Program-made: the position numbers and the translations under genes
In this document: piece after piece, positions 1 through 64,000 of the stretch
How the letters are laid out: every line of letters begins with the position of its first letter
How positions within the stretch are numbered: the stretch's first letter is position 1
NCBI GenBank assembly: GCA_964473565.1
Contig: CAYYPI010000003.1
Coordinates: 1,811-65,810, forward strand
From: an uncultured Gammaproteobacteria bacterium
Lineage (GTDB): Bacteria; Patescibacteriota; Patescibacteriia; Patescibacteriales; UBA12465
Direction of reading: 5' to 3'
Length of the DNA stretch: 64,000 bases
Notes under the pieces: model-generated
Databases searched by the model: none
What the model was told of the DNA's origin: nothing
Seen by the model: the letters and a program-made list of their open reading frames with translations, nothing else

Positions 1-1
1 C

Positions 2-106
2 TATGAAGATATGATAACTTATACTAGCTCAGGGGTGGGGACTTGGGGACCACCAGTGCGTACACCTTTTCCTGGTGAAATTGTGGTTTTTGATATAAAT
101 AATTAG
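2..106 (+). CDS. 3' end of an unidentified CDS truncated by the window edge
   Basis: Frame is open from position 2 to TAG at 104-106. It translates to ...YEDMITYTSSGVGTWGPPVRTPFPGEIVVFDINN*. No family recognised. Confidence 0.35.
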   Translation, partial: YEDMITYTSSGVGTWGPPVRTPFPGEIVVFDINN

Positions 107-188
107 AAGTTTATTTTTTAATATGAATTATAAACATGTTAATATAAATAATAAAAGATATTTTTTATTTATATAAGCATTAACGAAG

Positions 189-1421
189 ATGTTTAAACAA
201 AAGAAAACTGTTAAGTTAAAAAGAAGTTTAAGTTTCCCACTTTTACTTTTTTATAGTACCGGAACTATTTTAGGTTTAGGTATTTATGTTATTTTGGGAA
301 AAATTGCTGGTCACGCTGGTATGTTTACCCCCTTAGCCTTTATTGTCTCAGCTATTTTAGTTATCTTCACTGCTTTTTCATATAGCGAACTCTCAGCACG
401 TATACCTAAAAGTGGAGGAGCGGTAAACTATGTTGATAGTGCTTTTAATATACCAGCTCTATCTAAAATAATAGGTTGGCTTCTGGTTGCTTCAGCTATT
501 ATATCTACAGCTACTGTTTTAAATGGCTATGTTGGTTATGTGCATGAGTTTGTAAACATTGCTCCCTGGATAATCATATCGTTAGTTATAGTTGTTTTAT
601 CAGCAATTGTTATTTGGGGAATAACGCAATCTGCAGCTACGATAACTGTTATTACTGTCATTGAACTTTTAGGAATATTTTTAGTTATCTTTTTTGCTGG
701 AGATAATTTAAGTCAATTGCCAGCAAGAATTAATGAATTTATCCCTAGTTTTGAGTTTAGCGTTTGGAAGGGAATTTTGATGGGAGCTTTTTTAGGATTT
801 TTTACCTTTATTGGCTTTGAAAGCGCTGTTAATGTAGCAGAAGAGACTAAAAATCCTCAAAAAAATATGCCTAGAGCAATTATAGGCTCACTACTTATAT
901 TAACCATACTTTATATAATTGTTGCTATTATAGCTGTGCTAGGGCTATCTCCTCAAGAATTAGAAACTAGTGAGGCGCCACTAGTTGATATATTATCTCA
1001 GAAAGGATTAAGCTTTCCCTTAGTCATCACCATTATTGGTTTGATAGCTATAATTAATGGAGTGATGGTGCAAATGGTTATGAATGCTAGAGTTTTATAT
1101 GGAATGGCACAAAGAAAATTAGCTCCACCAATATTTGGTAAACTAAATAGAAAAACCAGAACACCAATTTGGGCTACAATCTTTTCTAGTGTTGTTATTT
1201 TAGCCTTTGCTTTAGCTTTTGATTTAGAGTCTTTAGCTAGTGCTACAAATTATATATTATTAGTTGTATTTATTTTTATTAATTTGTCGCTTATAGTTTT
1301 GAAAAAGAGAAATAAAAAACCAAAAGGTGTCAGAACCTATTCTGTAGCAGTGCCGTTTCTAGGTTTCTTCTTTAGTATTGCTATTTTATTTTTTCAATTA
1401 TATACTATATTTTTTAAATAA
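189..1421 (+). CDS. APC-superfamily amino acid permease
   Basis: 410 aa with about 12 hydrophobic spans. The N-terminal segment YSELSARIPKSGGAVNYV resembles the APC family signature. Confidence 0.8.
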   Translation: MFKQKKTVKLKRSLSFPLLLFYSTGTILGLGIYVILGKIAGHAGMFTPLAFIVSAILVIFTAFSYSELSARIPKSGGAVNYVDSAFNIPALSKIIGWLLVASAIISTATVLNGYVGYVHEFVNIAPWIIISLVIVVLSAIVIWGITQSAATITVITVIELLGIFLVIFFAGDNLSQLPARINEFIPSFEFSVWKGILMGAFLGFFTFIGFESAVNVAEETKNPQKNMPRAIIGSLLILTILYIIVAIIAVLGLSPQELETSEAPLVDILSQKGLSFPLVITIIGLIAIINGVMVQMVMNARVLYGMAQRKLAPPIFGKLNRKTRTPIWATIFSSVVILAFALAFDLESLASATNYILLVVFIFINLSLIVLKKRNKKPKGVRTYSVAVPFLGFFFSIAILFFQLYTIFFK

Positions 1422-1444
1422 TTTAAAAAATAAACAATAAAGAT

Positions 1445-1720
1445 ATGTTAAAACATATGAACATACAAGTTAGAGGATTTGTTCAGGGTGTATCTCTTAG
1501 GAAAAACATAAAAAATAAAGCCAAGGAGCTGGACTTAAAGGGTTTTGCTCAAAATCAAAGTGACGGTAGTGTGATTGTTGAGGCTGAAGGAAAGGAAATT
1601 GATTTGATTGAACTTTTTGAGTTTATTAAAAGTGGTCCTGGCATGGCTGAGCCTGAGGAAATAAAATATCATTTTTCTGAAAAGATAGAAGAGTATTCTA
1701 AGTTTGAAATTAAAGATTAA
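1445..1720 (+). CDS. acyP: acylphosphatase
   Basis: 91 aa. VRGFVQGVSLRKN matches the acylphosphatase V-x-G-x-V-Q-G-V-x-F-R signature, and GFAQNQSDGSVIVEAEG matches the second motif. The true start could be the second Met (MNIQV). Confidence 0.85.
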   Translation: MLKHMNIQVRGFVQGVSLRKNIKNKAKELDLKGFAQNQSDGSVIVEAEGKEIDLIELFEFIKSGPGMAEPEEIKYHFSEKIEEYSKFEIKD

Positions 1721-1791
1721 TACTAATGTTTATAGTTAAATACTTTAAGTAGTTAGGTTTGAAAAGTTTTGTGTTGTATAATGGTTTTATT

Positions 1792-3057
1792 ATGTTTAAA
1801 TTAGTTAAAAATAAATATTCAATATTTGGTTATTTTGCAATAATCTTAGCCGCCTTACTTTGGAGTATAGACGGTCTTTTTATTAGGCCAAGCTTTTATG
1901 TTTTGCCTGCAGCTTTAGTAGTATTTTGGGAGCACTTTTTAGGATTTATAGTCTTAAGTCCTTTTATTATTTTAAATTGGAAGAAGATAAAACGACTTAG
2001 TAGGAAGAATTGGGGTGCAGTTATTTGGGTGAGTTTGTTTGGTGGGGTTATTGGTACAATTATGATTACCAAGGCCTTCTTTTCCGCAATAGATGGTGAA
2101 ACAACCTTTGCTACTGTGGTTGTTCTACAAAAACTTCAACCAATTTTTGCTTTGTTTTTAGCTAGAATAATTTTAAGAGAGAAACTACCTAAGAATTTCT
2201 ATCTTTGGGCAACAGTAGCAATAGTGGCAAGTTATATTTTAGCATTTGCTAGTTATGGTTTTGATATTTTTTCAATAGACCTGTCTCAAAGTGCTGCTAT
2301 TTTTGCTATTTTAGCGGCTTTTGCATTTGGCTCATCTACTGTCTTTGGTAAACGGATTGCTAATCATCTTAACTTTAAAGCTTTAAGTGCACTGAGATTC
2401 GGCATCACTACAGTTTTGATATTAGTTTACCTTTTGTTTACTAACGGCCTAGGAATGAGTTCAGCTATTAGCTCAGTACAGTGGCATCTTTTAGCTCTGA
2501 TTGTTCTTAGTAGTGGTGCTCTGGCCATCTTTTTATTTTACTTTGGATTGCGCAGAGTTTCCGCTTCAACCACCACTATCTTAGAGCTTTTTTGGCCTTT
2601 TTCAGCTTTAATATTAGATTATATATTTAATAATAACTATTTAAATACAATTGAAATTGTGGCTGTGATAGTTTTAATTATTTCATTTTTCAAAGTTTCT
2701 AATTTAGATAAGAATAAGGTTAAATTTAACGCTAAAGTTATTAAAGGTGATGGCAGAGGGAGAAGAATTGGATACCCGACTGCTAATTTAGATAAGACTG
2801 ATTTAGATATTAGTCATGGTGTTTATGTGGTAAAAGCAAAATTAAAAGATAGCGTGTATGATGCTATTATGCATTTTGGCTATAAGGAGGTATTTAATGG
2901 ACCAGTTTCGCTAGAGATTTTAATTAAGGACTTTTCAGAAGATATTTATGGTAAGGAAATTACAGTTAAAGTTATTAAAAAGATTAGAGATGTAAAGAAG
3001 TTTGATAATATTGAGGATTTAAAGAAAAACATTTCTAAAGACTTGCAACATATTTAG
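1792..3057 (+). CDS. EamA/DMT-family 10-TM transporter fused to a C-terminal riboflavin kinase domain
   Basis: The N-terminal ~300 aa are two EamA-like 5-TM halves. The C-terminal ~115 aa carry RFK motifs GDGRGRRIGYPTANL, GVYVV and LEILIKDFSEDIYGKEI. I place the start at ATG 1792 rather than the track's TTG at 1759. Confidence 0.75.
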   Translation: MFKLVKNKYSIFGYFAIILAALLWSIDGLFIRPSFYVLPAALVVFWEHFLGFIVLSPFIILNWKKIKRLSRKNWGAVIWVSLFGGVIGTIMITKAFFSAIDGETTFATVVVLQKLQPIFALFLARIILREKLPKNFYLWATVAIVASYILAFASYGFDIFSIDLSQSAAIFAILAAFAFGSSTVFGKRIANHLNFKALSALRFGITTVLILVYLLFTNGLGMSSAISSVQWHLLALIVLSSGALAIFLFYFGLRRVSASTTTILELFWPFSALILDYIFNNNYLNTIEIVAVIVLIISFFKVSNLDKNKVKFNAKVIKGDGRGRRIGYPTANLDKTDLDISHGVYVVKAKLKDSVYDAIMHFGYKEVFNGPVSLEILIKDFSEDIYGKEITVKVIKKIRDVKKFDNIEDLKKNISKDLQHI

Positions 3058-3131
3058 TTTTTAATCTTTAAATAAGCTCTATTTTATGATAAAATAAGAT
3101 TGAACTTAATTAATTATAATAAATAAACAAT

Positions 3132-3527
3132 ATGCAGACATTTCTAAAAGCGCTAAGAGTATTCTTTATTATTTTAGGAGTAATCTTTTTCCTAATGATA
3201 ATATCAGGTTTTTATCTTTATCAATCAGACTTTTATGGCATAAAAACAATTATGAACTATGAAAAAGAAAGTGCTAGTGTGCCTGAGATAGATAATGATG
3301 TTAATAGTAATTCTAATGAGGCAGAGACTGAGGAGCCTAACTTAAGCCCTGAACAAGAAGCACAGCTTGAGAGTATTGGTATTGATCCAGCAACAGCACT
3401 TTCAGAAATAACACCTGAAATGGAAGAGTGTTTTGTAGAGGAGCTGGGAGAAGAAAAAGTGGAAGCGATTAGAGCTGGAGAACCTCCCACAGTAGTTGAT
3501 ATGATGAAGATTGAGTCATGTTTATAA
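3132..3527 (+). CDS. hypothetical membrane-anchored acidic protein
   Basis: 131 aa with one N-terminal TM (VFFIILGVIFFLMIISGFYLY) followed by an E/D-rich ectodomain. No family recognised. Confidence 0.5.
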   Translation: MQTFLKALRVFFIILGVIFFLMIISGFYLYQSDFYGIKTIMNYEKESASVPEIDNDVNSNSNEAETEEPNLSPEQEAQLESIGIDPATALSEITPEMEECFVEELGEEKVEAIRAGEPPTVVDMMKIESCL

Positions 3528-3592
3528 AAAAATAGATTAATATTTATATAAAAATGTAAAATAATTTATTTATATAATTAAGTAATAAATTT

Positions 3593-3991
3593 ATGGAAAC
3601 CTTAAAACTAATCAGTTCTTATTTATTCACTTTAGTAGCCCTTTTTCTTTTAGATATGCTATGGATTGAATACGTGGCACAAAAAGTTTATAAAAAATAT
3701 TTATCTAGTATATTAAGAGATAGTTTTAAGTGGTTGCCAGCTATATTGTTTTATTTAATTTTTACATTAGGACTCTTTGTTTTTGTTGTAATGTCTGCTA
3801 GCTCTTGGATGGTAGCTTTAAAAATGGGGGCTTTACTTGGATTTATCACTTATTCAGTTTATAGCCTAAGTAACCTTAGCTTAATTAAAGATTGGAATTG
3901 GAAGACTTCTGTTTTAGATATTTTTTGGGGAACAGTTTTATCCGGTGGAGTTAGTGTTTTAGCCTATTATATTGTAGAGGGGATGCTATAA
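3593..3991 (+). CDS. small 4-TM membrane protein (possibly DUF2177-like)
   Basis: 132 aa with four hydrophobic spans. The family assignment is from memory only. Confidence 0.45.
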   Translation: METLKLISSYLFTLVALFLLDMLWIEYVAQKVYKKYLSSILRDSFKWLPAILFYLIFTLGLFVFVVMSASSWMVALKMGALLGFITYSVYSLSNLSLIKDWNWKTSVLDIFWGTVLSGGVSVLAYYIVEGML

Positions 3992-4002
3992 AAATATTTT
4001 CA

Positions 4003-4428
4003 ATGAATAAACTATTTTTAATAATAACTTCTTTAGTAATTGTTTCAGTAGCAATCTTTTTTTCTTATGAAACTAAAGAGGTGCAATTTGAGAATATTAG
4101 CTTTCAGGCAGAGATTGCAGATAGCTCAGCTGAACATTATAATGGTTTAAGTAATCGTAATTATTTGTGTGGCAACTGTGCCATGCTTTTTGTTTTTGAG
4201 GATAATACGGAAAGGAGTTTTGTGATGAGAGAGATGATGATGCCAATTGATATAGTTTTTATTAATAATAATATGGTTATAGATATACATAAAGATTTAA
4301 AGCCAGAAGGAAAAGATTATGATAATTACTATAAAAGCGCTGGAGCAGTTGATATGGCTTTAGAGATAAATGCTAACTATAGTGATAAATACAATATTAA
4401 AGTTGGAGATAAAGTAATAATAAATTAA
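4003..4428 (+). CDS. DUF192 domain protein, signal-anchored
   Basis: 141 aa with an N-terminal TM. The core GLSNR...MLFVFEDNTERSFVMREMMMPIDIVFI looks typical of DUF192. Confidence 0.7.
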   Translation: MNKLFLIITSLVIVSVAIFFSYETKEVQFENISFQAEIADSSAEHYNGLSNRNYLCGNCAMLFVFEDNTERSFVMREMMMPIDIVFINNNMVIDIHKDLKPEGKDYDNYYKSAGAVDMALEINANYSDKYNIKVGDKVIIN

Positions 4429-4433
4429 TTTAT

Positions 4434-5213
4434 ATGACTAAATATTTACTACAAAAGAATAAGGTCTTAATAATGCTTATTCTTTTTTTGTATGTAGTGA
4501 TGGCTAGCTTATTAGTTTATTTACTGCAGCCTCCATATTATTTAGCAATTTGTATAGTTTTAGCAGTGCCAGCACTATTTAACTTTTTCTTATTAAGAAA
4601 AGGAAAAATAAAGATACTAATATTTTCTCTTATCACAACTTTTTTATTTGCACCACCAATAGAGTTAATGGCTAGATTGGCTGACGCCTGGGATGTCGCT
4701 TCTTTATTTGTTCGTCCTTTTGGTTTGATACCTTTAGAAAATATGTTGTTTGCTTTTTTAAATTTCTTTTGGATACTAAGTTTTTATGAATTTTTTTTAG
4801 ACACACAAAAAGGAAAAATAGATTTAAATAAAAGATTTAAAATTTTGGTATTACTTTATCTATTTTTATCTTTAATAGTTTATGGCTTATTTTTCTTTAA
4901 CCCTAATATTATTACAACCGATTATCATATTATTGCATTAATTTTCTTGTTACCCATTTTAGTTATTTTAGGTTTTAAAATGCCAGGGCTTATAAAAAAA
5001 ACAGTGGTACCCACTGCCTTTTTTGCTTTAGTTTTCTTTATTTATGAAATAGTCTCTTTATTAATTGGTCATTGGTGGTGGCCAGGTTACTATCTTTGGC
5101 CTATTTCTATTTCAGGAATAATTTTTCCTATAGATGATATTATTATTTGGTATTTCTTGTCTACTCCAGCTTTAATCTTAGGCTACGAATTCTTTGCTGA
5201 TGATAGTAAATAG
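4434..5213 (+). CDS. polytopic membrane protein, lycopene-cyclase-domain-like
   Basis: 259 aa with 7-8 TM spans. Two P-x-(E/D)-(E/D/N)-type motifs, IPLENMLFAFL and FPIDDIIIWYFL, resemble CrtYc/CrtYd-type domains. Confidence 0.45.
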   Translation: MTKYLLQKNKVLIMLILFLYVVMASLLVYLLQPPYYLAICIVLAVPALFNFFLLRKGKIKILIFSLITTFLFAPPIELMARLADAWDVASLFVRPFGLIPLENMLFAFLNFFWILSFYEFFLDTQKGKIDLNKRFKILVLLYLFLSLIVYGLFFFNPNIITTDYHIIALIFLLPILVILGFKMPGLIKKTVVPTAFFALVFFIYEIVSLLIGHWWWPGYYLWPISISGIIFPIDDIIIWYFLSTPALILGYEFFADDSK

Positions 5214-5215
5214 TG

Positions 5216-5935
5216 CTACATCTTTTTTAATTCTTTAATCTCTTCTTCTCTTAATTTTCTAAACTCACCTTCTTTTAGTAAGTCTAAATTTATAGGTCCT
5301 AGTTTTATTCTTTTAATTTTTTTAACCTTAATATTAAAATAAGCAAACATTTTTCTTATTTGTCTGTTTTGGCCTTGACTTAGCGTGATTAAAAACTTTT
5401 GTTTATCCACCTTTTTAACATCAAGAGCTTTAGCTAAAGTTTTTTCTTTGATATCTATACCCTTTCTAAATTTATCTTGAATCTGCGGAAACGGAATTAG
5501 ATATTTTTCTGTTTCCACTTCATATACCTTTTTATGCTGAAAGCTAGGATGTGTTAATTTGTGAGTAAGATTGCCATCATTAGTTAACAAAACTAAACCC
5601 TGACTATCTTTATCTAAACGTCCAACAATATTCAGTTTATCATTGTTTATATTTTTATCTCTCTCCAAAAGACTAAAGATATTTTTTTCACCTTTAAACT
5701 TTCTATTAGTACAAGTATACCCTTGTGGTTTGTTGAGTAGGTAGTATTTTAATTTAAACTCTGTTTTAATTACTTTATCATTAATCTTTATTTCATCATT
5801 TTTATCTGCTCTATCACCTAATTCAGCTTGTTTTCGATTGATAAAAACAAGACCACTCCTAACTAGACTCTCAGCTTTTCTTCTAGAACAATAGCCTGAA
5901 TTAGCTATTATTTTTGTGATTGGCTCTTTGCTCAT
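5216..5935 (-). CDS. pseudouridine synthase, RsuA/RluB family
   Basis: N-terminal S4 domain (SGYCSRRKAESLVRSGLVFIN) and catalytic motif GRLDKDSQGLVLLTNDG. Confidence 0.85.
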   Translation of the reverse strand: MSKEPITKIIANSGYCSRRKAESLVRSGLVFINRKQAELGDRADKNDEIKINDKVIKTEFKLKYYLLNKPQGYTCTNRKFKGEKNIFSLLERDKNINNDKLNIVGRLDKDSQGLVLLTNDGNLTHKLTHPSFQHKKVYEVETEKYLIPFPQIQDKFRKGIDIKEKTLAKALDVKKVDKQKFLITLSQGQNRQIRKMFAYFNIKVKKIKRIKLGPINLDLLKEGEFRKLREEEIKELKKM

Positions 5936-7325
5936 AAATTTTAGTATGAATAATAACTAGAGATAATAAAGATATGATAATCCAAAATAAAGCACTCAGA
6001 TCATTTTTAAAGTAAGGTACATCAACTATTCCATGAATAATGATTGCACTTATTGCTGAGATTATCGATACTATTAATGGCTTGAATTTTGTTTCACACT
6101 TTTCTAATAATCTTTTAGCTTCAATATATATTTTAACAAATAAAAATATAAAGATAAGGAGCCCTAAAAGACCAAGCTCTACCCAGAAGTTTAAAATAAT
6201 ATTGTGAGGATAGAGATATATTTCTAAGGGCTGCCAAACTGATTGTCTAAAATCTTCATTAAATAGAGTTTTTCTAAGCCAGTCAGGATCTTGATAGTCT
6301 TTGATAAATATACCTTCTTGATGATAAGGTCTAATTGCTTCTTGATACTTTAATAAACCAACCCCAGTTAACCAATTATTATTATCTTTTAACATTTCCC
6401 AGGTTTCTTGCCATTGAGAAACTCTAATCTGTCCAGACTTATCTCTAAGTAAAGCTTTTTCTTTTAAGTATGTTTGTGCCTGGGGGTTTAGAGCTAAAAG
6501 CGCAGAACTTATTAGCACTAAAGATATAGCAAAAATTCTAGTTTTTTTATTGTATATAAACAAATAAATAAATATTGAAATAAGGCTAGCTATTAAGGCG
6601 CCTTCTGATTTGGCAAAATACATTGCTAAAAATGAGAGTGATATAATAATGAACAAAAAACTAACAAGTATTTTATTCTTTGTTATTTTTAAATTATTTA
6701 AATAGGAGTTAGCTAAACCTAAAGCTAAAAGGACAACAGGCGCTAAATACAAGCCTATGGCATTAGGATAGGCAAATATTGATGTTACACGTCTAGTTTC
6801 AGCTTGAGCCCAGAATTCATTAAAAATATACAATCCGCTAATTTGTTGGAAAATAGCAACTATTGATATAAAAAAAGCAGATATAGAAAGAGCCCAAACA
6901 ATTTGCTTCCAATCAGATTTTAAATTGAAGTAATTTATTATTAAAATATAAAGCATAACAGGTTCTAGAAAATATGCTTTAAAGACTCCTAGTGCGGATA
7001 GAGAAAAGTCTGAAAAAAAGATAGCTAAGTAAGCTGCAAGCAGGATGGCAAGGATTTCGTATCGAAAGGGATAATTTTGAGATTTATTTAAAGCTTTGTT
7101 ATGTATTTTATTTTTCAATCTTTTTATAATCCTAGGTCCTTTTTGTATAATAAAGAAAGCAAAAGCTATTAAAATTATTGCTTCTAAAAATGTCATAGGA
7201 AGACCTAAAACTTCAAAACGAATTAAATAGCTTGGCAAAGCAAAGATTATAGCTAAAATAGCCAATCTGGGCTTAAAGGCAGTTAAAATACTATAGAAAA
7301 TTAGGCTCAGTATAATTAATGTCAT
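5901..7325 (-). CDS. O-antigen ligase / Wzy-like polytopic membrane protein
   Basis: 474 aa with more than 10 TM spans and a large extracytoplasmic loop, the architecture typical of the Wzy_C/O-antigen ligase family. It overlaps the downstream pseudouridine synthase gene by 35 nt. Confidence 0.6.
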   Translation of the reverse strand: MTLIILSLIFYSILTAFKPRLAILAIIFALPSYLIRFEVLGLPMTFLEAIILIAFAFFIIQKGPRIIKRLKNKIHNKALNKSQNYPFRYEILAILLAAYLAIFFSDFSLSALGVFKAYFLEPVMLYILIINYFNLKSDWKQIVWALSISAFFISIVAIFQQISGLYIFNEFWAQAETRRVTSIFAYPNAIGLYLAPVVLLALGLANSYLNNLKITKNKILVSFLFIIISLSFLAMYFAKSEGALIASLISIFIYLFIYNKKTRIFAISLVLISSALLALNPQAQTYLKEKALLRDKSGQIRVSQWQETWEMLKDNNNWLTGVGLLKYQEAIRPYHQEGIFIKDYQDPDWLRKTLFNEDFRQSVWQPLEIYLYPHNIILNFWVELGLLGLLIFIFLFVKIYIEAKRLLEKCETKFKPLIVSIISAISAIIIHGIVDVPYFKNDLSALFWIIISLLSLVIIHTKIYEQRANHKNNS

Positions 7326-7541
7326 ATTTTAATTATACCATTTTTTTCTCTTTAGTGATAAAATGGATATAAGTTAGTTACTTTTTTGTAATTATTTCGT
7401 TATACTATATGCAAACAGCTGCTTGCTAATAATGCATTGGCAATTAAAAGCTAAGATCTTAAAACTAAAGTTTTAAACTATTTTTAAACTTTAAAAGCTG
7501 ACGAGTTTTTAAGTTTCAAGGTAGTACTAAAATTAAGTTAC

Positions 7542-8102
7542 ATGCAAAAACAAGAATCTCAATTAATTAAAGAATGCCAAAATGGAAATCTGGAAAGTTT
7601 TGGTCCTTTATATGATAAGTATATAAAGAAAATATATAATTATCTATATTATAGGGCACCAGAGAAAAGTGTGGCTGAGGATATTTGCAGTCAAACCTTT
7701 ATTAAGGCTTTAAAGGCAATTAACAGTTATAATAAGGATAAAGGAAGTTTTTCAGCTTGGTTATACAAAATTGCTAAAAATAATTTAGTAGATTATTATC
7801 GTAGCAATAAAAATGATTTAAATGTTGATGATATTTGGTATTTAGAAGATGATACTGATATTGAGGGTGCTACAGATAAAAGTATAAAGTTAGGTAAAGT
7901 AAAAGATTGTTTAAAGGATTTAAAGAAGGAGCAAAGAGAAGTTATTATTTTACGTGTTTGGGATGAGCTTTCATATAGTGAGATTGCTGAGATTCTGGAT
8001 AAAAGTGAAGCTAGTTGCAAAATGATATTTTCTCGTAGTTTAGAAAAATTAAAACAAGAATTGCCATTGAGTTTATACTTGTTATTACTATTAAACTTTT
8101 AA
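7542..8102 (+). CDS. ECF-type RNA polymerase sigma-70 family factor
   Basis: 186 aa. Region 2 is seen as FGPLYDKYIKKIYNYLYYR...AEDICSQTF and region 4 as QREVIILRVWDELSYSEIAEILDKSEASCKMIFSRSLEKLK. Confidence 0.85.
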   Translation: MQKQESQLIKECQNGNLESFGPLYDKYIKKIYNYLYYRAPEKSVAEDICSQTFIKALKAINSYNKDKGSFSAWLYKIAKNNLVDYYRSNKNDLNVDDIWYLEDDTDIEGATDKSIKLGKVKDCLKDLKKEQREVIILRVWDELSYSEIAEILDKSEASCKMIFSRSLEKLKQELPLSLYLLLLLNF

Positions 8103-8105
8103 TAT

Positions 8106-9680
8106 ATGAACAATGATAAAATAAATCAAATATTAAAGGATTTATATGAAATAGATCCTAATCTAAAAAAACAAGAAAAAGAACTTAGGGAAATAATTAA
8201 AAAATTACTTGCTTCTAAGCCTGAAGTAAAAATTGATCAAGAGTTTGTTAGAGATTTGCGAGAAAAAATAGTTCAGGATAATAAAAAGCAAGTAGCATTT
8301 AAATTTAACTATATGAACAAACTTATTTATGCAGGTATAGGGATGGCTGTAATGGCTCTTGTGCTTATACCTTATTACAACAACAAAGGTGATAATTTTA
8401 GCCTTGATAAATTTGCTAAAAATGATGGTGTAAATATTGAAGTTGTTGATGAAAAAGCTTTTGGTACTTTAGCTGATCTTAGTAGTAATCCTACAGGTAA
8501 TTTAGAAAGCTCAAATCAAGCAGGTGGAGAAACGGGAATTATGGGTCTTGGGTCAGCTGAAATGAGAAGCAGTGAAGAGAGTTCTGACAGTAGTGCCTCA
8601 ATTATGCCCATGCCAACACCAGTGCAATATGAATATGAATACGTCGGAGATAGTTTTGAAATAGAAAAAGATAACACAGAGGTTGTTAAGAGAATTAAAA
8701 GTGCAGATTTTTTAGCTGACAGCGTAGTGTCATTAAATAGTTTAGATATAGGTGGAATAGATTATAGTAATTTTAATAACTTAAAGGTTAATAATATTAG
8801 TCTGCACGAAGATAAAGATTCAGGTTATATTGTAAGTATTGATAGCAAGGAACAGAAAATTTCAATTTATAAGAATTGGCAGAGCTGGCCTGAAGAGAGT
8901 GCTTTAAATGAAAGATTAACAATCTCTGATGTTCCTAGCGATGAAAGTATTATAGCTATAGCAGATATTTTTATTGATAATTATGATCTAGACATGAGTC
9001 CTTATGCTGAACCGGTTGTTAATAAGTCATGGTTAAAAAATTATGAAAGACTTGAAAACAAAGATTCTGCTTATATTCCTCAAACAATAACAGTTATCTA
9101 TCCGTTAATCATCAATGATAAGGAAGTGTACAATGAACATAACAATGAGTATGGTCTAAGTGTTCAAGTAGATATTAGAAACAATAAAGTTACCTCAGTT
9201 AATGAAATAGTAGAGCATAATTATCAAAGCTCAGATTATGAAGTAGTTCAAGAAGAAAATAGGATTATTGATATTGCTGAAAGAGGTGGTTACAGAAATT
9301 ATACTAGAAGAGGAAGTGATGACGCAGAAAAGCGTACCGTTGAATTAGGCACTCCAAGTTTAGAGATGGTGCGTGTTTGGAAGCATAGTCCTAATGGTTC
9401 AGAAGAATTATATATTGAAGCTTATATTTTCCCGGTTTTAAATAATGAGGAGAGTAGTTTTTACAGAGATTATTTAATTGTACCGATAGTAGAAGAATTA
9501 GTTGCTGAGGATGAAAAGCAAAACAATAATATGTCTGATAATATTTCAGAGCCATATATAGGTATCCCTGAGCAATCAGGTGGTGGTAGTCCCAGTTTAG
9601 AACCTAGAGATAGAGATTTACCAAGAATTCAAGATGATGAAAATTTAAATGACAATTTAGAGATACAAATATTAAATTAA
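8106..9680 (+). CDS. single-pass membrane protein translationally coupled to the ECF sigma factor (candidate anti-sigma/sensor)
   Basis: Starts 3 nt after the sigma gene stop. It has a ~70-aa cytoplasmic N-terminus, one TM (LIYAGIGMAVMALVLIPYY) and a ~430-aa ectodomain. No zf-HC2 cysteines are present. Confidence 0.4.
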   Translation: MNNDKINQILKDLYEIDPNLKKQEKELREIIKKLLASKPEVKIDQEFVRDLREKIVQDNKKQVAFKFNYMNKLIYAGIGMAVMALVLIPYYNNKGDNFSLDKFAKNDGVNIEVVDEKAFGTLADLSSNPTGNLESSNQAGGETGIMGLGSAEMRSSEESSDSSASIMPMPTPVQYEYEYVGDSFEIEKDNTEVVKRIKSADFLADSVVSLNSLDIGGIDYSNFNNLKVNNISLHEDKDSGYIVSIDSKEQKISIYKNWQSWPEESALNERLTISDVPSDESIIAIADIFIDNYDLDMSPYAEPVVNKSWLKNYERLENKDSAYIPQTITVIYPLIINDKEVYNEHNNEYGLSVQVDIRNNKVTSVNEIVEHNYQSSDYEVVQEENRIIDIAERGGYRNYTRRGSDDAEKRTVELGTPSLEMVRVWKHSPNGSEELYIEAYIFPVLNNEESSFYRDYLIVPIVEELVAEDEKQNNNMSDNISEPYIGIPEQSGGGSPSLEPRDRDLPRIQDDENLNDNLEIQILN

Positions 9681-9705
9681 GAAAGAAAAAGAAAAATATT
9701 AGTAT

Positions 9706-9743
9706 AAAAAAAGAGCCATTTATATAATTTTGGCTCTTTTTTT
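9706..9743. terminator. bidirectional intrinsic terminator between convergent genes
   Basis: A-run, then AGAGCCA ... TGGCTCT hairpin, then T-run. It lies between the 8106-9680 gene (+) and efp (-). Confidence 0.7.
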
Positions 9744-9760
9744 ATAACTCATCTAAGTTG

Positions 9761-10318
9761 TTAGGCTCTTTCTACATACTCTCCAGTTTCTGTATTTATT
9801 CTAATTACATCACCTTCATTAATGAATAGTGGAACGCTAATACTAGTTCCTGTTTCTATTTCTACGGTTTTATTAACATTACCAGCACTGTTACCTTTAA
9901 CTCCTGGAGGTGAGGATATTACTTTAAATTCCATTTTAATTGGCAACTCTATACTCACAGCTTGTGATTGAAAATATAATACTGTTACTTCTGTTCCTTC
10001 TTTAAGGTATTTAATTTGTTCTCCAAGTTGATCTAAGCTTAATGAGAATTGTTCAAAAGTTTCATTGTTCATGAAATAAGCTTCATTTTCATCTTTATAT
10101 AAATAATCAGCTTTTTTTCTTTCAGTCTGAGCTTCTTTGGCTTTATCATTGCCTTGAAAGGTTTTATCTAAAACATTACCATTAATTAAGTTTTTTAACT
10201 TAGTTTTTAGCACAGCCCCACCTCTAGCCATTTTATGGTGATGAGTCTCTGTTATAACATAGGGCTCGTTATTTTCTTCAATAACTTTACCAACTTTAAT
10301 TTGATTGATGTTAAGCAT
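9761..10318 (-). CDS. efp: elongation factor P
   Basis: 185 aa. Has the N-terminal KVGKVIE...PYVITETHHHKMARGGAVLKTKLKNL and three OB/KOW-like domains of normal length. Confidence 0.95.
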   Translation of the reverse strand: MLNINQIKVGKVIEENNEPYVITETHHHKMARGGAVLKTKLKNLINGNVLDKTFQGNDKAKEAQTERKKADYLYKDENEAYFMNNETFEQFSLSLDQLGEQIKYLKEGTEVTVLYFQSQAVSIELPIKMEFKVISSPPGVKGNSAGNVNKTVEIETGTSISVPLFINEGDVIRINTETGEYVERA

Positions 10319-10323
10319 AATTT

Positions 10324-10530
10324 TTATTTATGTGTAGCAGCGAGTAGGGCAACAATCCTAGCTCTTTTTACAGCAGTGGTTAATTTTCTTTGGTGCCATG
10401 AACAAACTCCAGTTCTTTTACCTGGTAATATTTTCATATAGAAATTCATAAACTTACGAAGTGTTCTGACATCTTTGTAATCAACCTCTAGGTTGTTGGC
10501 ACAAAAATAACATTCTTTATTTTTTGGCAT
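10324..10530 (-). CDS. rpsR: 30S ribosomal protein S18
   Basis: 68 aa. CYFC...VDYKDV..LRKF and [27 protein letters not shown] match S18. Confidence 0.9.
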
Positions 10531-10553
10531 ATTTTTTATTAATTTTAATTATT

Positions 10554-11006
10554 TTAAAAAGGTATGTTTTCTACCTTAATTTCTTCATCATCAGTACTCT
10601 CTTCTTCTTGTTGTATTACTGGCTCAGGTTCATTGCTGTTTTGGCTGTAATTATTATTTACAGGTGCTCCTGCGCCACCCTTATTGTCTAGCATAATCAT
10701 ATTTTCAGCTACTATTTCAGTCTTATATCTTTTATTACCATCTTGTCCTGTCCAGTCTGAGGTTTGCAGTCTTCCTTCAATGTACACTTTTGATCCTTTC
10801 TTGAGATACTGACCACAGATTTCTGCTAATTTTCTCCAGGCTACAATATTATGAAATTCAGCTTTTTGTTGTTTCTGCCCGGACTGATCTGTCCAGGTTA
10901 GATTAGTGGCTATAGAGAAACTGGTAACTGGTTGACCACTAGCTGTGGAACGAGTTTCAGGGTCTCTAGTAACGTTGCCAATAATCATAGCTTTGTTTAA
11001 ATCCAT
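10554..11006 (-). CDS. ssb: single-stranded DNA-binding protein
   Basis: OB fold beginning MDLNKAMIIGNVTRDPETR, and an acidic C-terminal tip ending DDEEIKVENIPF. Confidence 0.95.
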   Translation of the reverse strand: MDLNKAMIIGNVTRDPETRSTASGQPVTSFSIATNLTWTDQSGQKQQKAEFHNIVAWRKLAEICGQYLKKGSKVYIEGRLQTSDWTGQDGNKRYKTEIVAENMIMLDNKGGAGAPVNNNYSQNSNEPEPVIQQEEESTDDEEIKVENIPF

Positions 11007-11022
11007 ATGAATATTGTTAATA

Positions 11023-11622
11023 TTATTTAATTAAATCTTGAGCGTCTAAGATATTGTCTAATTTATCATCAAGATCCTTTAAGCTTTCTTCTTTTTCCTT
11101 TTTATCTTCTTCTTTACTTTCTTTCTTTTTATCCTCTTCTTTGCTCACTTCTTCTTTAGACTCTTTCTTTTTTTCTTCTTTTATTTTTTCTGTAGAGTCA
11201 TCTTCTGTTTTCTTTGTAGCAGTATCTCCTTTTTCTTTAGTTTCTTTTTCATCTTTATTTTTACTTAATGCCTCTTGCTTTGCTTTTTCTGCATTAATTT
11301 CTTCTAAAGTTCTTTTTGTTCTTTTGATAATTTGGAATCTAATAATCTTATCAAATAATCTTAAATTTTCGTTTAAGTCTGGCAGAGCTGTGGTTTCTAA
11401 ATCAAACTCTAAAAGACTGTAGTAACCAAAGTGGTTATGTTTAATGGGATAGGCTAACTTCTTTTTACCCCAAAATTCTTTGTAGGTTATCTCTCCTTTG
11501 TATTTAGCAATAATGCCTTCTACATCTTGAGATATTTTTTTAGCTTCTTCTTCAGTATACTCATTAGCCATTATGAATAGAACTTCATAATGCCCTGGTC
11601 CTGATGGTTTTGTTTTTGACAT
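11023..11622 (-). CDS. rpsF: 30S ribosomal protein S6 with a long K/E-rich C-terminal extension
   Basis: The N-terminal ~100 aa are S6-like (YEVLFIMANEYTEEEAKK..., KLAYPIKHNHFGYY). The C-terminal ~90 aa are low-complexity K/E/D. Gene order is rpsF-ssb-rpsR. Confidence 0.85.
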   Translation of the reverse strand: MSKTKPSGPGHYEVLFIMANEYTEEEAKKISQDVEGIIAKYKGEITYKEFWGKKKLAYPIKHNHFGYYSLLEFDLETTALPDLNENLRLFDKIIRFQIIKRTKRTLEEINAEKAKQEALSKNKDEKETKEKGDTATKKTEDDSTEKIKEEKKKESKEEVSKEEDKKKESKEEDKKEKEESLKDLDDKLDNILDAQDLIK

Positions 11623-11683
11623 AATGATTTTACGTTATTTTAAATTATATTAAATTAAAAATTAATTAAATTAAAATTAGATT

Positions 11684-11727
11684 AAAAAATCCCAAAGTAT
11701 TACAAACACTTTGGGCCATGTAATACC
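11684..11727 (-). promoter_or_regulatory. leader attenuator of the rpsF-ssb-rpsR operon (terminator plus competing antiterminator)
   Basis: The minus-strand RNA reads GUAUUACA-UGG-CCCAAAGU-GUU-UGUAAUAC-UUUGGG-A-UUUUUU. The terminator stem is CCCAAAGU/ACUUUGGG followed by a U-run. The alternative stem GUAUUACA/UGUAAUAC overlaps it. Confidence 0.5.
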
Positions 11728-11804
11728 TTTAATTCTATTTATTGTATAGAATTGCGCCAATTAATATTGGGCGTGGGAAAGGTTCTTAATCAAATTGTTA
11801 ATTT

Positions 11805-11833
11805 AATATATCATAAGTATTTAAAAATTGCAA
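11805..11833 (-). promoter_or_regulatory. sigma70-type promoter for rpsF operon
   Basis: On the minus strand: TTGCAA, a 17-nt spacer, then TATATT. This predicts a ~175-nt 5' UTR. Confidence 0.5.
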
Positions 11834-11899
11834 GGTTTATATATTTGTCAGATATGGTTAAATAGTATAGTCTTAAACTATAGTTAAATTATTAAAATT

Positions 11900-13084
11900 A
11901 TGTATAAATATATTTTCATTTTAGGTTCAAACCCCGGCTTATCACTAGCTGAAATTTTAAGTGTCTTTGATATAAAAAAGTATAGCTTACTTACCGAAGC
12001 CTTAGTTATTGAAACTGATAAGAGTCTAGATATTCAAAAAAGTATTGATAAATTAGGTGGTACTATAAAGATTGCTGAGTATAAAGAGGAATTTGATTAT
12101 AAGAACTTAAAAGAGAGTATAGCGGATTTAATATACAAAGAGGCTTTAAGTAGAAAAAAAGGTAAATTTAATTATGCAATCTCTTTATATGGTAAAGTAA
12201 ATGTTAATTACAAGGATTTAGCTATAGGGATAAAGAATTTACTAAGAATTAATGCTGTGTCATCTAGGTGGGTCAAGGCGCAAGGCAAGGAAAAGAGTCT
12301 TTCTAGTGCTAGTGTTTATCATAATAAACTTCTTAGTGAAAATGGTGTAGAATTATTACTTATTAACAATAATAAAAGAGTCATTGTTGGCAAAACCTTG
12401 GCAGTGCAAAGCTTTATTGATTATTCTAAAAGAGATTATGGCAGGCCAGAAAGGGATAGCTTCTCAGGAATGATACCGCCTAAATTAGCTAAAATGATGC
12501 TTAATTTATCTGGGTTTAAAAATAGCGATACATTGTTAGATCCTTTTTGTGGTTCTGGTACTATTATTAATGAAGCCTTGTTTTTAGGTTTGAAAAAAAT
12601 TTATGGCTTTGATATTTCAAAAAAGGCAGTGGAGGATACAAGTAATAATTTGAAGTGGTTAGAAAAAGAATTTTCGCAAGATGCTTCAAGCGTAGAAATT
12701 AAGCAATTGGATGTGAGGAAGCTTTCACAAGACTTAGCTAAAAGTAGTATTGATATTGTTTGCACAGAACCATACTTAGGTCCTCAAAGAGGTAAGATAG
12801 AGGCTAAGACTGTAAAAAACGAATTAGATAAATTATATTCTGAAGCACTTGAGGAACTATATAAAGTACTAAAACCCAAAGCTAAAGTAGTTATGATTTG
12901 GCCTATGTTTTTTCCTGAAAAAAACCCACTATATTTGGACCCTAATATTAAGGGATATAAAAAGCTTAGCTTTAAACATTTAAATGACTTAAACCTGCTT
13001 AATAAAAGATATAATCTTTACTATGGAAGGACTGGTCAAAGGTTGTGGAGAGAAGTTGTAGTTTTAGAGAAGGAAAATAAATAA
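11900..13084 (+). CDS. SAM-dependent RNA methyltransferase, UPF0020/Trm11-like
   Basis: 394 aa. Motif I is LLDPFCGSGTIINEA. A variant motif IV is CTEPYLGP. An N-terminal THUMP-like region of suitable size is present. Confidence 0.6.
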   Translation: MYKYIFILGSNPGLSLAEILSVFDIKKYSLLTEALVIETDKSLDIQKSIDKLGGTIKIAEYKEEFDYKNLKESIADLIYKEALSRKKGKFNYAISLYGKVNVNYKDLAIGIKNLLRINAVSSRWVKAQGKEKSLSSASVYHNKLLSENGVELLLINNNKRVIVGKTLAVQSFIDYSKRDYGRPERDSFSGMIPPKLAKMMLNLSGFKNSDTLLDPFCGSGTIINEALFLGLKKIYGFDISKKAVEDTSNNLKWLEKEFSQDASSVEIKQLDVRKLSQDLAKSSIDIVCTEPYLGPQRGKIEAKTVKNELDKLYSEALEELYKVLKPKAKVVMIWPMFFPEKNPLYLDPNIKGYKKLSFKHLNDLNLLNKRYNLYYGRTGQRLWREVVVLEKENK

Positions 13085-13124
13085 AGTTTTTATAGACACT
13101 GCTACTAGAGAATTAATTTTAAAA

Positions 13125-13161
13125 TAAAAAAAAGAAGAGCCTTTAAAAGCTCCTCTTTTTT
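13125..13161. terminator. bidirectional intrinsic terminator
   Basis: A-run, then AGAAGAGC/GCTCCTCT hairpin with one mismatch, then T-run. It lies between convergent genes. Confidence 0.65.
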
Positions 13162-13185
13162 ATATAAAAATATAATTTTTATTTA

Positions 13186-14244
13186 TTATCTATTAATCAA
13201 GAAATGACAAACATCTCCATCCTTTACAATATATTCTTTACCTTCAGTTCTAATTAAACCTTGCTCTTTAGCATTCTTTTCTGAACCAGCTTCAACAAGT
13301 TCTTTCCAGTTAATAACTTCTACTCTAATAAAGTGTTTTTGAAAGTCAGTATGAATAGCTGCAGCAGCTTCAGGAGCACTAGCTCCTTTTTTTATGGTCC
13401 AAGCTCTGGTTTCTTCTGGGCCTGTAGTTAAAAATGTTTCTAGGTTAAGTAATTTATAAGAGGCAGTAATTAATTTATCAAGACCACTGCTGCCCATATT
13501 TAATTCTTTTAAAAACTCTTCCTGTTCTTCTTTTGGTAAATCAATAATTTCTTGTTCAATCTTTACATTAATAGCTAAATAATCTTTTTCCTTGCTGTTT
13601 TGATATTTTTCAGGTTGGTCAGTGTTAATAATGTAAAGTATTGGTTTTATAGTTAAGAGATTTAATTGTTTTACCATTTCTTTTTCTTTGTCATTTAATT
13701 CAAGCTCTCTTATTGCTACCCCGTTTTCTAGATTAGTTTTTAATTTTTTAAGTAATTCATAAAAAAGTATCTTTTCTTTGTCTCCGGCTTTAGTTTCTTT
13801 TTGAGCTTTTTCCATCCTTTTGTTAACTGTACTTAAATCTGCAAAAATAAGCTCAAGGTTAATTGTTTCTTTATCTTCTTTAGGATCAACTTTACCAGCA
13901 ACATGAATAATATTTTCATCTTGAAAATCTCTAATTACCTCACAAATAGCGTCACACTCTCTGATGTTAGCAAGAAATTGATTACCCAAACCCTCACCTT
14001 TATGAGCACCTTTAACAAGTCCGGCCACATCAACGAATTCTATAGCGGTTGGAATAGTTTTTTTTGATTTTGATATTTCAGTTAAGGCTTTTAGTCTTTC
14101 ATCAGGAACCTCTACAATCCCCACATTGGGATCAATGGTGCAAAAAGGATAGTTAGATGCTTCTGCTTTTGTTTTTGTCAGTAGGTTAAAAAGACTAGAT
14201 TTACCGACATTAGGCAGACCAATTATAGCTAGAGATAATCCCAT
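13186..14244 (-). CDS. ychF: redox-regulated ribosome-binding ATPase YchF
   Basis: 352 aa. G1 motif GLPNVGKSSLFN, FCTIDPNVG, and a C-terminal TGS-like domain ending GDVCHFL. Confidence 0.95.
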   Translation of the reverse strand: MGLSLAIIGLPNVGKSSLFNLLTKTKAEASNYPFCTIDPNVGIVEVPDERLKALTEISKSKKTIPTAIEFVDVAGLVKGAHKGEGLGNQFLANIRECDAICEVIRDFQDENIIHVAGKVDPKEDKETINLELIFADLSTVNKRMEKAQKETKAGDKEKILFYELLKKLKTNLENGVAIRELELNDKEKEMVKQLNLLTIKPILYIINTDQPEKYQNSKEKDYLAINVKIEQEIIDLPKEEQEEFLKELNMGSSGLDKLITASYKLLNLETFLTTGPEETRAWTIKKGASAPEAAAAIHTDFQKHFIRVEVINWKELVEAGSEKNAKEQGLIRTEGKEYIVKDGDVCHFLINR

Positions 14245-14272
14245 ATATTATTTATTAAGTTTATATTATTTA

Positions 14273-17200
14273 TTAGGACTGCTTTTTTAAACAATCCTTT
14301 TTACATAAAGAAGTATACAGAATAGGAACGATTATTAAGTTTAGCAGAGTTGAAAATATTAGACCGAAAATAACAGCTAAGCTAAGACCTCTCCACATTT
14401 CATTTGCATAGATAAGTGGTGCAATACCGGCAATAGTGGTGATAGAGGTAATGAGTATTGGCTGCATACGAGCAATTCCTCCCTCTATTACAGCTTCATT
14501 AAACTCCAAGCCATCTTTAATATTTTTATTAATTCTATCGATTAAAACAATAGCGTCATTTACTACAATACCTGACAGTGAAACTATACCAATAAATACA
14601 GCAATTGAAAATGCTTGTCCAATAGCAAAGAGTCCCAAAATAACACCAATAATTGCTAAGGGTAGAGAGAATAATATTATAAGTGGTTGTTTAAAGGAAT
14701 TAAATTGTAGTATTAGTATAGCCCCAATTAAAAATATTGCAATAATCATGGAGTAAAACATTTCCATATAAGATTTTTCAATATCTTCAGTTTCACCACC
14801 AATTTCTATAGAGCTATTATCAGGTAAATCATATGTTTGTATTTCTTCTTTAAAGTTTTGGGTTATTTCTTGTAAGTTAGCACCTTTTTTAAGTTCAGCA
14901 GTAACAGTAGCTATTTGTTTGCCATTTTTGTGCTCAATTGCTAAAAGTGATGGCTCCAAGTTTAAGTTAGCAACTTGCTTTAAAGGTATTTCTTCGCCTT
15001 TTTGATTAATTATTAAAAGGTTTTTAATATCATCAATGTTAGTAAAATCCTGTTTAGCATATTTAACAATTATTTCTATATCTTCATCATTTAAATTAAC
15101 AGTTGAGGCTGTGGTGCCTGATAAAGCATTTCTAACAGTGCTAGCAATAGATGATGTATTTAATGAGTAGTAACTAGCTTTTTGTCTATCAATAGTAAAG
15201 ACGAATTCTCCGCTTGCGTTACTTAAACTAGTTTCTATGTTAATAGCATTTTCTACGTTTTGAAAATATTTGAGTACCTTCTCGCTATACGTTGAGAGTG
15301 TTTTACTGTTATCTGAAAATATCCTTACCTCTATTGGGGCGCCACTTGGTGGTCCAGCTGCTACTTCATTAACACTAAGTTCTGCTCCTTGAATATCTTT
15401 TATTTCTTCTCTTAAGCTCTCAGCAATAGCAAAGCTTGTTCTTTCTCTTTCATCCTTTTCTGAAACGTTAACAGTGATAGTAGCTTTATTTCTTGAATCA
15501 GATGAAGACATCATGTCAGCACTTATCTCTGTACCAATAGTTGTGACATAATTTTGTAGTTCTGGGATTTCTGCAACTTTTTCTTCCGCTTTTACTGTAA
15601 TTTCTTTAGTTTTTTCAAGACTTGATCCTGTTGGTAGTTCAATGTTTACATAAAAATATTCAAAATCTATTTGAGGAAACATTTGTATGCGCATTAAGCC
15701 GCTAACCGGGATGGCAATAGTGATTAAAAATAAAATCCAAGCACTGACGATAATTGTTCTTCTTTTCTTTTTAGAGGGCAGTATATTGCTAAGTTGTTTT
15801 CTGTATTTAACAGCTAATTTAGACATCTGCTTATTTATATACTGATGTCTTTTTTTATTTCTACCACCACCATTACCATTTGTTTTAACTTTTAGAAATC
15901 TTGTAACTAAAGTAGGGATAATAATTAAGGCAACAAATAAACTAGAAAGCAAAGTTACGATCAATGTTTTAGGGATAATGCTAATATATTCTCCCATAAT
16001 TCCTGACACTAAAAGCATAGGGAAAAAAGCAGATACAGTAGTTAAAGTTCCAGAGGTGATAGCAGCTTTAAAGTTCCAAACAGAAAGTATAGCAGCTTCA
16101 TAAACATTGCGCTTATGTTTTACTACATATTCATTAATACCTTCTATAACTACAATGGCATTGTCTACCATTAAACCTAAAGATAATACTAATGAAAAAA
16201 GAACCATACTGTTTATTGTCATGTCTTGAAGCATTAAGAAGATAAAAGACATTAAAAAAGCAATAGGCACGGCCAAGGCTGTGATTACAGCTCCTCTTAA
16301 ACTAAGTATTGCTAAAAGTATTAAAGCAATAAGAATGAAAGTTTGAATAGCGCTACCTCCTAAGATGCTCAAATCTTCTTTGATATATTTAGAATTATCA
16401 TTAGTCTTTTCAACTTTAATGGTACTAGGTAAAACATTGTTATTTTTTAAAGAAGAGATAGCGTCCTCTGAATTATCTACAATATTTAAAATATTTCCTC
16501 CCACCTTTTTATATACTTGTAGGGAAATAGTATTTTGAGGTTCTTGATTTGGGTAGGCAATTCTTGATTCAGTAGCTTTTTCTTTATAAGTATCTTTAAT
16601 GGTGGCTACATCTTCTAAAAAAACAGGCGAGTCATTGTAGGTGGTAATAACTAAACTATTTAAATCACTAGCTTCTGTAATCTTACCTTTAATTCTTACC
16701 CCATATCTGTATTCATCAATTTCAATAACACCAGCAGGCAGATTAAAGTTGGTATTGCCAATAGCATTAACTATTTGCCCTAGTGATAAATTATAGGTAC
16801 TTAATTTAGTTTCATCTACTATAATTTGAAACTCTCTTTCTAGGCCACCAATAATCTCTACTTTAGAAACATCAGCAACAGACTCTAATTCTTCTTGTAA
16901 TTTATCAGCATATTTTTTTAATTCACTATCACTGTAGTCACCCACTAAAGAGTAAGTAACAATAGGCATATCGCTGAGTCTTATCTCTGTCACTTCCGGA
17001 CTACTAGCATCATTTGGTAGTTTAGGTTTAGCCCTATCTACCGCTTCTCTTAATTTTTGAAAACTGTCTTGTAAATCAGCTTCTGCATCATATTCCACAA
17101 AGACAGAAGAAAAACCTAAGCCAGAAGTAGAGCTGTAATTATTTAGCTTTTCTAAATTTTTTATCTCACTTTCTATTTTGTTTGTAATTAGAGTTTCTGT

Positions 17201-17446
17201 ATCACTAGGACTAGCGCCAGGAAAGGTAGTGGTAATTACTGCGTAGGGTACTTTAACTTCTGGTTGGGCTTCTTTTGGTAGAGTAAAAATAGCAAAAAAA
17301 CCAAAAACAATAATAAGTAGCATTATTAGGTAAGTGAAACGATAATTAGTAATAAAAAAACCAAGCCAAGATTTCTTTTCTTTTTTAAAGGCGTGGTCTA
17401 GTTTTCTTTCTTTCTTTTCTAAGTACTCTTTATTATTAGTGTCCAT
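14273..17446 (-). CDS. RND efflux transporter permease (AcrB/HAE family)
   Basis: 1057 aa with 12 TM spans and two large extracytoplasmic loops. The conserved TM4 region reads SLVLSLGLMVDNAIVVIEG. Confidence 0.9.
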   Translation of the reverse strand: MDTNNKEYLEKKERKLDHAFKKEKKSWLGFFITNYRFTYLIMLLIIVFGFFAIFTLPKEAQPEVKVPYAVITTTFPGASPSDTETLITNKIESEIKNLEKLNNYSSTSGLGFSSVFVEYDAEADLQDSFQKLREAVDRAKPKLPNDASSPEVTEIRLSDMPIVTYSLVGDYSDSELKKYADKLQEELESVADVSKVEIIGGLEREFQIIVDETKLSTYNLSLGQIVNAIGNTNFNLPAGVIEIDEYRYGVRIKGKITEASDLNSLVITTYNDSPVFLEDVATIKDTYKEKATESRIAYPNQEPQNTISLQVYKKVGGNILNIVDNSEDAISSLKNNNVLPSTIKVEKTNDNSKYIKEDLSILGGSAIQTFILIALILLAILSLRGAVITALAVPIAFLMSFIFLMLQDMTINSMVLFSLVLSLGLMVDNAIVVIEGINEYVVKHKRNVYEAAILSVWNFKAAITSGTLTTVSAFFPMLLVSGIMGEYISIIPKTLIVTLLSSLFVALIIIPTLVTRFLKVKTNGNGGGRNKKRHQYINKQMSKLAVKYRKQLSNILPSKKKRRTIIVSAWILFLITIAIPVSGLMRIQMFPQIDFEYFYVNIELPTGSSLEKTKEITVKAEEKVAEIPELQNYVTTIGTEISADMMSSSDSRNKATITVNVSEKDERERTSFAIAESLREEIKDIQGAELSVNEVAAGPPSGAPIEVRIFSDNSKTLSTYSEKVLKYFQNVENAINIETSLSNASGEFVFTIDRQKASYYSLNTSSIASTVRNALSGTTASTVNLNDEDIEIIVKYAKQDFTNIDDIKNLLIINQKGEEIPLKQVANLNLEPSLLAIEHKNGKQIATVTAELKKGANLQEITQNFKEEIQTYDLPDNSSIEIGGETEDIEKSYMEMFYSMIIAIFLIGAILILQFNSFKQPLIILFSLPLAIIGVILGLFAIGQAFSIAVFIGIVSLSGIVVNDAIVLIDRINKNIKDGLEFNEAVIEGGIARMQPILITSITTIAGIAPLIYANEMWRGLSLAVIFGLIFSTLLNLIIVPILYTSLCKKDCLKKQS

Positions 17447-17457
17447 ATTTTAAGCCA

Positions 17458-19269
17458 TTATTTAATTTGAATTAAGGAGTTATTTTCTATAGATTTAGAG
17501 CCACTCATAATTATTTCATCATTAATTCTTAGACCAGACTTTATTTCTACTAAATTAGCTTCACTTTCACCAACACTTACTGCTTGTTTTTTAGCTACTA
17601 GCTGATCATTTTCATTCTTTTTTACTAAATAAACATAGTTTTCTGTTTGTGTTATAATCAGCGCTTCCAAAGGAATCATGATAGCTCCATTTTTAACAGA
17701 TATTTCATTGTTTTTTTTAATTTTTACATCTACAAAAGTGCCTGGAATTAGTTTTCTATCTTTATTGTCTACTAATATTTCTACCTCTACTTTTTTAGTT
17801 TGCTGATTAGCGCTAGGAGCAATGTTTGTAATTTGCGCTTTAATATCTTCATTGATAAGTACTTCTTGCCCTAGATTAACTTTGTATATATCCTCAGATG
17901 GCAAATTAATTGTCACCTTAATCTTTTCAAGCTGGGATATGCTAGCAATAATTTGTCCAGCATTTAGCTCTGCTCCAGTTTCAACATTTTTTGAGGTGAT
18001 TTGCCCAGAAATAGGTGCTGTGATAATTAGATCAGCCAATTGTTCTTGAGATAAGTTTAACTGTCCCAAAGCTGAATCAACCTGTGATTGCGCGGAAAGA
18101 ATTTGTTGTTTTTTGGATTCTTTAGCTGAGTTTAAAGTTACTAAAGCATTATTATATGATATTTCAGCATTGTTAACTTGATTCTTAGCACTTTGGATAT
18201 TATTTTCTAGAGCCAAGCGTTCTTTTGCTTGGGTTAATTCCATGGTGTTTAAGTTGTTTAAACTATTTTCTGCGCTTTGCAGTGAGTTAATTACATTATT
18301 ATATAAGCCAGAGAATTTTTCTTGCTGTGCATTTAAAGCGCTTTGTGGAAATCTAGCGCTTGAGACAGTATTGTCTAAAACAATAATAGTTTCGTTGCTT
18401 AGAGCTTTAGTTTGGCCAAGAAGTTCTATTATTTCTTCTAGTCTTAGTTCAATATATCGACTCTTCACCTGTTTATCTCTTAGATTTTCATAGTTAGCTT
18501 TAGTGCTTCTGTAGCTGTTTTTTGCTTCAACTAAGGCAGAATAACTTTTAGCACTAAGAGTTGCCTCAATATCATCAAGTTGTGGACCTGGTTCAGCATT
18601 AATAATATAGTTTATATCTTCTAAAGTGTCTTTAATTGTTTGTATGTGAGTGCTATATGAAATAACAGCGCTGTTCTTTGCGTCATCTAAGTTTTTTTCT
18701 TGTAAAGCTACAGTGCTTAGATAATTTTCTTGGCTTGACTCTAATGAATCTTTTGCATTACTTATAGCCTCCTGAGCTTGTTTTACGCCAACTTCAGCTT
18801 GTTCAACATTTGATTGTGTAGTTCTTTTCACAGCTTCAAGGTTGCTTAGCATATTATAATAATTAGTTAGAGCGTTTTGATAACCAGTTTTAGTAGAATT
18901 ATTTTTTAAATATACTAAAACTTGACCAGCACTTATTTGGTCTCCTCTATTAAATGAAAGCGATTCAATAGTTCCTTTGGCCAGAGCAGTCACATCTACC
19001 TCTGTTTCAGCTTTTACAGTGCCTACAGTGTCTATATATAGATTGTCTGTACTTGAAGTGGCGCTAGCTATTGTGATAGTTTCTACATTAAAGGCACTCT
19101 CTTTATTAGACGTATTTTCATTATTATCTACTAAAACATTATTAGTATTTTGTTTTTGCAGGGCACTATAAGCGCCATAAGCTAAAATAGCGATAATGAT
19201 AAGACTAGCAGCTACTATAATAATAGCTTTTTTAATGTTTTTTCTTTTTCTATTTGTATTTTCTGTCAT
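17458..19269 (-). CDS. RND/HlyD-family periplasmic adaptor, unusually long
   Basis: 603 aa. Has an N-terminal TM, a lipoyl-like half motif (GDQISAGQVLVYL ... ITAPISGQIT), about 300 aa of coiled coil, and a C-terminal beta-barrel. It lies directly upstream of the RND permease. Confidence 0.75.
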   Translation of the reverse strand: MTENTNRKRKNIKKAIIIVAASLIIIAILAYGAYSALQKQNTNNVLVDNNENTSNKESAFNVETITIASATSSTDNLYIDTVGTVKAETEVDVTALAKGTIESLSFNRGDQISAGQVLVYLKNNSTKTGYQNALTNYYNMLSNLEAVKRTTQSNVEQAEVGVKQAQEAISNAKDSLESSQENYLSTVALQEKNLDDAKNSAVISYSTHIQTIKDTLEDINYIINAEPGPQLDDIEATLSAKSYSALVEAKNSYRSTKANYENLRDKQVKSRYIELRLEEIIELLGQTKALSNETIIVLDNTVSSARFPQSALNAQQEKFSGLYNNVINSLQSAENSLNNLNTMELTQAKERLALENNIQSAKNQVNNAEISYNNALVTLNSAKESKKQQILSAQSQVDSALGQLNLSQEQLADLIITAPISGQITSKNVETGAELNAGQIIASISQLEKIKVTINLPSEDIYKVNLGQEVLINEDIKAQITNIAPSANQQTKKVEVEILVDNKDRKLIPGTFVDVKIKKNNEISVKNGAIMIPLEALIITQTENYVYLVKKNENDQLVAKKQAVSVGESEANLVEIKSGLRINDEIIMSGSKSIENNSLIQIK

Positions 19270-19464
19270 ATATTTCTTGATTAATAAAGTTTAGCTATCT
19301 TAATAGATAATTATTCTTTTGTCAAGTTATGATTACTATTTTTTTAAATTAAAAAAACAAGCTGTTTGTTTTAAAGAAGTGAACCTTTTAATAAAATATA
19401 GCGCAATTTTTTATTTGACTTTTATTAGTAAGTTTGGCATTATATAAATAGATATATAAATAAT

Positions 19465-20130
19465 ATGAATAATCCTGAAAATAATGGTTTTCAGAGTGTA
19501 GAAAATCATAACAAAAATCAAAAAGAACAAAATTTAGATAGTTCTTTTAATAAAGAGGAGACAATAATTGTTAATCCTGAGGTTAGCAAAGAGCTTGCTA
19601 AAGAAGCAATGGAAAATCAAGAAGTTAATGAAGAAGAGGTGCCAAAAAAAAGTTCAGAAGAAATTGAAAAAGATATTGCTTATTATAGAGAGCAAATAAG
19701 GGCTGGAGAAAGAAAAGATGAAAATGGTCACTACAATGAACAACAAGTTCTTGAAAATGAAGCTAAACTTAGAGAGGCTGAAAACTTGTTGATAGCTGAA
19801 GAAGATGAAAAAAATAAAAATGAAGAAATATCTAGATTGAGAAAAGACATAGAAAAATATCGTCAAAATATAAAAGTTGGAGAAAATAAGGATGAACGTG
19901 GTCGCTACAATGAAGAACAAGTTTTAGAAAATGAAGCTAAATTAATGGAAGCGGAGAAAAAAATATTGGAAATGCAGGGTACAGATAATACAGAGTCAAG
20001 TCCTGAAAATAAAAATAATGATGAAAAAACTGAAACATCTAAGGAGCAGTTTTCTAGGGAAAATACCAATAAAAAAACAGAAAAGCCTAAAAAGAAGAAA
20101 GGTTTTTTCACTAAATTATTTGGTTTCTAA
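19465..20130 (+). CDS. hypothetical charged protein with an internal ~40-aa tandem repeat
   Basis: 221 aa, E/K/N-rich. IEKDIAYYREQIRAGERKDENGHYNEQQVLENEAKLREAE is repeated as LRKDIEKYRQNIKVGENKDERGRYNEEQVLENEAKLMEAE. Confidence 0.5.
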   Translation: MNNPENNGFQSVENHNKNQKEQNLDSSFNKEETIIVNPEVSKELAKEAMENQEVNEEEVPKKSSEEIEKDIAYYREQIRAGERKDENGHYNEQQVLENEAKLREAENLLIAEEDEKNKNEEISRLRKDIEKYRQNIKVGENKDERGRYNEEQVLENEAKLMEAEKKILEMQGTDNTESSPENKNNDEKTETSKEQFSRENTNKKTEKPKKKKGFFTKLFGF

Positions 20131-20196
20131 ATATATACTCTTTTTTGCGTGACGTAAGTTGGCTTCACTAGAGTTTTTAAATATTACAAGGAAAAT

Positions 20197-20231
20197 GTCT
20201 CAGAATAATTTATATTTCTGAGGCATTTTTT
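20197..20231 (+). terminator. intrinsic terminator of the 19465-20130 gene
   Basis: 9-bp stem GTCTCAGAA/TTCTGAGGC (one G-U pair), a 10-nt loop, then A followed by TTTTTT. Confidence 0.65.
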
Positions 20232-20384
20232 GTTTTGTCGCTTGATAACTTTTTACAAACTCCTTATTATTTTCTATAGAAGTAATGAAATAGCCCAGAC
20301 ACCAGATATTTCCATATTATAAATACATTTTTCTGATGATTTTATCGTATTTTTTGTATATATTTAGATTAGTTTTTATTTTTT

Positions 20385-20411
20385 AAAAAAAAGAGGCCCA
20401 TTTCGGGCCCC
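20385..20411 (-). terminator. intrinsic terminator (minus strand) inside the long non-coding gap
   Basis: The minus strand reads GGGGCCC-GAAAT-GGGCCTC followed by a run of 8 U. This is the only GC-rich hairpin plus long U-run in the gap. Confidence 0.55.
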
Positions 20412-20646
20412 TTTATATTATAATAATATTTATAATAATAGTGGATCCCTTATGGGCCTCACTCCTAAATATTTTAACTTAGGAGTAAAGCATTGCTGAC
20501 TCATGCTTTATATCAAGCTAATTTTAAAGTTTTTATTTAAAAAACCCTAATATTTTTATTTTTATCGCCTGTCAGCTTAAGGTGATATTCATAAATTAGC
20601 TCGATATTTAATTTTCAAGAAACAGTTTTTCTGATTTGTGTTAACA

Positions 20647-20675
20647 ATTATAACACTATTTTTTAGAAGGAACAA
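20647..20675 (-). promoter_or_regulatory. candidate promoter with extended -10 (minus strand)
   Basis: On the minus strand: TTGTTC, a 17-nt spacer, then TGtTATAAT. Together with the terminator at 20385-20411 it would bound a ~255-nt transcript. Confidence 0.4.
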
Positions 20676-20760
20676 GGTTTTAGCAAGTAAAAATGGGATA
20701 ATTAACATTTTTTAACTAATATTAGCATCAATTTTGTTGTTTTTATATTCATTTTAACAA

Positions 20761-20788
20761 CTTTAGTCCAGGGTTTCCTGGACTAAAG
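20761..20788. repeat. perfect 12-bp-stem hairpin, copy 1 of a 23-nt repeat bracketing tRNA-Cys
   Basis: CTTTAGTCCAGG-GTTT-CCTGGACTAAAG. 22 of its first 23 nt are identical to 20953-20975. Confidence 0.8.
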
Positions 20789-20830
20789 TATCATAGTTAT
20801 ATACAAAAAACACAAGTTATCCACAGCTTT

Positions 20831-20860
20831 GAAAAAACAAAAATACTCATTTTTGAGTAT
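20831..20860 (-). terminator. intrinsic terminator immediately after tRNA-Cys
   Basis: The minus strand reads ATACTC-AAAAAT-GAGTAT followed by TTTTGTTTTTTC. Confidence 0.6.
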
Positions 20861-20865
20861 ATATG

Positions 20866-20939
20866 AGGCCCAGACCGGATTCGAACCGGTGAATAACGGT
20901 TTTGCAAACCGCAGCGTTAGACCGCTTCGCCACTGAGCC
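20866..20939 (-). tRNA. tRNA-Cys (anticodon GCA)
   Basis: Hand-folded cloverleaf. Acceptor GGCTCAG/CTGGGCC, anticodon loop TTGCAAA, T-arm CCGGTTCGAATCCGG. Confidence 0.9.
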
Positions 20940-20952
20940 TTGTTATTTAGGA

Positions 20953-20975
20953 CTTTAGTCCAGGTTTTCCTGGAC
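20953..20975. repeat. copy 2 of the 23-nt hairpin repeat, overlapping the tsaD stop codon
   Basis: CTTTAGTCCAGGTTTTCCTGGAC. It encodes the last residues of TsaD (..VQENLD*) and forms a GTCCAGG/CCTGGAC stem. Confidence 0.8.
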
Positions 20976-22004
20976 AGAAAGTACTTTCCAGGAATCTTTT
21001 AATCTTTTTAATGATGTTTTATCCTTTATTTTTTTGTCAAAAACAGAAGCTGTTGCAATCATGGCAGCATTATCTGTGGTATATTGTAAAGCACTAATGA
21101 AAACTTGTAAATGCTTTGCTTGAGCTTTCTTGGTGAGCTCTTCTCTTAATTTTATATTAGCGGAAACTCCTCCAGATAGCAAGATGGATTTGGCTCCATG
21201 TTTTTTAGCTGCTTTTATTGTTTTAGTGATTAATACATCTATAATTGCTTCTTGGTATAAATATGCATATTCGTTTATATTTTTTTTCCAGTTCTTATCT
21301 TTTTTTAGACGATATAGCAACGATGTTTTTAAACCTGAAAAAGAAAAATCTAAATTATCACTATACTTCATAGGTCTAGGGAAGTCTTTTAAACTTTGTT
21401 TTTTTCTAGATTTTTCAAATTCTTCTGCTTTTTTAGAGATAATTGGACCCCCTGGATAACCTAGTGACATCATTTTAGCTCCTTTATCAAAAGCTTCACC
21501 ACTAGCGTCGTCTCTAGTGCTACCTAATTTTATATATTTAGTGGCTGATTGCATTAAAATTATATTACTGTGACCTCCAGAGACAGTTAATATTACAGCC
21601 GGAAACTTAATATTTTTCCAGTTATCAATAAAAGGAGCATAAAGATGACCCTGAATATGATTAACACCAAGAACTGGTATATTATTAGCGTAGGCAAGGG
21701 TTCTAGCTGTTTCTGTGCCTGTTAAAAGAGATGTTACTAGACCCGGTCCTATAGTTACAGCAATAAGGTCAATCTCTTTTATAGTGCAATTTGCTAATTT
21801 TAAACTTTGATCTATTGTTGGCAGTAATTTATATACATGTTCTCTGGCAGCTAGTTCTGGTACCACGCCACCGTATTTAGCATGAAGCTCTATTTGTGAT
21901 GAAATAATATTACTTTTTACCTTTATCTCTTTTTCTTTTTTGTTAGCAAAAACAACGCTGGCAGCGCTTTCATCACAACTTGATTCAATGCCTAAAATAT
22001 TCAT
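20955..22004 (-). CDS. tsaD: tRNA N6-adenosine threonylcarbamoyltransferase TsaD
   Basis: N-terminus MNILGIESSCDESAASVV, plus HIQGHLY and GGVSAN motifs. I prefer ATG at 22004 over the track's GTG at 22016. Confidence 0.95.
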   Translation of the reverse strand: MNILGIESSCDESAASVVFANKKEKEIKVKSNIISSQIELHAKYGGVVPELAAREHVYKLLPTIDQSLKLANCTIKEIDLIAVTIGPGLVTSLLTGTETARTLAYANNIPVLGVNHIQGHLYAPFIDNWKNIKFPAVILTVSGGHSNIILMQSATKYIKLGSTRDDASGEAFDKGAKMMSLGYPGGPIISKKAEEFEKSRKKQSLKDFPRPMKYSDNLDFSFSGLKTSLLYRLKKDKNWKKNINEYAYLYQEAIIDVLITKTIKAAKKHGAKSILLSGGVSANIKLREELTKKAQAKHLQVFISALQYTTDNAAMIATASVFDKKIKDKTSLKRLKDSWKVLSVQENLD

Positions 22005-22016
22005 ATGAGTAATCAC

Positions 22017-22045
22017 TTGACTAAAGAATAAATTTTATTTATACT
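22017..22045 (+). promoter_or_regulatory. near-consensus sigma70 promoter upstream of tRNA-Glu
   Basis: TTGACT (22017-22022), a 17-nt spacer, then TATACT (22040-22045). Confidence 0.55.
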
Positions 22046-22116
22046 TATTTTCAGTACAACGTTATCATATTTATTTAAAAAAAGCCATCCCCATGGGATG
22101 ATTTTTAAATAATTCT

Positions 22117-22191
22117 GGTCCCTTCGTCTAGTGGTTAGGACGCCAGGTTTTCATCCTGGTAACAGGGGTTCGATTCCCCTAGGGACTACCA
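22117..22191 (+). tRNA. tRNA-Glu (anticodon UUC), CCA encoded
   Basis: GGTCCCTTCGTCTAGTGGTTAGGAC..CCAGGTTTTCATCCTGG..GGGGTTCGATTCCCC..AGGGACTACCA. Confidence 0.95.
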
Positions 22192-22194
22192 AAT

Positions 22195-22222
22195 AAAAAC
22201 AAGCTGAAAAGCTTGTTTTTTT
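22195..22222 (+). terminator. intrinsic terminator after tRNA-Glu
   Basis: ACAAGC-TGAAAA-GCTTGT hairpin followed by 7 T. Confidence 0.75.
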
Positions 22223-22345
22223 AATTAGTAAAATTTAAATAATTATTTTTATTTACTACCTTATAATTAGCATTAATGTATCTTTCTAATTAATCCTCAC
22301 TAACTACTAACTTTTTTTGTATTTTCTTGTCTTTATTTTACTGCT

Positions 22346-22374
22346 TTGACGCTAAGTTCTTTATGCAGTATAAT
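22346..22374 (+). promoter_or_regulatory. sigma70 promoter of the arsR-headed redox/lipoyl operon
   Basis: TTGACG (22346-22351), a 17-nt spacer, then TATAAT (22369-22374). Confidence 0.6.
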
Positions 22375-22390
22375 ATCAATATAAATTGAT
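22375..22390 (+). promoter_or_regulatory. candidate ArsR operator (perfect palindrome abutting the -10)
   Basis: ATCAAT-ATAA-ATTGAT lies directly after the -10 hexamer and covers the predicted transcription start. Confidence 0.5.
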
Positions 22391-22402
22391 GATAAAAATA
22401 AT

Positions 22403-22720
22403 ATGAGAGCAAAATGTTGTGAAAATAAAGAATTAACTAAAAAATATTTTGATTTAGCTAAATTTTTGCGAATTATTGGTGATAATAATCGTTTAAAAAT
22501 TTTATGTTTATTAAAAGATAATGATTTATATGTTGAACAGTTATCATTTAATTTAGATTTAGCTCAAAATTTAGTTTCTAGTCATTTAAAAGTAATGACA
22601 GATTTTGGTTTGTTGTTTGTAAGGCAAGAGGGAAAGAAAAATTATTATAGTATTAACAAGAAAGTGTTTAAAAAATACAATTCATTAATAAATAAATTTT
22701 TAAAAAATTATGAAAACTAA
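22403..22720 (+). CDS. ArsR/SmtB-family transcriptional regulator
   Basis: 105 aa. Winged HTH seen as LAKFLRIIGDNNRLKILCLLKDNDLYVEQLSFNLDLAQNLVSSHLKVM. Confidence 0.85.
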   Translation: MRAKCCENKELTKKYFDLAKFLRIIGDNNRLKILCLLKDNDLYVEQLSFNLDLAQNLVSSHLKVMTDFGLLFVRQEGKKNYYSINKKVFKKYNSLINKFLKNYEN

Positions 22721-22961
22721 AGTAAGTATAAAAGTACTAGGATCAGGCTGTCCTAGCTGTAAAAAATTATATGAAAGCACTAAAGACGCTATAGAAGCTT
22801 TAAACTTAGATTGTGATTTAGAGTATGTTACTAATATAAATGAAATAATTGCTTTGGGAATCATGAATACGCCAGCCTTAACTATTAATGATAAAATAAT
22901 ATTAAGCGGCAAGAATCCTGGTTCAGAAGAGTTAAAAGAGATAATTAAAGATGAAGTCTAA
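22710..22961 (+). CDS. small cytoplasmic thioredoxin-fold protein (redox-active disulfide protein 2 type), CPSC
   Basis: 83 aa. IKVLGSGCPSCKKL...TPALTINDK. No signal peptide. Overlaps arsR by 11 nt. Confidence 0.85.
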   Translation: MKTKVSIKVLGSGCPSCKKLYESTKDAIEALNLDCDLEYVTNINEIIALGIMNTPALTINDKIILSGKNPGSEELKEIIKDEV

Positions 22962-22982
22962 GAATGATAATGTAAATTTTAT

Positions 22983-24095
22983 ATGAATAAAGAAATAAAA
23001 ACTTTAATTATACTAGTAGCTGTTTTTTTGTTGTTTTATTTTGTACCTTTAGACAGTCCTAAAATTGGAGGGGCTATTTTACTTGGCTTAGCATTAGTGA
23101 ATGAGTATGCGCGTGAACATGTTTTAACTTGTTTAGTTCCAGCTTTTTTTATTGCTGGAGCAGTGGCAGTATTTGTTAAAAAAGATTTTGTCTTAAAGTA
23201 TTTAGGATCTCAGGTTAAAAAATATATCTCGTATTTGGTCGCATCGGTTTCTGGAATAGTATTAGCAGTTTGTTCTTGTACGGTTCTGCCTTTGTTTGCA
23301 GGGATATATAAAAGAGGAGCAGGATTAGGTCCAGCGATTACTTTTTTATTTTCAGGTCCAGCTATAAATATTGCTGCCATTTTTTTAACACTAGCTGTTT
23401 TAGGATTTGAGATTGGACTAGCTAGAATTATTGCCTCTATGCTTATGGCAATAGTAGTAGGTATTTCAATGCATTATATCTTTAAAGAGAAAAGTATAGG
23501 AGCAGACTTGCAAATAAATAAAAATGAAGCTAATAAATATAGCTCTAAACTTATTTTAGTTTTTACCTTAGCCATGGTAGCGATTCTAGTTGTTAATGGT
23601 TTAGCAATTGAACAAAATCTTAAATATGTACTAATGATTGTTTTAGCTCTTATCTCGGCCCTTATTGCTAACTTTAAATTTAAAAAAGAAAGTAATAAAG
23701 AGTGGCTTCAAGAAACATGGAAATTTAGCAAAATGTTATTACCACTTCTTTTTATTGGTGTTTTTATTGCTGGCTTCATTATGCCCTTTTTGCCAGAACA
23801 GTTAATTATAGATTTAGTGGGTAAAAATAATATTACTGGTAATTTAGTAGCTTCAGTTTTTGGTGCTTTTATGTATTTCTCCACTCTTACTGAAGTTCCT
23901 ATTTTACAAGCATTTTTAAGCAAAGGCATGAACGAGGGTCCAGCTTTAGCCTTACTTCTAGCAGGTCCATCACTTAGCCTTCCTAATTTATTAGTAATTA
24001 GAAAGGTATTAGGCAATAAAAAGACTGTGGCATATATGTTGCTTGTAATAATATTTTCTAGTATTTCTGGTTTAATTTTTGGGACTTTAATGTAG
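22983..24095 (+). CDS. ArsP/YraQ-type permease (DUF318 family)
   Basis: 370 aa, polytopic. Signature LAVCSCTVLPLFAGIYKRGAGLGPAITFLFSGPAINI. Confidence 0.8.
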   Translation: MNKEIKTLIILVAVFLLFYFVPLDSPKIGGAILLGLALVNEYAREHVLTCLVPAFFIAGAVAVFVKKDFVLKYLGSQVKKYISYLVASVSGIVLAVCSCTVLPLFAGIYKRGAGLGPAITFLFSGPAINIAAIFLTLAVLGFEIGLARIIASMLMAIVVGISMHYIFKEKSIGADLQINKNEANKYSSKLILVFTLAMVAILVVNGLAIEQNLKYVLMIVLALISALIANFKFKKESNKEWLQETWKFSKMLLPLLFIGVFIAGFIMPFLPEQLIIDLVGKNNITGNLVASVFGAFMYFSTLTEVPILQAFLSKGMNEGPALALLLAGPSLSLPNLLVIRKVLGNKKTVAYMLLVIIFSSISGLIFGTLM

Positions 24096-24099
24096 TAAT

Positions 24100-24765
24100 A
24101 TGTATAAAAATATTTCTAAAGAAAAGAAAAAAATACTTTTATTATCAATTTTAGTATTCTTTATAGTTTTAACTTTATCACTTTTATTTAACCTACATAA
24201 AGAAGGAAAAACAGAGAAGAAAATTAAAAACAATGAATTAAAGATAGCAGCTTGCCCTACTTATAGTGAACTTTTGTTATTAAAGCAAGATAATTGGTAT
24301 AATGTATTAAGTACTAGAAGCACAGCTGAGAGCTTAACTTTATTAAATAAAAATCTAGTTGATTATGTAGTATCTGGACGACCACCCAAACCCCTAGAGT
24401 CTGATTATAAATATTTTTATGTTAATAAAAGTGGCTACTCTTTTTTAGGGGACAGTTCTGTATCTTATTACCTTGATGACTTAAAGGATATGAAAATTTA
24501 TACTGATTTAAAGGATGTTGATGTTGAGTTTCTTGAAGGTGATTTAAAATTAAATAATATAATAAAGGTGGATGATGTATATAATCGAGATGATAATAGC
24601 TTAGCTATCACTACTTGGGAGAATACTGATTATAGCAAAGATAGTATTGTCCATATTTATAATAAAAACAATAATCGTTATGAACTTTCTAGAACACCAA
24701 TTATATATTGCAAAAATTGTGATCAAGAGGTTATAAATTTATTAATTAAAACATTAAATAATTAA
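24100..24765 (+). CDS. signal-anchored extracytoplasmic protein of unknown function
   Basis: 221 aa with an N-terminal TM (ILLLSILVFFIVLTLSLLF). The ectodomain has IAACPTYSELL and a C-terminal CKNC pair. It starts 4 nt after the permease gene. Confidence 0.45.
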   Translation: MYKNISKEKKKILLLSILVFFIVLTLSLLFNLHKEGKTEKKIKNNELKIAACPTYSELLLLKQDNWYNVLSTRSTAESLTLLNKNLVDYVVSGRPPKPLESDYKYFYVNKSGYSFLGDSSVSYYLDDLKDMKIYTDLKDVDVEFLEGDLKLNNIIKVDDVYNRDDNSLAITTWENTDYSKDSIVHIYNKNNNRYELSRTPIIYCKNCDQEVINLLIKTLNN

Positions 24766-24771
24766 AACAAT

Positions 24772-26193
24772 ATGAAAAAAAGTTTTTTTGGCAAGAAAAA
24801 AATTCTATTAGCTATTTTTGTGCTATTGTTTTCATTTTTTTCTTTTAATATAGATATAAACAATAATTCTGCTCTTGCAGATAGCAATGAAGATAATTTA
24901 AATAATAATCATGAACTTTGTCTACATTTTTTCTATAAACCAGATTGCTCACAATGTCAGCATGTTAGCTCTTTCTTGGAGACAATAGAAAAAGAGCGAA
25001 ATGTAGAGATTGCTACTTACAATATTCAAGAGGATGAGAATAAAGGTCTATATAACTCTTTTAAATATAGATATGGTTTAATTAGTAGTGCTTACCCAGT
25101 TATATTTATTGGTGATAATTATTTAATGGGAGATAAAACTATTGTAAATAATTTAGAAAAAGAAATAGAGCGTTGTCAAAAAAAGGATTGCCCCTGTGCT
25201 TTAGCTAAAGTAAACTCAAATACAGCTTCAGTGCCTCAATCTAATGAAATTACTGCTGAAGAGGCAGAGGTTCTAACACTACCACTTGTAGGTGAAGTTA
25301 ATTTTTCATCAATGCCCATATATGTTACCACTGCTATTATCGCTTTTGTTGATGGTTTTAATCCTTGTTCTTTATGGCTTATTACTTTTTTGATAGGAAT
25401 TGTAATATATAGTCGTTCAAGGAAGAAAATAATGATTGTAGGAGGGACCTTTTTATTAGTTACCGGTGGTGTTTACGCTCTTTTCATGGCCGGACTTCTG
25501 AATGTTTTTTCATATGTTGGATACTTAGCTTGGATTCAGGTTGCAGTGGCTATAGTGGCAGCTGTATTTGCGCTGGTGAATATTAAAGATTATTTTTGGT
25601 ATAAAAAAGGTATATCATTTACTATTTCAGATAAATATAAGCCAAAGATTTTTAAAAACATGAGAGGTATCATGAAAGGGGATAAATCTCTTTGGCAAAT
25701 GGTATTGGGAACAACAATTTTAGCCTTAGGTGTGGTTTTAGTTGAGCTTCCTTGTACTGCAGGCTTTCCGGTGGTCTGGACTAATATTCTGGCTCAAGCA
25801 GGAATTGAAGGTGGTCTCTTTTATTCTCTCTTAGGTTTATATATGCTAATCTACTTATTAGACGAAGTAGCAGTTCTTTTGATAGCAGCTTGGACTATGA
25901 GAGCTAGTCGTTTTGAAGAGAAACATGGTAGAATGTTAAAGTTAATTGGTGGTATGGTTATGTTGTCACTTGCTATAGTGATGATTGTAGATCCTGATTT
26001 AATGCATGATATTAGTGGTACGGTTATAATTTTTGCAGGAGCTATCCTCTTATCCTTTGTATTAATGTATATACATCGCCATATTTTACCTAAATTTGGA
26101 ATTAGAATTGGTAGTGAAAAAGAGATAGTGGAAGAAAAAGAAACTAGTGACAATGAAACTGAAATTAAACAAAAAAATGATAAAATAGAATAA
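24772..26193 (+). CDS. exported thioredoxin/glutaredoxin-like CSQC domain fused to a DsbD/CcdA-type membrane thiol-disulfide transporter
   Basis: Signal-anchor, then a Trx-like domain (FFYKPDCSQCQHV). The 6-7 TM core has FNPCSLW in the first TM and ELPCTAGFP in the fourth, which is the Pro-Cys in TM1/TM4 arrangement of CcdA/DsbD. Confidence 0.65.
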   Translation: MKKSFFGKKKILLAIFVLLFSFFSFNIDINNNSALADSNEDNLNNNHELCLHFFYKPDCSQCQHVSSFLETIEKERNVEIATYNIQEDENKGLYNSFKYRYGLISSAYPVIFIGDNYLMGDKTIVNNLEKEIERCQKKDCPCALAKVNSNTASVPQSNEITAEEAEVLTLPLVGEVNFSSMPIYVTTAIIAFVDGFNPCSLWLITFLIGIVIYSRSRKKIMIVGGTFLLVTGGVYALFMAGLLNVFSYVGYLAWIQVAVAIVAAVFALVNIKDYFWYKKGISFTISDKYKPKIFKNMRGIMKGDKSLWQMVLGTTILALGVVLVELPCTAGFPVVWTNILAQAGIEGGLFYSLLGLYMLIYLLDEVAVLLIAAWTMRASRFEEKHGRMLKLIGGMVMLSLAIVMIVDPDLMHDISGTVIIFAGAILLSFVLMYIHRHILPKFGIRIGSEKEIVEEKETSDNETEIKQKNDKIE

Positions 26194-26217
26194 TTAAGAA
26201 AAATAATAATTATTTAT

Positions 26218-26595
26218 ATGAATAAAGATTTACCAACAAAACTATTATATAATAATGATTATTCCTGGGTTAAAATTGAAGGAGATCTTGCTACCCTAGG
26301 AATTATTAAACCTGCTTGTGATAAAATAGAAGAATTTGTTTTTGTGAAGTTACCAGAAAAAGGGCAAAAGATAAAAAAAGGAGAAGTCTATGTATCTTTA
26401 GAGGCAATTAAGTGGAGTGGGCATCTTTCTAGTCCTTTTACAGGAGAGATTGTAGAGGTGAATGAAGATGTTTTTGATGAACCTACTATTATCAATGAAG
26501 ATCCCTATGGCAAAGGTTGGATAGCTAAAATTAAATTGGAAAACGAAAAAGAAAAAGAGGATCTTATCACAGCTGAAGAGGTCAAAGATCTTTAG
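26218..26595 (+). CDS. gcvH: glycine-cleavage H-protein homolog (lipoyl carrier)
   Basis: 125 aa, alignable by eye along the whole GcvH length. YSWVKIEGDLATLGI; the lipoyl-Lys context LEAIKWSG corresponds to ESVKAAS; also EDPYGKGWIAKIKL. Confidence 0.85.
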   Translation: MNKDLPTKLLYNNDYSWVKIEGDLATLGIIKPACDKIEEFVFVKLPEKGQKIKKGEVYVSLEAIKWSGHLSSPFTGEIVEVNEDVFDEPTIINEDPYGKGWIAKIKLENEKEKEDLITAEEVKDL

Positions 26596-26648
26596 CAGAT
26601 AGATAATAATAAATAATAAAAAAAATTAACAAATTAAATAATTTATAT

Positions 26649-27116
26649 ATGATTAAAAAAAATATATTTATAACAAGCTTCTTAATTATCATTATAGGAT
26701 TAACTCTTTCTGCCTGCTCTTCAACAGAAAACACTGAGAATGAAGAGGGCGCTTTAAAGGGTACCAAGGTTGAATATTTAGGTGAAAAGCCTGAAAACCC
26801 TAAAGTTAGTTTATATTTTTTTTGGGGAGATGGTTGCCCTAATTGTGCTACTGAAGAGCTGTTTTTAGAAGAGATGAAAGAAAAGTATCCTGATTTAGAG
26901 ATTAAGATGTATGAAACTTGGAAAAATACAAATAATGCTAAAGCTCTACAAACGATGGCTAAGGCATATGGTACCACCGCTAGAGGCGTTCCTATGACCT
27001 TTATAGGTGATTTTGAACCTTGGGTAGGATTTTCTTCTAGAATGGAATCTGATTTAGAGGAAAAAATTGAATATTGCTTTGAAAACGAATGCGTTGATCC
27101 TGAAAGTAAATTATAG
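26649..27116 (+). CDS. thioredoxin-fold lipoprotein, CPNC active site
   Basis: Lipobox LTLSAC after a hydrophobic signal. Trx motif LYFFWGDGCPNCATEE. Confidence 0.75.
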   Translation: MIKKNIFITSFLIIIIGLTLSACSSTENTENEEGALKGTKVEYLGEKPENPKVSLYFFWGDGCPNCATEELFLEEMKEKYPDLEIKMYETWKNTNNAKALQTMAKAYGTTARGVPMTFIGDFEPWVGFSSRMESDLEEKIEYCFENECVDPESKL

Positions 27117-27144
27117 TTAATAATTATAATATAATAATTAAAAC

Positions 27145-28518
27145 ATGAGAGTCGTTATTATTGGCGGAGGAACTGCCGGCAGTGAGCTTGCCTGGCGCTT
27201 ACGCAGAGAAGATAAAGACATAGAAATAATTATTTTAGAAAAGGGAAAGTATAGACAATACTCCCCTTGTGCTTTACCTTATTTTTTAAGTGGAAAAATT
27301 AAGCAAGCAGATGATATTGTTTTGTTCTCTAGTGATTATTATAATTATAACAATATTGATTTGAGATTAAAGACGGAATTAAAAAAAGTGAATACAAAAA
27401 CAAAAGAGCTTCAATATTTAGATAAAGAAAATAATAAAGAAGAAAAACTAAGCTATGATTATCTAGTCTTAGCTACTGGTTTAAAACTTAAAACACCCTC
27501 TATTTTAGGTTTAAAAGATCAAGATTTCTATACTTTAAAAAGTCTTGATGATGCTAAAAAAATAAAAAAACTTGTTAAAAAGGGTGATAAAGCTTTAATT
27601 ATTGGGGCTGGCTATGTTGGTGTAGAATTAGCGGATGCACTTAGTGCTATGGGACTAAATATACACTTAGTGGAAAGTCAGCAAAACGTTTTACCAAGTA
27701 CTTTAGATAAAAAGATGGCGTCTGTAGTTGAGGAAGAATTGGAATCATCTAAAATAAAACTTCTTCTTAATTCTAAAATAGAGAAAGTAACTAATAAGCA
27801 GGTATTTCTTAAAGATGCATCCCTAGAAAGCAAAAAAATAAATTACGACCACCTTTTTCTTGCTTGCGGTTTAAGCGCTGATTTATCTTTAGCAAAGAAA
27901 ATAGGTTTGAAGGTTGATAAAGGTGTTATTGTTAATGACGCCTTAGAAACTTCAAAGAAAAATATTTACGCTATTGGAGACTTAGTTGAATCTGTTAATT
28001 TAGTTGACAATAAAAAGACTTTAAGTCAGCTGGCTACCACGGCTGTAGCGCAAGCAAGGGTTTTAAGTCAAAATATTTTAGCAAATAAAGATAAAAAGAA
28101 AAGCTCAAAATCTAAAAGAAATAAAGTTTTGAGTTCTAGTGTCTCTAAATTTAAGGATTTAATTTTTGCTAGTTGTGGAGTAACAAAAACTTATTGCCAA
28201 AAGAATAATATTGAAACTGTAGAGGCTTTTTACAAAGGAAAAGATAAGGCGCATTATTATCCAGATGCTAATGACATCTTTGTTTATTTGATTTCTAATC
28301 TTAAAGGAAGAGTTATAGGTTGCCAAATTGCTGGTTATAATGAAGTTGTGGGACGTTTAAATATGATTTCTCTAGCCATAGAACAAGGTTTAAAATTAAA
28401 AGACTTAATTGATGTAGAAACCTGTTACAACCCAGCTCTATCTCCTATTTTTGACCCCATAACTGTAGCTGCAGAGGTTTGTTTAAAAAAATTAAAAGCA
28501 AAAAATGCTAAAACCTAA
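27145..28518 (+). CDS. FAD-dependent pyridine nucleotide-disulfide oxidoreductase, single-Cys CoA-disulfide reductase / NADH oxidase type
   Basis: FAD site VVIIGGGTAGSE. Redox Cys context YSPCALPYF. NAD(P)H site LIIGAGYVGVELA. Also IYAIGD. Confidence 0.8.
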   Translation: MRVVIIGGGTAGSELAWRLRREDKDIEIIILEKGKYRQYSPCALPYFLSGKIKQADDIVLFSSDYYNYNNIDLRLKTELKKVNTKTKELQYLDKENNKEEKLSYDYLVLATGLKLKTPSILGLKDQDFYTLKSLDDAKKIKKLVKKGDKALIIGAGYVGVELADALSAMGLNIHLVESQQNVLPSTLDKKMASVVEEELESSKIKLLLNSKIEKVTNKQVFLKDASLESKKINYDHLFLACGLSADLSLAKKIGLKVDKGVIVNDALETSKKNIYAIGDLVESVNLVDNKKTLSQLATTAVAQARVLSQNILANKDKKKSSKSKRNKVLSSSVSKFKDLIFASCGVTKTYCQKNNIETVEAFYKGKDKAHYYPDANDIFVYLISNLKGRVIGCQIAGYNEVVGRLNMISLAIEQGLKLKDLIDVETCYNPALSPIFDPITVAAEVCLKKLKAKNAKT

Positions 28519-29359
28519 GTATTTGAAAATAAAAGATTTTAATCGTAAAAAATATTTAGAAACTCTAAATCTTAGTAAAAAATATAAGTTAAATACTGTT
28601 TGTTTGTCTGCTAATTGTCCTAATCGCTATCACTGTTTTTCAAGTAGTACAGCAACCTTTATGATTTTAGGTGAGGCTTGTACTAGAAATTGTCATTATT
28701 GCAATATAGGAAATACTAAGCCAAATAAAGTTGATGAGCAGGAGCCTAAAAACCTAGCCTTGGCCATTAAAAAGCTTAATCTAGATTATGCTGTTATTAC
28801 CAGCGTTAGCAGAGATGATCTTAAAGATGGTGGCAGTAGTCATTTTATTAATTGTATTAATGAGATTAGAAAAATTAATGATTCTAAGATTGAGGTTTTA
28901 ATTCCTGATTTTAAGGGTAATAAAGTTGCCTTAGAAAAACTCATTGAAGCTAAACCGGAAATTATCAATCACAACATTGAAACAGTCAAAGAATTATTTC
29001 CTAAATTAAGACCACAAGGTAATTTTGATAGATCATTAATTCTTTTAAAAACTATTAAAAATATTAATTCAGATATTATTACAAAATCTGGACTAATGGT
29101 GGGTTTGGGAGAAACTAAAGCGCAAATACTTAAAACCCTAAAAGACTTAAGAGATGTAAATGTTGATATATTGAGCATTGGGCAATATTTAGCACCAAGT
29201 AATAAACATGCAAAACTAGAAAAGTATTATACTGAAGCAGAGTTTTTAGAACTTAAAAAAATAGCTAAAGAATTTGGTTTTAAAGAGGTTATTTCTGGCC
29301 CTATGGTTAGAAGTTCGTATAAAGCGAAAGAAGTTTATGAAAAAGTGGCGAATACTTAA
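28505..29359 (+). CDS. lipA: lipoyl synthase
   Basis: Auxiliary cluster motif C-x4-C-x5-C (CLSANCPNRYHC), radical-SAM CTRNCHYC, and C-terminal RSSY. Confidence 0.95.
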   Translation: MLKPKYLKIKDFNRKKYLETLNLSKKYKLNTVCLSANCPNRYHCFSSSTATFMILGEACTRNCHYCNIGNTKPNKVDEQEPKNLALAIKKLNLDYAVITSVSRDDLKDGGSSHFINCINEIRKINDSKIEVLIPDFKGNKVALEKLIEAKPEIINHNIETVKELFPKLRPQGNFDRSLILLKTIKNINSDIITKSGLMVGLGETKAQILKTLKDLRDVNVDILSIGQYLAPSNKHAKLEKYYTEAEFLELKKIAKEFGFKEVISGPMVRSSYKAKEVYEKVANT

Positions 29360-30125
29360 AACAGTAAAAGAAAGCGCAGCTAAACAAATGGCTATTGATG
29401 AGGCTATTCTTATTGCTAGGATAAACAACCTGGTTCCTAATACTTTAAGGTTTTTTACTTGGAATCCTGGTGCCATTACTGTTGGTTTTTTTCAGGATTT
29501 AGAACAAGAAATAGATTTAAAAAGAGCTCAAGATTTAAAAGTTGATGTTGTTAGGCGCTATAGTGGTGGGGGAGCGGTATTTCATCATGATGAATTAACA
29601 TATTCACTTGTAGTTGCAGAAAAAGACCTTTCTTTAAATGTTTTGGATTCCTATAAATATTTATGCCAAGGTGTGATTAATGGATTAAAGATTTTGGGTA
29701 TTGAAGCTAAGTTTCAACCCATTAATGATATATTGGTAAATGGCAAAAAAATATCTGGTAATGCACAAACCAGAAAAGAAGGAGTGATACTACAACATGG
29801 GACCATACTTTTATCTGTTGATGTTGAAAAGATGTTTTCTATTCTTAAGGTAAGTAATGAAAAAATGAAAGGTAAGCTTATTGCTAATGTTAAAGAGGCT
29901 GTTACCTCAATTAAAAGTGAATTACAGTCTCCAAGTCTAGATTTAAGATATTTAGAAAAAGTTTTTAAACAAGGATTCGCACAGTCTCTAAATGTTGACT
30001 TTGATGAGGCTGTTTTAAGTAAAGAAGAAAAAGAAATTGCTCAAGAGCTTGAAAGAGACAAATATTTAAGTAAAGAATGGAATTATAATCAAAAGTATAA
30101 GAATAGATTTTATGAAAAAAATTGA
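29337..30125 (+). CDS. lplA: lipoate-protein ligase catalytic domain (LplA/LipM family)
   Basis: RRYSGGGAVFHH and the catalytic-Lys context GKKISGNAQ. I start it at ATG 29337 (MKKWRIL), overlapping lipA by 23 nt. The track start at 29274 is rejected. Confidence 0.85.
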   Translation: MKKWRILKTVKESAAKQMAIDEAILIARINNLVPNTLRFFTWNPGAITVGFFQDLEQEIDLKRAQDLKVDVVRRYSGGGAVFHHDELTYSLVVAEKDLSLNVLDSYKYLCQGVINGLKILGIEAKFQPINDILVNGKKISGNAQTRKEGVILQHGTILLSVDVEKMFSILKVSNEKMKGKLIANVKEAVTSIKSELQSPSLDLRYLEKVFKQGFAQSLNVDFDEAVLSKEEKEIAQELERDKYLSKEWNYNQKYKNRFYEKN

Positions 30126-30378
30126 TTACAAAGTAGAGGGAGGAAAGTTTTTAAGAATGCAAATTGATATTAAAGATGGTGTAATTAAGGATATAAAAAT
30201 AAGAGGAGATTTTTTTGTTTATCCTGAAACTGCAATTTTCCAAATAGAAGATTTTTTAAAAGGAAAAAAACTTGAAAGCTTTGCTAGTTTGCTTAGCTCA
30301 TATATAAAAGAGAAAAATATTAAAATAATTGGTTTTTCAGTAGCTGATTTAGAAAAATCTTTGCAAGTAGAAAATTAA
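30112..30378 (+). CDS. stand-alone lipoate-protein ligase C-terminal domain (LplB-like accessory subunit)
   Basis: 88 aa. KVEGGKFLRMQIDIKDGVIKDIKIRGDFFVYPE resembles the LplA C-terminal domain. Overlaps lplA by 14 nt. Confidence 0.7.
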   Translation: MKKIDYKVEGGKFLRMQIDIKDGVIKDIKIRGDFFVYPETAIFQIEDFLKGKKLESFASLLSSYIKEKNIKIIGFSVADLEKSLQVEN

Positions 30379-30392
30379 AAATAGACTCATGT

Positions 30393-31430
30393 ATGAAATA
30401 TAAATTTTACAATACCTCTGAGAAAGCCTGGCAAGCTATGTATGAATCTGTACAAGAAGCAAAGAATCTTATTTTGCTAGAAATGTATATTTTTTTACCT
30501 GATGCTTCCCCTAAATATAATTTTATTGAAACATTAATTGAAAAAGCCAAGTCTGGTGTTAAGGTGGCTATTATTGCAGATAAGGTTGGAAGTCAGAAGA
30601 TGCCTATAGCTGTAGTTAAAAAACTTAGAAACGCTGGTGCTGAGTTTTTGTATGCTTCTAATCTTTTACGTAGAACGCATAGAAAGATATTGGTTATAGA
30701 CAATCACACTGCTTTTTTAGGTGGTGTAAATATTAAAAAATCTACTAGCAAATGGAATGATTTACAAATTAAAATAACAGGTAAAAAGTTAATAAAATCT
30801 ATTAGTAGAACATTTGCTTATAGTTATAAAATGTACGGTGGTAGAGAAAAAGAAATATTGGATTTATATAATAAATCTAAATTAACAAAAGTTAAAAATA
30901 TTATTTTAGAACATAATCCTCATGAAAATATTTCTACCATCAGTGCCTATTACAGGGAAAAAATAATTAAGGCTAAAGAAAATATAACTATAGTCACTCC
31001 TTATTTATTACCACCATTGTGGTTAGCTGTGCTTTTAGATAAGGCAGTAAAAAGAGGTGTGAAGGTGGAGATACTTGTCCCAAAAAAAACAGATTTGTGG
31101 TTAGTAAACTTTATTAATAAATCTTATGTTAAGAAAATGTCCTCTTTAGGAATTGATGTTTATTATCATGGATCCATGAATCACGCTAAATTAATGTTAA
31201 TTGACGATAGGGAGTTATTTATGGGTTCTCACAATATGGATATTGCATCTTTTAAATTGAACTTAGAGATAGGTATTTTTATTAAAGACAAACAAGCAAT
31301 ATCTGAGGTTAAAGAAATTGTAGCTAAATGGAGAAAAGACTCTAGTAAAATTAAAGCAGAAAATTATAAGCTCAATTGGTTTGATTTTTTACTTATGAGA
31401 TTTATTGCTATGTTTTATTCTATATTATAA
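30393..31430 (+). CDS. phospholipase D / cardiolipin synthase-like protein with two HKD motifs
   Basis: HRKILVIDNHTAFLGGVN and HAKLMLIDDRELFMGSHN. Has a hydrophobic C-terminal tail. Confidence 0.8.
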   Translation: MKYKFYNTSEKAWQAMYESVQEAKNLILLEMYIFLPDASPKYNFIETLIEKAKSGVKVAIIADKVGSQKMPIAVVKKLRNAGAEFLYASNLLRRTHRKILVIDNHTAFLGGVNIKKSTSKWNDLQIKITGKKLIKSISRTFAYSYKMYGGREKEILDLYNKSKLTKVKNIILEHNPHENISTISAYYREKIIKAKENITIVTPYLLPPLWLAVLLDKAVKRGVKVEILVPKKTDLWLVNFINKSYVKKMSSLGIDVYYHGSMNHAKLMLIDDRELFMGSHNMDIASFKLNLEIGIFIKDKQAISEVKEIVAKWRKDSSKIKAENYKLNWFDFLLMRFIAMFYSIL

Positions 31431-31572
31431 ACAGCAATCTAAAACTTTATATAATTAAAACTTATATTTTTGCTTTTTTCTGTTTATAATAGACCTTGAA
31501 AAATCTTTTAATATAGTGTAGAGTATATATTAAATTATCATTTCTCATAAATCACTTTTTAATATAAGAAAC

Positions 31573-34035
31573 ATGGAAAGAAAGTTCATTGAAGTTAAAG
31601 GCGCTAAAGTAAACAATTTAAAAAACTTAAGCATAAAGTTACCTCGCAATAAGTTTATTGTTATTACAGGTTTATCTGGTTCAGGTAAGTCTTCTTTGGC
31701 TTTTGATACTATTTATGCTGAGGGTCAAAGAAGGTATGTCGAATCTTTGTCAGCTTATGCACGTCAATTTATTGATTTAATGGACAAGCCTGATGTTGAA
31801 TCTATCGAGGGTTTGTCACCAGCTATATCCATTGATCAAAAATCTGTTTCACATAATCCTCGCTCTACAGTAGGAACAATTACTGAGATATATGATTATC
31901 TCAGACTTTTATTCGCTAAAATCGGTATTCCTCACTGTCCTTTATGCAATAAAAGATTAGTAAAACATATATCCAAAGATAGTAAGCACAATCCTTCTAT
32001 CTTCTTGGTCTGCAGAGACTGTAATTTTCATATGACTAAGCTTAAGCCTGGATATTTTTCTTTTAATTCATCTCAGGGCTCCTGTTCAAGTTGTAAAGGT
32101 CTTGGTACACGCTTAGAATTAGATCCTGAACTAATTGTTAATGAAAAACTAAGTATTAATCAAGGCGCTATTAGGCCACTTTCTAGATGTAGAGTTTCAG
32201 GCATGAAGGATATGTTAATAGAAATGAAAAAAGCTGCTGAAAAATTTAGTGTTGATTTAAATATGAGTGTAAAGAATCTTAAAAACGATTCTTTAAATAT
32301 TATATTGTATGGAAAAGATTCTTGGGAAGGAGTACTACCTTTTTTGCAAAAAAAATATGAAGAGACAGAGTCTAGATATTTACAAGAAGAATTGGGACAA
32401 TATATGCGAGTTCTACTTTGCTCCACTTGTGATGGTAGGAGATTGAAGCCGGAGTTTTTAGCAGTGAAGATGGCTGGTTATAGTATAGATAAAATAGTGA
32501 ATAAAAACATTACAGATTTGCAGAACTTTTTTAAAGATTTAAGTAAAAGCAATAAAGTTAATGAAAAAGATAAACAAATTTATACCCCAATAGTTAGAGG
32601 GATAATGAATAAGTTGCTACTTTTACAAAATGTTGGTTTAGAATATTTGTCCCTTGATAGAAGTGCCACTACCTTGTCAGGAGGAGAAGCGCAAAGAATT
32701 CGCTTGGCCACACAAGCTGGGTCCTCACTAATAGGGGTGCTTTATATTTTAGACGAACCTTCTATTGGTTTGCACCAAAGAGACAATGGCAAGCTAATTA
32801 AAACTTTGAAAATATTAAAAGAAAAAGGTAATACCGTTATAGTTGTAGAACATGACGAGGCTACTATTTTAGCTGCTGACCATGTTGTAGATGTTGGTCC
32901 TGGGGCGGGTGAGCATGGTGGTGAAATAATATTTGAAGGTAGTCCAGCTCAAATGAAGAAAAGCAGTAAATCTATTACTGGTAAATATTTAGTTGGTAAG
33001 AAAAAAATACCTACACCTTTAAATTATCATAAAGGTAATAAAAAGTTTCTAGAAATATTAGGAGCTAATGAGCATAATTTACAAAATATTGATGTTAAAA
33101 TTCCACTAGGAAAATTTGTTGCTATTACTGGCGTTTCAGGATCTGGTAAATCTACCTTGATGAGTGACATTTTAGCTAAAGCTCTTAGTAAGAAGTTTTA
33201 TCGTGCTAAAACTTTTCCAGGAGAACACAAAGAAATCAAAGGTTTGGAAAATATTGATAAAGTAATTAATATTGATCAATCCCCAATAGGAAGAACTCCT
33301 CGTTCAAATCCTGCTACCTATACCGGAGTCTTTACTCCTATCAGAGAATTATTTGCTGAGCAGGCAGAAGCTAAATTAAAAGGTTTTGATGCTGGGTCTT
33401 TCTCATTTAATGTTCCAGGTGGGCGCTGTGAAAATTGTAGTGGGGACGGATCTATAAAGATTGAAATGCAATTTTTATCAGATGTTTATGTTAAATGCGA
33501 AGTTTGCCAAGGTAAGCGTTATAAAAAGAAAGTTTTAGATATATATTATAGGGATAAAAATATTCATGACATCCTAGAAATGACTGCTGAAGAGGCAATG
33601 AATTTTTTTAGGAACAATTCTACTATTTACCAAAAGGTAAAAGTATTATGTGAAGTAGGTTTAGGTTACATTAAGTTAGGCCAACCAGCTACTACTCTTT
33701 CAGGTGGTGAAGCTCAGAGAATTAAGTTAGCTACAGAGCTATCTAGAAGAGCTACTGGTAAGACTATTTATATTTTAGATGAACCTACCACTGGTTTGCA
33801 CTTTGATGATATTGACAGATTACTTAAGGTTTTAAATAAGTTAGTTGATAAAGGTAATACTATTTTAGTGATAGAACATAATTTAGATATTATTAAATCA
33901 GTAGATTGGATTATTGATTTAGGCCCTGAAGGTGGAGACATGGGTGGAAAAATTGTAGCTGAAGGTACGCCTAAGCAAGTATCTAAAATAAAGAGAAGCT
34001 ATACAGGTCAGTACTTAAAAGATGTTTTAAAATAG
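31573..34035 (+). CDS. uvrA: excinuclease ABC subunit A homolog lacking the UvrB-binding domain (class II-like UvrA)
   Basis: Two ABC modules ([26 protein letters not shown] twice) and zinc modules. It is 820 aa, and only 21 residues separate CPLC (aa 122-125) from CRDC (aa 147-150). Confidence 0.9.
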
Positions 34036-34057
34036 CTTTTTTAAATTATTTATATAT

Positions 34058-34091
34058 AAAAAATGGGATATAATATTTATCCCATTTTTTT
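34058..34091. terminator. bidirectional intrinsic terminator
   Basis: A-run, then ATGGGATA-TAATATT-TATCCCAT hairpin, then T-run. It lies between convergent uvrA and the IMPase gene. Confidence 0.75.
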
Positions 34092-34117
34092 ATACTCAAG
34101 AATTTTCTTAATTAGTT

Positions 34118-34891
34118 TTAACTCAAAGCATCAAGAATTTGACCATGCACCTTTTTGTTACTAGCTATAATGTCATAACTATCTAGGTTCCAGGTTTTAT
34201 TATTAAAATCAGTAACTTTTCCACCCGCTTCTTTTACCAACAAGACACCAGCAGCTACATCCCATGAATTAGCCCCAGGAATAGTAATTGACTCCACTCT
34301 ACCACTAGCAACATAGGCTAACTCCATAGAAGCGCTGCCCATTTGCCTAGCATCAAATTGTGCTAACTTTTGTTTGTTATAATAACGGATTGCTTTTTTA
34401 ATGTGCTTTTTTTGACTTCCATGACAAAAAGTATTAACTACTTTTTCTCCACTAAAATTAGAAACTTTTATTTTTTTATTATTCAAAAAAGCACCTTTAG
34501 ATTTTTCTGCATAGAAAAACTCATCTAAACTAGGAGAATAAACTATACCTAAAACTAGTTTATTTTTATAGCTTAGACCAATAGAAGTAGCCCACAATGG
34601 GTTATGTATGGAAAAATTAGTTGTTCCATCAAGTGGATCAATAAACCATTTATAGTCAGATTTATTTTTTATTTCTCCTGACTCTTCTGCTAGTATTTGA
34701 TGTTCAGGAAAGTTTTTACGTATTATTTTAATTATTTCTTTTTCTGCAGCTAAATCAGCAGCTGTTAGTATTTCATGTTTAGATTTAAAGTTTACTTTAG
34801 CGCGATCAAAACTTTTATATCTATTTAAAAGTATTCGACCACCCCTTTTTGCTGCCTCTACAGCAGTATCTTTTATTTTTTTAGTAATCAT
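34118..34891 (-). CDS. inositol monophosphatase family protein (SuhB-like)
   Basis: WFIDPLDGTTNF and WDVAAG motifs. 257 aa. Confidence 0.9.
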   Translation of the reverse strand: MITKKIKDTAVEAAKRGGRILLNRYKSFDRAKVNFKSKHEILTAADLAAEKEIIKIIRKNFPEHQILAEESGEIKNKSDYKWFIDPLDGTTNFSIHNPLWATSIGLSYKNKLVLGIVYSPSLDEFFYAEKSKGAFLNNKKIKVSNFSGEKVVNTFCHGSQKKHIKKAIRYYNKQKLAQFDARQMGSASMELAYVASGRVESITIPGANSWDVAAGVLLVKEAGGKVTDFNNKTWNLDSYDIIASNKKVHGQILDALS

Positions 34892-34898
34892 ATTTAAT

Positions 34899-35396
34899 TT
34901 ATTTAATAATTTCTAATATCTTTAATTCTATTTTTTTAGTTTCAGTGTCATATAAGGCAAAAGTTGCTTTTTGAAAAAGACCTGCTAAAGTTCCCGGATT
35001 AACTACCCTTGTTTGCCCTCGTTTTTCAATCCAAGGTTTGTGAGTGTGCCCGTAGAAGATAATATCTAAATCAGGTCTTTTTTCAATGAGTTCATGAATA
35101 AAGTGAGGCTCATGACATAGGCCAAACTTAGTGTCTGCTAATGATATAATACCGGTTTCTCCTAAATGATGAGTGTTATTATAATCATGGAAAACTTGCG
35201 GATCATAGAGTTCTGCGTTTCCAGAGATAATATAAATATTTTTATTAAAATCTTTAGCTAGTTTTCTAGCGCTTTCTTCATTTGTTAAATCGCCTGTGCA
35301 AAAAATAACATTAACATCATTGTTGTTAGCCCAGTTTATAAATTTATTTAAATTTACTAGATTGTCATGAATATCAGAGATAATAGCTATCTTCAT
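34899..35396 (-). CDS. YfcE/MJ0936-family metallophosphoesterase
   Basis: MKIAIISDIHDN, CTGDL, GNAE and GHTH motifs. 165 aa. Confidence 0.85.
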   Translation of the reverse strand: MKIAIISDIHDNLVNLNKFINWANNNDVNVIFCTGDLTNEESARKLAKDFNKNIYIISGNAELYDPQVFHDYNNTHHLGETGIISLADTKFGLCHEPHFIHELIEKRPDLDIIFYGHTHKPWIEKRGQTRVVNPGTLAGLFQKATFALYDTETKKIELKILEIIK

Positions 35397-35416
35397 AATT
35401 TATTTTAGCTAAAACA

Positions 35417-35986
35417 TTATTGTCTAATACTAATATCGTAATTAACTTGTTCAATTTTTTTTAAGTGTCCTCTAGCTTGATCGTATTTTGTTCTTAAGTA
35501 ACCCGTAAAATCAAATTCAGTTAATGAGGCTAAGAGTTCAGAAGCATCTTCACTAGCCCTTGTTACCTCTTTAGTGTTATGCTTAGCTGCCTGGTTAGTG
35601 CAAAACCTTGCCATCTCTCCTATTAAATCAGATATAGCACCTAAATATGATTCATGACTTAATTTTAGATTTTTCAATTTTTCAATTTTATGTTTAGTTA
35701 GCCATTGCCAAAAAAGATGTGCTTCTAAAAATTCTTCAATAGCTGCTTTATATGAACCTTCTTGCTCTAAGCGAGCAGCACCTAAATTTTTTTGTAATTT
35801 TTTGATATCCTCCTCTAATTTTTTTAAATCATTTTCAGCCTTATTGTAATCTTGTCTATGTAAAGAAAAAATAATTCTTTTTGAGTCATGTAAAATAGGA
35901 TTACTAGATTTAATTATTTTACTCCTTTCTTTATTTTTTTCGACATGATCTTTTTTAAGTTTTTGAACAAATGATTTTTTTATCAT
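35417..35986 (-). CDS. translin/TRAX-family protein
   Basis: The C-terminus LRTKYDQARGHLKKIEQVNYDISIR aligns by eye with human translin LRKRYDGLKYDVKKVEEVVYDLSIR. The central YLGAISDLIGEMAR resembles the TRAX DLTGEL motif. Confidence 0.75.
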   Translation of the reverse strand: MIKKSFVQKLKKDHVEKNKERSKIIKSSNPILHDSKRIIFSLHRQDYNKAENDLKKLEEDIKKLQKNLGAARLEQEGSYKAAIEEFLEAHLFWQWLTKHKIEKLKNLKLSHESYLGAISDLIGEMARFCTNQAAKHNTKEVTRASEDASELLASLTEFDFTGYLRTKYDQARGHLKKIEQVNYDISIRQ

Positions 35987-36020
35987 ATATAAGTAATTAT
36001 TTATTTTTTAATTGAAGTTA

Positions 36021-39000
36021 TTATCTTAGCGACCTAAAAGCTTCATCTAAAGTGGTGTAACCTTTTAGTGCCTTAATAACACCGTCTTGAAGTATAGTCA
36101 CTGTACCTGCTTTTACAGCTAATTCTTCTATTTCATAATCAATAACTTCTTTACTTTGAATGGCTTTTCTAATTTCACTAGAAACTTCCATAACTTCATA
36201 AATACCGATTCTTCCTTTGTAGCCTAAACTATTACATTGTGGACAACCTTTACCTTGATAAAATTTAAGTTCACTTGGTATTTCAACTTTAGCTTTGTCG
36301 CTAATAGAATCTAAAACTTCTCTAACTTCATTTAATTGTTCTTCACTGATTTTAATTTCTTCTTTACAATGAGGACAAATCCTTCTAGCTAATCTTTGTC
36401 CAATTGAAGCCTCTAGAGCATTAGCAAGGAGTTGTCTAGGTACATTTAGACCACTTAAACGACTAACTGCGCTAGCTGCGCTATTAGCATGTAAAGTAGA
36501 GAGAACTAAATGACCAGTGGTAGCAGCTTCAATAGCTATGTTAGCTGTTTCTTCATCTCTAATTTCTCCCACCATCATGATGTTAGGGTTTTGGCGAAGT
36601 AAAGATTTCATAGCTGAAGCAAAAGTATAGCCTTGATCAGCATCAATTTGTGTTTGCATGAGTCCAGGCATTTGGTATTCAATAGGATCTTCAACAGTAA
36701 TAATTTTAACATCTGGACTGTTTAATTTATTTAGAGCAGAGTATAAAGTAGTAGTTTTACCAGAACCGGTAGGCCCAGTAGTAATTATAATACCCTTAGT
36801 TTTAGAAATTGACCTTGTTAAAGGTTCTAGGCTGTATTTTTCCATGCCCAATTCTTTAAGGTCAAGACTTTGAGCTTGAGAGGCTAGAAGACGAATTACA
36901 ATAGTTTCACCATAACCTCCTGAGATGATAGAAACACGACTGTCAGCTCGTTTAGTGGGCATTTTAATGCTAAAACGACCATCAATTGTCGCTTTCTTAA
37001 CATTAGTAGCTACACCAATAAGAATTTTAACCTTTGATAACAGTGGTAAATAATGATCTTTAGCTAAATCAACCACATCATGCAATACGCCATCTATTCT
37101 AAAACGTACTTTCACGCTAGTTTCAGTTGGTTCGATATGAATATCTCCAGCATCAGCCTGTATAGCCATAGCAACAATTATTTTTAGTACTTTTTGTACA
37201 GATACATTTTTAAAACTAGTATTTATATTAACTAAATCTTGACTTAGCTCTTTAGCTTCATCAAGTTCTTCTTGATTAATTTTTATACCTCTACCAATAG
37301 TTTGGCTAATAACAATATCATATAATTCATCCACGTAGTCGGTATTACCAATTACTCTATAGATCTCTTCTAAACTAGTTTTACCTTCTATAGCTTTTAA
37401 AACTCCATCTTGAAGCATGGTAATCATGCCATTTTCAATAGCTTGTTGCAAAATTTTAAAAGAAGCAGCTTCTTTTATAACTAAGTCTTTAATTTTGTCA
37501 TCTAGCGTGAATATTTCATAAATACCAACTCTTCCTTTATAGCCTATAAAGTTACACTTATCACAACCTTCTGGGTTGGGTTTAAATAATTTAGGTATTT
37601 CAGTAGGAACGTCAAGATTTGATTTTGGTGAGATTACAGCAAGTATTTTCTTAAGTTTTTCATTCTCCTCTTCAGCTGGTTGATATTCTGTTTTACATTC
37701 ATTACACAATTTTCTAACTAATCTTTGACCAATAACAGCGTTAATTGAGGGAACTAAGAAATATGGTTTTACACCCATGTCTATTAAACGAGGTATAACA
37801 CCTGAGGCATCATTAGTGTGCAAGGTGGATAAAACTAAGTGACCAGTTAAACTAGCTTGTACGGAAATTTCAGCTGTATCAAGATCGCGAATTTCTCCTA
37901 CCATAACAATATCTGGATCTTGCCTCAAGACTGAACGTAGTCCATTAGCAAAAGTATATTCTTTTTTTCTGTTAATTTGACTTTGATTAATTCCTTCTAA
38001 TTGATACTCAATCGGGTCTTCTAAGGTGATAATTTTTGTTCCTGGTTGATTTAATTTATTTAAAATAGAGTATAAAGTAGTGGTTTTACCTGAACCTGTA
38101 GGACCAGTTGTTAGTATTAGACCGTTAGGTTTTTTAATTTCTTCTTTTAATATGTTATAGGCTTCATCTCTAAGACCTAACTCCTCAAATCCTAATTGAA
38201 TAGATTCAGATCTTAAAATTCTCATAACCACACTTTCTCCAAAGGCTGTAGGTAAAAAGGAAGCACGCACATCAATTTGTTCATTAGGTAGATAAATTTT
38301 AAAACGACCATCTTGTGGTGCGCCTTCAATATTAATTTTTACACCTGCTAAAAGTTTTAAACGGGAAATAATTTTTTTCCATTGTTCCTTTTTAATAGTA
38401 GCAGCCTCTTGCAAAACACCATCAATTCTTAGTCTCACAACTACTCCTTTGTCCTCAGCTTCAATATGTACATCACTGACATCAACCTTAATAGCAGTAG
38501 CTAAAATAAGAGTAACAATATCAGTAATATTCACTTGATTTATTTTTTCAGCAAGCTTTTTGTAATCAGTGATTTCATTTTTAAACTTTTCTAAATCTTT
38601 AGCTGGAATTTCCACTCCACTATCATACTTTTTTATTTTAGGAATAGCTTTATATACTTCTAAGGCATATTCAAAACTATGTCGAGATATTAAGTATATT
38701 CTACTGTTAGTAAAATATTTAGCATCAAGTTCTTTTTGTATTTCTTTAGCAGCTTTAGCTTCTGGATCAGTGGTGGCTATACGAATGTTTTCTCCATCAT
38801 AATAAAAGCAAATAACTTCTTTTTCTTTAGCTACTTTTTCATCTATTAAAACAATTGCATCAGGGCTTATAGGAAAAGCAAATAGATTAACATACTTTAG
38901 GCCAGCTTCTTCAGCTTTAGCCATAGTTTGTTCTTCCATTTCTTTTATTTTAATTTCTTCTTGTTTTTTTGCTAATTTTCCTTGAATAGTATCTTCGTCT

Positions 39001-39050
39001 TGAACATCATCAGAATTAATCAAGTTATTAATGGAGTTATAGGTAGACAT
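36021..39050 (-). CDS. tandem-duplicated type II/IV secretion ATPase (two complete PilB/GspE modules in one polypeptide)
   Basis: 1009 aa. Module 1 (aa 1-568) has a GspE N-terminal domain, Walker A GPTGSGKT at aa 316, IVMVGEIRD, TGHLVLSTLH, and CNEC..CDKC. Module 2 (aa 569-1009) has Walker A at aa 759, IMMVGEIRD, TGHLVLSTLH, and CPHC..CPQC. Confidence 0.9.
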   Translation of the reverse strand: MSTYNSINNLINSDDVQDEDTIQGKLAKKQEEIKIKEMEEQTMAKAEEAGLKYVNLFAFPISPDAIVLIDEKVAKEKEVICFYYDGENIRIATTDPEAKAAKEIQKELDAKYFTNSRIYLISRHSFEYALEVYKAIPKIKKYDSGVEIPAKDLEKFKNEITDYKKLAEKINQVNITDIVTLILATAIKVDVSDVHIEAEDKGVVVRLRIDGVLQEAATIKKEQWKKIISRLKLLAGVKINIEGAPQDGRFKIYLPNEQIDVRASFLPTAFGESVVMRILRSESIQLGFEELGLRDEAYNILKEEIKKPNGLILTTGPTGSGKTTTLYSILNKLNQPGTKIITLEDPIEYQLEGINQSQINRKKEYTFANGLRSVLRQDPDIVMVGEIRDLDTAEISVQASLTGHLVLSTLHTNDASGVIPRLIDMGVKPYFLVPSINAVIGQRLVRKLCNECKTEYQPAEEENEKLKKILAVISPKSNLDVPTEIPKLFKPNPEGCDKCNFIGYKGRVGIYEIFTLDDKIKDLVIKEAASFKILQQAIENGMITMLQDGVLKAIEGKTSLEEIYRVIGNTDYVDELYDIVISQTIGRGIKINQEELDEAKELSQDLVNINTSFKNVSVQKVLKIIVAMAIQADAGDIHIEPTETSVKVRFRIDGVLHDVVDLAKDHYLPLLSKVKILIGVATNVKKATIDGRFSIKMPTKRADSRVSIISGGYGETIVIRLLASQAQSLDLKELGMEKYSLEPLTRSISKTKGIIITTGPTGSGKTTTLYSALNKLNSPDVKIITVEDPIEYQMPGLMQTQIDADQGYTFASAMKSLLRQNPNIMMVGEIRDEETANIAIEAATTGHLVLSTLHANSAASAVSRLSGLNVPRQLLANALEASIGQRLARRICPHCKEEIKISEEQLNEVREVLDSISDKAKVEIPSELKFYQGKGCPQCNSLGYKGRIGIYEVMEVSSEIRKAIQSKEVIDYEIEELAVKAGTVTILQDGVIKALKGYTTLDEAFRSLR

Positions 39051-39068
39051 AATAAGTGTATAATTATT

Positions 39069-39113
39069 AAATTGCTATATAATTTATATAGTTTTTGTAT
39101 TATATAGCAATTT
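39069..39113. repeat. perfect 15-bp inverted repeat with 15-nt spacer upstream of the tandem ATPase gene
   Basis: AAATTGCTATATAAT (39069-39083) and ATTATATAGCAATTT (39099-39113) are exact reverse complements. Confidence 0.85.
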
Positions 39114-39128
39114 AAAAATAATAAGGAA

Positions 39129-40142
39129 TTATTTTTTAGTTTTCTTCTTTTTTCTAGTATTTTTAGTATTTTTACCTTTTTCTTTATCATTTAATCTTTT
39201 TATCTTACTTACAGCCTTTCGATCAAGTAATTCCAAGAAAAGTTTTGTCCATGAATTAATTAAGAAAGCTGTTAACATAGAGCCAAGCCAAATTACGGCT
39301 AATATCAAAAGAGTAAAGCCTATAAATGTAATTAACCAGAAGATTGTAAAATTAGCAAAAATAATACTTAGAATCACAAAAGGGGCAGCTATAGCAAACA
39401 TAGCTACTAGTATCATTATACCTACAATTATATTTATTAACATCAAAATAAAAGCCATTTCTAAACTGATAACCCAATTTTTAGAAAATAAATTTACAGC
39501 ATTATTAATTGCTTCTATAAATTTATTCTTTTTTATCACAATATAAGCAATTGCATATTTTGCTATTAGAGATAAACCTATTACCACGGGAATAAAAATT
39601 AAAAATAAGATGGTATAGACAATAATTGATACCCAAGAGATGGAAGAGGTTAAAATAATAGGTAGAGAAATTAAGAAAAATATAGAAGCAATAAGTACCT
39701 TAACTAATATGTTAACACCTAGAACTGGCCAAAAATGTGATTGTCCTACTAACATCCCTTTACTGATACCTAAATCTTTTTTTTCGTTATTATATAATTT
39801 TTTGGCTTGATCAACTAAAGCAGCTTGTGAGCTAATTGTTAAAATAACTAAAAATATAAATATAGCTAGAGCTAGAATTAAGAAAATAACACTAATTAAA
39901 GCATCTCTAGGATTCTCTGCAAAGTAAGGGCCAATGTTTGTCCATAGTTCTGGGTTAAAAATTGCAAAAAAACGACCTATTGCGTTTAAGGTTGTTCCCC
40001 CATTATTTTCAACGATATTATTTATAATTTGATACTCACCACCAGCACCTAAGAAAGTAGCAAATAAACCAAAGAACCAGAGATATTTGTTGTGCCAAGT
40101 AATGTTTAGTGATTGTCTTAAGATTTTACGATAAGAAAACAT
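39129..40142 (-). CDS. polytopic membrane protein of unknown function with a poly-Lys C-terminus
   Basis: 337 aa with about 7 TM spans. C-terminal KEKGKNTKNTRKKKKTKK. No family recognised with confidence. Confidence 0.5.
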   Translation of the reverse strand: MFSYRKILRQSLNITWHNKYLWFFGLFATFLGAGGEYQIINNIVENNGGTTLNAIGRFFAIFNPELWTNIGPYFAENPRDALISVIFLILALAIFIFLVILTISSQAALVDQAKKLYNNEKKDLGISKGMLVGQSHFWPVLGVNILVKVLIASIFFLISLPIILTSSISWVSIIVYTILFLIFIPVVIGLSLIAKYAIAYIVIKKNKFIEAINNAVNLFSKNWVISLEMAFILMLINIIVGIMILVAMFAIAAPFVILSIIFANFTIFWLITFIGFTLLILAVIWLGSMLTAFLINSWTKLFLELLDRKAVSKIKRLNDKEKGKNTKNTRKKKKTKK

Positions 40143-40303
40143 AAAATTTAAATTAATATAGCTAAAAAGCCTTTGTTAGTTAATGATTTGTATATATAAT
40201 TATACCACAGGAGACAATAGTTGCCAATTTAATAATTTTTATATAATTGCTAAATAAAATTAAATAATATACAATAAAAATACTAATATACAAGCAATAT
40301 ACT

Positions 40304-40981
40304 ATGAAAATAAAAAAAGTATTTAAAATTACGCAGAATTCACGTAATGATTTCATTTCTAAGGTTATAGATTCTAGCTCTCCTAGTGTAGAGTTTTATT
40401 TTTTAGTCATCATTTCTACTTTAATCGTTACTTTTGGTTTGGCTTCTAATAATATTATTTTAGTTATTGGAGGTATGCTGGTGACGCCCTTACTTTTTCC
40501 AATATTGGCGATTGCCTTAGGTGTGGTAACAAATGAAAGAAAATTATTATTAAGATCAGTTAAAGTTTTTTTATTTTCTATAATTTTAGCTCTTATTATT
40601 GCCTTTATTGTTGGGTTTTTAACTAAAGTCTATGTTTATAGAATTGATTTAATTACTTTAATGAAGCCCTCATGGTTTTCTTTTGTAGTTGCTGTTACTG
40701 CCGGTATAGCTGCTAGTTATAGTTGGGCAAAACCAAATTTAGATAATATTTTACCAGGAACAGCTATTACAGTTACTTTAATTCCACCTTTAACTGCCTT
40801 AGGTTTAGTTTTAGGAGAACAAAGCTGGTTTTTATTTTTTAGAGTTTTAGAGTTTTTTGTTTTAAATGTTTTTGGTATTATTGTAGGAAGTTTGTTAGTT
40901 TTTTTACTTATGGATTTTTATAAAGCTAAAACGCAAGCTTCTAAAGAAATTAAATTAGAAGCTAAGAAGTTGGCTAAATAA
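40304..40981 (+). CDS. membrane protein, DUF389-like
   Basis: 225 aa with 5-6 TM spans. GGMLVTPLLFPILAIALG resembles DUF389 cores. The assignment is from memory only. Confidence 0.45.
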   Translation: MKIKKVFKITQNSRNDFISKVIDSSSPSVEFYFLVIISTLIVTFGLASNNIILVIGGMLVTPLLFPILAIALGVVTNERKLLLRSVKVFLFSIILALIIAFIVGFLTKVYVYRIDLITLMKPSWFSFVVAVTAGIAASYSWAKPNLDNILPGTAITVTLIPPLTALGLVLGEQSWFLFFRVLEFFVLNVFGIIVGSLLVFLLMDFYKAKTQASKEIKLEAKKLAK

Positions 40982-41025
40982 TTTCTTAAAAAATATTAAT
41001 TATTTTAAGTTATAACATTAGATAT

Positions 41026-42237
41026 ATGAAAATTAACACTAATAATCAGGATATAGCTGAATTAATAGAAAGAGGCGTGGAAGATATCTATCCTGATAAG
41101 GCTAGTTTAGAAAAAAAATTAAAAAGTGGTGAAAAAATCAAACTATATTGTGGTTTTGACCCCAGCGCTAAATCATTACACATTGGTAATGCTATTTTAA
41201 TAAATAAATTGTCACAATTTCAAAAGCTTGGACACGAGGTAATATTTTTAATAGGTGATTTTACTGGCATGATTGGTGACCCTACTGACAAAACTTCTGT
41301 TAGAAAGAAGTTAAGCAGAGAGGACGTGCTTGTAAATAGTAAAGACTATAAAAAACAAGCATCTTCTTTTTTAAGTTTTAGTGGTAATAATCCTGCTAAG
41401 CTAAAATATAATAGTGAATGGAATGATAAATTAAGCTTTAAAGATTTAATTGAGCTATCTTCAAACTTTACAGTACAGCAAATGCTACAAAGAGATATGT
41501 TTCAAAAAAGACAAGAAGAAGAAAAACCTATCTATCTTCACGAATTTCTTTATCCATTAACTCAGGCCTATGACAGTGTGGCTATGGATGTAGATTTAGA
41601 GATTGGCGGTAATGATCAGATGTTTAATATGATGTGCGGCAGAGATTTACTTAAAACCTTGAAAAATAAAGAAAAATTTGTTTTAACCATGAAGCTTTTA
41701 GCTGATGAGAGTGGCAAAAAAATGGGTAAAAGTGAAGGTAATGTTGTTTTCTTAAATGAAGAAGCTAATGAAATATATGGAAAAGTAATGTCCTGGCCTG
41801 ATGAAGTAATGTCAGTGGCTTTTGAGTTGTGTACACAATTAGATTGGCAGGAAGTGCAAGACATTCAAAAACAATTAAAGACTAAAGACGTGAATTTTAG
41901 AGACATGAAGATGAAACTAGCTAGAGAAATCACTAGTAGCATAAAAGGTGATAAAGAAGCACAGCGAGCTGAAGAGTATTTTGTTAGAACTATTCAAAAG
42001 AAAGAAGTTCCTGATAATATAGAACAAATCTCTTTAAAAAAAGATAGCTTAAACATCTTAGACTTATTAGTAATAACAAAATTAACATCTAGTAAAGGAG
42101 AAGCACGAAGGTTAATCAAGCAAAATGGCTTAAAGATTGACGGTGAACTTGTTGAAAGTGTAGATTTAGAATTAAGTTTAGAAAAACCTAGGTTAATTCA
42201 AAAAGGTAAAAGATATTTTTTGAAAGTAAAAAAATAA
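41026..42237 (+). CDS. tyrS: tyrosine--tRNA ligase
   Basis: Class I motifs HIGN and KMGKS, plus a C-terminal S4 domain (SKGEARRLIKQNGLKIDG). Confidence 0.95.
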   Translation: MKINTNNQDIAELIERGVEDIYPDKASLEKKLKSGEKIKLYCGFDPSAKSLHIGNAILINKLSQFQKLGHEVIFLIGDFTGMIGDPTDKTSVRKKLSREDVLVNSKDYKKQASSFLSFSGNNPAKLKYNSEWNDKLSFKDLIELSSNFTVQQMLQRDMFQKRQEEEKPIYLHEFLYPLTQAYDSVAMDVDLEIGGNDQMFNMMCGRDLLKTLKNKEKFVLTMKLLADESGKKMGKSEGNVVFLNEEANEIYGKVMSWPDEVMSVAFELCTQLDWQEVQDIQKQLKTKDVNFRDMKMKLAREITSSIKGDKEAQRAEEYFVRTIQKKEVPDNIEQISLKKDSLNILDLLVITKLTSSKGEARRLIKQNGLKIDGELVESVDLELSLEKPRLIQKGKRYFLKVKK

Positions 42238-42238
42238 T

Positions 42239-43978
42239 ATGGATATTTTAGAAAAATTAAAGCAAAATATAGTTCTTGAGGTAAATAAAGTGCTTTTAGA
42301 ATACAAAATAAATAGTGCTGACATTGTTTTTCCTCCTAAAAAAGAACAAGGAGATTTGTGTTTGCCCACTTTTACTTTAGCTAAAAAAACTACAAAAAAT
42401 CCTATACAAATAGCGGATAGCCTAGAAGATAAATTAGAAAGGATTGAGGGTGTTAAAAATTTGAAAGCGCAAGGTCCTTATTTAAACTTTTTTTTAGACA
42501 AAGATTATATAATTTCGCAAACACTAAGCGCTATTTTTAAGGAAAAGAGTAAATATGGACAAAACCAAGATTTTAAAGGTAAAAAAATAATGATAGAGTT
42601 TGCTCATCCTAATCCCTTTAAGGCTTTTCACATTGGGCATTTAAGAAATATTATTTTAGGTGAGTCACTGGTGAGAATTTTTGAGTTCAGCTCTGCTCAG
42701 GTTATACGTACTAATTATCAGGGTGATGTTGGAATGCATATAGCCAAGTGTTTATGGTCTTTCAAGAAGATAGAAGAAAAAGATTATCCTGAAAATATTA
42801 ATGAAAGAGTTTCTTTATTGGCAAATTGTTATAGTGAAGGCGCTAATGCCTTTGAAACCGACCTTCTTGCTAAAAAGGAAATAGAAGATATTAATAAAGA
42901 AATATATAATCAAAATGACAAAGAAATAAAGAAGCTTTGGGATTTAGGAAAGAAATGGAGTTTAGACAAATTTGCACAAATATATAAAAGATTAGATAGT
43001 AGTTTTGATCGTCAATATATGGAGTCAGAAGTAAAAGATGAGGCTATGCATTATATTGAAGAAGCTATACAAAAAGAAATATTGGTTAGAAGTGAGGGGG
43101 CTGTGATATTTCCTGGAGAAGAATATGGTTTAGAGACTAGGGTATTTTTGAATTCACAGGGACTTCCAACTTATGACGGTAAAGAATTAGGATTAGCATA
43201 TAGAGAATTCACTGACTTTGGAAAAATCGATTTATGTATACATAATGTGGCTGTGGAACAAATTAGTTTCTTTAAGGTGAATTTTAAAGTCCAAGAACTT
43301 TTAGATCCACAAAGGTTTAAAGACAAACAAAAACATAATGCTTATGAATTTGTAGGTTTAAAAAAGGGAAAGATGTCTTCACGTTTAGGTAAGGTGGTCT
43401 TAGCTGAAACAGTTATTGATTTAGCAAAAGATAAGATTAAAGAACTTATTCGTAGGCGAGAGGATGATGAAGGTAACAATATTAATATTACAAGTAATAT
43501 TGAAGAAGTTTCAGAGAAGCTAGCTGTTAGTTCAATTAAATATGCTTTTTTAAAGATTAACCCTTTCAAGTATTTTGCTTTTGACATAGAAGAAAGTGTT
43601 AGTTTTTCTGGCAATTCTGGTCCGTATATTAATTATACTTATGCAAGGATAAATAGTATACTAAAAAAAGCAAAACCAGGAATTTTAACTAAGAATATAT
43701 ACAAGTATTTAGATTTTAATGAAGAAAAAGATTTAGTTATACATTTATCTAAATTCCCACAAGTGATTATAAATTCAAGACAGGGTTACAATCCTTCTGA
43801 GTTAGTTAAGTATTTATTTGAGCTTTCTAAGAAGTTTAATGATTATTACCATAAGGTGCCGATTATTAAAGCAGATGATAAAGAAAAAAAAGCCAGATTA
43901 AAATTAATCCAAGCAATTAGTCAAGTTTTAGAAAATGGTACTTATCTGTTAGGTTTTGAATTGGTTAAAGATATGTAA
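42239..43978 (+). CDS. argS: arginine--tRNA ligase
   Basis: HPNPFKAFHIGHLRN, GKMSSRLG, and a C-terminal anticodon-binding DALR-type domain. Starts 1 nt after the tyrS stop. Confidence 0.95.
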   Translation: MDILEKLKQNIVLEVNKVLLEYKINSADIVFPPKKEQGDLCLPTFTLAKKTTKNPIQIADSLEDKLERIEGVKNLKAQGPYLNFFLDKDYIISQTLSAIFKEKSKYGQNQDFKGKKIMIEFAHPNPFKAFHIGHLRNIILGESLVRIFEFSSAQVIRTNYQGDVGMHIAKCLWSFKKIEEKDYPENINERVSLLANCYSEGANAFETDLLAKKEIEDINKEIYNQNDKEIKKLWDLGKKWSLDKFAQIYKRLDSSFDRQYMESEVKDEAMHYIEEAIQKEILVRSEGAVIFPGEEYGLETRVFLNSQGLPTYDGKELGLAYREFTDFGKIDLCIHNVAVEQISFFKVNFKVQELLDPQRFKDKQKHNAYEFVGLKKGKMSSRLGKVVLAETVIDLAKDKIKELIRRREDDEGNNINITSNIEEVSEKLAVSSIKYAFLKINPFKYFAFDIEESVSFSGNSGPYINYTYARINSILKKAKPGILTKNIYKYLDFNEEKDLVIHLSKFPQVIINSRQGYNPSELVKYLFELSKKFNDYYHKVPIIKADDKEKKARLKLIQAISQVLENGTYLLGFELVKDM

Positions 43979-44003
43979 ATATAGAGATTAAATTAATATA
44001 TAT

Positions 44004-45392
44004 ATGACAAAAAATGACAATCAATTAGAAAAAATTATAGCTTTAGCTAAAAGGCGTGGTTTTGTTTACCCTTCTTCAGAAATATATGGTGGTTTTAGCG
44101 CTGTTTATGATTTTGGACCATATGGATCACTATTAGCTAAAAATATAAAAGATTATTGGTGGAAAAAAATGACACAAGAAAAAGAAAATATAGTTGGACT
44201 TGATTCTGCTATATTTACCAGTCCTAAAGTTTGGGAAGCTAGTGGCCATGTTTCTGGTTTTAGTGACCCTTTAATGGAGTGTAAGAATTGTAATGCACGC
44301 TTAAGAGCTGATACCCTACTTGAGGAAGTGGGTGTGTTTGCAGACGAGAAAATGTCAGAAGAGGAGATTGCTGACATATTTCAAAGTAATAAAGAGAAGA
44401 TTAAATGTCCTAATTGTGGTAAACAGGATTTTACTGAACCAAAAAGTTTTAACTTGTTAGTTAAATCAAACCTAGGTAATTTTACTGGTAATTGGGATAA
44501 AGAGCCATCATATTTAAGAGGTGAAACAGCTCAAGGAATTTATGTTAATTATAAAAATGTAATGGATACTACTAGAGTTAAAATTCCTTTTGGTATTGCT
44601 CAAATTGGAAAAGCTTTTAGAAATGAGATTACAGCTCGTCAGTTTATATTTAGAACTAGAGAATTTGAACAAATGGAAATGCAGTATTTTATTCATCCAG
44701 ATATGACAAAAGATGAATATGAAAAATTAAAAAAAGAGAGATGGGACTTTTATCTTGATATTGGTATTAAAGAGGAGAATTTAAGATGGTATAAACATGA
44801 AAAATTAGCTTTTTATGCAAAAGAAGCTTATGACATAGAATACAATTATCCTTTTGGTTTTAAGGAATTAGAGGGTATTCATGCTAGAGGTGATTATGAT
44901 TTATCTCAGCATAGCAAATATAGTGGACAAAACTTAGAATATTTAGACCCAGAAACTAAAGAAAAGTATATTCCTCATGTTGTTGAAGCTTCTAGTGGTG
45001 TAGGTAGAGCCTTCCTAGCTATTATTTGCGACGCCTACCATGAAGAAGACTTAGAAAAGGATACCAGGGTGGTTTTAAAGATAGATAAAAAAATAGCTCC
45101 TATTAAAATAGCAGTATTTCCACTTTTAAAGAATAAAGAGAAACTTTTTAATAAAGCTAAAGAAATATATAACAACTTAAAGAAGGATTATTATTGTGAG
45201 TTTGATAGTAGTGGCAATATTGGTAAGCGTTATCGCAGACAAGATGAAATTGGAACTCCTTATTGTGTAACTATTGACTTTGATAGTTTAGAAAACAATG
45301 ATGTTACTATTAGAGATAGAGATACTATGGAACAGGTTAGGGTAAAAATAGAAGATTTAGAGCTGTTTTTAAAGGAGCGTCTTAGTATTTAA
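44004..45392 (+). CDS. glyQS: glycine--tRNA ligase (dimeric GlyQS type)
   Basis: RRGFVYPSSEIYGG, FRNEITARQFIFRTREFEQMEMQYF, and a C-terminal anticodon-binding domain. Confidence 0.95.
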   Translation: MTKNDNQLEKIIALAKRRGFVYPSSEIYGGFSAVYDFGPYGSLLAKNIKDYWWKKMTQEKENIVGLDSAIFTSPKVWEASGHVSGFSDPLMECKNCNARLRADTLLEEVGVFADEKMSEEEIADIFQSNKEKIKCPNCGKQDFTEPKSFNLLVKSNLGNFTGNWDKEPSYLRGETAQGIYVNYKNVMDTTRVKIPFGIAQIGKAFRNEITARQFIFRTREFEQMEMQYFIHPDMTKDEYEKLKKERWDFYLDIGIKEENLRWYKHEKLAFYAKEAYDIEYNYPFGFKELEGIHARGDYDLSQHSKYSGQNLEYLDPETKEKYIPHVVEASSGVGRAFLAIICDAYHEEDLEKDTRVVLKIDKKIAPIKIAVFPLLKNKEKLFNKAKEIYNNLKKDYYCEFDSSGNIGKRYRRQDEIGTPYCVTIDFDSLENNDVTIRDRDTMEQVRVKIEDLELFLKERLSI

Positions 45393-45410
45393 AAACAATA
45401 AATCATCATA

Positions 45411-45445
45411 AAAAAAACAGGGTTAATAATCCTGTTTTTTGTTTT
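45411..45445 (+). terminator. intrinsic terminator after glyQS
   Basis: AACAGG-GTTAATAAT-CCTGTT hairpin followed by TTTTTGTTTT. Confidence 0.7.
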
Positions 45446-45486
45446 CTTAATTTAATTATTAAATTTAAAATTACTTCATCACTGTC

Positions 45487-45495
45487 TGTTATAAT
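45487..45495 (+). promoter_or_regulatory. extended -10 promoter element positioned for a leaderless transcript
   Basis: TGtTATAAT ends 7 nt before the A of the ATG at 45502. Confidence 0.35.
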
Positions 45496-45501
45496 CGAAA
45501 G

Positions 45502-46314
45502 ATGAAAAGAAAAAAACTTAATCAAGTTCTTATATTAGCTTTATTTATATTCTTTTTAATTTTAATAACAAAAGCTAACAAGGCGGAGAAAGTAGTTTTT
45601 ATGTCAGTAGGGCAGGGTGATTCAAGTTTAATTTATACAAAAGAAAGGACAGTTTTAATAGATGGAGGCCCTGATTGGCAAGCGCTGTTAGAGATTCCTA
45701 AAGTTTTAAAGGATGAGATGATAATTAATGATCTTGTAGTTACCCATCCACATAGTGATCATTATTTTGGTTTAGCAGAGCTAATTAATAGATATAAAGT
45801 TGATAATATATATTACTATGATAAGAATAAAGGAAACGAAAGCTTTGAGTTATTCCTTAAAAATATTAAAAATAAAGAGATTAATCTCATTAATGTGAAA
45901 AGGGGTGATAAAATTAGACTTAGAAAGAATTGTTATTTGTATTTTTTATGGCCAAAACTAGAAGAGAAAAAAGTGGGTTTTGATACGAATGAATTGTCAA
46001 TTGTTAATTATTTTAGCTGTGGAAAACTAAAAATACTTTTCACAGGTGATATTTCTAAGGCTGTGGAAAAACAGTTAATAAGTATGGATAAAAGCTTAAA
46101 ATTTGATGTTTTAAAGTCTGCTCACCACGGTTCAAAAAATAGTAATTCTTGGGATTTTTTAAGTTTTTATAGGCCTCAAAAAATGATAATAAGTGTTGAA
46201 AAAGGTAATAAACATGGGCTTCCTAGTGCAGAGGTTATAAATAAGGCTAAAGCCCTTAATATAGAAGTTTATAGTTTAGCAGATAGTGAATCTTATGAAA
46301 TTTTGATAAAGTAG
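45502..46314 (+). CDS. signal-anchored metallo-beta-lactamase-fold hydrolase, ComEC C-terminal-domain type
   Basis: N-terminal TM, then VGQGDSSLIYT and THPHSDHYFG motifs as in the ComEC MBL domain. No ComEC channel domain is present. Confidence 0.75.
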   Translation: MKRKKLNQVLILALFIFFLILITKANKAEKVVFMSVGQGDSSLIYTKERTVLIDGGPDWQALLEIPKVLKDEMIINDLVVTHPHSDHYFGLAELINRYKVDNIYYYDKNKGNESFELFLKNIKNKEINLINVKRGDKIRLRKNCYLYFLWPKLEEKKVGFDTNELSIVNYFSCGKLKILFTGDISKAVEKQLISMDKSLKFDVLKSAHHGSKNSNSWDFLSFYRPQKMIISVEKGNKHGLPSAEVINKAKALNIEVYSLADSESYEILIK

Positions 46315-46324
46315 GCGCTAACTG

Positions 46325-46353
46325 TTGACAAGTATGTTTTTCTTTGCTATACT
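46325..46353 (+). promoter_or_regulatory. consensus sigma70 promoter of the orphan structured RNA
   Basis: TTGACA (46325-46330), a 17-nt spacer, then TATACT (46348-46353). Confidence 0.65.
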
Positions 46354-46358
46354 TTCTA

Positions 46359-46510
46359 GAGTTAGAAAATTAAAACTTTATAAGACCACTTGAAGCGGGT
46401 ATGGCACACGACAAGCATGGGGAGGTCATCATCTTTGGTTTCTTAGGCTCCGGCTTAAGGACACCGAGAGTTGATTTTCTTGCCTTGCCCGCTTCAGGTG
46501 GTCTTTTTTT
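46359..46510 (+). ncRNA. orphan GC-rich structured small RNA (~150 nt), class unassigned
   Basis: 16-bp closing stem GACCACTTGAAGCGGG/CCCGCTTCAGGTGGTC (46384-46399 with 46488-46503) followed by T7. Apical hairpin UUCUUAGGC-UCCG-GCUUAAGGA has a C(UNCG)G tetraloop. The core is ~53% G+C by hand count. Confidence 0.55.
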
Positions 46511-46556
46511 ATTAGTTATATTTATATATAACTTTTTTTATATCAAAGTCTTTAAT

Positions 46557-48452
46557 TTATTGGTTGTCATTACTGTCTTCATTTTCAGTACTATCTTCTG
46601 TACTTTCATCTGTTACTTGATCATCTTCATCAATAATTACTTCCTCTGTTGAGGTAGCGTTTTTCTCTTCTTCCTTTCCTATCAAACAAACCTCTTGCCA
46701 TGGTGTATAGCGAGAATAGAATCTTCTTTCTTTATCTTCTTTTTGAGTATCACTACCTTCAGGATATTTTACAGTGTAATCAAAATAGGCATCAGCTCCA
46801 TTATGTGCACTTTCAGTGCACTTTACTTTGCCTGGTTCAAGATCTTCGGTTTCAATATATTTAGTTGGAGGCGGTTCTTTTATGTTATATATTACAGGAT
46901 AAGTGGTACTGGCTTGTCTACCATCATTAGTACCCCAAAAATCAAAGTATAAATCACTTCCTTCAATACGATATTGAATCATTATATGGTTAGGGGTGTC
47001 ATTTAAAAATCTAAAGTCAGGCTTAGGATCATAGATAGTTGCATCTGTTCCAGCTGGTTCATAGTATGAAACTCTGTATGAGTGATTTCTTCTCTCAGTT
47101 ATTTCAAGTCCTGAATCTAAAGCTGTTCTAAAAACTGTAGTTCCAATTTGGCAAAGGCCACCGCCATATTCTGGCACTGTTTCATTACCCTTAATAACGA
47201 GTTCAGGTAAGTAATTGTTTGCAGCATCTATATCTCCTAGGGATTGTACTAAAGAAAACTCTTGGCCAGGTTTTATAAGCATACCATTTAAAGTATCAGC
47301 TCCCACTTGAATATTATGTCTTCTATTAGCTGGGGAACCAGCAAAATTAGAATGTCCAGTTCCGATAATTTCTTTAATTCCAAGATTTAAATTATCTGAA
47401 GTATTATAGTTAATATCTGAAACAACTAAATCTATTTCAGAGTCTTTGTTTTTGATATTTTCTTGAATAAGTTCTGTGGTTTTATTTATTTCTAAATTCA
47501 ATCCTTTTTCAGCTAGCTGAAACTCTTCTACTTTTCCATCTTTAATAACAAAGTCTGCTTTTACCGGGTCTTTGTCTATATTAGGGGCTATTTCTTTATT
47601 TAAAAATTCTTTAATTTTATTTTCATTTACTTCAATAATTATTTCTTGATTATCTAGTTTTTTAAAGTTTAACCACTTAGAAAAGTCTTCTTTATTTACT
47701 AACCACTCTCGATTTTTATGATATAAGTTAATAGGGCTTAAGCTCATTAATTCATTAGCCTCACTTATTTTATCTTCTACGTCTTGTTTGTATATTTGAG
47801 GATAGTCTGTTTTGTCTTGGAGTCGGATAGAAACGTCTTGAGCTAAATCAAGACTCTTTTTTAAATCAGAAATAGCTTGTTCATAATCTATAATCTTACC
47901 TATTTTTTCTTCCTCTATATAAATGTTATTCTCATCCTCATTAACTTCAATAATTAATTTTGCATCTTGAGCAGGGTATTCAAGCTCCTTGTATTTACTT
48001 TGCAGTAATTCTTTTATTCTTCCTTCTTCTAAGTTATATACTAGTTCAACTCTTTTCCCATTAATTAAAGTTTTAAAACTTTTAACAAGGTTCTCTACAA
48101 AAGACTTGTCTTTTCCATAGTTAATTGCATTTCTAGCCGTTTCTTTTGCATCGAAATATACTATTGGATAAGCTAGGTCAGGTTCAAATGAAGAAACTGT
48201 GGGACTAAGAGCAATTTTTTTATCTTGGTAATAAAATACCATACCTTCATTATTGTATTTTTCAACTTCTTTATTTACTAAATCTTCTATTTCAGCTGCT
48301 TCTCTATTAGAAAGATTGTAATTAGCAAAGCTTAAACCAGAAAGTGCTTTATTGGAATAACTTTTACTGTATGCAAAATAAGCAAACACAAGGCTTGCTA
48401 TTATAAGTATGAATATAATAAATTTTATTTTATGTTTAAGAAATAAATTCAT
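46557..48452 (-). CDS. VanW/YoaR-family protein, signal-anchored, with acidic C-terminal tail
   Basis: 631 aa. VanW core seen as PGQEFSLVQSLG...GGGLCQIGTTVFRTA...ERRNHSY. Confidence 0.8.
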   Translation of the reverse strand: MNLFLKHKIKFIIFILIIASLVFAYFAYSKSYSNKALSGLSFANYNLSNREAAEIEDLVNKEVEKYNNEGMVFYYQDKKIALSPTVSSFEPDLAYPIVYFDAKETARNAINYGKDKSFVENLVKSFKTLINGKRVELVYNLEEGRIKELLQSKYKELEYPAQDAKLIIEVNEDENNIYIEEEKIGKIIDYEQAISDLKKSLDLAQDVSIRLQDKTDYPQIYKQDVEDKISEANELMSLSPINLYHKNREWLVNKEDFSKWLNFKKLDNQEIIIEVNENKIKEFLNKEIAPNIDKDPVKADFVIKDGKVEEFQLAEKGLNLEINKTTELIQENIKNKDSEIDLVVSDINYNTSDNLNLGIKEIIGTGHSNFAGSPANRRHNIQVGADTLNGMLIKPGQEFSLVQSLGDIDAANNYLPELVIKGNETVPEYGGGLCQIGTTVFRTALDSGLEITERRNHSYRVSYYEPAGTDATIYDPKPDFRFLNDTPNHIMIQYRIEGSDLYFDFWGTNDGRQASTTYPVIYNIKEPPPTKYIETEDLEPGKVKCTESAHNGADAYFDYTVKYPEGSDTQKEDKERRFYSRYTPWQEVCLIGKEEEKNATSTEEVIIDEDDQVTDESTEDSTENEDSNDNQ

Positions 48453-48668
48453 TTATTTATTTTCATTGCTATTTAAAATCTCATTTAAAATTTCTTTACC
48501 TAAATTATTTTGGTCTTGATCTCCTTTAAATAATTTTATTTTTATCTCATCACCAATCTTTATATTTTCAGCTAAGTTTTCTCTTTTAACTTTTAAATTT
48601 TCTTTAGCTTGATTTTCTAGGTAGATAAAGTCTTTTTCAATACTTTTAACACTAAATTTAATTAACAT
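48453..48668 (-). CDS. small hypothetical protein
   Basis: 71 aa. Its stop codon abuts the VanW start. It may be DUF3006-like, but that assignment is weak. Confidence 0.4.
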   Translation of the reverse strand: MLIKFSVKSIEKDFIYLENQAKENLKVKRENLAENIKIGDEIKIKLFKGDQDQNNLGKEILNEILNSNENK

Positions 48669-48673
48669 ATTTT

Positions 48674-49075
48674 TTATTTTACCTTTACTTCAATTTTGTC
48701 AGCTCTTTTTAGTTTAATTAAGGTGATTGTTAAGACTCCATCTTCCAGTACAGCATCTATTTTATCTTCATTTATTTCTGTAGGGAGAATTACTGTTCTA
48801 GAAAACGGACCCCAATAACATTCTTTATAAATGCTGTTATCATCATTTAATTCTTCTGGTAAGTTTAGATCTCGATGTCCTTTAATAGTTAGCATGTCAT
48901 TATGCAAAGATATGTTTAAATCCTCAGGTTTGACGCCAGCCATAGTCGATTTAATATAGATTTTTTTATCAGTTTCGTAAACATCTATAGATAACTGTCC
49001 TTCACTGTAATCTTCGTCTAACCATTTTTCATTGATTGAAATATTTTCTTCTTGTTTTGGTTTGCTTGAATTCAT
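48674..49075 (-). CDS. Hsp20/alpha-crystallin small heat-shock protein
   Basis: 133 aa. Alpha-crystallin domain seen as LSIDVYETDKKIYIKSTMAGVKPEDLNISLHNDMLTIKG...DGVLTITL. Confidence 0.9.
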   Translation of the reverse strand: MNSSKPKQEENISINEKWLDEDYSEGQLSIDVYETDKKIYIKSTMAGVKPEDLNISLHNDMLTIKGHRDLNLPEELNDDNSIYKECYWGPFSRTVILPTEINEDKIDAVLEDGVLTITLIKLKRADKIEVKVK

Positions 49076-49117
49076 ATTATAATATAGATAAGTTAATTAG
49101 TATTATTAAAAATTATG

Positions 49118-49192
49118 TGGGTTTACCCTGACTTGAACAGGGGACCTCTACGATGTCAACGTAGCGCTCTAACCAAACTGAGCTATAAACCC
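49118..49192 (-). tRNA. tRNA-Val (anticodon GAC)
   Basis: GGGTTTATAGCTCAGTTTGGTTAGAGCGCTACGTTGACATCGTAGAGGTCCCCTGTTCAAGTCAGGGTAAACCCA. Confidence 0.95.
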
Positions 49193-49245
49193 CTTTTACT
49201 ATAAAATAGCAATAATTAGCTAAAAAGTAAATATTAAAGACTATT

Positions 49246-49275
49246 AAAAATAACCACTAAAAAGTGGTTATTTTT
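49246..49275. terminator. hairpin with flanking A- and T-runs between the two tRNA genes
   Basis: AAAAA, then TAACCACT-AAAA-AGTGGTTA hairpin, then TTTTT. Confidence 0.6.
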
Positions 49276-49281
49276 ATTATG

Positions 49282-49354
49282 TGCGCCTAGATGGAATTGA
49301 ACCATCGACCCCTGCTTTATAAGAGCAGTGCTCTAACCCCTGAGCTATAGGCGC
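49282..49354 (-). tRNA. tRNA-Ile (anticodon UAU)
   Basis: GCGCCTATAGCTCAGGGGTTAGAGCACTGCTCTTATAAAGCAGGGGTCGATGGTTCAATTCCATCTAGGCGCA. The anticodon loop CTTATAA sits between the CTGCT/AGCAG stem halves. Confidence 0.9.
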
Positions 49355-49407
49355 AAATAATCTAAAAAAACTATTAATATATATAATAGCTGTTTATTAA
49401 TTTAGCA

Positions 49408-50592
49408 CTATAAAGACATTTTCGCAAGTTTGTTTTTAACTGTTTCTAGCACTTTATTCTTAGCTTCATTCATTTTTTCTTTAACAATTCCTTGAGCTAT
49501 CTTTTGAGATCCTTTTACTTGATATTCTTTTACAATTTCTAATGAGTTTATGTTTTTTATTGAAAAGATGAAAAATTTAGTAATATTCTCATTATCTTTT
49601 TGAGGGAAGAAAATTATTATAATTTTTGCTTTAGGAATACTAGCAATTAATTCTTCAACTACTGATAATAGGTGTTTAGACTCTGCCCCTGTATCTTTAA
49701 AATCCTGAGATGTAAGGCTAGAGTAGATAATCTCTTCACTGTTTAAAGATTTTAAGTTATTTAAAACTTTACCCCAAAGTTTTAATGATTCCAGTGATCT
49801 AGAACGATACAAGTTGTTAATAATTTCTTCTCTTCTAGCACCTAAATTAATTAATTGTGAAGTGCTAAGCAAGGTTTTAGGGGTTAGATTTGGACTTTTA
49901 AAACTCTTGCTTTTATAAATAATACCAGCTAGTAGACAGGTAGCAATATCTTCATCAATTAAATCTACTGATTGACTTTTAAAAATATTGAAAATTATTT
50001 CTGAGCTAGAGACAGCATTTAAATTAATAATATTAATTTGTCCGAACTCTTCATTGCTAGCCTGATGATCAATGTTAATAATTGGGGTTTTATAAAAAAA
50101 CTCAACATTATTATCATAAGTCTTTCCTAGGGATTCTAAGTCCATAGTATCTACAGTAATAATTAAGTCATACTTAAAACCACTACTTTGTGTGCTAATA
50201 TCTTCTTCAGTGAAAAAACCTTCTTTAGGTGACACTATAAAGTTTAGTTTATTTTTCTCTAAAGTATATTTAATTTGATCAACTTTGGCATTAGAAATAT
50301 CTAAGGAAACAATAAATTTTCTAACATTATCTAAGGTGTCATTTATATTTGAAAAACCAGGTAAAAAGTTAAATATTTTTTCAGAGGAAATTTGTTCAGA
50401 ATTATTGGATAAGCTCGGGTCAGCCACAATATTAACTTCTTTACCCATTTTTTTTAGTAACCAATATAAAGCTAAAGAGCTTGAGACAGCACCACCATCA
50501 AAATCAACAGAGAAAGAAATTAAAATATTCTTTGCCTTATTTATTTCTTTAAAAAATTGTTCCTCTTTAGTTAACATAAATTTATTAATCAA
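49408..50592 (-). CDS. DHH/DHHA1-family phosphoesterase (NrnA-like)
   Basis: 394 aa. Motif I-II region is FSVDFDGGAVSSSLALYWLL. The DHH motif is present as IDHQ. A C-terminal DHHA1-like region is present. Confidence 0.75.
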   Translation of the reverse strand: MINKFMLTKEEQFFKEINKAKNILISFSVDFDGGAVSSSLALYWLLKKMGKEVNIVADPSLSNNSEQISSEKIFNFLPGFSNINDTLDNVRKFIVSLDISNAKVDQIKYTLEKNKLNFIVSPKEGFFTEEDISTQSSGFKYDLIITVDTMDLESLGKTYDNNVEFFYKTPIINIDHQASNEEFGQINIINLNAVSSSEIIFNIFKSQSVDLIDEDIATCLLAGIIYKSKSFKSPNLTPKTLLSTSQLINLGARREEIINNLYRSRSLESLKLWGKVLNNLKSLNSEEIIYSSLTSQDFKDTGAESKHLLSVVEELIASIPKAKIIIIFFPQKDNENITKFFIFSIKNINSLEIVKEYQVKGSQKIAQGIVKEKMNEAKNKVLETVKNKLAKMSL

Positions 50593-50706
50593 AATGAATT
50601 CTTTAAATATAGCTTAGTTAATATTAGCTGTCAAGGTATAAAAAACTCCTTTTTGCCTAGCAAAAAACCTTGTCAGACTCAAATTATTTTGATACTGTAA
50701 GTCTAT

Positions 50707-53313
50707 ATGGATAAAGCATATAACCCAGAAAAATACGAAAAAGACATTTATGATTATTGGCAAAAATCAGGTTTTTTTAATCCTGATAATTTAGATTTAC
50801 CTGCTGATGCAAAAAATTATACTATTATATTACCTCCACCCAATGTAACAGATAAACTACATATGGGACATGCCTCAACTATAGCTATTGAGGATTTGCT
50901 TATAAGGTTTCATCGCTTAAAAGGCTATAGAACTTTATGGTTACCAGGAACCGATCATGCAGCTATTGCCACACAAAATGTAGTTGAAAAGAGAATGTAT
51001 AAAGAAAAGGGGCAAACAAGACATGACCTAGGAAGAGAAAAGTTCTTACAAGAGGTTAATAGCTTTGCTTTAAATACTCAAAAAACTATAATTTCACAAA
51101 TACAAAAGATGGGAGCCTCTCTTGATTGGAGTAGATTAGCTTTCACTCTTGATGACCACAGGCAAAAAGCTGTTAAAGAAATGTTTGTTAGAATGTATAA
51201 AGAAGGAGTTGTATACAGAGGGGAAAGAGTAATTAATTGGTGTCCTAGATGTCACTCCACTTTAGCTGATGATGAAGTGGAGTATAAAGAACAGGGAGCA
51301 AAGCTTTACACCTTTAAATATAGCAAAGATTTTCCCTTTGCTATTTCTACTACTCGACCTGAAACTAAACTGGGAGACACAGCTATTGCTGTTAATCCAA
51401 GTGATAAGAGATATAAAGACTATATAGGAAAGATATATAAAGTTAATTTTGTTGGTGTAGATTTAGATATAAAAATAATTGCTGACAAAAATGTAGACAT
51501 GAATTTTGGTACAGGCGCCTTAGGGGTTACACCAGCTCATTCATTACTTGATTGGCAAATCGCTCAAAAAGAAGGTTTAAAAATGATTAAAGTTATTAAT
51601 GAGGACGCTCAGATTAAACAGGGTTTTGGCAACTATTCTGGCTTAAGTGTTTATGATGCTAGAAAAAAGATCATAGATAGACTCTTAGAAGAAGGTTTAC
51701 TTTTAGAAACTGAAGAAATAAATAATAATCTTTCAATTTGTTATCGTTGTGATAGCCCTATTGAACCACTTCCTTCAAAGCAGTGGTTTATTAATGTAAA
51801 TAAAAAGATCTCCAGATTAAACAATCAGTCTTTAAAGGATAAAGCTTTAAGTGTTATAAAAGACAAGGAGATTAATTTCATACCAGAACGTTTTGAGAAA
51901 AGATATAAAGATTGGATGGAAAATCTTCATGATTGGTGCATTTCTAGACAAATTTGGTATGGGCACAGAATACCTGTATGGTATAGAGAAGATGAGATTT
52001 TTGTAGGCACAGAAGCCCCTAAAGAAGATGGTTGGCAACAAGATGAAGATACTTTAGATACCTGGTTTTCGTCAGGTATGTGGACATTCTCAACTTTAGG
52101 TTGGCCTGAAAAAACTAAGGATTTAGACTTATATCACCCTACACAAGTTTTAGAAACTGGATATGAAATAATAACGTTGTGGGTTTCTCGTATGATTATG
52201 ATGAGCTATTTTGCTTTAGAAGAAATACCTTTTGAGAACGTCTATCTTCATGGTATGGTTTTGGATAAAAAAGGTAAAAAGATGAGTAAGTCAAAAGGTA
52301 ACGGTATCGATCCTGTTGATATTAAAGAGAAATATGGTAGTGATTCTGCTAGACTTTCACTTTTAATTGGTAATACTGCCGGTAATGACTTAAAATTGGA
52401 TGAAGAAAAGATTGCTAGTTTTAGAAATTTTTTAAATAAACTTTGGAATATTTCTAGATATATAATAAGTTTTGTAGATAGAGTTGATTTAGATACAGTA
52501 AAATTAGATGAAAATGATTTTTCAGTTTCAGACAAATGGATTTTTAGCACTTTTAACAAATTAATTAATGAAGTAAGTTTAGATTTAAATAATTATCGCT
52601 TTTCTCAGGCAGGTGAGAAATTGAGAAACTTTACCTGGAATGATTTTGCTGATTGGTATTTAGAGATTAGTAAGTTTGAAAAGAATTCACAAAAACAGAT
52701 ACTTTTAAATTATATACTAGATAATCTACTTAAACTCTGGCACCCATTTATGCCTTTTGTGAGTGAAGCTATATATCAAGAACTTCATCAGGGAAAGAAA
52801 ATGTTAATGGTAGCTAAATGGCCAGAAGCGAATGCTGATATAGATAGTTTTGATAAAGAGATTGACTCCATGAACTTGATTAAAGAAATTATTATAAAAA
52901 TTAGAGAAGCTCGTAGTGCAAATAAAGTTGAGCCAGCTACTAAAATTAAAGTTTTAATTTATGCACATAAATATTATCAGCAAATAAAAGAACAAGAACT
53001 TTTAATTAAGAGCTTAAAAACTGGTATCTCTGATTTAGAGATTAAAGAAAAAGGTGAAAATATTAAAGGGGAAATTAAGGCTACCGTTGCTGAGGTTGAA
53101 ATATTTCTAATTGGAGCTATAGATAAGGAGAAGGAAAAGATTAGAAGAGAGAAGGAGATAAAAAATTTAGAAAAGCAGATTGAATTTTTAAATAAACAAT
53201 TGGAAAATAAAGAATTTGTTGATAAAGCTCCAGAAAAAGTAGTGCAAACACAAAAAGATAAACTTAATCAATGTAAAGTAGAGTTAACAAAGCTTAAAGA
53301 AAAAGATTTTTAA
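50707..53313 (+). CDS. valS: valine--tRNA ligase
   Basis: 868 aa. PPPNVTDKLHMGHA, KMSKSKGN, a CP1 editing domain, and a C-terminal coiled coil. Confidence 0.97.
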   Translation: MDKAYNPEKYEKDIYDYWQKSGFFNPDNLDLPADAKNYTIILPPPNVTDKLHMGHASTIAIEDLLIRFHRLKGYRTLWLPGTDHAAIATQNVVEKRMYKEKGQTRHDLGREKFLQEVNSFALNTQKTIISQIQKMGASLDWSRLAFTLDDHRQKAVKEMFVRMYKEGVVYRGERVINWCPRCHSTLADDEVEYKEQGAKLYTFKYSKDFPFAISTTRPETKLGDTAIAVNPSDKRYKDYIGKIYKVNFVGVDLDIKIIADKNVDMNFGTGALGVTPAHSLLDWQIAQKEGLKMIKVINEDAQIKQGFGNYSGLSVYDARKKIIDRLLEEGLLLETEEINNNLSICYRCDSPIEPLPSKQWFINVNKKISRLNNQSLKDKALSVIKDKEINFIPERFEKRYKDWMENLHDWCISRQIWYGHRIPVWYREDEIFVGTEAPKEDGWQQDEDTLDTWFSSGMWTFSTLGWPEKTKDLDLYHPTQVLETGYEIITLWVSRMIMMSYFALEEIPFENVYLHGMVLDKKGKKMSKSKGNGIDPVDIKEKYGSDSARLSLLIGNTAGNDLKLDEEKIASFRNFLNKLWNISRYIISFVDRVDLDTVKLDENDFSVSDKWIFSTFNKLINEVSLDLNNYRFSQAGEKLRNFTWNDFADWYLEISKFEKNSQKQILLNYILDNLLKLWHPFMPFVSEAIYQELHQGKKMLMVAKWPEANADIDSFDKEIDSMNLIKEIIIKIREARSANKVEPATKIKVLIYAHKYYQQIKEQELLIKSLKTGISDLEIKEKGENIKGEIKATVAEVEIFLIGAIDKEKEKIRREKEIKNLEKQIEFLNKQLENKEFVDKAPEKVVQTQKDKLNQCKVELTKLKEKDF

Positions 53314-53328
53314 TGATATAATTATTTT

Positions 53329-53718
53329 ATGACTTTAAAAAATTATCTCACATTAATGATTATAGCTACCTTGGCTTGCTGGGGTGCTTTCATCTTTATA
53401 TTAAATACAGTTAATCCAGAGATAACTAATTGGCTAGGATTTGTGCTTTTTTACTCTTCCTTGTTTTTAGCCGTAAGTGGTTTATCAGCTATAGTAGGTT
53501 TTTTGGTGAGATTTTGGCTCTTGAAACAAAAGTTAGCTTTTTACTCAGTAAACAGTGCCTTTAGGCAGTCATTTTTATTTGCTTTACTTATAATCTCTGT
53601 TTTACTTCTCTTAGCTAATGATTTATTTACAATTTTAAACGTATTACTTTTAGTAATTATTATAACCCTTATTGAGTTTTTCTTAATCAGTCATCGTAAA
53701 AAAAATTATGAAAAATAA
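53329..53718 (+). CDS. small 4-TM membrane protein of unknown function
   Basis: 129 aa with four hydrophobic spans. Overlaps the pheS start by 11 nt. Confidence 0.5.
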   Translation: MTLKNYLTLMIIATLACWGAFIFILNTVNPEITNWLGFVLFYSSLFLAVSGLSAIVGFLVRFWLLKQKLAFYSVNSAFRQSFLFALLIISVLLLLANDLFTILNVLLLVIIITLIEFFLISHRKKNYEK

Positions 53719-54751
53719 ATTAGAACAAATTAAAATACAAGCTTTAAAAGATCTAGATGATTTAATGCAGAAAAAAAGCTTTGTTAATTTAGAAGAGAAT
53801 TTAAGAGCTTTGCGTGTTAAGTATTTAGGTAGAAAGGGAGAGCTCTCTCTTATCCTTAGAAATTTAAAGGATTTAAGTGTAGAAGAGAGAAAAGAAATTG
53901 GAGCTTTAGCTAATAGTATAAAAAATGAATTGGAAATTACTTTTAAAGAGAAAGAGGATGAAATATTGGGAGAAAAAGGAGGGGATTATGATATTAGTTT
54001 GCCAGGAAAAAAAATAAAAACAGGTCACCTTCATCCTTTAACTTTAATACAAAGAGATTTAGAGGAGATTTTTAAATCTTTGGGATTTTCAATACTAGAA
54101 GGGCCGGAACTCGAGAGTGATTATTATAATTTTGAAGCTTTAAACATTGATAAGCATCACCCTGCCAGAGATATGCAGGATACTTTTTATGTTAATTGGA
54201 ATAAAAATAAAAAGGATGAAAAATTAGTAATGAGAACACATACTTCTCCTGTACAAGTTAGAGCTATGCAAAAATATGGGGCTCCTCTTAAAGTTATCGT
54301 TCCAGGGAAAGTATTTAGAAATGAGGCTATTGATGCTTCTCATGAACATACTTTTTATCAGTTAGAAGGATTAATGATAGGTGAGGACATTTCTATCACT
54401 AACATGATTGCTTTAATGAAAGAACTACTAAAGGGTATATTTGAAAAAGAAGTTCCTGTGAGAATTAGACCAGGATTTTTTCCTTTCGTTGAGCCAGGAA
54501 TAGAGTTAGATATCTCTTGCCAACTTTGCGATGGTAAGGGCTGTAGTGTGTGTAAGCAAAGTGGATGGCTTGAACTTTTTCCTGCTGGTATGGTTCATCC
54601 ACGAGTACTTGAAGCTGGAGGTATAGATAGTAAGAAATATTCAGGATTTGCTTTTGGACTTGGTTTAACTAGATTAGTTATGATGAAGTATCATATTAAC
54701 GATATACGTTTATTTAATAGTGGAGACTTAAGATTCTTAGAACAATTTTAA
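53708..54751 (+). CDS. pheS: phenylalanine--tRNA ligase alpha subunit
   Basis: Class II motifs HPARDMQDTFY, FRNEAIDASHEHTFYQLEG and GFAFGLGLTRL. Confidence 0.95.
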   Translation: MKNKLEQIKIQALKDLDDLMQKKSFVNLEENLRALRVKYLGRKGELSLILRNLKDLSVEERKEIGALANSIKNELEITFKEKEDEILGEKGGDYDISLPGKKIKTGHLHPLTLIQRDLEEIFKSLGFSILEGPELESDYYNFEALNIDKHHPARDMQDTFYVNWNKNKKDEKLVMRTHTSPVQVRAMQKYGAPLKVIVPGKVFRNEAIDASHEHTFYQLEGLMIGEDISITNMIALMKELLKGIFEKEVPVRIRPGFFPFVEPGIELDISCQLCDGKGCSVCKQSGWLELFPAGMVHPRVLEAGGIDSKKYSGFAFGLGLTRLVMMKYHINDIRLFNSGDLRFLEQF

Positions 54752-54755
54752 AATT

Positions 54756-57185
54756 ATGTTTATATCACTTAACTTATTAGAGGAGTTTATACCTCTAAGA
54801 AAAAAATACAAAGCTCAAAGCCTAGCCCTAGATTTAACCATGCACACTGTAGAGGTTGAAGGTTATCAGGATTTATCAGATAAGTATAAACAAGTAGTTA
54901 TTGGTGAGGTTTTGGAAGTAAAAAAGCATCCACAAGCAGATAAGTTAAATATTGCTCAAGTTGATGTGGGTAAAGAAAAGCTTAGCATTGTTTGTGGTGC
55001 CTCTAATTTAGAAAAAGGTCAAAAAGTAGCAGTAGCCTTAGTAGGAGCTACCTTGCCAATTGGGCTCACTATCACTGAAGCTGAGATAAGAGGTGAGCAC
55101 TCACAAGGAATGATTTGTGCTGAGGATGAGCTAGGTCTAGGAGATGATCATGATGGAATCTTAGTTTTAGATAAGAAAGCTAAGCCAGGCCAAAGTTTAG
55201 CAAAGTATTTAGGTCTAGATGATGTAATAATTGAAATAGATAACAAGTCTCTTTCTAATAGACCTGATCTTTGGGGTCATTATGGTATTGCTAGAGAAAT
55301 AGCTGCTTTTTCCGGTATCAAATTGAAAGATTATGAAAAAGTGTTTAAATCTGAAATAAACATTAAAGAAGACAAAGATAAATTAAGTATAAAAGTTGAG
55401 GATGAAACTTTATGCCCATATTATAGTGCTGTAAAGGTAAAAAATATTAAAGTAAGCGAGTCTCCTTTGTGGCTTAAAAACATACTATTAGCCTCAGGTA
55501 TAAAACCTATCAACAACTTAGTTGATATTAGTAATTACGTTATGATTGAGTTGGGACAACCATTACATATATTTGATGCTAAAGATATAAACAAAATAGT
55601 AGTACGTAAAGCTAAAGAAGCTGAGAAAATTGAACTATTAGATAAAACTGAAAAAGAATTAAATTCAAATAATCTATTGATTACTAATGGTAAAGAGCCG
55701 TTGGCAATTGCTGGTATTATGGGAGGGCTGAGTAGCGCGGTTAAAGATGAAACTGAAGAGGTGATCGTAGAGTCTGCTAATTTTGAAGCGGTTAATATTA
55801 GAAAGAGTTCTTTAGATTTAGGACTTAGAACAGATGCTTCTAGTCGTTTTGAAAAATCCTTAGATCTTAATCTCTGCCCTTTAGCGCTAAAAAGAGTTTT
55901 AGATTTAATGATACAGATTATTCCAGATATTGAAATAGATTCTCAAATTACTGCTAGTGCTGATATTGAAGAAAATATAAAAGTGATTGATTTAAATTTA
56001 GATTGGTTAAATAAAAGAATAGGAAAAGAGATTGATAGAAAAAGAGTAATTGAAATACTTGTTAATCTGGGTTTTGAAATAGAAAATGATGAAAAGGAGA
56101 ACTTGCAAGTTAAAGTTCCTAGTTACAGAGCTACAAAAGATGTATCAATCGCTGAAGATCTTTTAGAGGAAATAAGTAGAATGATTGGTTATGATAATTT
56201 AGAGCCAGCTTCACCAAGTAGTGTTTTAGAGGTTCCTATTATTAGTCGCAATCACAAGATTATTGAAAAAATTAAAGATATTTTAGCAAAAGATATTAAT
56301 TTAACTGAAGTTCATAATTATTCTTTTGTTGGAACAAAACAATTAAACAAGTTAGGAATAAGTTATGATAATTATTTAAGTTTAGCCAACCCTTTAACTG
56401 AACATCATACTTTACTGAGACAAGATTTAATTGTAAATATCTTAGAAAATATTAAAACTAATCAAGCTAGATATAAGAATATTGAAGTTTTTGAATTAGG
56501 GGAAGTTTATTTAAATGTTTCGGGTGATTTACACCAAAACTATTTAAAACAAAGCTACCTTCCACATCAAGAAAAAAAATTAACTATCTGCTTAGCTTCT
56601 GAAACAGAGCAAATACAAAGAATGAAAGATATTTTGCAAACCTTTGTAAATAAATTGTTAAATGTTGAAAGAGAGATTTCTTTTCAAGCTTTTGAATTTG
56701 TTCCTGCTTGGGCTAGCAAGCAAAAAAGCGCTTTAGTTAAATATGAATCTAAGGATATAGCATATATATATACTTTAAATAAAAAAATAGCTAAAGATTT
56801 AGGAATAAAAAAACAGGTAGTTGTTAGTGAGCTTAATTTTAAAGCAATAAAAGATTTATTAAAAGAACAGGATGATAAAAAGTATATTAAACTTGCTAAG
56901 TTTCCTGCCTTAGAGAGAGATTTAGCCTTTTTGGTTGATAAGAAAGTTCCTTATAAAGATTTAAAAGATGATATGATTGGCTTTGATGACTTGATTGAAG
57001 ATGTTGAGCTTTTTGATGTATACCAAGGGGAGAATATCGATGATACTAGTAAAAGCTTGGCTTTTCATGTAAAATATAGATTGCAGGAGAGAACACTCGA
57101 GGCCAAAGAAGTAGATGCAGTACAGGCAAAACTAATTACATATTTACAAGAGAAGTATAAAGCAAAAATTAGAGATTCTAAATAA
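54756..57185 (+). CDS. pheT: phenylalanine--tRNA ligase beta subunit
   Basis: 809 aa. Has an N-terminal tRNA-binding OB domain (GEVLEVKKHPQADKLNIAQVDVG), B3/4 and B5 domains, and a C-terminal FDX-ACB domain. Confidence 0.95.
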   Translation: MFISLNLLEEFIPLRKKYKAQSLALDLTMHTVEVEGYQDLSDKYKQVVIGEVLEVKKHPQADKLNIAQVDVGKEKLSIVCGASNLEKGQKVAVALVGATLPIGLTITEAEIRGEHSQGMICAEDELGLGDDHDGILVLDKKAKPGQSLAKYLGLDDVIIEIDNKSLSNRPDLWGHYGIAREIAAFSGIKLKDYEKVFKSEINIKEDKDKLSIKVEDETLCPYYSAVKVKNIKVSESPLWLKNILLASGIKPINNLVDISNYVMIELGQPLHIFDAKDINKIVVRKAKEAEKIELLDKTEKELNSNNLLITNGKEPLAIAGIMGGLSSAVKDETEEVIVESANFEAVNIRKSSLDLGLRTDASSRFEKSLDLNLCPLALKRVLDLMIQIIPDIEIDSQITASADIEENIKVIDLNLDWLNKRIGKEIDRKRVIEILVNLGFEIENDEKENLQVKVPSYRATKDVSIAEDLLEEISRMIGYDNLEPASPSSVLEVPIISRNHKIIEKIKDILAKDINLTEVHNYSFVGTKQLNKLGISYDNYLSLANPLTEHHTLLRQDLIVNILENIKTNQARYKNIEVFELGEVYLNVSGDLHQNYLKQSYLPHQEKKLTICLASETEQIQRMKDILQTFVNKLLNVEREISFQAFEFVPAWASKQKSALVKYESKDIAYIYTLNKKIAKDLGIKKQVVVSELNFKAIKDLLKEQDDKKYIKLAKFPALERDLAFLVDKKVPYKDLKDDMIGFDDLIEDVELFDVYQGENIDDTSKSLAFHVKYRLQERTLEAKEVDAVQAKLITYLQEKYKAKIRDSK

Positions 57186-57236
57186 TTAACATAGTCAGGT
57201 CAGCTTTATAGAGGTGGCTTGCTAATATAAAAATAT

Positions 57237-57575
57237 ATGTTTGAAACAAGTGGGGATATATTAAATTTAGTTATTGCTATTTCTGTTTTACTTTTTACTA
57301 TTTTTTTAGTTTGGACTATTTATTATGTTTTAGCCAGTTTAAGGAAAGTATACAAAATTGTAAATGAGCTTGATCATGGAGTTAAAAAAGTTTTAGAAGC
57401 TATAGATAGCATAAAAGAAAAAGTAAATAAGAGCACTTCTTATTTGTATGTAGCAGGGGAAGTTGCAAAAAATGTTGTTAATTTGATGAAGGATAAAATC
57501 TCTAAAGATGATGAAGGTGATATAAATGATATTAAAGAAAAAGTTAAGAAAGCTAAAAAGAAAAAGAAAAAATAA
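57237..57575 (+). CDS. small membrane-anchored hypothetical protein with a Lys-rich tail
   Basis: 112 aa with one TM (LNLVIAISVLLFTIFLVWTIYYVL). C-terminal KKAKKKKKK. Confidence 0.45.
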   Translation: MFETSGDILNLVIAISVLLFTIFLVWTIYYVLASLRKVYKIVNELDHGVKKVLEAIDSIKEKVNKSTSYLYVAGEVAKNVVNLMKDKISKDDEGDINDIKEKVKKAKKKKKK

Positions 57576-57600
57576 GAAATTGAAAATAATTAAAGCAAAT

Positions 57601-57631
57601 AAAAAAGTGGACTGAAGTATCCACTTTTTTT
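57601..57631. terminator. bidirectional intrinsic terminator
   Basis: AAAAAA, then GTGGA-CTGAAGTA-TCCAC hairpin, then TTTTTTT. It lies between convergent genes. Confidence 0.75.
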
Positions 57632-57647
57632 CTTATAAAAATTGTTG

Positions 57648-59900
57648 TTATTTCTTTGCTTCACTGTAGTCACAAGATCTATTACTACATCCCAAACTAT
57701 CACCTTTATCTAAGAGTAGATTATCACATTCAGGACAGTTTTTGTTAACTGGTTTGTTGGAGTAGATATTTTTACAATCTGGATAATTATCGCAGGCATA
57801 AAAAGGACCACGTTTACCAAATCTTTTAACAATTTTTCCTTTTTCACATTTAGTGCAAGTAATATCCTCTGTGTTATCACCTGGTTGCTTAATGTTTTTA
57901 ATATTTTTACATTTTGGATAATTACTACAACCTTTGAAATATCCATACTTACCTTTTTTAACAGTCATTTCTGATCCACATTTTTCACATTTCTCTTCTT
58001 TAAACTCTTCTTTTAGTTTTTCTAATTCTTTATCTACTTTAGCCACACCACCTTTACCTAATGGTTTAGCGTTCTTGCAGTCAGGGAAATTACCGCAGGC
58101 TAAAAATTTGCCATAACGTCCAGTTTTAATAATCATTTTAGATCCACACTTATCACAGATCTCTTTGCTTTCTTCTTCAGGCATAATATCTTGTTTATTA
58201 ATTTCATTATATTTATTTTCTAAGTTTTGATGGAAGTCTTTATAAAAGTTATCTACCACTGGCACCCACTCTTTATTGCCTGAAGATATTTCATCTAAAT
58301 CTTTTTCTAAAGTAGCTGTGAATTTAAAATCTACAATTTTAGGGAAGTGTTTTTTTAAGAGATCAATTACTACGAAAGCAATATCTGTAGGAAATAATCT
58401 TTTACTGTCATCTCTGTTTACGTAATTTCTGGTAATTATTGTAGAAATAGTCGGGGCATAAGTTGATGGTCTTCCAATGCCATGTTTTTCCATTTCCTTA
58501 ACCAGACCAGCATCACTATAGCGAGCTGGGGGCTGCGTGAAGTGTTGCTTATCTTCTAATTTTTCTAATTTTAATTTTTCATTTTTTTCTAATTCAGGAA
58601 ACTCTATTTGCTGACTTTTTTCTGGATATACTTCTAGATAACCTTTAAAGGTAGTTATTTGACCAGTACTTCTAAATTCATAAGGAGTATCTAAGGCTGT
58701 GATGTCACAAGTTGTTGAAAGTGTTTTAGCTGGCTTCATTTGACTAGCAACAGATCTTTGCCATATTAATTTATATAATTTATATTGTTGCGGCGTTAAT
58801 GAGTCTTTCAATTTGTCTGGAGTATTAAGCGCTGAAGTTGGCCTTATTGCTTCGTGTGCTTCTTGAGCGCTTTTAGATTTTGTTTTATAAACATTAGCTT
58901 TATCAGGTAAATATTTATCTGAAAACTCTTTGTTTATGTAAGTTCTAGCATCTTCAATAAAAGTTTTTGAAAGGTTTAAAGAATCTGTTCTCATGTAAGT
59001 AATTAAACCTACGTGTCCTTCTCCTTTAACGTCAACACCTTCATAGAGTTGTTGAGCAATCATCATGGTTTGTTTAGAACTAAAACCAAGCCAGCGATTA
59101 GCTGTTTGCTGCAGTGTTGAGGTTGTAAAGGGTTTAGGGGGATTCTTTAAATTTTCTTTAGTGCTAATATCTTTTATTTGGTATTCTTTATCTTTTAAAT
59201 TATTAGTTATTTCTTGAGCCTCTTTCTCATTTTTAATAGCCATTTTAGAAACAGTTTTATCATCTATCTTATTAAGTTTAGATAAAAGAGGCATATCTTC
59301 ATCTTTCTCACTTCTAAAGTCAGCTTCAATGGTCCAATATTCTTCTTCTTTAAAAGCCTGCCTTTCTTTCTCTCTTTCTACCACCAGTCTAACTGCTACA
59401 CTCTGCACTCTTCCAGCACTAAGTCCTTTGACTACTTTTTTCCATAGAAAAGGAGAGAGTTCGTAACCAACTAATCTGTCTAGTATTCTCCTGGCTTGCT
59501 GGGCATTTACCATTTTATGGTCTATTCCTTTAGGATTTTTTAGAGCCTCTTCAATTGCTGGTTTAGTAATTTCATGAAAAACAATTCTTTTGGTTTCTTC
59601 TTCTGGTATTTTTAAAGCTTTTACTAAATGCCAAGCAATAGCTTCTCCTTCACGATCTTCATCTGAAGCTAAAATAATCTCATCAGCTTTCTCAGCTAGC
59701 TTTTTTAATTTGCTAACATTCTTTTTAGCTTTGCTTGGAATAATGTATTGAGGTTCATAGTTATTTTCTATATCAATACCCATTTTACTTTTAGGTAAAT
59801 CTCTAATATGCCCAAAAGAAGATTCTAGTTTATAACCAGAACCAATAAATTTTGCTATAGTTTTTGCCTTAGTAGGACTCTCTACTATTATTAATTTCAT
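57648..59900 (-). CDS. topA: DNA topoisomerase I
   Basis: Toprim N-terminus MKLIIVESPTKAK, the active-site region TYMRTDS, and four C-terminal CxxC..CxxC zinc ribbons. I prefer ATG at 59900 over the track's TTG at 59936. Confidence 0.95.
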   Translation of the reverse strand: MKLIIVESPTKAKTIAKFIGSGYKLESSFGHIRDLPKSKMGIDIENNYEPQYIIPSKAKKNVSKLKKLAEKADEIILASDEDREGEAIAWHLVKALKIPEEETKRIVFHEITKPAIEEALKNPKGIDHKMVNAQQARRILDRLVGYELSPFLWKKVVKGLSAGRVQSVAVRLVVEREKERQAFKEEEYWTIEADFRSEKDEDMPLLSKLNKIDDKTVSKMAIKNEKEAQEITNNLKDKEYQIKDISTKENLKNPPKPFTTSTLQQTANRWLGFSSKQTMMIAQQLYEGVDVKGEGHVGLITYMRTDSLNLSKTFIEDARTYINKEFSDKYLPDKANVYKTKSKSAQEAHEAIRPTSALNTPDKLKDSLTPQQYKLYKLIWQRSVASQMKPAKTLSTTCDITALDTPYEFRSTGQITTFKGYLEVYPEKSQQIEFPELEKNEKLKLEKLEDKQHFTQPPARYSDAGLVKEMEKHGIGRPSTYAPTISTIITRNYVNRDDSKRLFPTDIAFVVIDLLKKHFPKIVDFKFTATLEKDLDEISSGNKEWVPVVDNFYKDFHQNLENKYNEINKQDIMPEEESKEICDKCGSKMIIKTGRYGKFLACGNFPDCKNAKPLGKGGVAKVDKELEKLKEEFKEEKCEKCGSEMTVKKGKYGYFKGCSNYPKCKNIKNIKQPGDNTEDITCTKCEKGKIVKRFGKRGPFYACDNYPDCKNIYSNKPVNKNCPECDNLLLDKGDSLGCSNRSCDYSEAKK

Positions 59901-60036
59901 GATTTTAAGATAAGTTTGTATAATCTTAGTGTACAATTTAAGTAATTATTGTCAAGCAAATATAGTTTAGCAAGCTTTTATTAAAAATAAATAAAAAATT
60001 ATTTAAACTTAGTATTAAATAAAATACCGACCTTAT

Positions 60037-60597
60037 TTATAGGCCGGTTTTTTCTTGTATCTGTGGTTTTAAGTTATTCCAAGCTCTTTTTATACTTTCA
60101 AATTCTTGATTTTTTAATTTACTTAGTACGTATTTTTCTGTAGGAATATTTTGATCTGCAGCTGCTTTTTTTATACCTATCCTTATTCTAATAAAGTTTT
60201 TTGTTTTAATGTGAGAGATAATACTAGCTACTCCCTTATGTCCAGCGCTGGAAGAATCCTCAGATATTTTTATCTTACCTAATTCAATATCTAAGTCATC
60301 ATGTATTACTATTAATGTATTACTCAAATCATAGTTCTTTTTTTGGAACAATCCCCAGGTTTTTGGAGTTAATTTGTAGTAATGCAAAACTTTAGAAACA
60401 GCCTCGCCAGATTTGTTCATATAAGTTTGAGGTTTAACATATAAGTTTCCAGCTTCTTGGTATACTAAGCTATTGAGTTTTTTATTTTCTTGCCAGTTTG
60501 GTTCTTCTAAATACCAATCTAAAATATCAAAACCAATATTGTGTTTAGTTTTATTATATTTGTCGTCAGGATTGCCTAGACCAACTATTATTTTCAT
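60037..60597 (-). CDS. pth: peptidyl-tRNA hydrolase
   Basis: MKIIVGLGNPDDKYNKTKHNIGF and the GHKGV motif. Confidence 0.95.
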   Translation of the reverse strand: MKIIVGLGNPDDKYNKTKHNIGFDILDWYLEEPNWQENKKLNSLVYQEAGNLYVKPQTYMNKSGEAVSKVLHYYKLTPKTWGLFQKKNYDLSNTLIVIHDDLDIELGKIKISEDSSSAGHKGVASIISHIKTKNFIRIRIGIKKAAADQNIPTEKYVLSKLKNQEFESIKRAWNNLKPQIQEKTGL

Positions 60598-60599
60598 AT

Positions 60600-62018
60600 T
60601 TATTTACGCTTTAACCAAGTTTTGATTGGTGTGCCAATAAAGCCATGGAATTTTCTTAATTGGTTTTCTATAAAACGAAGATAGGTAGGGTTTAGGGTAT
60701 CGTTTGGACCTATGGTAATTTCAAACACGGGTGGACCAGCCTCTCTTTGTTTAATAGTTTTTATGTGAGGTCTTTTATAACCCTTACCTTTTGTTGGTTT
60801 ATGTATTTTTACAATATTTAAAAGAAAATCATGAAGTTCTTGAGTTTCTAATTTTTGATTTCTTTCATTATTTACTTGTACTATTAATTCTAATAGTGAA
60901 TATATTTTTTTAGAAATAATATCTTTATTTTTTTCTTCTCCCTCAGCTTTGTTGGTTTTAATTATATCATTTTTCTTTGCTTGGCAAGAGATAAAGATAA
61001 TAGGGGCCCAAGTAATAAAAGGTAGGTGCTTATATATTTCAGCTGTTTGTTCTTTAGTGTCTTTATTTTCAAATAAGTCCCATTTATTAGCAATAATAAT
61101 TAAACTTTTTTGGTGTTCAATAATCTCATCTACTAATTTAGAATCTTGCATAGTTAATCCTTCATTAACGTCGATGACTAAAAGTACTATATCTGAACGC
61201 CTCATGGCAGTTAAAGATTTGCTAACACTGCTTTTTCCTAAAACATCCAGTTTCCTAAACTTTTTATTTATACCAGCAGTATCTACTAAAGTAATTTTTT
61301 CATCTTTGTATTTAATAGGAGTATCTTGAGGCTCTCTGGTTGTGTGAGCTGTTTCACTTACTACTACTCTTTCATAACCTAGAATTTTATTTAATAAAGA
61401 TGATTTACCAACATTTGGTTTTCCTAAAATGCAAACTTTAACACCTTGCTCTTCTAATTCTGGTATTTTACTTTCATCAGGGGCTTTAACTAAAGTAGCA
61501 ATCTCGTCTAAGAGATCTCCTGTGCCTGAGCCGGTAGCAGATGATACTGGTATTGGCTCTTGAAGGCCTAGTTTATAAAACTCTGCACTTTCTGGTAGAT
61601 GCTTGAAATTGTCCACTTTGTTTACTACTAAAATAGTTTTCTTCCTTAGCTCTTTTTGAGTGTTTATATATTTAGCTAGTTCTATATCCTGAGACACAAC
61701 TCCGGTATGATTATCAACGGTAAAAAGTATTAAATCAGCTTTTTTAAGATAAAATTCAGCTTGTTTTTTCAAGCCTTCTTCCACGCTTCCTTTATCTTTT
61801 TTAGAGCCAGGACTATAATCCCAACCAGCTAAATCAATTAATTGGAATATTTTTCCTTGCCATTTTGATATAGCAATATTAGAGTCTCTGGTAGTACCAG
61901 GAACCTCAGAAATTAAAGCTTTATTTTTTTCAGCTAGACGGTTAAATAGAGTAGATTTTCCTACATTTGTACGTCCAAAAATTACTACCAATGGTAATTT
62001 TGTTTTTGAATTTTCCAT
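60600..62018 (-). CDS. der: ribosome-associated GTPase Der/EngA
   Basis: Two GTPase domains (GRTNVGKST and GKPNVGKSS; NKVD and NKWD) plus a C-terminal KH-like domain. Confidence 0.95.
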   Translation of the reverse strand: MENSKTKLPLVVIFGRTNVGKSTLFNRLAEKNKALISEVPGTTRDSNIAISKWQGKIFQLIDLAGWDYSPGSKKDKGSVEEGLKKQAEFYLKKADLILFTVDNHTGVVSQDIELAKYINTQKELRKKTILVVNKVDNFKHLPESAEFYKLGLQEPIPVSSATGSGTGDLLDEIATLVKAPDESKIPELEEQGVKVCILGKPNVGKSSLLNKILGYERVVVSETAHTTREPQDTPIKYKDEKITLVDTAGINKKFRKLDVLGKSSVSKSLTAMRRSDIVLLVIDVNEGLTMQDSKLVDEIIEHQKSLIIIANKWDLFENKDTKEQTAEIYKHLPFITWAPIIFISCQAKKNDIIKTNKAEGEEKNKDIISKKIYSLLELIVQVNNERNQKLETQELHDFLLNIVKIHKPTKGKGYKRPHIKTIKQREAGPPVFEITIGPNDTLNPTYLRFIENQLRKFHGFIGTPIKTWLKRK

Positions 62019-62025
62019 ATTTAAA

Positions 62026-63525
62026 TTAATTAGCGCCTAAAATAATAATTAGATCAGGTTTGATAATATTTTCTTCCTCAGCTCTTTCACTAATATAATC
62101 TTTAAGCCATTTAGGCAATATAGTGCTGGAGCTTGCTGAAAGTTCTTCCTCTAATATCTTAAGGGCATTTTCCTTATCACCAAAGCTTAAATCATATATC
62201 TTAGTACTATTGTTATTGGATTGAGGAGAATTGTCAATGTTTGTGACTGTGAAATCAATGCTTTCAAGATTTTCAGCAGTTTCAGAAGCAAGTCCGTTAA
62301 TAGTGGTTCCATTTAATATTTCTACTTTTGTATCCTCTTCAACGATTAATTTTTCTTCTTCTGGTTCAGGTTTTTCAGGCTCAACAAAGTTTTCTTGACT
62401 ATATTCACTATGAGTATTTTCAGTATCTCCAAATATATCTTGTATTAAAGTTGCTATGTTTTTGTAATTACCTGTTTTTGGTACTAAAATATAAGCGCCG
62501 CCAGCACTTCTGGTGGCATAGAGATAATTATCAGGAGCATCATTTAGCACATAGTTGTTAATCTTATCTGACTCTACATCTTTAAATAAATTCCACATTT
62601 TTACTATTTCAGAAATAGTAAAGTTAGTTTCTAGATTGTCGTCTACGTGATTTATCACTTTAGAGATTAAGCCAGGCTTAAGGTAGGCATAACTAGAAAA
62701 AACTTTATCTTTAATAGCTTCAATTATTTTTTGTTGTCTTTTAGCTCTAGCAAAATCTGAACCTTCAATACCTTGAGCATGTCTTGAGCGAGCATATTTT
62801 AAAGCAAGACTTCCATCCATGGTTTGCATTCCTTTTTCTATATGTAGGTGTTCATAACGGCTATAATAATTAGGATTATTTTCTTCTCCTGAAATAGGAT
62901 ATTTATAATCATCAAGAGTGTTTTCTACATCAACTTCCAGTCCACCTAGCTCATCAACAATTTTAACAAATCCTTCAAAATCAATTTTAACATTATAATG
63001 TATTTCTATATTAAAAAGACTTTCTAAGGTTCGATTTAATTCAGCTAAGCCAGTTCCTTCTTGATTAGATTCAGCATAAGCATTAATGTTATTTATCTTT
63101 ATCCAACCATAATCAGGCCAAGGTACAGACATGTCTCTAGGAATAGAGATCATAGCCACCTCCTTAGTTGATGGCTTCATACTTACTAAAATAATAGTAT
63201 CAGTTAACTCTGCTCCATCATGATTAGCTCCGCCAACTCCAGTTAAAAGCACATTAATACGATCTTGCTTTTCACCAGCTAAACTTTTTTCACCAGTACT
63301 TGCAAGATGTTTTATTTTACCCCAAAAAGACATGTTGGATAGCCAAGATTCTGAGCTTTGGCTGGAAATGAGTGCTGTGCTTGAGAAAATAAAAAATCCT
63401 ATAATCATAAATACTAGTAGATATGAGAATAGTCTAAAACTACGTTTAAGTTTGCTAGGTTTAGGTGTTTCCTCTTCTTGCCAAGATTTTTCTTGGGCTT
63501 CCATTTTTTCTTGAAAATCTATCAT
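62026..63525 (-). CDS. LCP (LytR-CpsA-Psr) family protein with C-terminal LytR_C-like domain
   Basis: N-terminal TM. LCP core seen as INVLLTGVGG...LTDTIILVSM...SIPRDM and ARSRH. The C-terminal domain begins VEILNGTTINGLA. Confidence 0.85.
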   Translation of the reverse strand: MIDFQEKMEAQEKSWQEEETPKPSKLKRSFRLFSYLLVFMIIGFFIFSSTALISSQSSESWLSNMSFWGKIKHLASTGEKSLAGEKQDRINVLLTGVGGANHDGAELTDTIILVSMKPSTKEVAMISIPRDMSVPWPDYGWIKINNINAYAESNQEGTGLAELNRTLESLFNIEIHYNVKIDFEGFVKIVDELGGLEVDVENTLDDYKYPISGEENNPNYYSRYEHLHIEKGMQTMDGSLALKYARSRHAQGIEGSDFARAKRQQKIIEAIKDKVFSSYAYLKPGLISKVINHVDDNLETNFTISEIVKMWNLFKDVESDKINNYVLNDAPDNYLYATRSAGGAYILVPKTGNYKNIATLIQDIFGDTENTHSEYSQENFVEPEKPEPEEEKLIVEEDTKVEILNGTTINGLASETAENLESIDFTVTNIDNSPQSNNNSTKIYDLSFGDKENALKILEEELSASSSTILPKWLKDYISERAEEENIIKPDLIIILGAN

Positions 63526-63557
63526 AAAAAATTAAAAGTCTATACTTAAGTCTATTT

Positions 63558-63586
63558 ATTATATAAGTAATATACTTTTTTGACAA
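63558..63586 (-). promoter_or_regulatory. consensus-like sigma70 promoter of the LCP-der-pth-topA gene string
   Basis: On the minus strand: TTGTCA, a 17-nt spacer, then TATAAT. It ends about 32 nt upstream of the ATG at 63525. Confidence 0.55.
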
Positions 63587-63824
63587 CTTTTGCTAAAATA
63601 TAAATAACTCCATTAAAATATTTAAGTTTTAGACAAATTATTTTAGTTTAGCTTGGAAATTTGAAAGGTCTTGGCCTTTTAAAAACAAGTGAATGGATTA
63701 AAACAATTATTTTAAGGTTTAAGAAGGTTCTTTACTTTTTTAAACCTTAAACTGATTTATCTTTATTGGTTTCCATTTGTTATTAGCTAAAATCTTAAAT
63801 AAACTTTAATGGAGTTTTTTATTG

Positions 63825-63895
63825 TCGGGATGCCAGGAATCGAACCTGGGCTACAAGCACCCCATGCCCGCGTACTACCATTATACTACACCCCG
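63825..63895 (-). tRNA. tRNA-Pro (anticodon GGG)
   Basis: CGGGGTGTAGTATAATGGTAGTACGCGGGCATGGGGTGCTTGTAGCCCAGGTTCGATTCCTGGCATCCCGA. It has the C1-G72 pair typical of bacterial tRNA-Pro. Confidence 0.9.
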
Positions 63896-64000
63896 TATCT
63901 AAAATTAATTTAATTAAATAATATCAATTTTACTTAATTTGGTAAATATAAAATTTAAATTTGTATTTATGTATAATTCTCTGCTAAAATACTATATAGA

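Follow-up and report, generated by a model that had tools for sequence, protein, structure and literature searches.

A conserved DMT permease-riboflavin kinase fusion as a candidate protein for riboflavin uptake and trapping

A gene in the stretch of DNA analyzed here (64,000 nucleotides, hereafter the window), which comes from a CPR/Parcubacteria bacterium with a tiny genome, encodes a DMT/EamA permease followed, in the same open reading frame, by a riboflavin kinase. We consider it likely that the product is a bifunctional riboflavin salvage protein, whose permease imports riboflavin and whose tethered kinase traps the vitamin as FMN. The N-terminal 10-helix DMT permease would pass external riboflavin across the membrane, and the kinase domain, tethered to TM10 at the cytoplasmic face by a linker of ~6-10 residues, would phosphorylate it to FMN with ATP. 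Once phosphorylated, the vitamin could not leave, so that an inward gradient would be kept (i.e., uptake combined with metabolic trapping). Adenylylation of FMN to FAD would fall to a separate RibL-like enzyme of archaeal type, whose gene lies beside the fusion gene in some relatives and not in the window. The evidence consists of the architecture of the protein, its conservation, its topology, its catalytic residues, and a repeated genomic linkage of DMT and riboflavin kinase genes.

CPR bacteria and DPANN archaea represent a large share of microbial diversity and have little biosynthesis, yet the number of nutrient importers recognized in them is small. In 2015, Nelson and Stegen reported that Parcubacteria seemingly lack riboflavin synthesis, a riboflavin transporter, riboflavin kinase and FAD synthase; in the Parcubacteria examined, ribF, ribK and ribL were absent, and FAD enzymes such as MurB and TrxB were retained (PMC4508563). 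The fusion family is a concrete candidate for the missing transporter and kinase steps. If the assignment is correct, it would constitute a new family of riboflavin importers and explain how vitamin-dependent CPR obtain flavin cofactors. A preliminary description of the DNA, made from the sequence, had supposed that such a protein would suit an organism without riboflavin synthesis, which agrees with this literature (PMC4508563), and had proposed a check of the genome for rib genes and an FMN adenylyltransferase (FMNAT). A Pfam scan of the ORFs in the 64 kb of this genome that the window covers found neither.

The gene is a single uninterrupted ORF on the + strand, which runs from position 1759 (TTG) or 1792 (ATG) to 3057 with no stop or frame change. 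Homologues begin at the position of the ATG, which gives a protein of 421 amino acids; an identical protein is present in the NCBI metagenome-assembled genome GCA_046543045.1. From the N-terminus, the EamA/DMT permease (aa 1-305), the linker and the riboflavin kinase (aa 309-421) follow one another (Table 1). In the AlphaFold2 model of the protein (pLDDT 87.5, pTM 0.87), the linker is flanked by a helix (286-304) and a strand (310-317), and it is basic across the family (mean of 2.97 Lys and Arg residues in 36 homologues). Thus, the EamA domain does run without a stop into a complete riboflavin kinase, as first described, with both Pfam domains matched. The start of the kinase at nt 2716 is as placed at the time, and the quoted motifs are present, i.e., GDGRGR, PTAN and, at nt 2911-2934, LEILIKDF.

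Table 1. Positions in the window of the fusion gene, its domains and motifs, and a probable flavin-dependent enzyme
Feature	Position (nt)	Strand	Basis
Whole gene, DMT permease-riboflavin kinase fusion, 421 aa	1792..3057, stop codon included	+	ORF list, sequence, Pfam EamA + Flavokinase
Permease domain of DMT/EamA type, aa 1-305; ten TM helices, predicted N-in/C-in	1792..2706	+	Pfam, hydropathy, AF2, Foldseek, loop charges
TM1 motif WSIDG; W24, S25, D27, G28 invariant in fused alignment; candidate substrate-site cluster	1861..1875	+	alignments
TM2 motif FWEHFLGF; E47, H48 invariant in fused family	1924..1947	+	alignments
TM4 motif QKLQPIFAL; Q113, K114, Q116, P117 invariant in fused and unfused branches	2128..2154	+	alignments
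TM6 motif FGSSTVFGKR, family signature	2326..2355	+	alignment
Linker joining TM10 to first kinase strand, short and basic (SNLDKN, aa 303-308)	2698..2715	+	AF2 secondary structure
Riboflavin kinase domain (PF01687), aa 309-421, predicted cytoplasmic	2716..3054	+	Pfam, phmmer, Foldseek
Gly-rich flap GDGRGR; G319, G323 invariant	2746..2763	+	alignments
PTAN motif; T330, N332 align with human RFK T34, N36 (Mg-ATP/flavin site)	2776..2787	+	alignment to 1nb0
E375 codon; aligns with catalytic base, human RFK E86, C. ammoniagenes E268	2914..2916	+	alignment
FAD-type pyridine-nucleotide-disulfide oxidoreductase (Lpd-like), likely flavin consumer	27145..28518	+	Pfam Pyr_redox_2 E 3e-58 + dimerisation domain

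The kinase domain matches Pfam Flavokinase (PF01687) at aa 309-420 over model positions 4-119 of 124 (E 8.7e-32, 110.4 bits vs a cutoff of 19.6). Its phmmer matches are the riboflavin kinase (RFK) modules 3op1 and 1mrz and human RFK 1nb0. The predicted structure has the RFK fold, a six-stranded beta-barrel (AlphaFold2 strands 310-399), and Foldseek aligns it with 1q9s, 5a88 and 1mrz at an rmsd of 2.0-2.7. In 36 homologues, T330, A331 and E375 are invariant and N332 is kept in more than 90%. The domain is complete, with its catalytic residues kept, and we infer from these features that it phosphorylates riboflavin in an ATP-dependent manner. The absence of a FAD synthetase domain, noted in the preliminary description, was borne out: Pfam gave no match to the FMN adenylyltransferase domain (PF06574, FAD_syn) in the fusion protein, and the NCBIfam RibF models match through their C-terminal kinase half only (model positions ~185-300). 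A search with the N-terminal domain of E. coli RibF at a threshold as loose as E=10 found nothing, either in the window or across 1.25 Mb of related loci.

The permease domain contains two EamA (PF00892) repeats (E 1.2e-28, 100.6 bits vs a cutoff of 28.2). Ten hydrophobic segments in the hydropathy profile agree with ten TM helices of the AlphaFold2 model, for which the Foldseek matches are TPT (5y78), LicB (7paf) and YddG (5i20), with TM-scores of 0.66-0.79 on the target. Positively charged residues are strongly biased in the 36 homologues, with means of 18.4 Lys and Arg facing the cytoplasm and 2.7 facing outward. The even number of helices and this positive-inside bias place both termini, including the kinase domain, in the cytoplasm by prediction, on the side that a trapping role had been said to need. 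The W and D of the TM1 motif are invariant in the alignment of unfused relatives too. DMT proteins transport very diverse substrates, and many characterised members are exporters.

Relatives of the fusion form at least 949 protein clusters (58-100% identity), and 326 GTDB species genomes carry one, among them the complete Falkowbacteria chromosome CP066698.1; these 326 genome loci were recovered with the TM4 motif QKLQPIFAL as the search pattern. A database search for the combined EamA and Flavokinase architecture, which had been proposed as a check, found PF00892+PF01687 in all 120 of the 120 best matches. When 80 genome loci were fetched, both domains lay within one open frame in 72. In two further loci the only interruptions were TGA codons, in lineages with apparent use of code 25, and counting these the fusion is intact in 74 of the 80. 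Of the others, one was cut by a contig end and five were genuinely unfused. These numbers of clusters and intact loci indicate that the fusion is under selection. An artefact of assembly or a frameshift joining two neighboring genes, named at the outset as something that would undo the fusion, has nothing in its favor beyond the derivation of the window from a metagenome-assembled genome. The same architecture recurs across hundreds of independent assemblies of several origins, its linker length and reading frame conserved, and where the two genes are separate the kinase gene precedes the permease gene instead of following it. We therefore regard the chance of an artefact as negligible and the fusion as real.

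The permease belongs to a narrow DMT subfamily: of 1.84 billion representatives, 1099 match it at E<=1e-3. This family occurs in CPR, DPANN, Calditrichota and other phyla. Between 58% and 34% identity, fused members are interspersed with unfused ones, and an NJ tree, which carries no support values, argues for repeated, independent fusion events. The source annotation of 20 unfused representatives was "DMT family transporter" or nothing.

Assignment of riboflavin as the substrate, which in the preliminary description was an analogy only, now has independent support from genomic association. A second kind of fusion within this DMT subfamily (P0137 and three others, 47-49% identity) carries PF01982, the CTP-dependent riboflavin kinase of archaea. 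Among the 67 unfused loci with enough upstream sequence, a riboflavin kinase gene lies directly upstream on the same strand in 14. Eleven of these kinase genes belong to the RbkR/RibK type and often overlap the start of the DMT gene; the other three encode stand-alone PF01687 kinases of 124 aa. No kinase neighbor was found in the other 53 of the 67 loci. In one relative, a HAD hydrolase is fused instead. Riboflavin is thus the substrate to which the fusions, the operons and the RibL-like neighbor described below point.

A different reading is that the permease carries another metabolite, such as a nucleoside or a compound of the SAM cycle, and that the kinase is either a housekeeping enzyme that happens to be co-expressed or a regulatory domain that senses flavin and gates transport. 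The diversity of DMT substrates would allow this, as would two negative results: most unfused members have no kinase neighbor, and a search for the FMN riboswitch (RF00050) gave no match, either in the window or in six unfused loci. A block of PfkB kinase, AhcY and MetK genes that precedes the gene in ~14-19 of 81 CPR loci also fits this reading. We considered this block as a clue to the substrate and set it aside: it looks like lineage-specific gene order, because it flanks fused and unfused versions alike. What another metabolite leaves unexplained is the recurrent linkage to riboflavin kinases of two families, by fusion and in operons, in bacteria and archaea, together with the adjacent genes for RibL-like FAD synthases. 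Invariant catalytic residues are also a poor fit for a mere sensor, and we give this reading a small chance.

The RibL-like neighbor is a PF01467 nucleotidyltransferase of 127-155 aa, encoded immediately upstream in ~8 CPR loci. In an archaeal locus (L110), nucleotidyltransferase, RbkR and DMT genes form an overlapping operon. Genes of this type are named FAD synthetase or synthase by JGI and NCBI, and the best PDB match is 3glv. We regard the neighbor as a candidate archaeal-type RibL-like "FAD synthase", and so as a candidate for the FAD synthase step missing in Parcubacteria.

The genomic linkage points to a flavin without telling which one crosses the membrane. The permease might import a phosphorylated or otherwise different flavin, such as FMN, FAD, or an analogue or breakdown product of riboflavin, with the kinase only re-phosphorylating riboflavin released inside the cell, and host-attached CPR cells could encounter FMN or FAD. 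However, a tethered kinase would be unnecessary if FMN were imported, and a 6-10-residue tether at the cytoplasmic mouth fits action on the incoming molecule. In addition, the characterised bacterial flavin importers listed in PMC4418817 all take riboflavin. Import of another flavin appears quite improbable to us. Export of a flavin is very unlikely. In that case the kinase would make FMN and the DMT domain would secrete it, e.g., as an electron shuttle or for cross-feeding, and many DMT members do export; YddG is among the closest folds. The linkage to RbkR, which regulates genes for making and taking up riboflavin, and to FAD synthase argues instead for cofactor acquisition, and Parcubacteria without riboflavin synthesis (PMC4508563) would have nothing to export. 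From these associations we infer an inward direction of transport, and riboflavin uptake followed by trapping is our preferred assignment. The coupling of uptake to phosphorylation, proposed in the preliminary description, has gained genomic support from the real and conserved fusion, the complete kinase and its predicted cytoplasmic side.

A further, tentative proposal is that the permease hands riboflavin directly from a cytoplasmic vestibule to the kinase active site, as a group-translocation-like permease-kinase. With an archaeal-type RibL in bacteria, this would make a complete three-step flavin salvage and answer the Parcubacteria "missing FAD synthase" puzzle. Taken as a whole, the proposal is more likely to fail than to hold. 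Repeated independent fusion to two riboflavin kinase families does suggest real physical coupling. In the phosphotransferase system (PTS), too, the substrate is phosphorylated on arrival in the cytoplasm, but there phosphoryl transfer is a part of translocation; in the fusion there is proximity only, and coupling beyond trapping is speculative. If the fusion channels its substrate, it could serve as a compact module for engineering vitamin uptake.

RibN and ImpX, two riboflavin importer families, belong to the DMT/EamA superfamily. RibN (Proteobacteria) and ImpX (Fusobacteria, Firmicutes and Proteobacteria) are single-component importers whose activity was established by complementing an E. 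coli auxotroph; RibN is limited to alpha- and gamma-Proteobacteria, with an FMN riboswitch in alpha, and ImpX is monocistronic with an FMN riboswitch upstream (PMC4418817). Like these secondary-type permeases for riboflavin, the present protein has the DMT fold, and its import role is predicted. RibN and ImpX stand alone, usually behind an FMN riboswitch, in bacteria that mostly make riboflavin too (PMC4418817), whereas the present family, which spans CPR, DPANN and a small number of other phyla, is kinase-fused or operon-linked. Its occurrence outside Proteobacteria sets it apart from RibN by description, and the riboswitch result given above sets it apart by description from both. The family may represent a DMT lineage of its own. 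In archaea, riboswitches would not be expected (PMC5397151), and none was found in Parcubacteria (PMC4508563). With the FMN riboswitch of E. coli ribB as bait, PLSDB yielded 262 matches, and the six inspected control ribB, ribH or an unannotated protein, with no DMT gene.

The arrangement resembles other pairs of a vitamin permease and a kinase. In Pnu-type systems, facilitators act together with a trapping kinase, i.e., PnuX/RibM with RibF/RibC for riboflavin and PnuC with NadR for nicotinamide riboside. There, as proposed here, an uncharged vitamin enters by facilitated transport and is then phosphorylated, which traps it and drives further uptake. Pnu proteins have another fold and their kinase is a separate polypeptide, whereas the present permease is of the DMT type with the kinase covalently tethered. 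We know of no earlier covalent fusion of a vitamin permease and a kinase. A literature search found no description of an EamA-riboflavin kinase fusion, and this recurrently fused form of uptake plus trapping is apparently new.

The kinase half is an ordinary PF01687 domain with PTAN and the catalytic Glu, as in RibF/RibC and monofunctional RFKs. It differs from RibF/RibC in that their N-terminal FMN adenylyltransferase module is missing and a membrane permease stands in its place, so that FAD formation would need another enzyme. A second comparison is with RbkR, an archaeal protein that joins a riboflavin kinase to a winged-helix regulator (PMC5397151). In both proteins a riboflavin kinase is fused to a partner in riboflavin homeostasis, and RbkR-like genes lie directly upstream of unfused DMT members, but RbkR is a CTP-dependent PF01982 kinase and binds DNA. 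Published RbkR regulons include the transporters RibU and MFS RibT, and no DMT (PMC5397151).

The fusion gene may serve as a marker of flavin dependence, and may aid the design of media or co-cultures for uncultivated lineages. Its neighbors in the window encode an amino-acid permease, an acylphosphatase, and DUF2177 and DUF192 proteins, none of which is informative. Elsewhere in the window, the gene for the Lpd-like oxidoreductase (Table 1) sits in a cluster with GcvH, LipA-like and LplA genes.

The fusion protein is encoded by a single open reading frame on the forward strand of the window (1792-3057) and has 421 aa from the ATG at 1792. This ATG was taken as the start because homologues start at its position; an in-frame TTG at 1759 is an alternative, and direct reading of the sequence places a putative TATAAT box at 1777-1782, nine bases ahead of the ATG. 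In Pfam, the protein consists of two EamA repeats (PF00892) and an almost complete Flavokinase domain (PF01687) at aa 309-420. NCBIfam RibF models match only the C-terminal kinase half, and the protein therefore has no FMN adenylyltransferase (FMNAT) module. RibF identity, for which an FMNAT domain was searched in the fusion protein and found absent, is ruled out. The preliminary description of an in-frame permease-kinase fusion without a FAD synthetase domain is thus borne out, and the sequence motifs it cited were found in place. The window (30% G+C, 92% coding) lies within a contig of 68.8 kb in the Parcubacteria MAG GCA_046543045.1.

The same architecture was present in all of the best 120 matches, of at least 949 database clusters (405-451 aa, 58-100% identity to the query; named merely "EamA family transporter" or "riboflavin kinase"), and relatives turned up in 326 genomes when GTDB was scanned at one genome per species. 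Both domains lie in one open frame in 72 of 80 fetched loci; in two more (L070 and L073) the frame is broken by in-frame TGA only, as expected for code 25 (SR1/Gracilibacteria-type), one gene is truncated by a contig end, and five are truly unfused, the protein stopping directly after TM10. An assembly artefact, or a sequencing frameshift joining two genes, is excluded by this recurrence across clusters, GTDB genomes and most of the fetched loci.

The two TGA-containing frames have three (L070, 1709-2962) and ten (L073, SR1-labelled, 2944-4197) in-frame stops, all TGA, fitting code 25. L073 also has CGA/CGG codons at the family-conserved Trp positions W24, W139, W231 and W268, and AGA/AGG/CGT at conserved Arg positions; this codon use fits the CGA/CGG-to-Trp reassignment reported for an Absconditabacterales clade. 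Two further loci, L044 (10001-12546) and L055 (10001-12539), carry two complete fusion genes in tandem, with permease identities to the query of ~60% and ~45-47%, which suggests paralogues that may have diverged in specificity or kinetics.

An AlphaFold2 model of the fusion protein, built with 36 homologues (pLDDT 87.5, pTM 0.87), contains ten TM helices; the last permease helix runs to residue 304 and, after a short, basic linker, the kinase begins with a strand at 310. For the N-terminal part, Foldseek gave solved DMT transporters (triose-phosphate translocator 5y78, LicB 7paf, YddG 5i20); for the C-terminal part, its matches were modules of riboflavin kinases (3op1, 1mrz, 1q9s, 5a88). Averaged over the 36 homologues, Lys+Arg number 18.4 in the linker, the N-terminus and loops 2-3, 4-5, 6-7 and 8-9 taken together, versus 2.7 in the remaining five loops. 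This distribution clearly predicts an N-in/C-in topology and agrees with the cytoplasmic kinase anticipated in the preliminary description.

In the phmmer alignment, T330, N332 and E375 correspond to T34, N36 and E86 of human RFK, the last being its catalytic base; homologues show no variation at T330, A331 and E375, and >90% of the sequences keep N332. Invariant polar residues of the membrane domain are D27, R32, E47, H48, Q113, K114, Q116, E130, K187, R188, N191, H192, R202, E265, D276 and N280. The motifs WSxDG, QKLQPxFA, FGSSTVF and YYxGL are common to fused and unfused permeases, suggesting that both may have one common substrate site.

A phmmer search of 1.84 billion cluster representatives with the permease domain gave 1099 matches at E<=1e-3, of which 96 reach E<=1e-30; the DMT subfamily is narrow. 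Fused members (409-455 aa) and unfused ones (~300-320 aa) are intermixed from 58% down to 34% identity, and in a rough NJ tree without support values PF01687-fused members occur at no fewer than seven places beside unfused sisters. A second fusion, independent of the first, joins the same permease to the CTP-dependent riboflavin kinase of archaea (PF01982), in P0137 (E 3e-29) and in three further proteins at 47-49% identity. A gene for the archaeal RNase P protein Rpp14 marks the P0137 contig as archaeal; on the P0285 contig no archaeal marker such as Rpp14 was found. Upstream of the unfused permease P0302, with a 4-nt overlap, lies a 212-aa winged-helix + PF01982 gene of the RbkR type. In a set of 80 metagenomic loci from the unfused branch, 67 had >=400 nt of upstream sequence, and 14 of these had a same-strand riboflavin kinase gene <=2 kb upstream (11 of RbkR/RibK type, three stand-alone 124-aa PF01687); the chance that one specific single-copy gene is the upstream neighbor of a given gene is about 1 in 1000 by order of magnitude. 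In these operons the kinase precedes the permease, but in every fusion it is C-terminal, so the fusions are not simple read-through of operon order.

FAD formation is linked to the family as well. Directly upstream of the fusion gene in ~8 of 81 CPR loci lies a PF01467 nucleotidyltransferase (127-155 aa, GTFDxLHxGH), and the archaeal locus L110 has a gene of the same kind in an overlapping NTase-RbkR-DMT operon. JGI calls its 837 homologues "FAD synthetase" and NCBI "FAD synthase", and proteins so named occur in Patescibacteria, Parcubacteria and Woesearchaeota. Among solved structures the nearest relative is 3glv (E 3e-28), presumably a Thermoplasma RibL homologue; among NCBIfam models only a generic cytidylyltransferase passed its cutoff. 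By these similarities the neighbor is probably an FMNAT, i.e., a FAD synthase candidate.

Four kinds of linkage, spanning two kinase families and both domains of life, connect this family of permeases with both the phosphorylation of riboflavin and the formation of FAD. The relatives are decisive for the substrate assignment, as the window alone gives no clue: the fusion gene's neighbors are unrelated, and neither an FMN riboswitch nor riboflavin genes were found in the 64 kb, the latter in keeping with the proposed lack of riboflavin biosynthesis. A rival in which the permease carries something else and the kinase is a passenger or sensor would leave the specific, repeated kinase linkage and the invariant catalytic residues unexplained. 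Import of FMN or FAD would make a tethered kinase pointless, and export conflicts with these organisms' lack of riboflavin synthesis. All Parcubacteria genomes examined by Nelson and Stegen (PMC4508563) were reported to lack riboflavin biosynthesis, ribK/ribL/ribF, recognizable riboflavin transporters and FMN riboswitches, and to retain the FAD enzymes MurB and TrxB; those authors list FAD synthase as one of the functions unexpectedly absent. Flavin is needed in the present organism too, since the window encodes a FAD-type Pyr_redox_2 enzyme (see table).

The reading of the permease as a riboflavin importer of the trapping type, put forward in the preliminary description, is supported by the fusions to two kinase families, the kinase operons and the FAD synthase-like neighbors. 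Riboflavin would enter through the DMT domain, by uniport or with proton coupling, and the kinase, held near the cytoplasmic face by the linker, would convert it to FMN at the cytoplasmic mouth, blocking back-flux and holding the gradient inward; a RibL-like enzyme encoded elsewhere in the genome would make FAD. Because the fusion recurs, proximity of kinase to permease may itself be advantageous. Direct channelling between them is speculative and rather unlikely.

Functionally, this putative system resembles PnuX/RibM + RibF and PnuC + NadR, each a facilitator with a trapping kinase, but here there is one polypeptide and a DMT fold. It may be akin to the DMT-type importers RibN and ImpX, from which, as these families are described (PMC4418817), its taxonomic range and the absence of an FMN riboswitch from the window and six unfused loci set it apart; members occur in CPR, DPANN, Calditrichota, Melioribacteraceae and Marinimicrobia-labelled MAGs. 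The published RbkR regulons of archaea include RibU and an MFS "RibT" and no DMT transporter (PMC5397151), and no description of an EamA-riboflavin kinase fusion was found in the literature searched. These in silico data point to a new or unplaced DMT riboflavin-importer family and a new covalent permease-kinase architecture that, in the rough phylogeny, arose more than once.

In ~14-19 CPR loci, a PfkB kinase-AhcY-MetK block lies upstream of the permease gene. Fused (L023) and unfused permease genes (L078, L082) both border on it, apparently at the same genomic position, so a single locus can acquire or lose the kinase domain. These three loci, L033 and ~12 more CPR loci also have downstream proteins of ~500, 154, 226 and ~640 aa. 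The block is kept with or without the kinase domain and the RibL-like gene and reads as conserved gene order.

Other relatives differ in partner or setting. P0202 (574 aa, one Logan contig) is the same DMT subfamily fused to a HAD-family hydrolase, possibly a phosphatase, with no kinase. In Woesearchaeota-labelled L177 (1-21275, carrying P0090), the fusion gene lies inside an array of ~14 tandem genes whose products, mostly ~385-530 aa, have only a PF00391 PEP-utilizers domain; two TrmB-type regulators are also present. In Neomarinimicrobiota-labelled MAGs, non-CPR bacteria, unfused permeases (L080, 9959-10945; L081, 2851-3837) with ~56% identity to the CPR fusion's membrane domain lie next to DnaA and a cupin gene, suggesting that the transporter may have passed horizontally from one phylum to a distant other.

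In this genome of minimal metabolism, the Pyr_redox_2 gene belongs to an orphan lipoylation / H-protein / E3 module.

Genes of the lipoylation cluster (26218-30378) in the window
Product	Coordinates
GcvH	26218-26595
155-aa protein, no assignment	26649-27116
Lpd-like FAD oxidoreductase (Pyr_redox_2)	27145-28518
Radical-SAM LipA-like protein	28505-29359
LplA/B with C-terminal domain	29274-30378

The block at 22403-26193 opens with an ArsR-type HTH protein, a small thioredoxin and a permease of the ArsP type (22983-24095). After these come two more proteins, one of 221 aa that matched no family and one of 473 aa whose sole match is weak and glutaredoxin-like; the first part of this block also occurs on a separate Logan contig (L002). 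On the reverse strand, a Translin-family protein (35417-35986), unusual for bacteria, adjoins a 1008-aa ATPase (36021-39050) with two T2SSE (PilB-like) regions.

What the first reader, a model, noticed from the sequence alone, without database searches (positions are those of the whole stretch)
36021..39050. Covalent tandem of two complete PilB/GspE secretion ATPase modules in one 1009-aa protein
Seen in sequence: both halves retain every catalytic signature. These are Walker A GPTGSGKTTTLYS (aa 316 and 759), the Asp box, Walker B (IVMVGEIRD and IMMVGEIRD), the His box TGHLVLSTLH in both, and the tetracysteine zinc motif in both (CNEC..CDKC and CPHC..CPQC). Only module 1 has the GspE N-terminal domain. 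Module 2 begins with an N2-like domain around aa 610. Established knowledge: these ATPases normally work as homohexamers of ~400-600-aa subunits, and solved PilB/PilT-family hexamers adopt two-fold symmetric conformations. Inference: a fused dimer would assemble as a trimer of pseudo-dimers, fixing alternating subunit identities and allowing the halves to specialise. No pilC, pilM, pilT or pilin gene lies nearby in this window. The flanking genes are an orphan 7-TM protein upstream and a translin-like gene downstream.
Basis: partly seen in the sequence, partly recalled or inferred. Interest (0 to 1): 0.7.

Follow-up and report, generated by a model that had tools for sequence, protein, structure and literature searches.

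The report
Natural tandem PilB-type ATPase, orphan paralog
This Patescibacteria gene really does encode two complete, apparently active pilus-motor ATPase units joined in one protein, and it belongs to a previously undescribed "orphan" branch of these motors that exists alongside the normal pilus operon, so it offers a natural single-chain version of a ring motor whose mechanism is still debated.

Summary
Window 36021-39050 (-) is one 1009-aa ORF: one N1 domain followed by two N2+CTD ATPase modules. The modules are 43% identical (E 2e-128), and each keeps its Walker A/B, Asp box, His box, arginine fingers and Cys4 zinc site.

It is not an artefact. More than 120 protein clusters and 50 of the 80 best-matching species-genome loci carry the same uninterrupted roughly 1000-aa gene, with a conserved linker.

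New findings:
1. The protein belongs to an orphan clade of PilB-like ATPases, separate from operon-encoded Patescibacteria PilBs. One Moranbacteria contig carries both a full pilM-N-O-B-T-C-pilin operon and the tandem gene.
2. Single-module members occupy the same syntenic slot, so the tandem arose inside this clade.
3. Tandem duplication happened independently at least three more times.
4. Module 1 stays canonical. Module 2 evolves faster and has replaced near-invariant residues (for example RQDPD to RQNPN).
5. A DUF7544-like polytopic membrane protein is the constant upstream partner in the window's lineage; RuvB follows the gene in another lineage.

A trimer forming a six-module ring is the most likely assembly, but this is untested. 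I found no literature describing it. It is a new variant of a known kind.

The parts
36021..39050 (-). Tandem PilB/GspE-family ATPase, 1009 aa plus stop: N1 - (N2D-CTD) - linker - (N2D-CTD)
   Evidence: Single ORF. Pfam T2SSE x2. Full-length homologs of 63-100% identity in >120 clusters.
38646..38933 (-). N1 (T2SSE_N / MshEN-like) domain, aa ~40-135; present once only
   Evidence: PF05157 at aa 50-102, 23.3 bits against cut-off 23.1. Alpha/beta secondary structure with pLDDT 80-90.
38181..38618 (-). Module 1 N2 domain, aa 145-290 (Arg fingers R206/R208, PQDGR249)
   Evidence: Module HMM envelope 145-567. Residues conserved.
37353..38180 (-). Module 1 C-terminal ATPase domain, aa 291-566 (Walker A 316, Asp box 340, Walker B 381, His box 402, Cys4 449/452/496/499)
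   Evidence: Best PDB sequence match is PilB, E 8e-109.
37290..37352 (-). Conserved inter-module linker, aa 567-587 (GNTDYVDELYDIVISQTIGRG). It resembles aa ~125-148, the N1-N2 connector of module 1.
   Evidence: Mean column conservation 0.87, higher than either N2 domain. The motif G-[DE]-x-x-Y-[IV]-E-x-[LM]-Y...R-G is shared by distant members and absent from the independently duplicated P0127/P0129. Predicted helix 571-583 with low pLDDT.
36852..37289 (-). Module 2 N2 domain, aa 588-733 (R649/R651, IDGR692). It carries the module-2 substitutions S->G635, Q->I689 and P->S710.
36024..36851 (-). Module 2 C-terminal ATPase domain, aa 734-1009 (Walker A 759, Asp box 783, Walker B 824, His box 845, Cys4 892/895/936/939). 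RQDPD is changed to RQNPN (N821).
   Evidence: Best PDB sequence matches are GspE/PilF/PilB, E ~1e-89.
39129..40142 (-). Conserved upstream partner: a 337-aa polytopic membrane protein (about 6-7 hydrophobic segments). Relatives weakly match DUF7544.
   Evidence: Immediately upstream on the same strand in all 27 group-A fused loci, gaps 0-119 nt. Also upstream of the single-module orphan ATPases in L094 and L061. DUF7544 hit in 7 of 14 members, best E 5.8e-5.
39059..39123 (.). AT-rich inverted repeat (17-bp perfect stem, 15-nt loop) in the 78-nt gap between the membrane-protein gene and the ATPase start
   Evidence: I1. RNA fold -17.7 kcal/mol, z = -5.5, 0 of 200 shuffles as stable. Function untested.
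40199..40227 (-). Best sigma-70-like promoter match (TTGGCA-17-TATAAT with TG, 11/12) upstream of the membrane-protein gene; a possible start of a five-gene minus-strand operon
   Evidence: This is a consensus match only; the total number of matches in the region does not exceed the shuffles.
35417..35986 (-). Translin-family protein (189 aa), conserved immediately downstream
   Evidence: PF01997, E 1.1e-26. At +1/+2 in 26 fused loci, and in L059 next to a single-module ATPase.
34899..35396 (-). Calcineurin-like metallophosphoesterase (165 aa), conserved at +2
   Evidence: PF12850, E 9e-28. Present in 28 fused loci.

Best explanation
Shown. The gene encodes a real, conserved PilB/GspE-family (extension-type) type IV filament ATPase. 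Its ring-forming unit (N2 domain plus RecA-like C-terminal domain with a zinc site) has been duplicated in tandem behind a single N1 domain. Both units keep all residues needed to bind and hydrolyse ATP. The protein belongs to an orphan paralog clade of Patescibacteria PilB-like ATPases. This clade is encoded among housekeeping and DNA-repair genes, away from pilC, pilT, pilM and pilin genes. It coexists with a canonical pilus operon that has its own single-module PilB. It occurs in both single-module and tandem forms in the same syntenic slot. Module 1 has remained canonical, while module 2 evolves faster and has replaced several otherwise near-invariant residues.

Inferred. Three chains assemble into one six-module ring in which modules 1 and 2 alternate. 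This gives three N1 domains, two non-equivalent interface types (intra-chain and inter-chain) and three-fold rather than two-fold sequence symmetry. The ring works as an ATP-driven membrane-associated motor. It either shares the PilC/PilM platform of the canonical pilus machine in trans, or docks on the conserved DUF7544-like polytopic membrane protein encoded directly upstream.
For: - Real and conserved: the top 120 homolog clusters are all 992-1013 aa with 98-100% coverage, from NCBI, JGI, ENA and Logan assemblies. Of the 80 best genome loci, 50 carry an uninterrupted two-module ORF.
- Both modules look active: in 26 representatives below 70% identity, Walker A Lys, both Asp-box Glu, Walker B Glu, both His-box His, R208/R376 and the zinc cysteines are 96-100% retained in each module.
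- Extension type: the best solved relatives are PilB, PilF and GspE, and PilT is far weaker.
- Orphan clade: operon-encoded PilBs form one clade (bootstrap 81). All fused modules plus the syntenic singles form the sister clade (bootstrap 76).
- Context: PilC lies within the flanks of 20 of 27 single-module loci but only 2 of 56 fused loci, and in those two it is never adjacent or co-oriented.
- Coexistence: L095 carries pilM, pilN-like, pilO, pilB (592 aa), a response regulator, pilT, pilC and three pilins, with the 1008-aa tandem gene convergent on the other strand. That operon's PilB is closer to operon PilBs of other lineages (0.51-0.54) than to the tandem modules of its own genome (0.45, 0.39).
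- Same slot in single-module form: L059, L061, P0138, P0142 and P0156.
- Asymmetry: module 1 is more conserved in 310 of 325 representative pairs. D378->N occurs in 21 of 26 module 2 sequences, against D in 89 of 91 single PilBs.
- Recurrence: in P0127, P0129 and P0135 the two modules are sisters (bootstrap 97-99, 100 and 74).
- Membrane partner.
Against: - No oligomer could be modelled. AlphaFold monomer models give pTM 0.48 (full length) and 0.61 (CTD1-linker-N2D2), so they do not define how the modules pack.
- Deep nodes of the neighbour-joining trees are weakly supported. The monophyly of module 2 has only 33-58% bootstrap.
- Coexistence with a canonical operon was shown directly in one Moranbacteria genome, not in the window's own Falkowbacteria-like lineage.
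- No experimental data exist for any member.
- The membrane-protein partnership is confined to one sub-lineage. Group B has a DHH protein upstream instead.
Confidence: 0.6

Rival explanations
1. Stacked double ring. Six chains assemble so that the six module-1 units form one homohexameric ring and the six module-2 units form a second ring stacked on it, as in tandem-ATPase machines such as KaiC or p97/NSF. The two rings would do different jobs.
For: Tandem P-loop ATPases often form stacked rings (own knowledge). The roughly 50-residue connection between the end of CTD1 and the first N2D2 helix (helices 571-583 and 593-604) is long enough for either geometry. Each module keeps its self-compatible interface residues. 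AlphaFold does not predict a confident side-by-side packing.
Against: Only one N1 domain is present per chain, and it sits on module 1. In PilB-type rings one face must contact the membrane platform, so a second stacked ring would be occluded (inference). Module 2 has changed N2-domain residues that are invariant in homohexameric PilBs (S->G, loss of Q in PQDGR, loss of P in LPT). That is easier to explain if its N2 domain now packs against a different partner. No stacked PilB/PilT ring appears among the solved structures retrieved.
Confidence: 0.2
2. Not a pilus-assembly motor. The orphan clade, single and tandem, has been recruited to a different membrane process together with the DUF7544-like polytopic protein, or to DNA uptake and recombination, given its recurrent neighbours translin, RuvB, RuvC, UvrA, PolA and a DHH phosphoesterase.
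For: The gene is never encoded next to pilC, pilM or pilins. It coexists with a complete operon that already has a PilB. The membrane partner is conserved with 0-20 nt gaps in many loci and predates the duplication. RuvB is directly downstream in about 17 loci, and again after the single-module P0156. RuvC follows in L007, and translin and UvrA occur in group A. In Saccharibacteria TM7x a second pilus locus includes recAX (PMC12206443).
Against: The full PilB architecture, including N1 and the zinc site, is retained. That architecture is what docks on PilM/PilC-type partners in known systems (own knowledge). Small Patescibacteria genomes are rich in housekeeping and repair genes, so the neighbourhood may be inherited synteny rather than function. 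No statistical test was made. The membrane partner is absent in group B.
Confidence: 0.15
3. Artefact: two ordinary adjacent pilB-like genes joined by an assembly or sequencing error, or by a missed stop codon.
For: None found. One related MAG (L032) has a broken ORF whose tblastn match length of 3022 nt is not a multiple of three.
Against: The ORF is uninterrupted in 56 non-redundant loci and >120 protein clusters from four independent data sources and many assemblers. The linker is among the most conserved segments. The linker contains no Met in the query or in the relatives read. DNA similarity between the halves is too low to mis-assemble.
Confidence: 0.01
4. Module 2 is a catalytically dead regulatory or scaffolding copy (a pseudo-ATPase).
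For: Module 2 evolves faster and has lost several residues that are near-invariant in single PilBs (D378->N, Q246, P267, S192). An unrelated double protein, P0135, has lost a Walker A lysine, although in its first module.
Against: In module 2 the Walker A Lys, Asp-box Glu residues, Walker B Glu and Asp, both His, the Arg fingers R651 and R692, R819 and the zinc cysteines are 96-100% conserved across 26 diverse representatives.
Confidence: 0.04

Closest known systems
PilB type IVa pilus extension ATPase (e.g. Geobacter metallireducens 5TSH/6OLJ, Myxococcus xanthus 3JC8)
   Same: Each module matches at 41-45% identity with TM-score 0.87-0.92 to the target chain. It has the same N2D + CTD + Cys4 zinc architecture and the same Walker A/B, Asp and His boxes. 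An N1 domain sits at the N-terminus.
   Different: There are two ATPase modules per chain instead of one. The gene is not encoded with pilC, pilM, pilT or pilins. It belongs to a separate paralog clade. Each module scores below the NCBIfam PilB equivalog cut-off (490 and 408 bits against 676).
Operon-encoded single-module PilB of Patescibacteria (e.g. L095 6460-8238; L065-L089)
   Same: Same phylum and same domain set (MshEN + T2SSE). It is present in the same genome in at least one case.
   Different: It lies in a pilM-N-O-B-T-C-pilin operon. It forms a distinct clade (bootstrap 81). It is only 39-45% identical to the tandem modules of its own genome.
Single-module members of the same orphan clade (L059, L061, P0136, P0138, P0142, P0156)
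   Same: Same syntenic slots (membrane protein -> ATPase -> translin; TsaE/DHH -> ATPase -> RuvB -> bPH). They are 54-55% identical to module 1.
   Different: One module only, 556-584 aa. They represent either the ancestral state or a secondary loss of module 2.
Thermus thermophilus PilF (6F8L, 913 aa)
   Same: A PilB-family ATPase made unusually long by internal duplication.
   Different: In PilF the repeated part is the N-terminal GSPII/T2SSE_N domain, and there is one ATPase module. Here the ATPase module itself is duplicated and N1 is single.
PilT4 hexamers in the C3 'ocococ' conformation (6OJY, 6OK2)
   Same: A ring of this ATPase family with alternating open and closed interfaces. This is the symmetry an alternating module1/module2 ring would have by sequence (listed; the mapping is an inference).
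   Different: PilT4 is a homohexamer of a retraction ATPase lacking N1 and the zinc site. Its alternation is conformational, not genetic.
Engineered covalently linked ring ATPases (single-chain ClpX; own knowledge, not retrieved here)
   Same: Covalent linkage of neighbouring subunits fixes their positions and allows position-specific mutation.
   Different: Those constructs are artificial and from the AAA+ family. This one is natural, conserved and has asymmetrically diverged.

Membership tests
PilB/GspE-type secretion ATPase superfamily (Pfam T2SSE, PF00437) | T2SSE domain (N2D + RecA-like CTD) above the gathering score | tested here: met
   771.5 bits against cut-off 24.9, in two stretches
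PilB/GspE-type secretion ATPase superfamily (Pfam T2SSE, PF00437) | Walker A, Asp box, Walker B and His box intact | tested here: met
   Present in both modules of the query. Retained at 96-100% in both modules of 26 diverse family representatives.
Extension-type subgroup (PilB/GspE as opposed to PilT) | Tetracysteine zinc-binding insertion in the CTD | tested here: met
   CxxC...CxxC in both modules. The cysteines are 96-100% conserved (the fourth-cysteine column was mis-registered in that table, but it is invariant: C499 and C939).
Extension-type subgroup (PilB/GspE as opposed to PilT) | N-terminal T2SSE_N/MshEN (N1) domain | tested here: met
   PF05157 at aa 50-102, 23.3 bits against cut-off 23.1 (marginal), and once only. 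Relatives also hit it.
Extension-type subgroup (PilB/GspE as opposed to PilT) | Closer to solved PilB/PilF/GspE than to PilT | tested here: met
   E 1e-109 to 1e-84 for PilB/GspE/PilF, against about 1e-33 for PilT. Foldseek ranks the same way.
Extension-type subgroup (PilB/GspE as opposed to PilT) | One ATPase module per polypeptide, assembling as a homohexamer | tested here: not met
   There are two modules per chain. The oligomeric state is not testable with these tools.
Type IV-A pilus assembly ATPase PilB (NCBIfam TIGR02538 equivalog) | Score above the equivalog cut-off (675.65 bits) | tested here: not met
   The full length scores 887 only because two modules are summed. Module 1 with N1 scores 490.3 and module 2 scores 408.5. 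A canonical Patescibacteria operon PilB also falls short (524.8), so the cut-off is strict for this phylum.
Type IV-A pilus assembly ATPase PilB (NCBIfam TIGR02538 equivalog) | Encoded with pilC, pilM/N/O, pilT and pilin genes | tested here: not met
   None in the 64-kb window. PilC lies within the flanks of 2 of 56 fused loci, never adjacent or co-oriented, against 20 of 27 single-module loci.
Type IV-A pilus assembly ATPase PilB (NCBIfam TIGR02538 equivalog) | Required for pilus extension | not testable with these tools
   No experimental data exist for any member. The organisms are uncultivated.
Type II secretion ATPase GspE (TIGR02533 equivalog) | Score above the cut-off (630.25) and linkage to gspF/gspL and other T2SS genes | tested here: not met
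   The modules score 500.6 and 429.0. No T2SS genes are nearby.
PilT/PilU retraction ATPases (TIGR01420) | Score above 319.1; no N1 domain and no zinc site | tested here: not met
   The modules score 180 and 157 bits. N1 and Cys4 are present.
Competence ATPase ComGA (NF041000) | Score above 300 | tested here: not met
   The modules score 254.2 and 225.9 bits.
Orphan PilB-like clade of Patescibacteria (defined here) | Groups apart from operon PilBs and is encoded in the housekeeping slot (membrane protein/DHH upstream; translin/RuvB downstream) | tested here: met
   Sister clades with bootstrap 76 and 81 in a neighbour-joining tree. Synteny. Coexistence with a canonical operon.

The most novel reading that the evidence does not exclude
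The orphan clade, in its single and tandem forms, is not an accessory pilus motor. It is the engine of an undescribed membrane machine of Patescibacteria. In this reading a PilB-derived ring docks on the conserved DUF7544-like polytopic membrane protein instead of PilC and serves DNA uptake or processing, which would explain the recurrent translin, RuvB, RuvC, UvrA, PolA and DHH neighbours. Repeated tandem fusion has turned the ring into an obligate three-fold asymmetric motor.
Probability: 0.15. Interest if true: 0.85.

Novelty: new variant of a known kind. Interest (0 to 1): 0.6.

Why it matters
PilB-type ATPases are the universal motors of type IV pili, type II secretion and competence pili. 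How six identical subunits coordinate ATP hydrolysis to lift pilins is still argued from symmetric crystal and cryo-EM states.

A natural, conserved single-chain dimer fixes subunit identity around the ring. Walker mutations could then be placed in exactly alternating positions without engineering linkers. Its three-fold sequence symmetry also tests whether the two-fold rotary model is obligatory.

The finding also shows that many Patescibacteria carry a second, separately encoded PilB-like motor beside their canonical pilus operon. These organisms are thought to depend on pili for attachment to hosts and for DNA uptake. This second motor has its own membrane-protein partner in one lineage and has been tandemly duplicated at least four times. 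Recurrence of that kind suggests a selective advantage of fusion, not an accident.

Tried and rejected
1. Assembly or read-through artefact: rejected.
2. A degenerate half: rejected for the main family.
3. Inter-module packing from AlphaFold: the full-length model (pTM 0.48) and a CTD1-linker-N2D2 construct (pTM 0.61 with a shallow 20-sequence alignment) were both inconclusive. Model coordinates are not exposed to scripts, so contacts could not be measured.
5. The AFDB fold search, meant to show how UniProt describes such proteins, was unavailable because the library is not installed.
6. The first Biopython tree run timed out and was redone with numpy distances.
7. My initial claim of '0 of 56 fused loci near pilus genes' was corrected to 2 of 56 after a PilC-profile scan. 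That correction led to the informative locus L095.
8. Matching contig lengths between PilC hits and fused-gene contigs found only the one known match, 58,506 bp. Coexistence was therefore not extended to the window's own lineage.
10. Six literature searches and three papers read found no description of a tandem PilB. Absence from this library is not proof of absence.
11. c-di-GMP-binding MshEN motif in N1: none seen by eye in aa 1-50; not formally tested.
12. The upstream membrane protein as a PilC homolog: rejected. It has no T2SSF hit and only weak DUF7544 matches.


Full report
**Observation**

Window 36021-39050 (minus strand) is one uninterrupted 1009-aa ORF.
- Walker A at aa 316 and 759
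- Asp box at 340 and 783
- Walker B at 381 and 824
- His box at 402 and 845
- CxxC pairs at 449/496 and 892/936

The two halves align over 422 residues (aa 145-565 with 588-1006) at 43% identity, E = 2e-128. Pfam finds T2SSE twice and one marginal N-terminal T2SSE_N/MshEN domain. Each half is closest to solved PilB, PilF and GspE chains (E 1e-109 to 1e-84), and PilT is far weaker. By Foldseek, no solved chain covers more than one module: about 395 aligned columns, with TM-score 0.87-0.92 relative to the target. The window has about 30% G+C, and the protein's database names point to Parcubacteria/Falkowbacteria within Patescibacteria.

**Not an artefact**

The 120 best homolog clusters in a 5.8-billion-protein collection are all 992-1013 aa with 98-100% coverage and 63-100% identity. 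They come from NCBI, JGI, ENA and Logan assemblies. In one-genome-per-species contigs, 50 of the 80 best loci carry an uninterrupted two-module ORF. Their record titles name Falkowbacteria, Buchananbacteria, Moranbacteria/Moraniibacteriota, Paceibacterota and 'Parcubacteria group'.

The 21-residue linker (GNTDYVDELYDIVISQTIGRG) is more conserved than either N2 domain (0.87 mean column identity). Its motif recurs in members only about 40% identical. DNA similarity between the halves is low: the best repeat is 193 nt at 72% identity with 1329-nt spacing. One related MAG (L032) has a probable frameshift.

**Both modules look catalytically competent, but they are not equivalent**

I compared 26 representatives below 70% identity. 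Walker A Lys, both Asp-box Glu, Walker B Glu, both His-box His, R208/R651, R376/R819 and the zinc cysteines are retained at 96-100% in both modules.

Module 1 keeps every residue that is at least 85% conserved in 91 single-module PilBs. Module 2 has replaced several of them:
- D378->N821 (RQDPD becomes RQNPN) in 21 of 26 representatives, against D in 89 of 91 singles
- S192->G in 16 of 26
- the Q of PQDGR lost in 18 of 26
- the P of LPT lost in 17 of 26

Module 1 is the more conserved copy in 310 of 325 representative pairs. This fits sub-functionalisation of module 2, especially of its N2 domain.

**Evolution**

An exhaustive phmmer search of 1.84 billion representatives gave 57,402 hits. Among the best 150 there were 13 full-length two-module clusters (39-64% identity), fragments of others, and a distinct 1047-aa protein, P0135.

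In neighbour-joining trees of the modules, the second modules of the main family group together. Support is weak overall (33-58%), but sub-clades reach 76-100%. First modules group with various single-module proteins.

In P0127, P0129 and P0135 the two modules of one protein are sisters, with bootstrap 97-99, 100 and 74 and intra-protein identity 53%, 71% and 43%. P0127 and P0129 also lack the main family's linker motif. The tandem architecture therefore arose at least four times.

**It is an orphan paralog, not the operon PilB**

No T2SSF/PilC, PilM/N/O, PilT, prepilin peptidase or pilin is present anywhere in the 64-kb window.

Across 56 non-redundant fused loci there are two synteny groups:
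- Group A (27 loci, including the window's lineage): polytopic membrane protein -> ATPase -> translin -> metallophosphoesterase, with UvrA nearby.
- Group B (about 17 loci, mostly Moranbacteria): DHH protein -> ATPase -> RuvB -> small membrane protein -> bPH_2 protein.

By contrast, 20 of 27 single-module Patescibacteria loci show PilB followed by PilC within one to three genes, often with PilT, pilins and PilD. A PilC profile found hits in only 2 of the 56 fused loci, and neither is adjacent or co-oriented with the ATPase.

One of those two, extended as L095, is decisive. A single 21-kb stretch of a Moranbacteria genome encodes PilM, a PilN-like protein, PilO, a 592-aa PilB, a response regulator, PilT, PilC and three pilins on one strand. 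On the other strand, convergent, it encodes the 1008-aa tandem ATPase followed by RuvB and bPH_2. That operon's PilB is closer to operon PilBs of other lineages (51-54% identity) than to the tandem modules of its own genome (45% and 39%).

In a tree rooted on non-Patescibacteria PilBs, operon PilBs form one clade (bootstrap 81). All tandem modules plus the top single-module hits form its sister clade (bootstrap 76).

**The orphan clade also exists in single-module form in the same slots**

- L061: membrane protein -> 576-aa ATPase
- L059: 567-aa ATPase -> translin -> ... -> metallophosphoesterase, with UvrA on the opposite strand
- P0142: membrane protein -> ATPase
- P0138: TsaE, DHH -> ATPase
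- P0156: PolA, TsaE ... ATPase -> RuvB -> small protein -> bPH_2 -> LTD -> YebC -> RuvC

A profile of the membrane protein matches the upstream genes of L094 (E 8e-64) and L061 (E 3e-40). The membrane-protein/ATPase pair therefore predates the duplication. Seven of 14 members of that membrane protein family weakly match DUF7544, and none matches T2SSF.

**How it probably works (inference)**

The duplicated unit is exactly the ring-forming unit of PilB (N2D + CTD, plus the N1-N2 connector). I therefore favour three chains forming one six-module ring with alternating modules, three N1 domains and two kinds of interface. In such a ring the opposite positions hold different modules, so the sequence symmetry is three-fold. 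Among solved relatives, the alternating C3 'ocococ' state of PilT4 matches this better than the C2 'ccocco' state of PilB (both are listed).

A stacked two-ring assembly from six chains cannot be excluded. AlphaFold monomer models are confident within domains (mean pLDDT 78-82) but not about domain arrangement (pTM 0.48 and 0.61).

The partner of the motor is also unresolved. It could act in trans on the canonical PilC/PilM platform, as an accessory extension ATPase. It could instead use the DUF7544-like membrane protein. Or it could serve a DNA-related process suggested by its neighbours.

**Comparison with what is known**

By NCBIfam, the full-length protein passes the PilB and GspE equivalog cut-offs only because two modules are summed (887 and 917 bits). 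Separately, the modules score 490/500 and 408/429 bits against cut-offs of 676/630. They are also below the ComGA and PilT cut-offs. Public annotation calls these proteins 'GspE/PulE family protein' without noting the duplication.

Six full-text searches and three papers on Patescibacteria pili turned up no description of a tandem PilB. Those papers do report that pilB, pilT, pilC and pilM are widespread and co-localised in this group (PMC6744442, PMC12206443).

**Verdict**

This is a new variant of a known kind: a natural, recurrent, asymmetrically diverged tandem PilB-type ATPase from an undescribed orphan clade. Interest is moderate to high at 0.6.

Noticed in passing
window 39059-39123: A 17-bp perfect AT-rich hairpin (TTAAATTGCTATATAAT-N15-ATTATATAGCAATTTAA) sits in the 78-nt gap between the membrane-protein gene and the ATPase start codon. 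The RNA fold has z = -5.5, with 0 of 200 shuffles as stable. It could be an operator palindrome, an attenuator or a processing/stability element. No obvious Shine-Dalgarno sequence precedes the ATG.
   Followed up: partly
window 35417-35986 (-); also L001, L003, L005, L059 and others: A bacterial translin-family protein (PF01997, E 1e-26) is conserved immediately downstream of the ATPase in 26 loci, and also next to a single-module orphan ATPase. From my own knowledge, translin is mainly a eukaryotic and archaeal nucleic-acid-binding protein. Its role here is unknown.
   Followed up: partly
L090 8001-11144 (P0135); L091: An unrelated high-G+C bacterium (neighbours: sulfatase, ECF sigma, MoxR/BatA) encodes a 1047-aa protein with two soluble T2SSF (PilC/GspF-like) domains fused to two T2SSE modules. 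The first Walker A has lost its lysine (GPTGSGTTT). This is an independent tandem with a platform-like domain attached.
   Followed up: partly
P0129 (L009 3226-6213) and P0127: These are independently and more recently duplicated tandem ATPases within the same orphan clade. The two modules are 71% and 53% identical and are sisters in the tree, and the linkers are short and unrelated to the main family's. P0129 sits next to TsaE and PolA, like group B.
   Followed up: partly
L007, L008, L034-L054, L093, L095; window 31573-34035: DNA repair and recombination genes recur beside the orphan ATPase in different synteny groups. RuvB is directly downstream in about 17 loci. RuvC, YebC, PolA, UvrD, a DHH phosphoesterase and UvrA also occur. 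This was not tested against the background gene content of these small genomes.
   Followed up: partly
L095 8262-8651: In the canonical Moranbacteria pilus operon, a stand-alone response-regulator receiver protein (129 aa) is encoded between pilB and pilT.
   Followed up: no
window 31573-34035 (+): The UvrA here is 820 aa, and the cluster median across relatives is 819 aa. The syntenic UvrA in L059 is 938 aa. The shorter form appears to lack about 120 residues relative to the longer one.
   Followed up: no
window 14273-19269 (-): An AcrB/RND-family transporter (1057 aa) lies next to a HlyD-type membrane-fusion protein (603 aa). The organism is expected to lack an outer membrane, and no TolC-like gene was seen among the annotated ORFs.
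   Followed up: no
L032 6001-9022: One group-A MAG has the tandem gene broken: the ORF restarts at 6797, and the tblastn match length of 3022 nt is not a multiple of three. This is probably an assembly frameshift or a pseudogene, and it is the only such case among about 57 loci.
   Followed up: no
L034-L054 group B, +2 to +4 of the ATPase: A small membrane protein of about 75-86 aa and a 198-aa membrane protein with a bacterial PH domain (bPH_2, E 1.3e-5) consistently follow RuvB downstream of the tandem ATPase. The same pair follows the single-module P0156.
   Followed up: no

What the first reader, a model, noticed from the sequence alone, without database searches (positions are those of the whole stretch)
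46325..46510. Orphan GC-rich structured RNA with its own consensus promoter and terminator
Directly after the MBL gene stop lies TTGACA-17 nt-TATACT, one of the best promoter matches in the window. About 30 nt downstream begins a 120-nt element (46384-46503) whose ends form a 16-bp stem with one G-U pair, followed by seven T. The stem continues through GGCA/UGCC. There is then an asymmetric internal loop, with ~20 nt on the 5' side and ~6 nt on the 3' side. The apical 9-bp hairpin is capped by UCCG closed by C-G, a UNCG-type tetraloop. G+C is ~53% by hand count in a ~30% genome. The next gene is on the opposite strand, so this is not a 5' leader. The long imperfect hairpin with a large asymmetric bubble recalls 6S RNA architecture. 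However, I cannot match it to 6S, SRP, RNase P or tmRNA consensus sequences.
Basis: partly seen in the sequence, partly recalled or inferred. Interest (0 to 1): 0.6.

Follow-up and report, generated by a model that had tools for sequence, protein, structure and literature searches.

The report
New conserved small RNA of Patescibacteria
The flagged element is a real, separately transcribed, rod-shaped small RNA gene; it belongs to a large RNA family found across the tiny-genome Patescibacteria (CPR) that matched no Rfam family or paper searched, and its function is unknown, but it is not a 6S or SRP RNA.

Summary
At 46384-46503(+) there is a 120-nt, 53% G+C hairpin RNA in a 30% G+C genome. It follows a TTGACA-17-TGcTATACT promoter and ends in seven U. 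It folds far better than shuffles (z = -8.4).

It matches none of 4227 Rfam families, even at E<=10. Related DNA shows it is a family: more than 120 loci, about 90 distinct variants, from MAGs labelled Parcubacteria, Pacebacteria and Falkowbacteria. In an 89-sequence alignment, 35 of 46 pairs show compensatory changes, and 91% of cells are paired versus 38-60% in slid controls. G.U cells outnumber A.C cells 631:98, which fixes the strand.

The conserved core is GGG:CCC, then AGGCA:UGCCU, then a one-sided 10-nt bulge CGACAAGCAU, then a G.U-rich GGGGA:UUUCU helix. The apical part varies freely, including an ~80-nt insertion. The long basal stem is replaced by flanking tRNAs in one lineage.

Most members have a near-consensus extended -10 promoter and a U-tail. 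The 6S features tested here (size, two-sided bubble) and the SRP features tested (domain IV, GNRA loop) are not met.

Best reading: an abundant stable RNA whose invariant bulge module docks a conserved partner, probably a protein. That step is inferred, not shown.

The parts
46325..46353 (+). Sigma-70-type promoter: -35 TTGACA (46325-46330), 17-nt spacer ending in TG (46345-46346, extended -10), -10 TATACT (46348-46353).
   Evidence: 11/12 match, TG present. The promoter is conserved in close relatives. Of 86 family members, 64 have a promoter scoring at least 10/12, and 63 of those have the TG extension.
46360..46383 (+). Inferred A/U-rich 5' leader running from the predicted transcription start (about 7 nt after the -10) to the first paired base. 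Its length and sequence vary across the family.
   Evidence: the distance from the -10 to the stem has a median of 31.5 nt and a range of 16-54. The start site is inferred, not measured.
46384..46401 (+). 5' strand of the basal stem (GACCACUUGAAGCGGGUA). The CGGG is conserved; the rest covaries.
   Evidence: Helix 1 has 21 pairs, 16 with double changes, and 94.8% of cells paired.
46403..46406 (+). GGCA, 5' strand of the invariant short helix. It pairs with UGCC at 46481-46484.
   Evidence: G-C, C-G and A-U are invariant in 87-89 of 89 sequences. The only change (G->A) is compensated by C->U in two tandem paralogs.
46407..46418 (+). One-sided bulge CA-CGACAAGCAU. The last 10 nt are the invariant core of the family, with no nucleotide opposite.
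   Evidence: It is also intact in loci chosen by gene synteny alone, not by sequence pattern.
46419..46423 (+). GGGGA, 5' strand of the invariant wobble-rich helix. It pairs with UUUCU at 46476-46480 (G.U, G-C, G.U, G.U, A-U).
   Evidence: The pairs never vary in the pattern-selected set. In the synteny-selected L135 the G-C becomes G.U.
46424..46475 (+). Variable, covarying distal stem and apical hairpin, with the UCCG loop at 46449-46452. A G.U plus G-C pair next to the loop is semi-conserved. Loop sequence and length are not conserved.
   Evidence: helix 3: 15 of 16 pairs show double changes. L133 carries an ~80-nt insertion here.
46476..46484 (+). UUUCUUGCC, the continuous 3' strand opposite the bulge. 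It pairs with both GGGGA and GGCA.
46486..46503 (+). 3' strand of the basal stem (UGCCCGCUUCAGGUGGUC).
46504..46510 (+). U-tract. Together with the basal stem it forms the intrinsic terminator of the RNA gene.
   Evidence: The U-tail is present in 68 of 89 members.

Best explanation
This is a stand-alone gene for an abundant, stable, rod-shaped small RNA: a ~120-nt hairpin plus an inferred ~25-nt leader. It belongs to an RNA family that matched no Rfam family or paper searched and that occurs in MAGs from several candidate groups of Patescibacteria (CPR).

Shown here:
- A near-consensus extended -10 sigma-70 promoter lies upstream.
- The RNA's own basal stem plus a U-tract has the form of an intrinsic terminator.
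- The helices are maintained by compensatory changes on the + strand.
- The only strongly constrained part is a compact module near the base: GGG:CCC, a 1-nt bulge, AGGCA:UGCCU, a one-sided 10-nt bulge CGACAAGCAU, and a GGGGA:UUUCU helix with three G.U pairs.

Inferred:
- The module is the docking site of a conserved trans-acting partner, most likely a protein. That would make this the RNA subunit or decoy of a ribonucleoprotein, in the manner of 4.5S, 6S or Y RNAs.
- The distal arm only closes the structure.
- The long basal stem mainly supplies termination and exonuclease protection. It probably also terminates the convergent gene.
For: Real RNA on the + strand:
- Fold z = -8.35 on the + strand versus -4.65 on the reverse strand.
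- G.U cells outnumber A.C cells 631 to 98.

Family and structure:
- The RNA is 97% identical in a relative whose flanking MBL protein is only 71% identical.
- It is present at the same syntenic position down to 42-46% protein identity, with stems changed in a compensatory way.
- In the 89-sequence alignment, 35 of 46 pairs have double changes, and 90.7% of cells are paired versus 38-60% when partners are slid. None of 500 shuffles reached the observed values.

Independent gene:
- A promoter scoring at least 10/12 occurs in 64 of 86 members, 63 of them with the TG extension. A U-tail occurs in 68 of 89.
- In L011 an ~85-nt form sits between tRNA-Ile and tRNA-Gly without the long stem or U-tract. 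It is therefore probably released by tRNA processing, as some other stable RNAs are.

Module as the functional site:
- The bulge and both flanking helices are invariant, including wobble pairs that never become Watson-Crick pairs in the 89 pattern-selected sequences. All other helices covary.
- The bulge is also intact in all 12 distinct synteny-selected loci and in the paralogs, none of which were selected by the pattern.
- The distal arm tolerates any loop and an ~80-nt insertion.

Not coding: family lengths differ by amounts that are not multiples of 3, and the 83-aa ORF through the element runs past the terminator.

Not mobile: there are no matches in viral contigs, phages or plasmids.
Against: - No partner has been identified. 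Gene neighbourhoods differ between clades (VanW/DUF3006/Hsp20 in one, RNase J/DAGK/bactofilin in another), so no protein is consistently linked.
- Expression is inferred from promoter and terminator sequence only; no transcript data were available.
- The invariance of the core in the 89-sequence set is partly forced, because the search pattern required CGACAAGCATGGGG and TTTCTTGCC. The unbiased sample is only about 12 distinct loci plus paralogs.
- An invariant single-stranded bulge would equally suit base-pairing to an invariant RNA, or ligand binding.
Confidence: 0.55

Rival explanations
1. A 6S-like RNA: a promoter-mimicking hairpin that sequesters the sigma-70 RNA polymerase holoenzyme, with the bulge acting as the open-complex template strand.
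For: - It is a rod-shaped, probably abundant, stand-alone RNA with a conserved 10-13 nt unpaired 5' strand flanked by G-C-rich helices.
- No 6S RNA was detected by Rfam in 635 kb of these genomes, so that role could be vacant.
- The adjacent G.U-rich helix could melt easily.
Against: - There is no match to the 6S Rfam families even at E<=10.
- The RNA is about 120 nt, and about 85 nt in L011, versus 150-200 nt for 6S.
- Nothing is unpaired on the 3' strand, so no non-template strand is available for sigma.
- The arm beyond the bulge varies in length and takes an ~80-nt insertion.
- The failure to detect 6S in 635 kb of fragments is uninformative.
Confidence: 0.07
2. A highly divergent SRP (4.5S) RNA, the RNA subunit bound by Ffh.
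For: - The size and shape (~115-nt rod), the strong promoter and the release from a tRNA operon are 4.5S-like.
- No canonical SRP RNA was seen in 635 kb scanned by Rfam, nor by a motif regex over about 1 Mb.
Against: - There is no hit to the SRP models at E<=10.
- The apical loop is not GNRA, is not conserved, and can be replaced by an ~80-nt insertion.
- No symmetric or asymmetric loop pair lies next to the apex. The conserved module sits at the base of the rod instead.
- From established knowledge, the Ffh M domain recognises the same domain IV motif across all life.
- Finding no canonical SRP RNA in about 0.6 Mb of scattered fragments is expected about half the time by chance.
Confidence: 0.04
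3. A trans-acting base-pairing RNA whose bulge pairs with an invariant cellular RNA. The best candidate is the 5' strand of 16S rRNA helix 34 (E. coli 1054-1065), for example during 30S assembly or ribosome silencing.
For: - The sequence ACGACAAGCAUG (A of the GGCA helix, the 10-nt bulge, first G of GGGGA) is 11/12 Watson-Crick complementary to CAUGGUUGUCGU in the 16S rRNA of two genomes that carry the RNA.
- An invariant target would explain an invariant bulge.
- The RNA gene lies within about 4-6 kb of rRNA genes in two clades and among tRNA and aminoacyl-tRNA synthetase genes.
Against: - The duplex energy is reached by 3-7% of shuffled queries against the 16S alone, and there is a central G.G mismatch.
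- Helix 34 is base-paired in mature ribosomes.
- This idea does not explain why the flanking helices and their wobble pairs are invariant too.
- A 10-nt bulge held between stacked helices can form only a short duplex.
- No other near-complementary site exists in about 1 Mb of flanking DNA.
Confidence: 0.1
4. The module is a small-molecule aptamer or a self-cleaving or otherwise catalytic motif, not a macromolecule docking site.
For: An invariant internal bulge flanked by invariant helices, next to freely varying peripheral stems, is the usual signature of aptamers and small ribozymes.
Against: - There is no expression platform and no downstream gene on the same strand. The terminator forms regardless of the state of the bulge.
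- No match to any riboswitch or ribozyme family.
- Only about 10 unpaired nucleotides are available to build a pocket.
Confidence: 0.08
5. It is only an elaborate, possibly bidirectional, intrinsic terminator or DNA palindrome between convergent genes, with no function of its own.
For: - The downstream neighbour is convergent in 76 of 83 loci (my count from the simple ORF calls listed).
- An A-rich tract precedes the stem in 57 of 86 members, so the hairpin could also terminate the opposite strand.
Against: - A dedicated consensus promoter drives it.
- The 10-nt bulge is invariant across clades in which every stem has changed.
- G.U pairs are far more frequent than A.C pairs, so selection acts on one strand's RNA.
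- The variant in the tRNA operon has no terminator role.
- Paralogs occur in tandem.
Confidence: 0.02

Closest known systems
Bacterial 4.5S / small SRP RNA (Rfam RF00169)
   Same: It is a ~115-nt single long hairpin encoded as a stand-alone gene with a strong promoter. It is retained in very small genomes. It can be released from a polycistronic stable-RNA transcript. Its conserved internal-loop module could be a protein-binding site.
   Different: It has no domain IV motif and no GNRA tetraloop. The conserved module sits near the base of the rod rather than the apex. There is no covariance-model similarity at all.
6S RNA (Rfam RF00013 and relatives)
   Same: It is a rod-like, probably abundant RNA with a conserved unpaired stretch flanked by G-C pairs.
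   Different: It is 30-50% shorter. The bulge is one-sided rather than an open-promoter-like bubble. The distal arm is not constrained in length. No model matches.
Y RNAs / bacterial YrlA
   Same: A long stem is formed by the 5' and 3' ends, with a conserved protein-docking irregularity near the base and a variable distal part.
   Different: No Ro/TROVE gene is among the neighbours whose Pfam content was listed. There is no tRNA-like domain and no Rfam match.
Orphan widespread structured ncRNA classes (for example raiA, OLE, ROOL)
   Same: It was recognised by G+C-rich intergenic signal, conservation and covariation. Its function is unknown, and it is restricted to particular lineages.
   Different: It is much smaller and simpler (one unbranched hairpin), restricted to Patescibacteria, and absent from Rfam 15.

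Membership tests
6S RNA | Match to a 6S covariance model (RF00013 and related families) | tested here: not met
   No hit at gathering score. No hit at E<=10 on the window element or on the commonest family form in L014.
6S RNA | Length of about 150-200 nt, with two long arms flanking the centre | tested here: not met
   The hairpin is 120 nt here. Family members are about 115-127 nt, and the tRNA-flanked L011 form is about 85 nt.
6S RNA | Large central bubble with unpaired nucleotides on both strands, mimicking an open promoter | tested here: not met
   The consensus structure has 10-13 unpaired nt on the 5' strand and none on the 3' strand.
6S RNA | Binds sigma-70 RNA polymerase holoenzyme and templates product-RNA synthesis | not testable with these tools
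   This needs biochemistry.
Bacterial SRP (4.5S) RNA | Match to RF00169 or RF01854 | tested here: not met
Bacterial SRP (4.5S) RNA | Domain IV: apical GNRA tetraloop with adjacent conserved symmetric and asymmetric loops | tested here: not met
   Apical loops include UCCG, UUAG, UUCG and others of 4-7 nt. They are not conserved, and one member has an ~80-nt insertion there. No conserved loops lie next to the apex.
Bacterial SRP (4.5S) RNA | Is the only SRP RNA candidate in its genome, and binds Ffh | tested here: inconclusive
   No canonical SRP RNA was found in 635 kb of fragments or by a motif regex over about 1 Mb. Whole genomes could not be scanned. Ffh binding is not testable here.
Y RNA / YrlA | Rfam match and linkage to an rsr (Ro/TROVE) gene | tested here: not met
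   No Rfam hit. No TROVE domain appears among the neighbours listed with Pfam content.
tmRNA / RNase P RNA / 5S rRNA / rRNA fragment | Match to the corresponding covariance model | tested here: not met
   Complete 16S, 23S and 5S genes are found separately in related contigs, so this RNA is not a detached rRNA piece.
Simple intrinsic terminator | G+C-rich stem followed by a U-tract, with no constraint beyond pairing and no promoter of its own | tested here: not met
   The stem and U-tract are present. But there is also a dedicated promoter in 64 of 86 members, an invariant 10-nt bulge with invariant wobble pairs, and a terminator-less variant in a tRNA operon.
Proposed new family (Patescibacteria rod RNA) | AGGCA:UGCCU helix, one-sided bulge CGACAAGCAU, and GGGGA:UUUCU wobble helix, inside an unbranched covarying hairpin | tested here: met
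   The window element scores 147.8 bits against the family model (built from an alignment that includes the window element) and has every core feature.

The most novel reading that the evidence does not exclude
This RNA is an essential, phylum-specific housekeeping ribonucleoprotein RNA of Patescibacteria. It would either be a non-homologous replacement for a function that other bacteria entrust to a universal RNA (6S-like control of RNA polymerase, or SRP-like), or an rRNA-directed factor. In the second case its invariant bulge would pair with the 5' strand of 16S helix 34 during small-subunit assembly or silencing. Such a snoRNA-like principle is, to my knowledge, not described in bacteria.
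Probability: 0.15. Interest if true: 0.9.

Novelty: categorically new. Interest (0 to 1): 0.72.

Why it matters
Patescibacteria (CPR) make up a large share of bacterial diversity. They have genomes of about 1 Mb, live mostly as epibionts, and have almost no described regulatory or housekeeping RNAs beyond the universal ones.

This RNA has four notable properties:
- It is kept in such reduced genomes.
- It is driven by a near-consensus promoter.
- It is present in MAGs from several candidate groups.
- It carries a 10-nt bulge and wobble helix that do not change while everything around them does.

Together these suggest that it does something important and specific to this lineage.

The result gives a concrete, testable object: a core of about 85 nt with a defined candidate binding module. 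That can be used for pull-downs, structure probing and metatranscriptome mining. It could also be proposed as a new Rfam family.

The "new" label applies to the family and sequence level. Whether the mechanism is new remains unknown.

Tried and rejected
Rfam searches:
- Whole window at gathering score.
- The element and the commonest family form at E<=10.
- Only chance-level hits appeared (Atu_C7 at 13 bits, and miRNA models).

SRP, 6S, tmRNA and RNase P were looked for in 635 kb of related contigs, and an SRP motif regex was run over about 1 Mb. None were found, but this is uninformative, because only fragments and not whole genomes could be scanned.

Coding potential: the 83-aa ORF at 46401-46652 runs through the terminator into the convergent gene. 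The short AUG-GGG ORF is not conserved, and family lengths differ by amounts that are not multiples of 3.

Targets of the bulge:
- No antisense site with 2 or fewer mismatches exists in about 1 Mb, apart from the RNA's own opposite strand.
- 23S and 5S rRNA show nothing above shuffles.
- 16S helix 34 is a borderline match.
- Sense-strand resemblances to the 16S 3' end, to 23S and to 5S that I noticed by eye were judged chance-level and dropped.

Gene context gave no consistent partner. The 71-aa DUF3006-like protein is linked in one clade only.

A mobile-element or phage origin is unsupported: no match in viral contigs, phages or plasmids.

Six literature searches and checks inside three papers found no description of this RNA or its core sequence.

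It was remade with a stricter threshold as A3.

Full report
**1. The observation**

- TTGACA (46325-46330), a 17-nt spacer and TATACT (46348-46353) lie ten bases after the stop of the MBL-fold gene. A TG extended -10 precedes the hexamer. This is the best promoter-like site in the 2-kb surroundings.
- Thirty bases further on, 46384-46503 folds into one unbranched hairpin, followed by seven T (46504-46510).
- As RNA on the + strand it folds at -67.2 kcal/mol, against -35.2 +/- 3.8 for dinucleotide shuffles (z = -8.35). The opposite strand reaches only -43.5.
- G+C is 53.3% in a window of 30.1%.
- The next gene, a VanW/PG_binding_4 protein at 46557-48452, is convergent.

One detail needs correcting. 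The internal loop is a purely one-sided bulge of 12 nt (CACGACAAGCAU, 46407-46418).

**2. No known family matches**

Rfam 15 (4227 models) finds only five tRNAs in the window at gathering score. At E<=10 on the element alone it returns only chance-level hits, and nothing from 6S, SRP, RNase P, tmRNA, Y RNA, riboswitch or ribozyme families. The same is true for the commonest form of the family.

**3. It is a family**

The flanking genes (TyrRS, ArgRS, GlyRS, MBL, VanW, Hsp20, DHH, ValRS) and the best protein matches place the window in a Patescibacteria (CPR) genome.

*Loci chosen through MBL homologs.*
- A relative whose MBL protein is 71% identical carries the RNA with only 4 differences in 127 nt, and the promoter is also conserved.
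- Contigs fetched through MBL homologs down to 42-46% identity keep the order ArgRS-GlyRS-MBL-[RNA]-VanW.
- They carry versions in which the basal and distal stems have changed by compensatory substitutions, while two stretches stay identical: GGCA..CGACAAGCAUGGGGA and (GA)UUUUCUUGCC.

*Loci chosen through VanW homologs.* I chose six further loci only through VanW homologs of 47-56% identity.
- Five of the six carry the RNA convergent to VanW.
- All five keep the bulge sequence.
- One has an extra G in the bulge and a G-C to G.U change in the wobble helix.
- One has an ~80-nt insertion in the distal arm.

*Labels.* Named sources include MAGs labelled Parcubacteria group, Candidatus Pacebacteria and Candidatus Falkowbacteria. 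Nothing was found in viral contigs, phages or plasmids.

**4. Structure**

The analysis used a model-based alignment of 89 sense-strand members.
- 90.7% of pair cells are standard pairs, versus 38-60% when the 3' partners are slid by 1-3 columns.
- 35 of 46 pairs show changes on both sides, and none of 500 shuffles reaches the observed values.
- RNAalifold independently predicts the same rod.
- G.U cells outnumber A.C cells 631 to 98, so selection acts on the + strand transcript and not on a DNA palindrome.

The architecture from the base upward is:
- a covarying basal stem of about 17 bp ending in conserved CGGG:CCCG;
- a 1-nt bulge;
- AGGCA:UGCCU;
- the one-sided bulge CGACAAGCAU, with CA or UCA added in the window's clade;
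- GGGGA:UUUCU, with three G.U pairs that never vary in the 89-sequence set;
- a freely covarying distal stem;
- an apical hairpin whose closing G-C and G.U pairs are semi-conserved, while its loop is not.

The invariance of the two core stretches in the 89-sequence set is partly imposed by the search pattern. However, the neighbouring positions outside the pattern (AGG of AGGCA, A of GGGGA) are equally invariant. The bulge is also unchanged in all synteny-selected loci and in paralogs that fail the pattern.

**5. It is a gene**
- Of 86 members with enough upstream sequence, 64 have a promoter scoring at least 10/12, and 63 of those have the TG extension.
- The distance from the -10 to the stem varies from 16 to 54 nt (median 31.5), so there is a variable A/U-rich leader.
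- A U-tail follows the stem in 68 of 89 members.
- Tandem or nearby second copies occur in L023, L035, L046 and L074.
- In L011 and L102 an ~85-nt version with only a 5-6 bp basal helix lies directly between tRNA-Ile(UAU) and tRNA-Gly(UCC), with no U-tract.

I infer from the L011 arrangement that the RNA is excised there by tRNA-processing enzymes, as some other stable RNAs are. I also infer that the long basal stem elsewhere serves mainly for termination and protection. The downstream neighbour is convergent in 76 of 83 loci, and an A-rich tract precedes the stem in 57 of 86. The hairpin therefore probably doubles as a bidirectional terminator.

**6. Context**

Neighbourhoods differ by clade.
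- In the window's clade and many others, the RNA lies tail-to-tail with a VanW / 71-aa DUF3006-like / Hsp20 block.
- In the most sampled clade, it lies after RNase J and tail-to-tail with a DAGK-like gene and bactofilin.
- In that most-sampled clade a 16S gene lies about 6 kb away, and in another clade 23S-5S lies about 4.4 kb upstream.

No protein is linked throughout the family. So context suggests only a translation and housekeeping neighbourhood, not a partner.

**7. How it probably works**

Three features together are typical of a docking site read by shape and sequence, most simply by a protein:
- an invariant bulge;
- invariant flanking helices, with wobble pairs that are never replaced by Watson-Crick pairs in the 89-sequence set;
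- complete freedom elsewhere in the RNA.

The strong constitutive-looking promoter, the stable rod and the tRNA-operon variant fit an abundant housekeeping ribonucleoprotein RNA or decoy. This reading is an inference, and I put it at about 0.55 including the well-supported part (a real, new structured RNA gene family).

The rivals, with my probabilities:
- *Base-pairing to an invariant RNA (0.10).* The sequence ACGACAAGCAUG (the 10-nt bulge plus one nucleotide of each flanking helix) is 11/12 complementary to the 5' strand of 16S helix 34 in two genomes that carry the RNA. But 3-7% of shuffles do as well, and there is a central G.G mismatch.
- *6S-like (0.07).* It fails on size, on the two-sided bubble and on the constrained arms.
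- *Divergent SRP RNA (0.04).* It fails on domain IV and the GNRA loop.
- *Aptamer or ribozyme (0.08).* Not excluded.
- *Mere terminator (0.02).* Contradicted by the evidence.

**8. Novelty and verdict**

No Rfam family matched. No paper in the searchable library held the core sequence or described such an RNA in CPR bacteria.

At the level of sequence and structure family this is new. Whether the mechanism is new cannot be said. The finding is real, robust and of above-average interest. The 6S analogy should be dropped.

Noticed in passing
window 48453-48668 (-), between Hsp20 (48674-49075) and VanW (46557-48452): A 71-aa protein sits at the same position between Hsp20 and VanW in many Patescibacteria loci. 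It has weak Pfam hits to CsrA, S1_2 and DUF3006, and PF11213 (DUF3006) is listed for its homologs in L133-L135. It is a small, possibly beta-barrel protein of unknown role, linked to the RNA in one clade only.
   Followed up: partly
window 45502-46314 (+): This is a stand-alone 270-aa MBL-fold protein annotated as ComEC/Rec2-like. Precomputed Pfam hits for its homologs include PF23023 (anti-Pycsar Apyc1). It lacks the ComEC membrane domains. In the best-sampled other clade, the gene upstream of the RNA is a different MBL-fold enzyme, RNase J.
   Followed up: partly
L011 2357-2593 (-), same arrangement in L102: A minimal ~85-nt form of the RNA lies directly between tRNA-Ile(UAU) and tRNA-Gly(UCC), with no promoter or U-tract of its own.
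   Followed up: yes
L133 6560-6750 (-): This family member has an ~80-nt A/U-rich insertion in the distal arm. Its promoter, bulge module and terminator are otherwise intact.
   Followed up: yes
L023 207-462 (-); L035 8136-8394 (+); L046 (second copy about 1.3 kb from the main one); L074 8749-8864 (-): These are tandem or nearby second copies of the RNA. In two of them GGCA:UGCC has become GACA:UGUC, a compensated change. All of them keep the bulge.
   Followed up: partly
L026 4234-5715, L118 5202-6608, L069 7602-9084 (16S); L072 279-3511 (23S-5S): rRNA genes lie within about 4-6 kb of the RNA gene in two clades. In one clade the 16S gene is nearest, and in the other the 23S-5S pair, which is in keeping with unlinked rRNA genes in these genomes.
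   Followed up: partly
L118 4917-4997 (-): A group II intron domain (RF01998, 40 bits) lies right beside a 16S gene. That 16S spans all 1533 model positions in only 1407 nt, and its 3' end looks unusual.
   Followed up: no
window 46401-46652 (+): A mechanical 83-aa ORF starts inside the RNA, runs through the terminator and overlaps the 3' end of the convergent VanW gene. It is not conserved in relatives, so it should not be annotated as a gene.
   Followed up: yes
window 20866-20939 (-), 22117-22188 (+), 49118-49192 (-), 49282-49354 (-), 63825-63895 (-): These five tRNA genes are the only Rfam matches in the whole 64-kb window.
   Followed up: no
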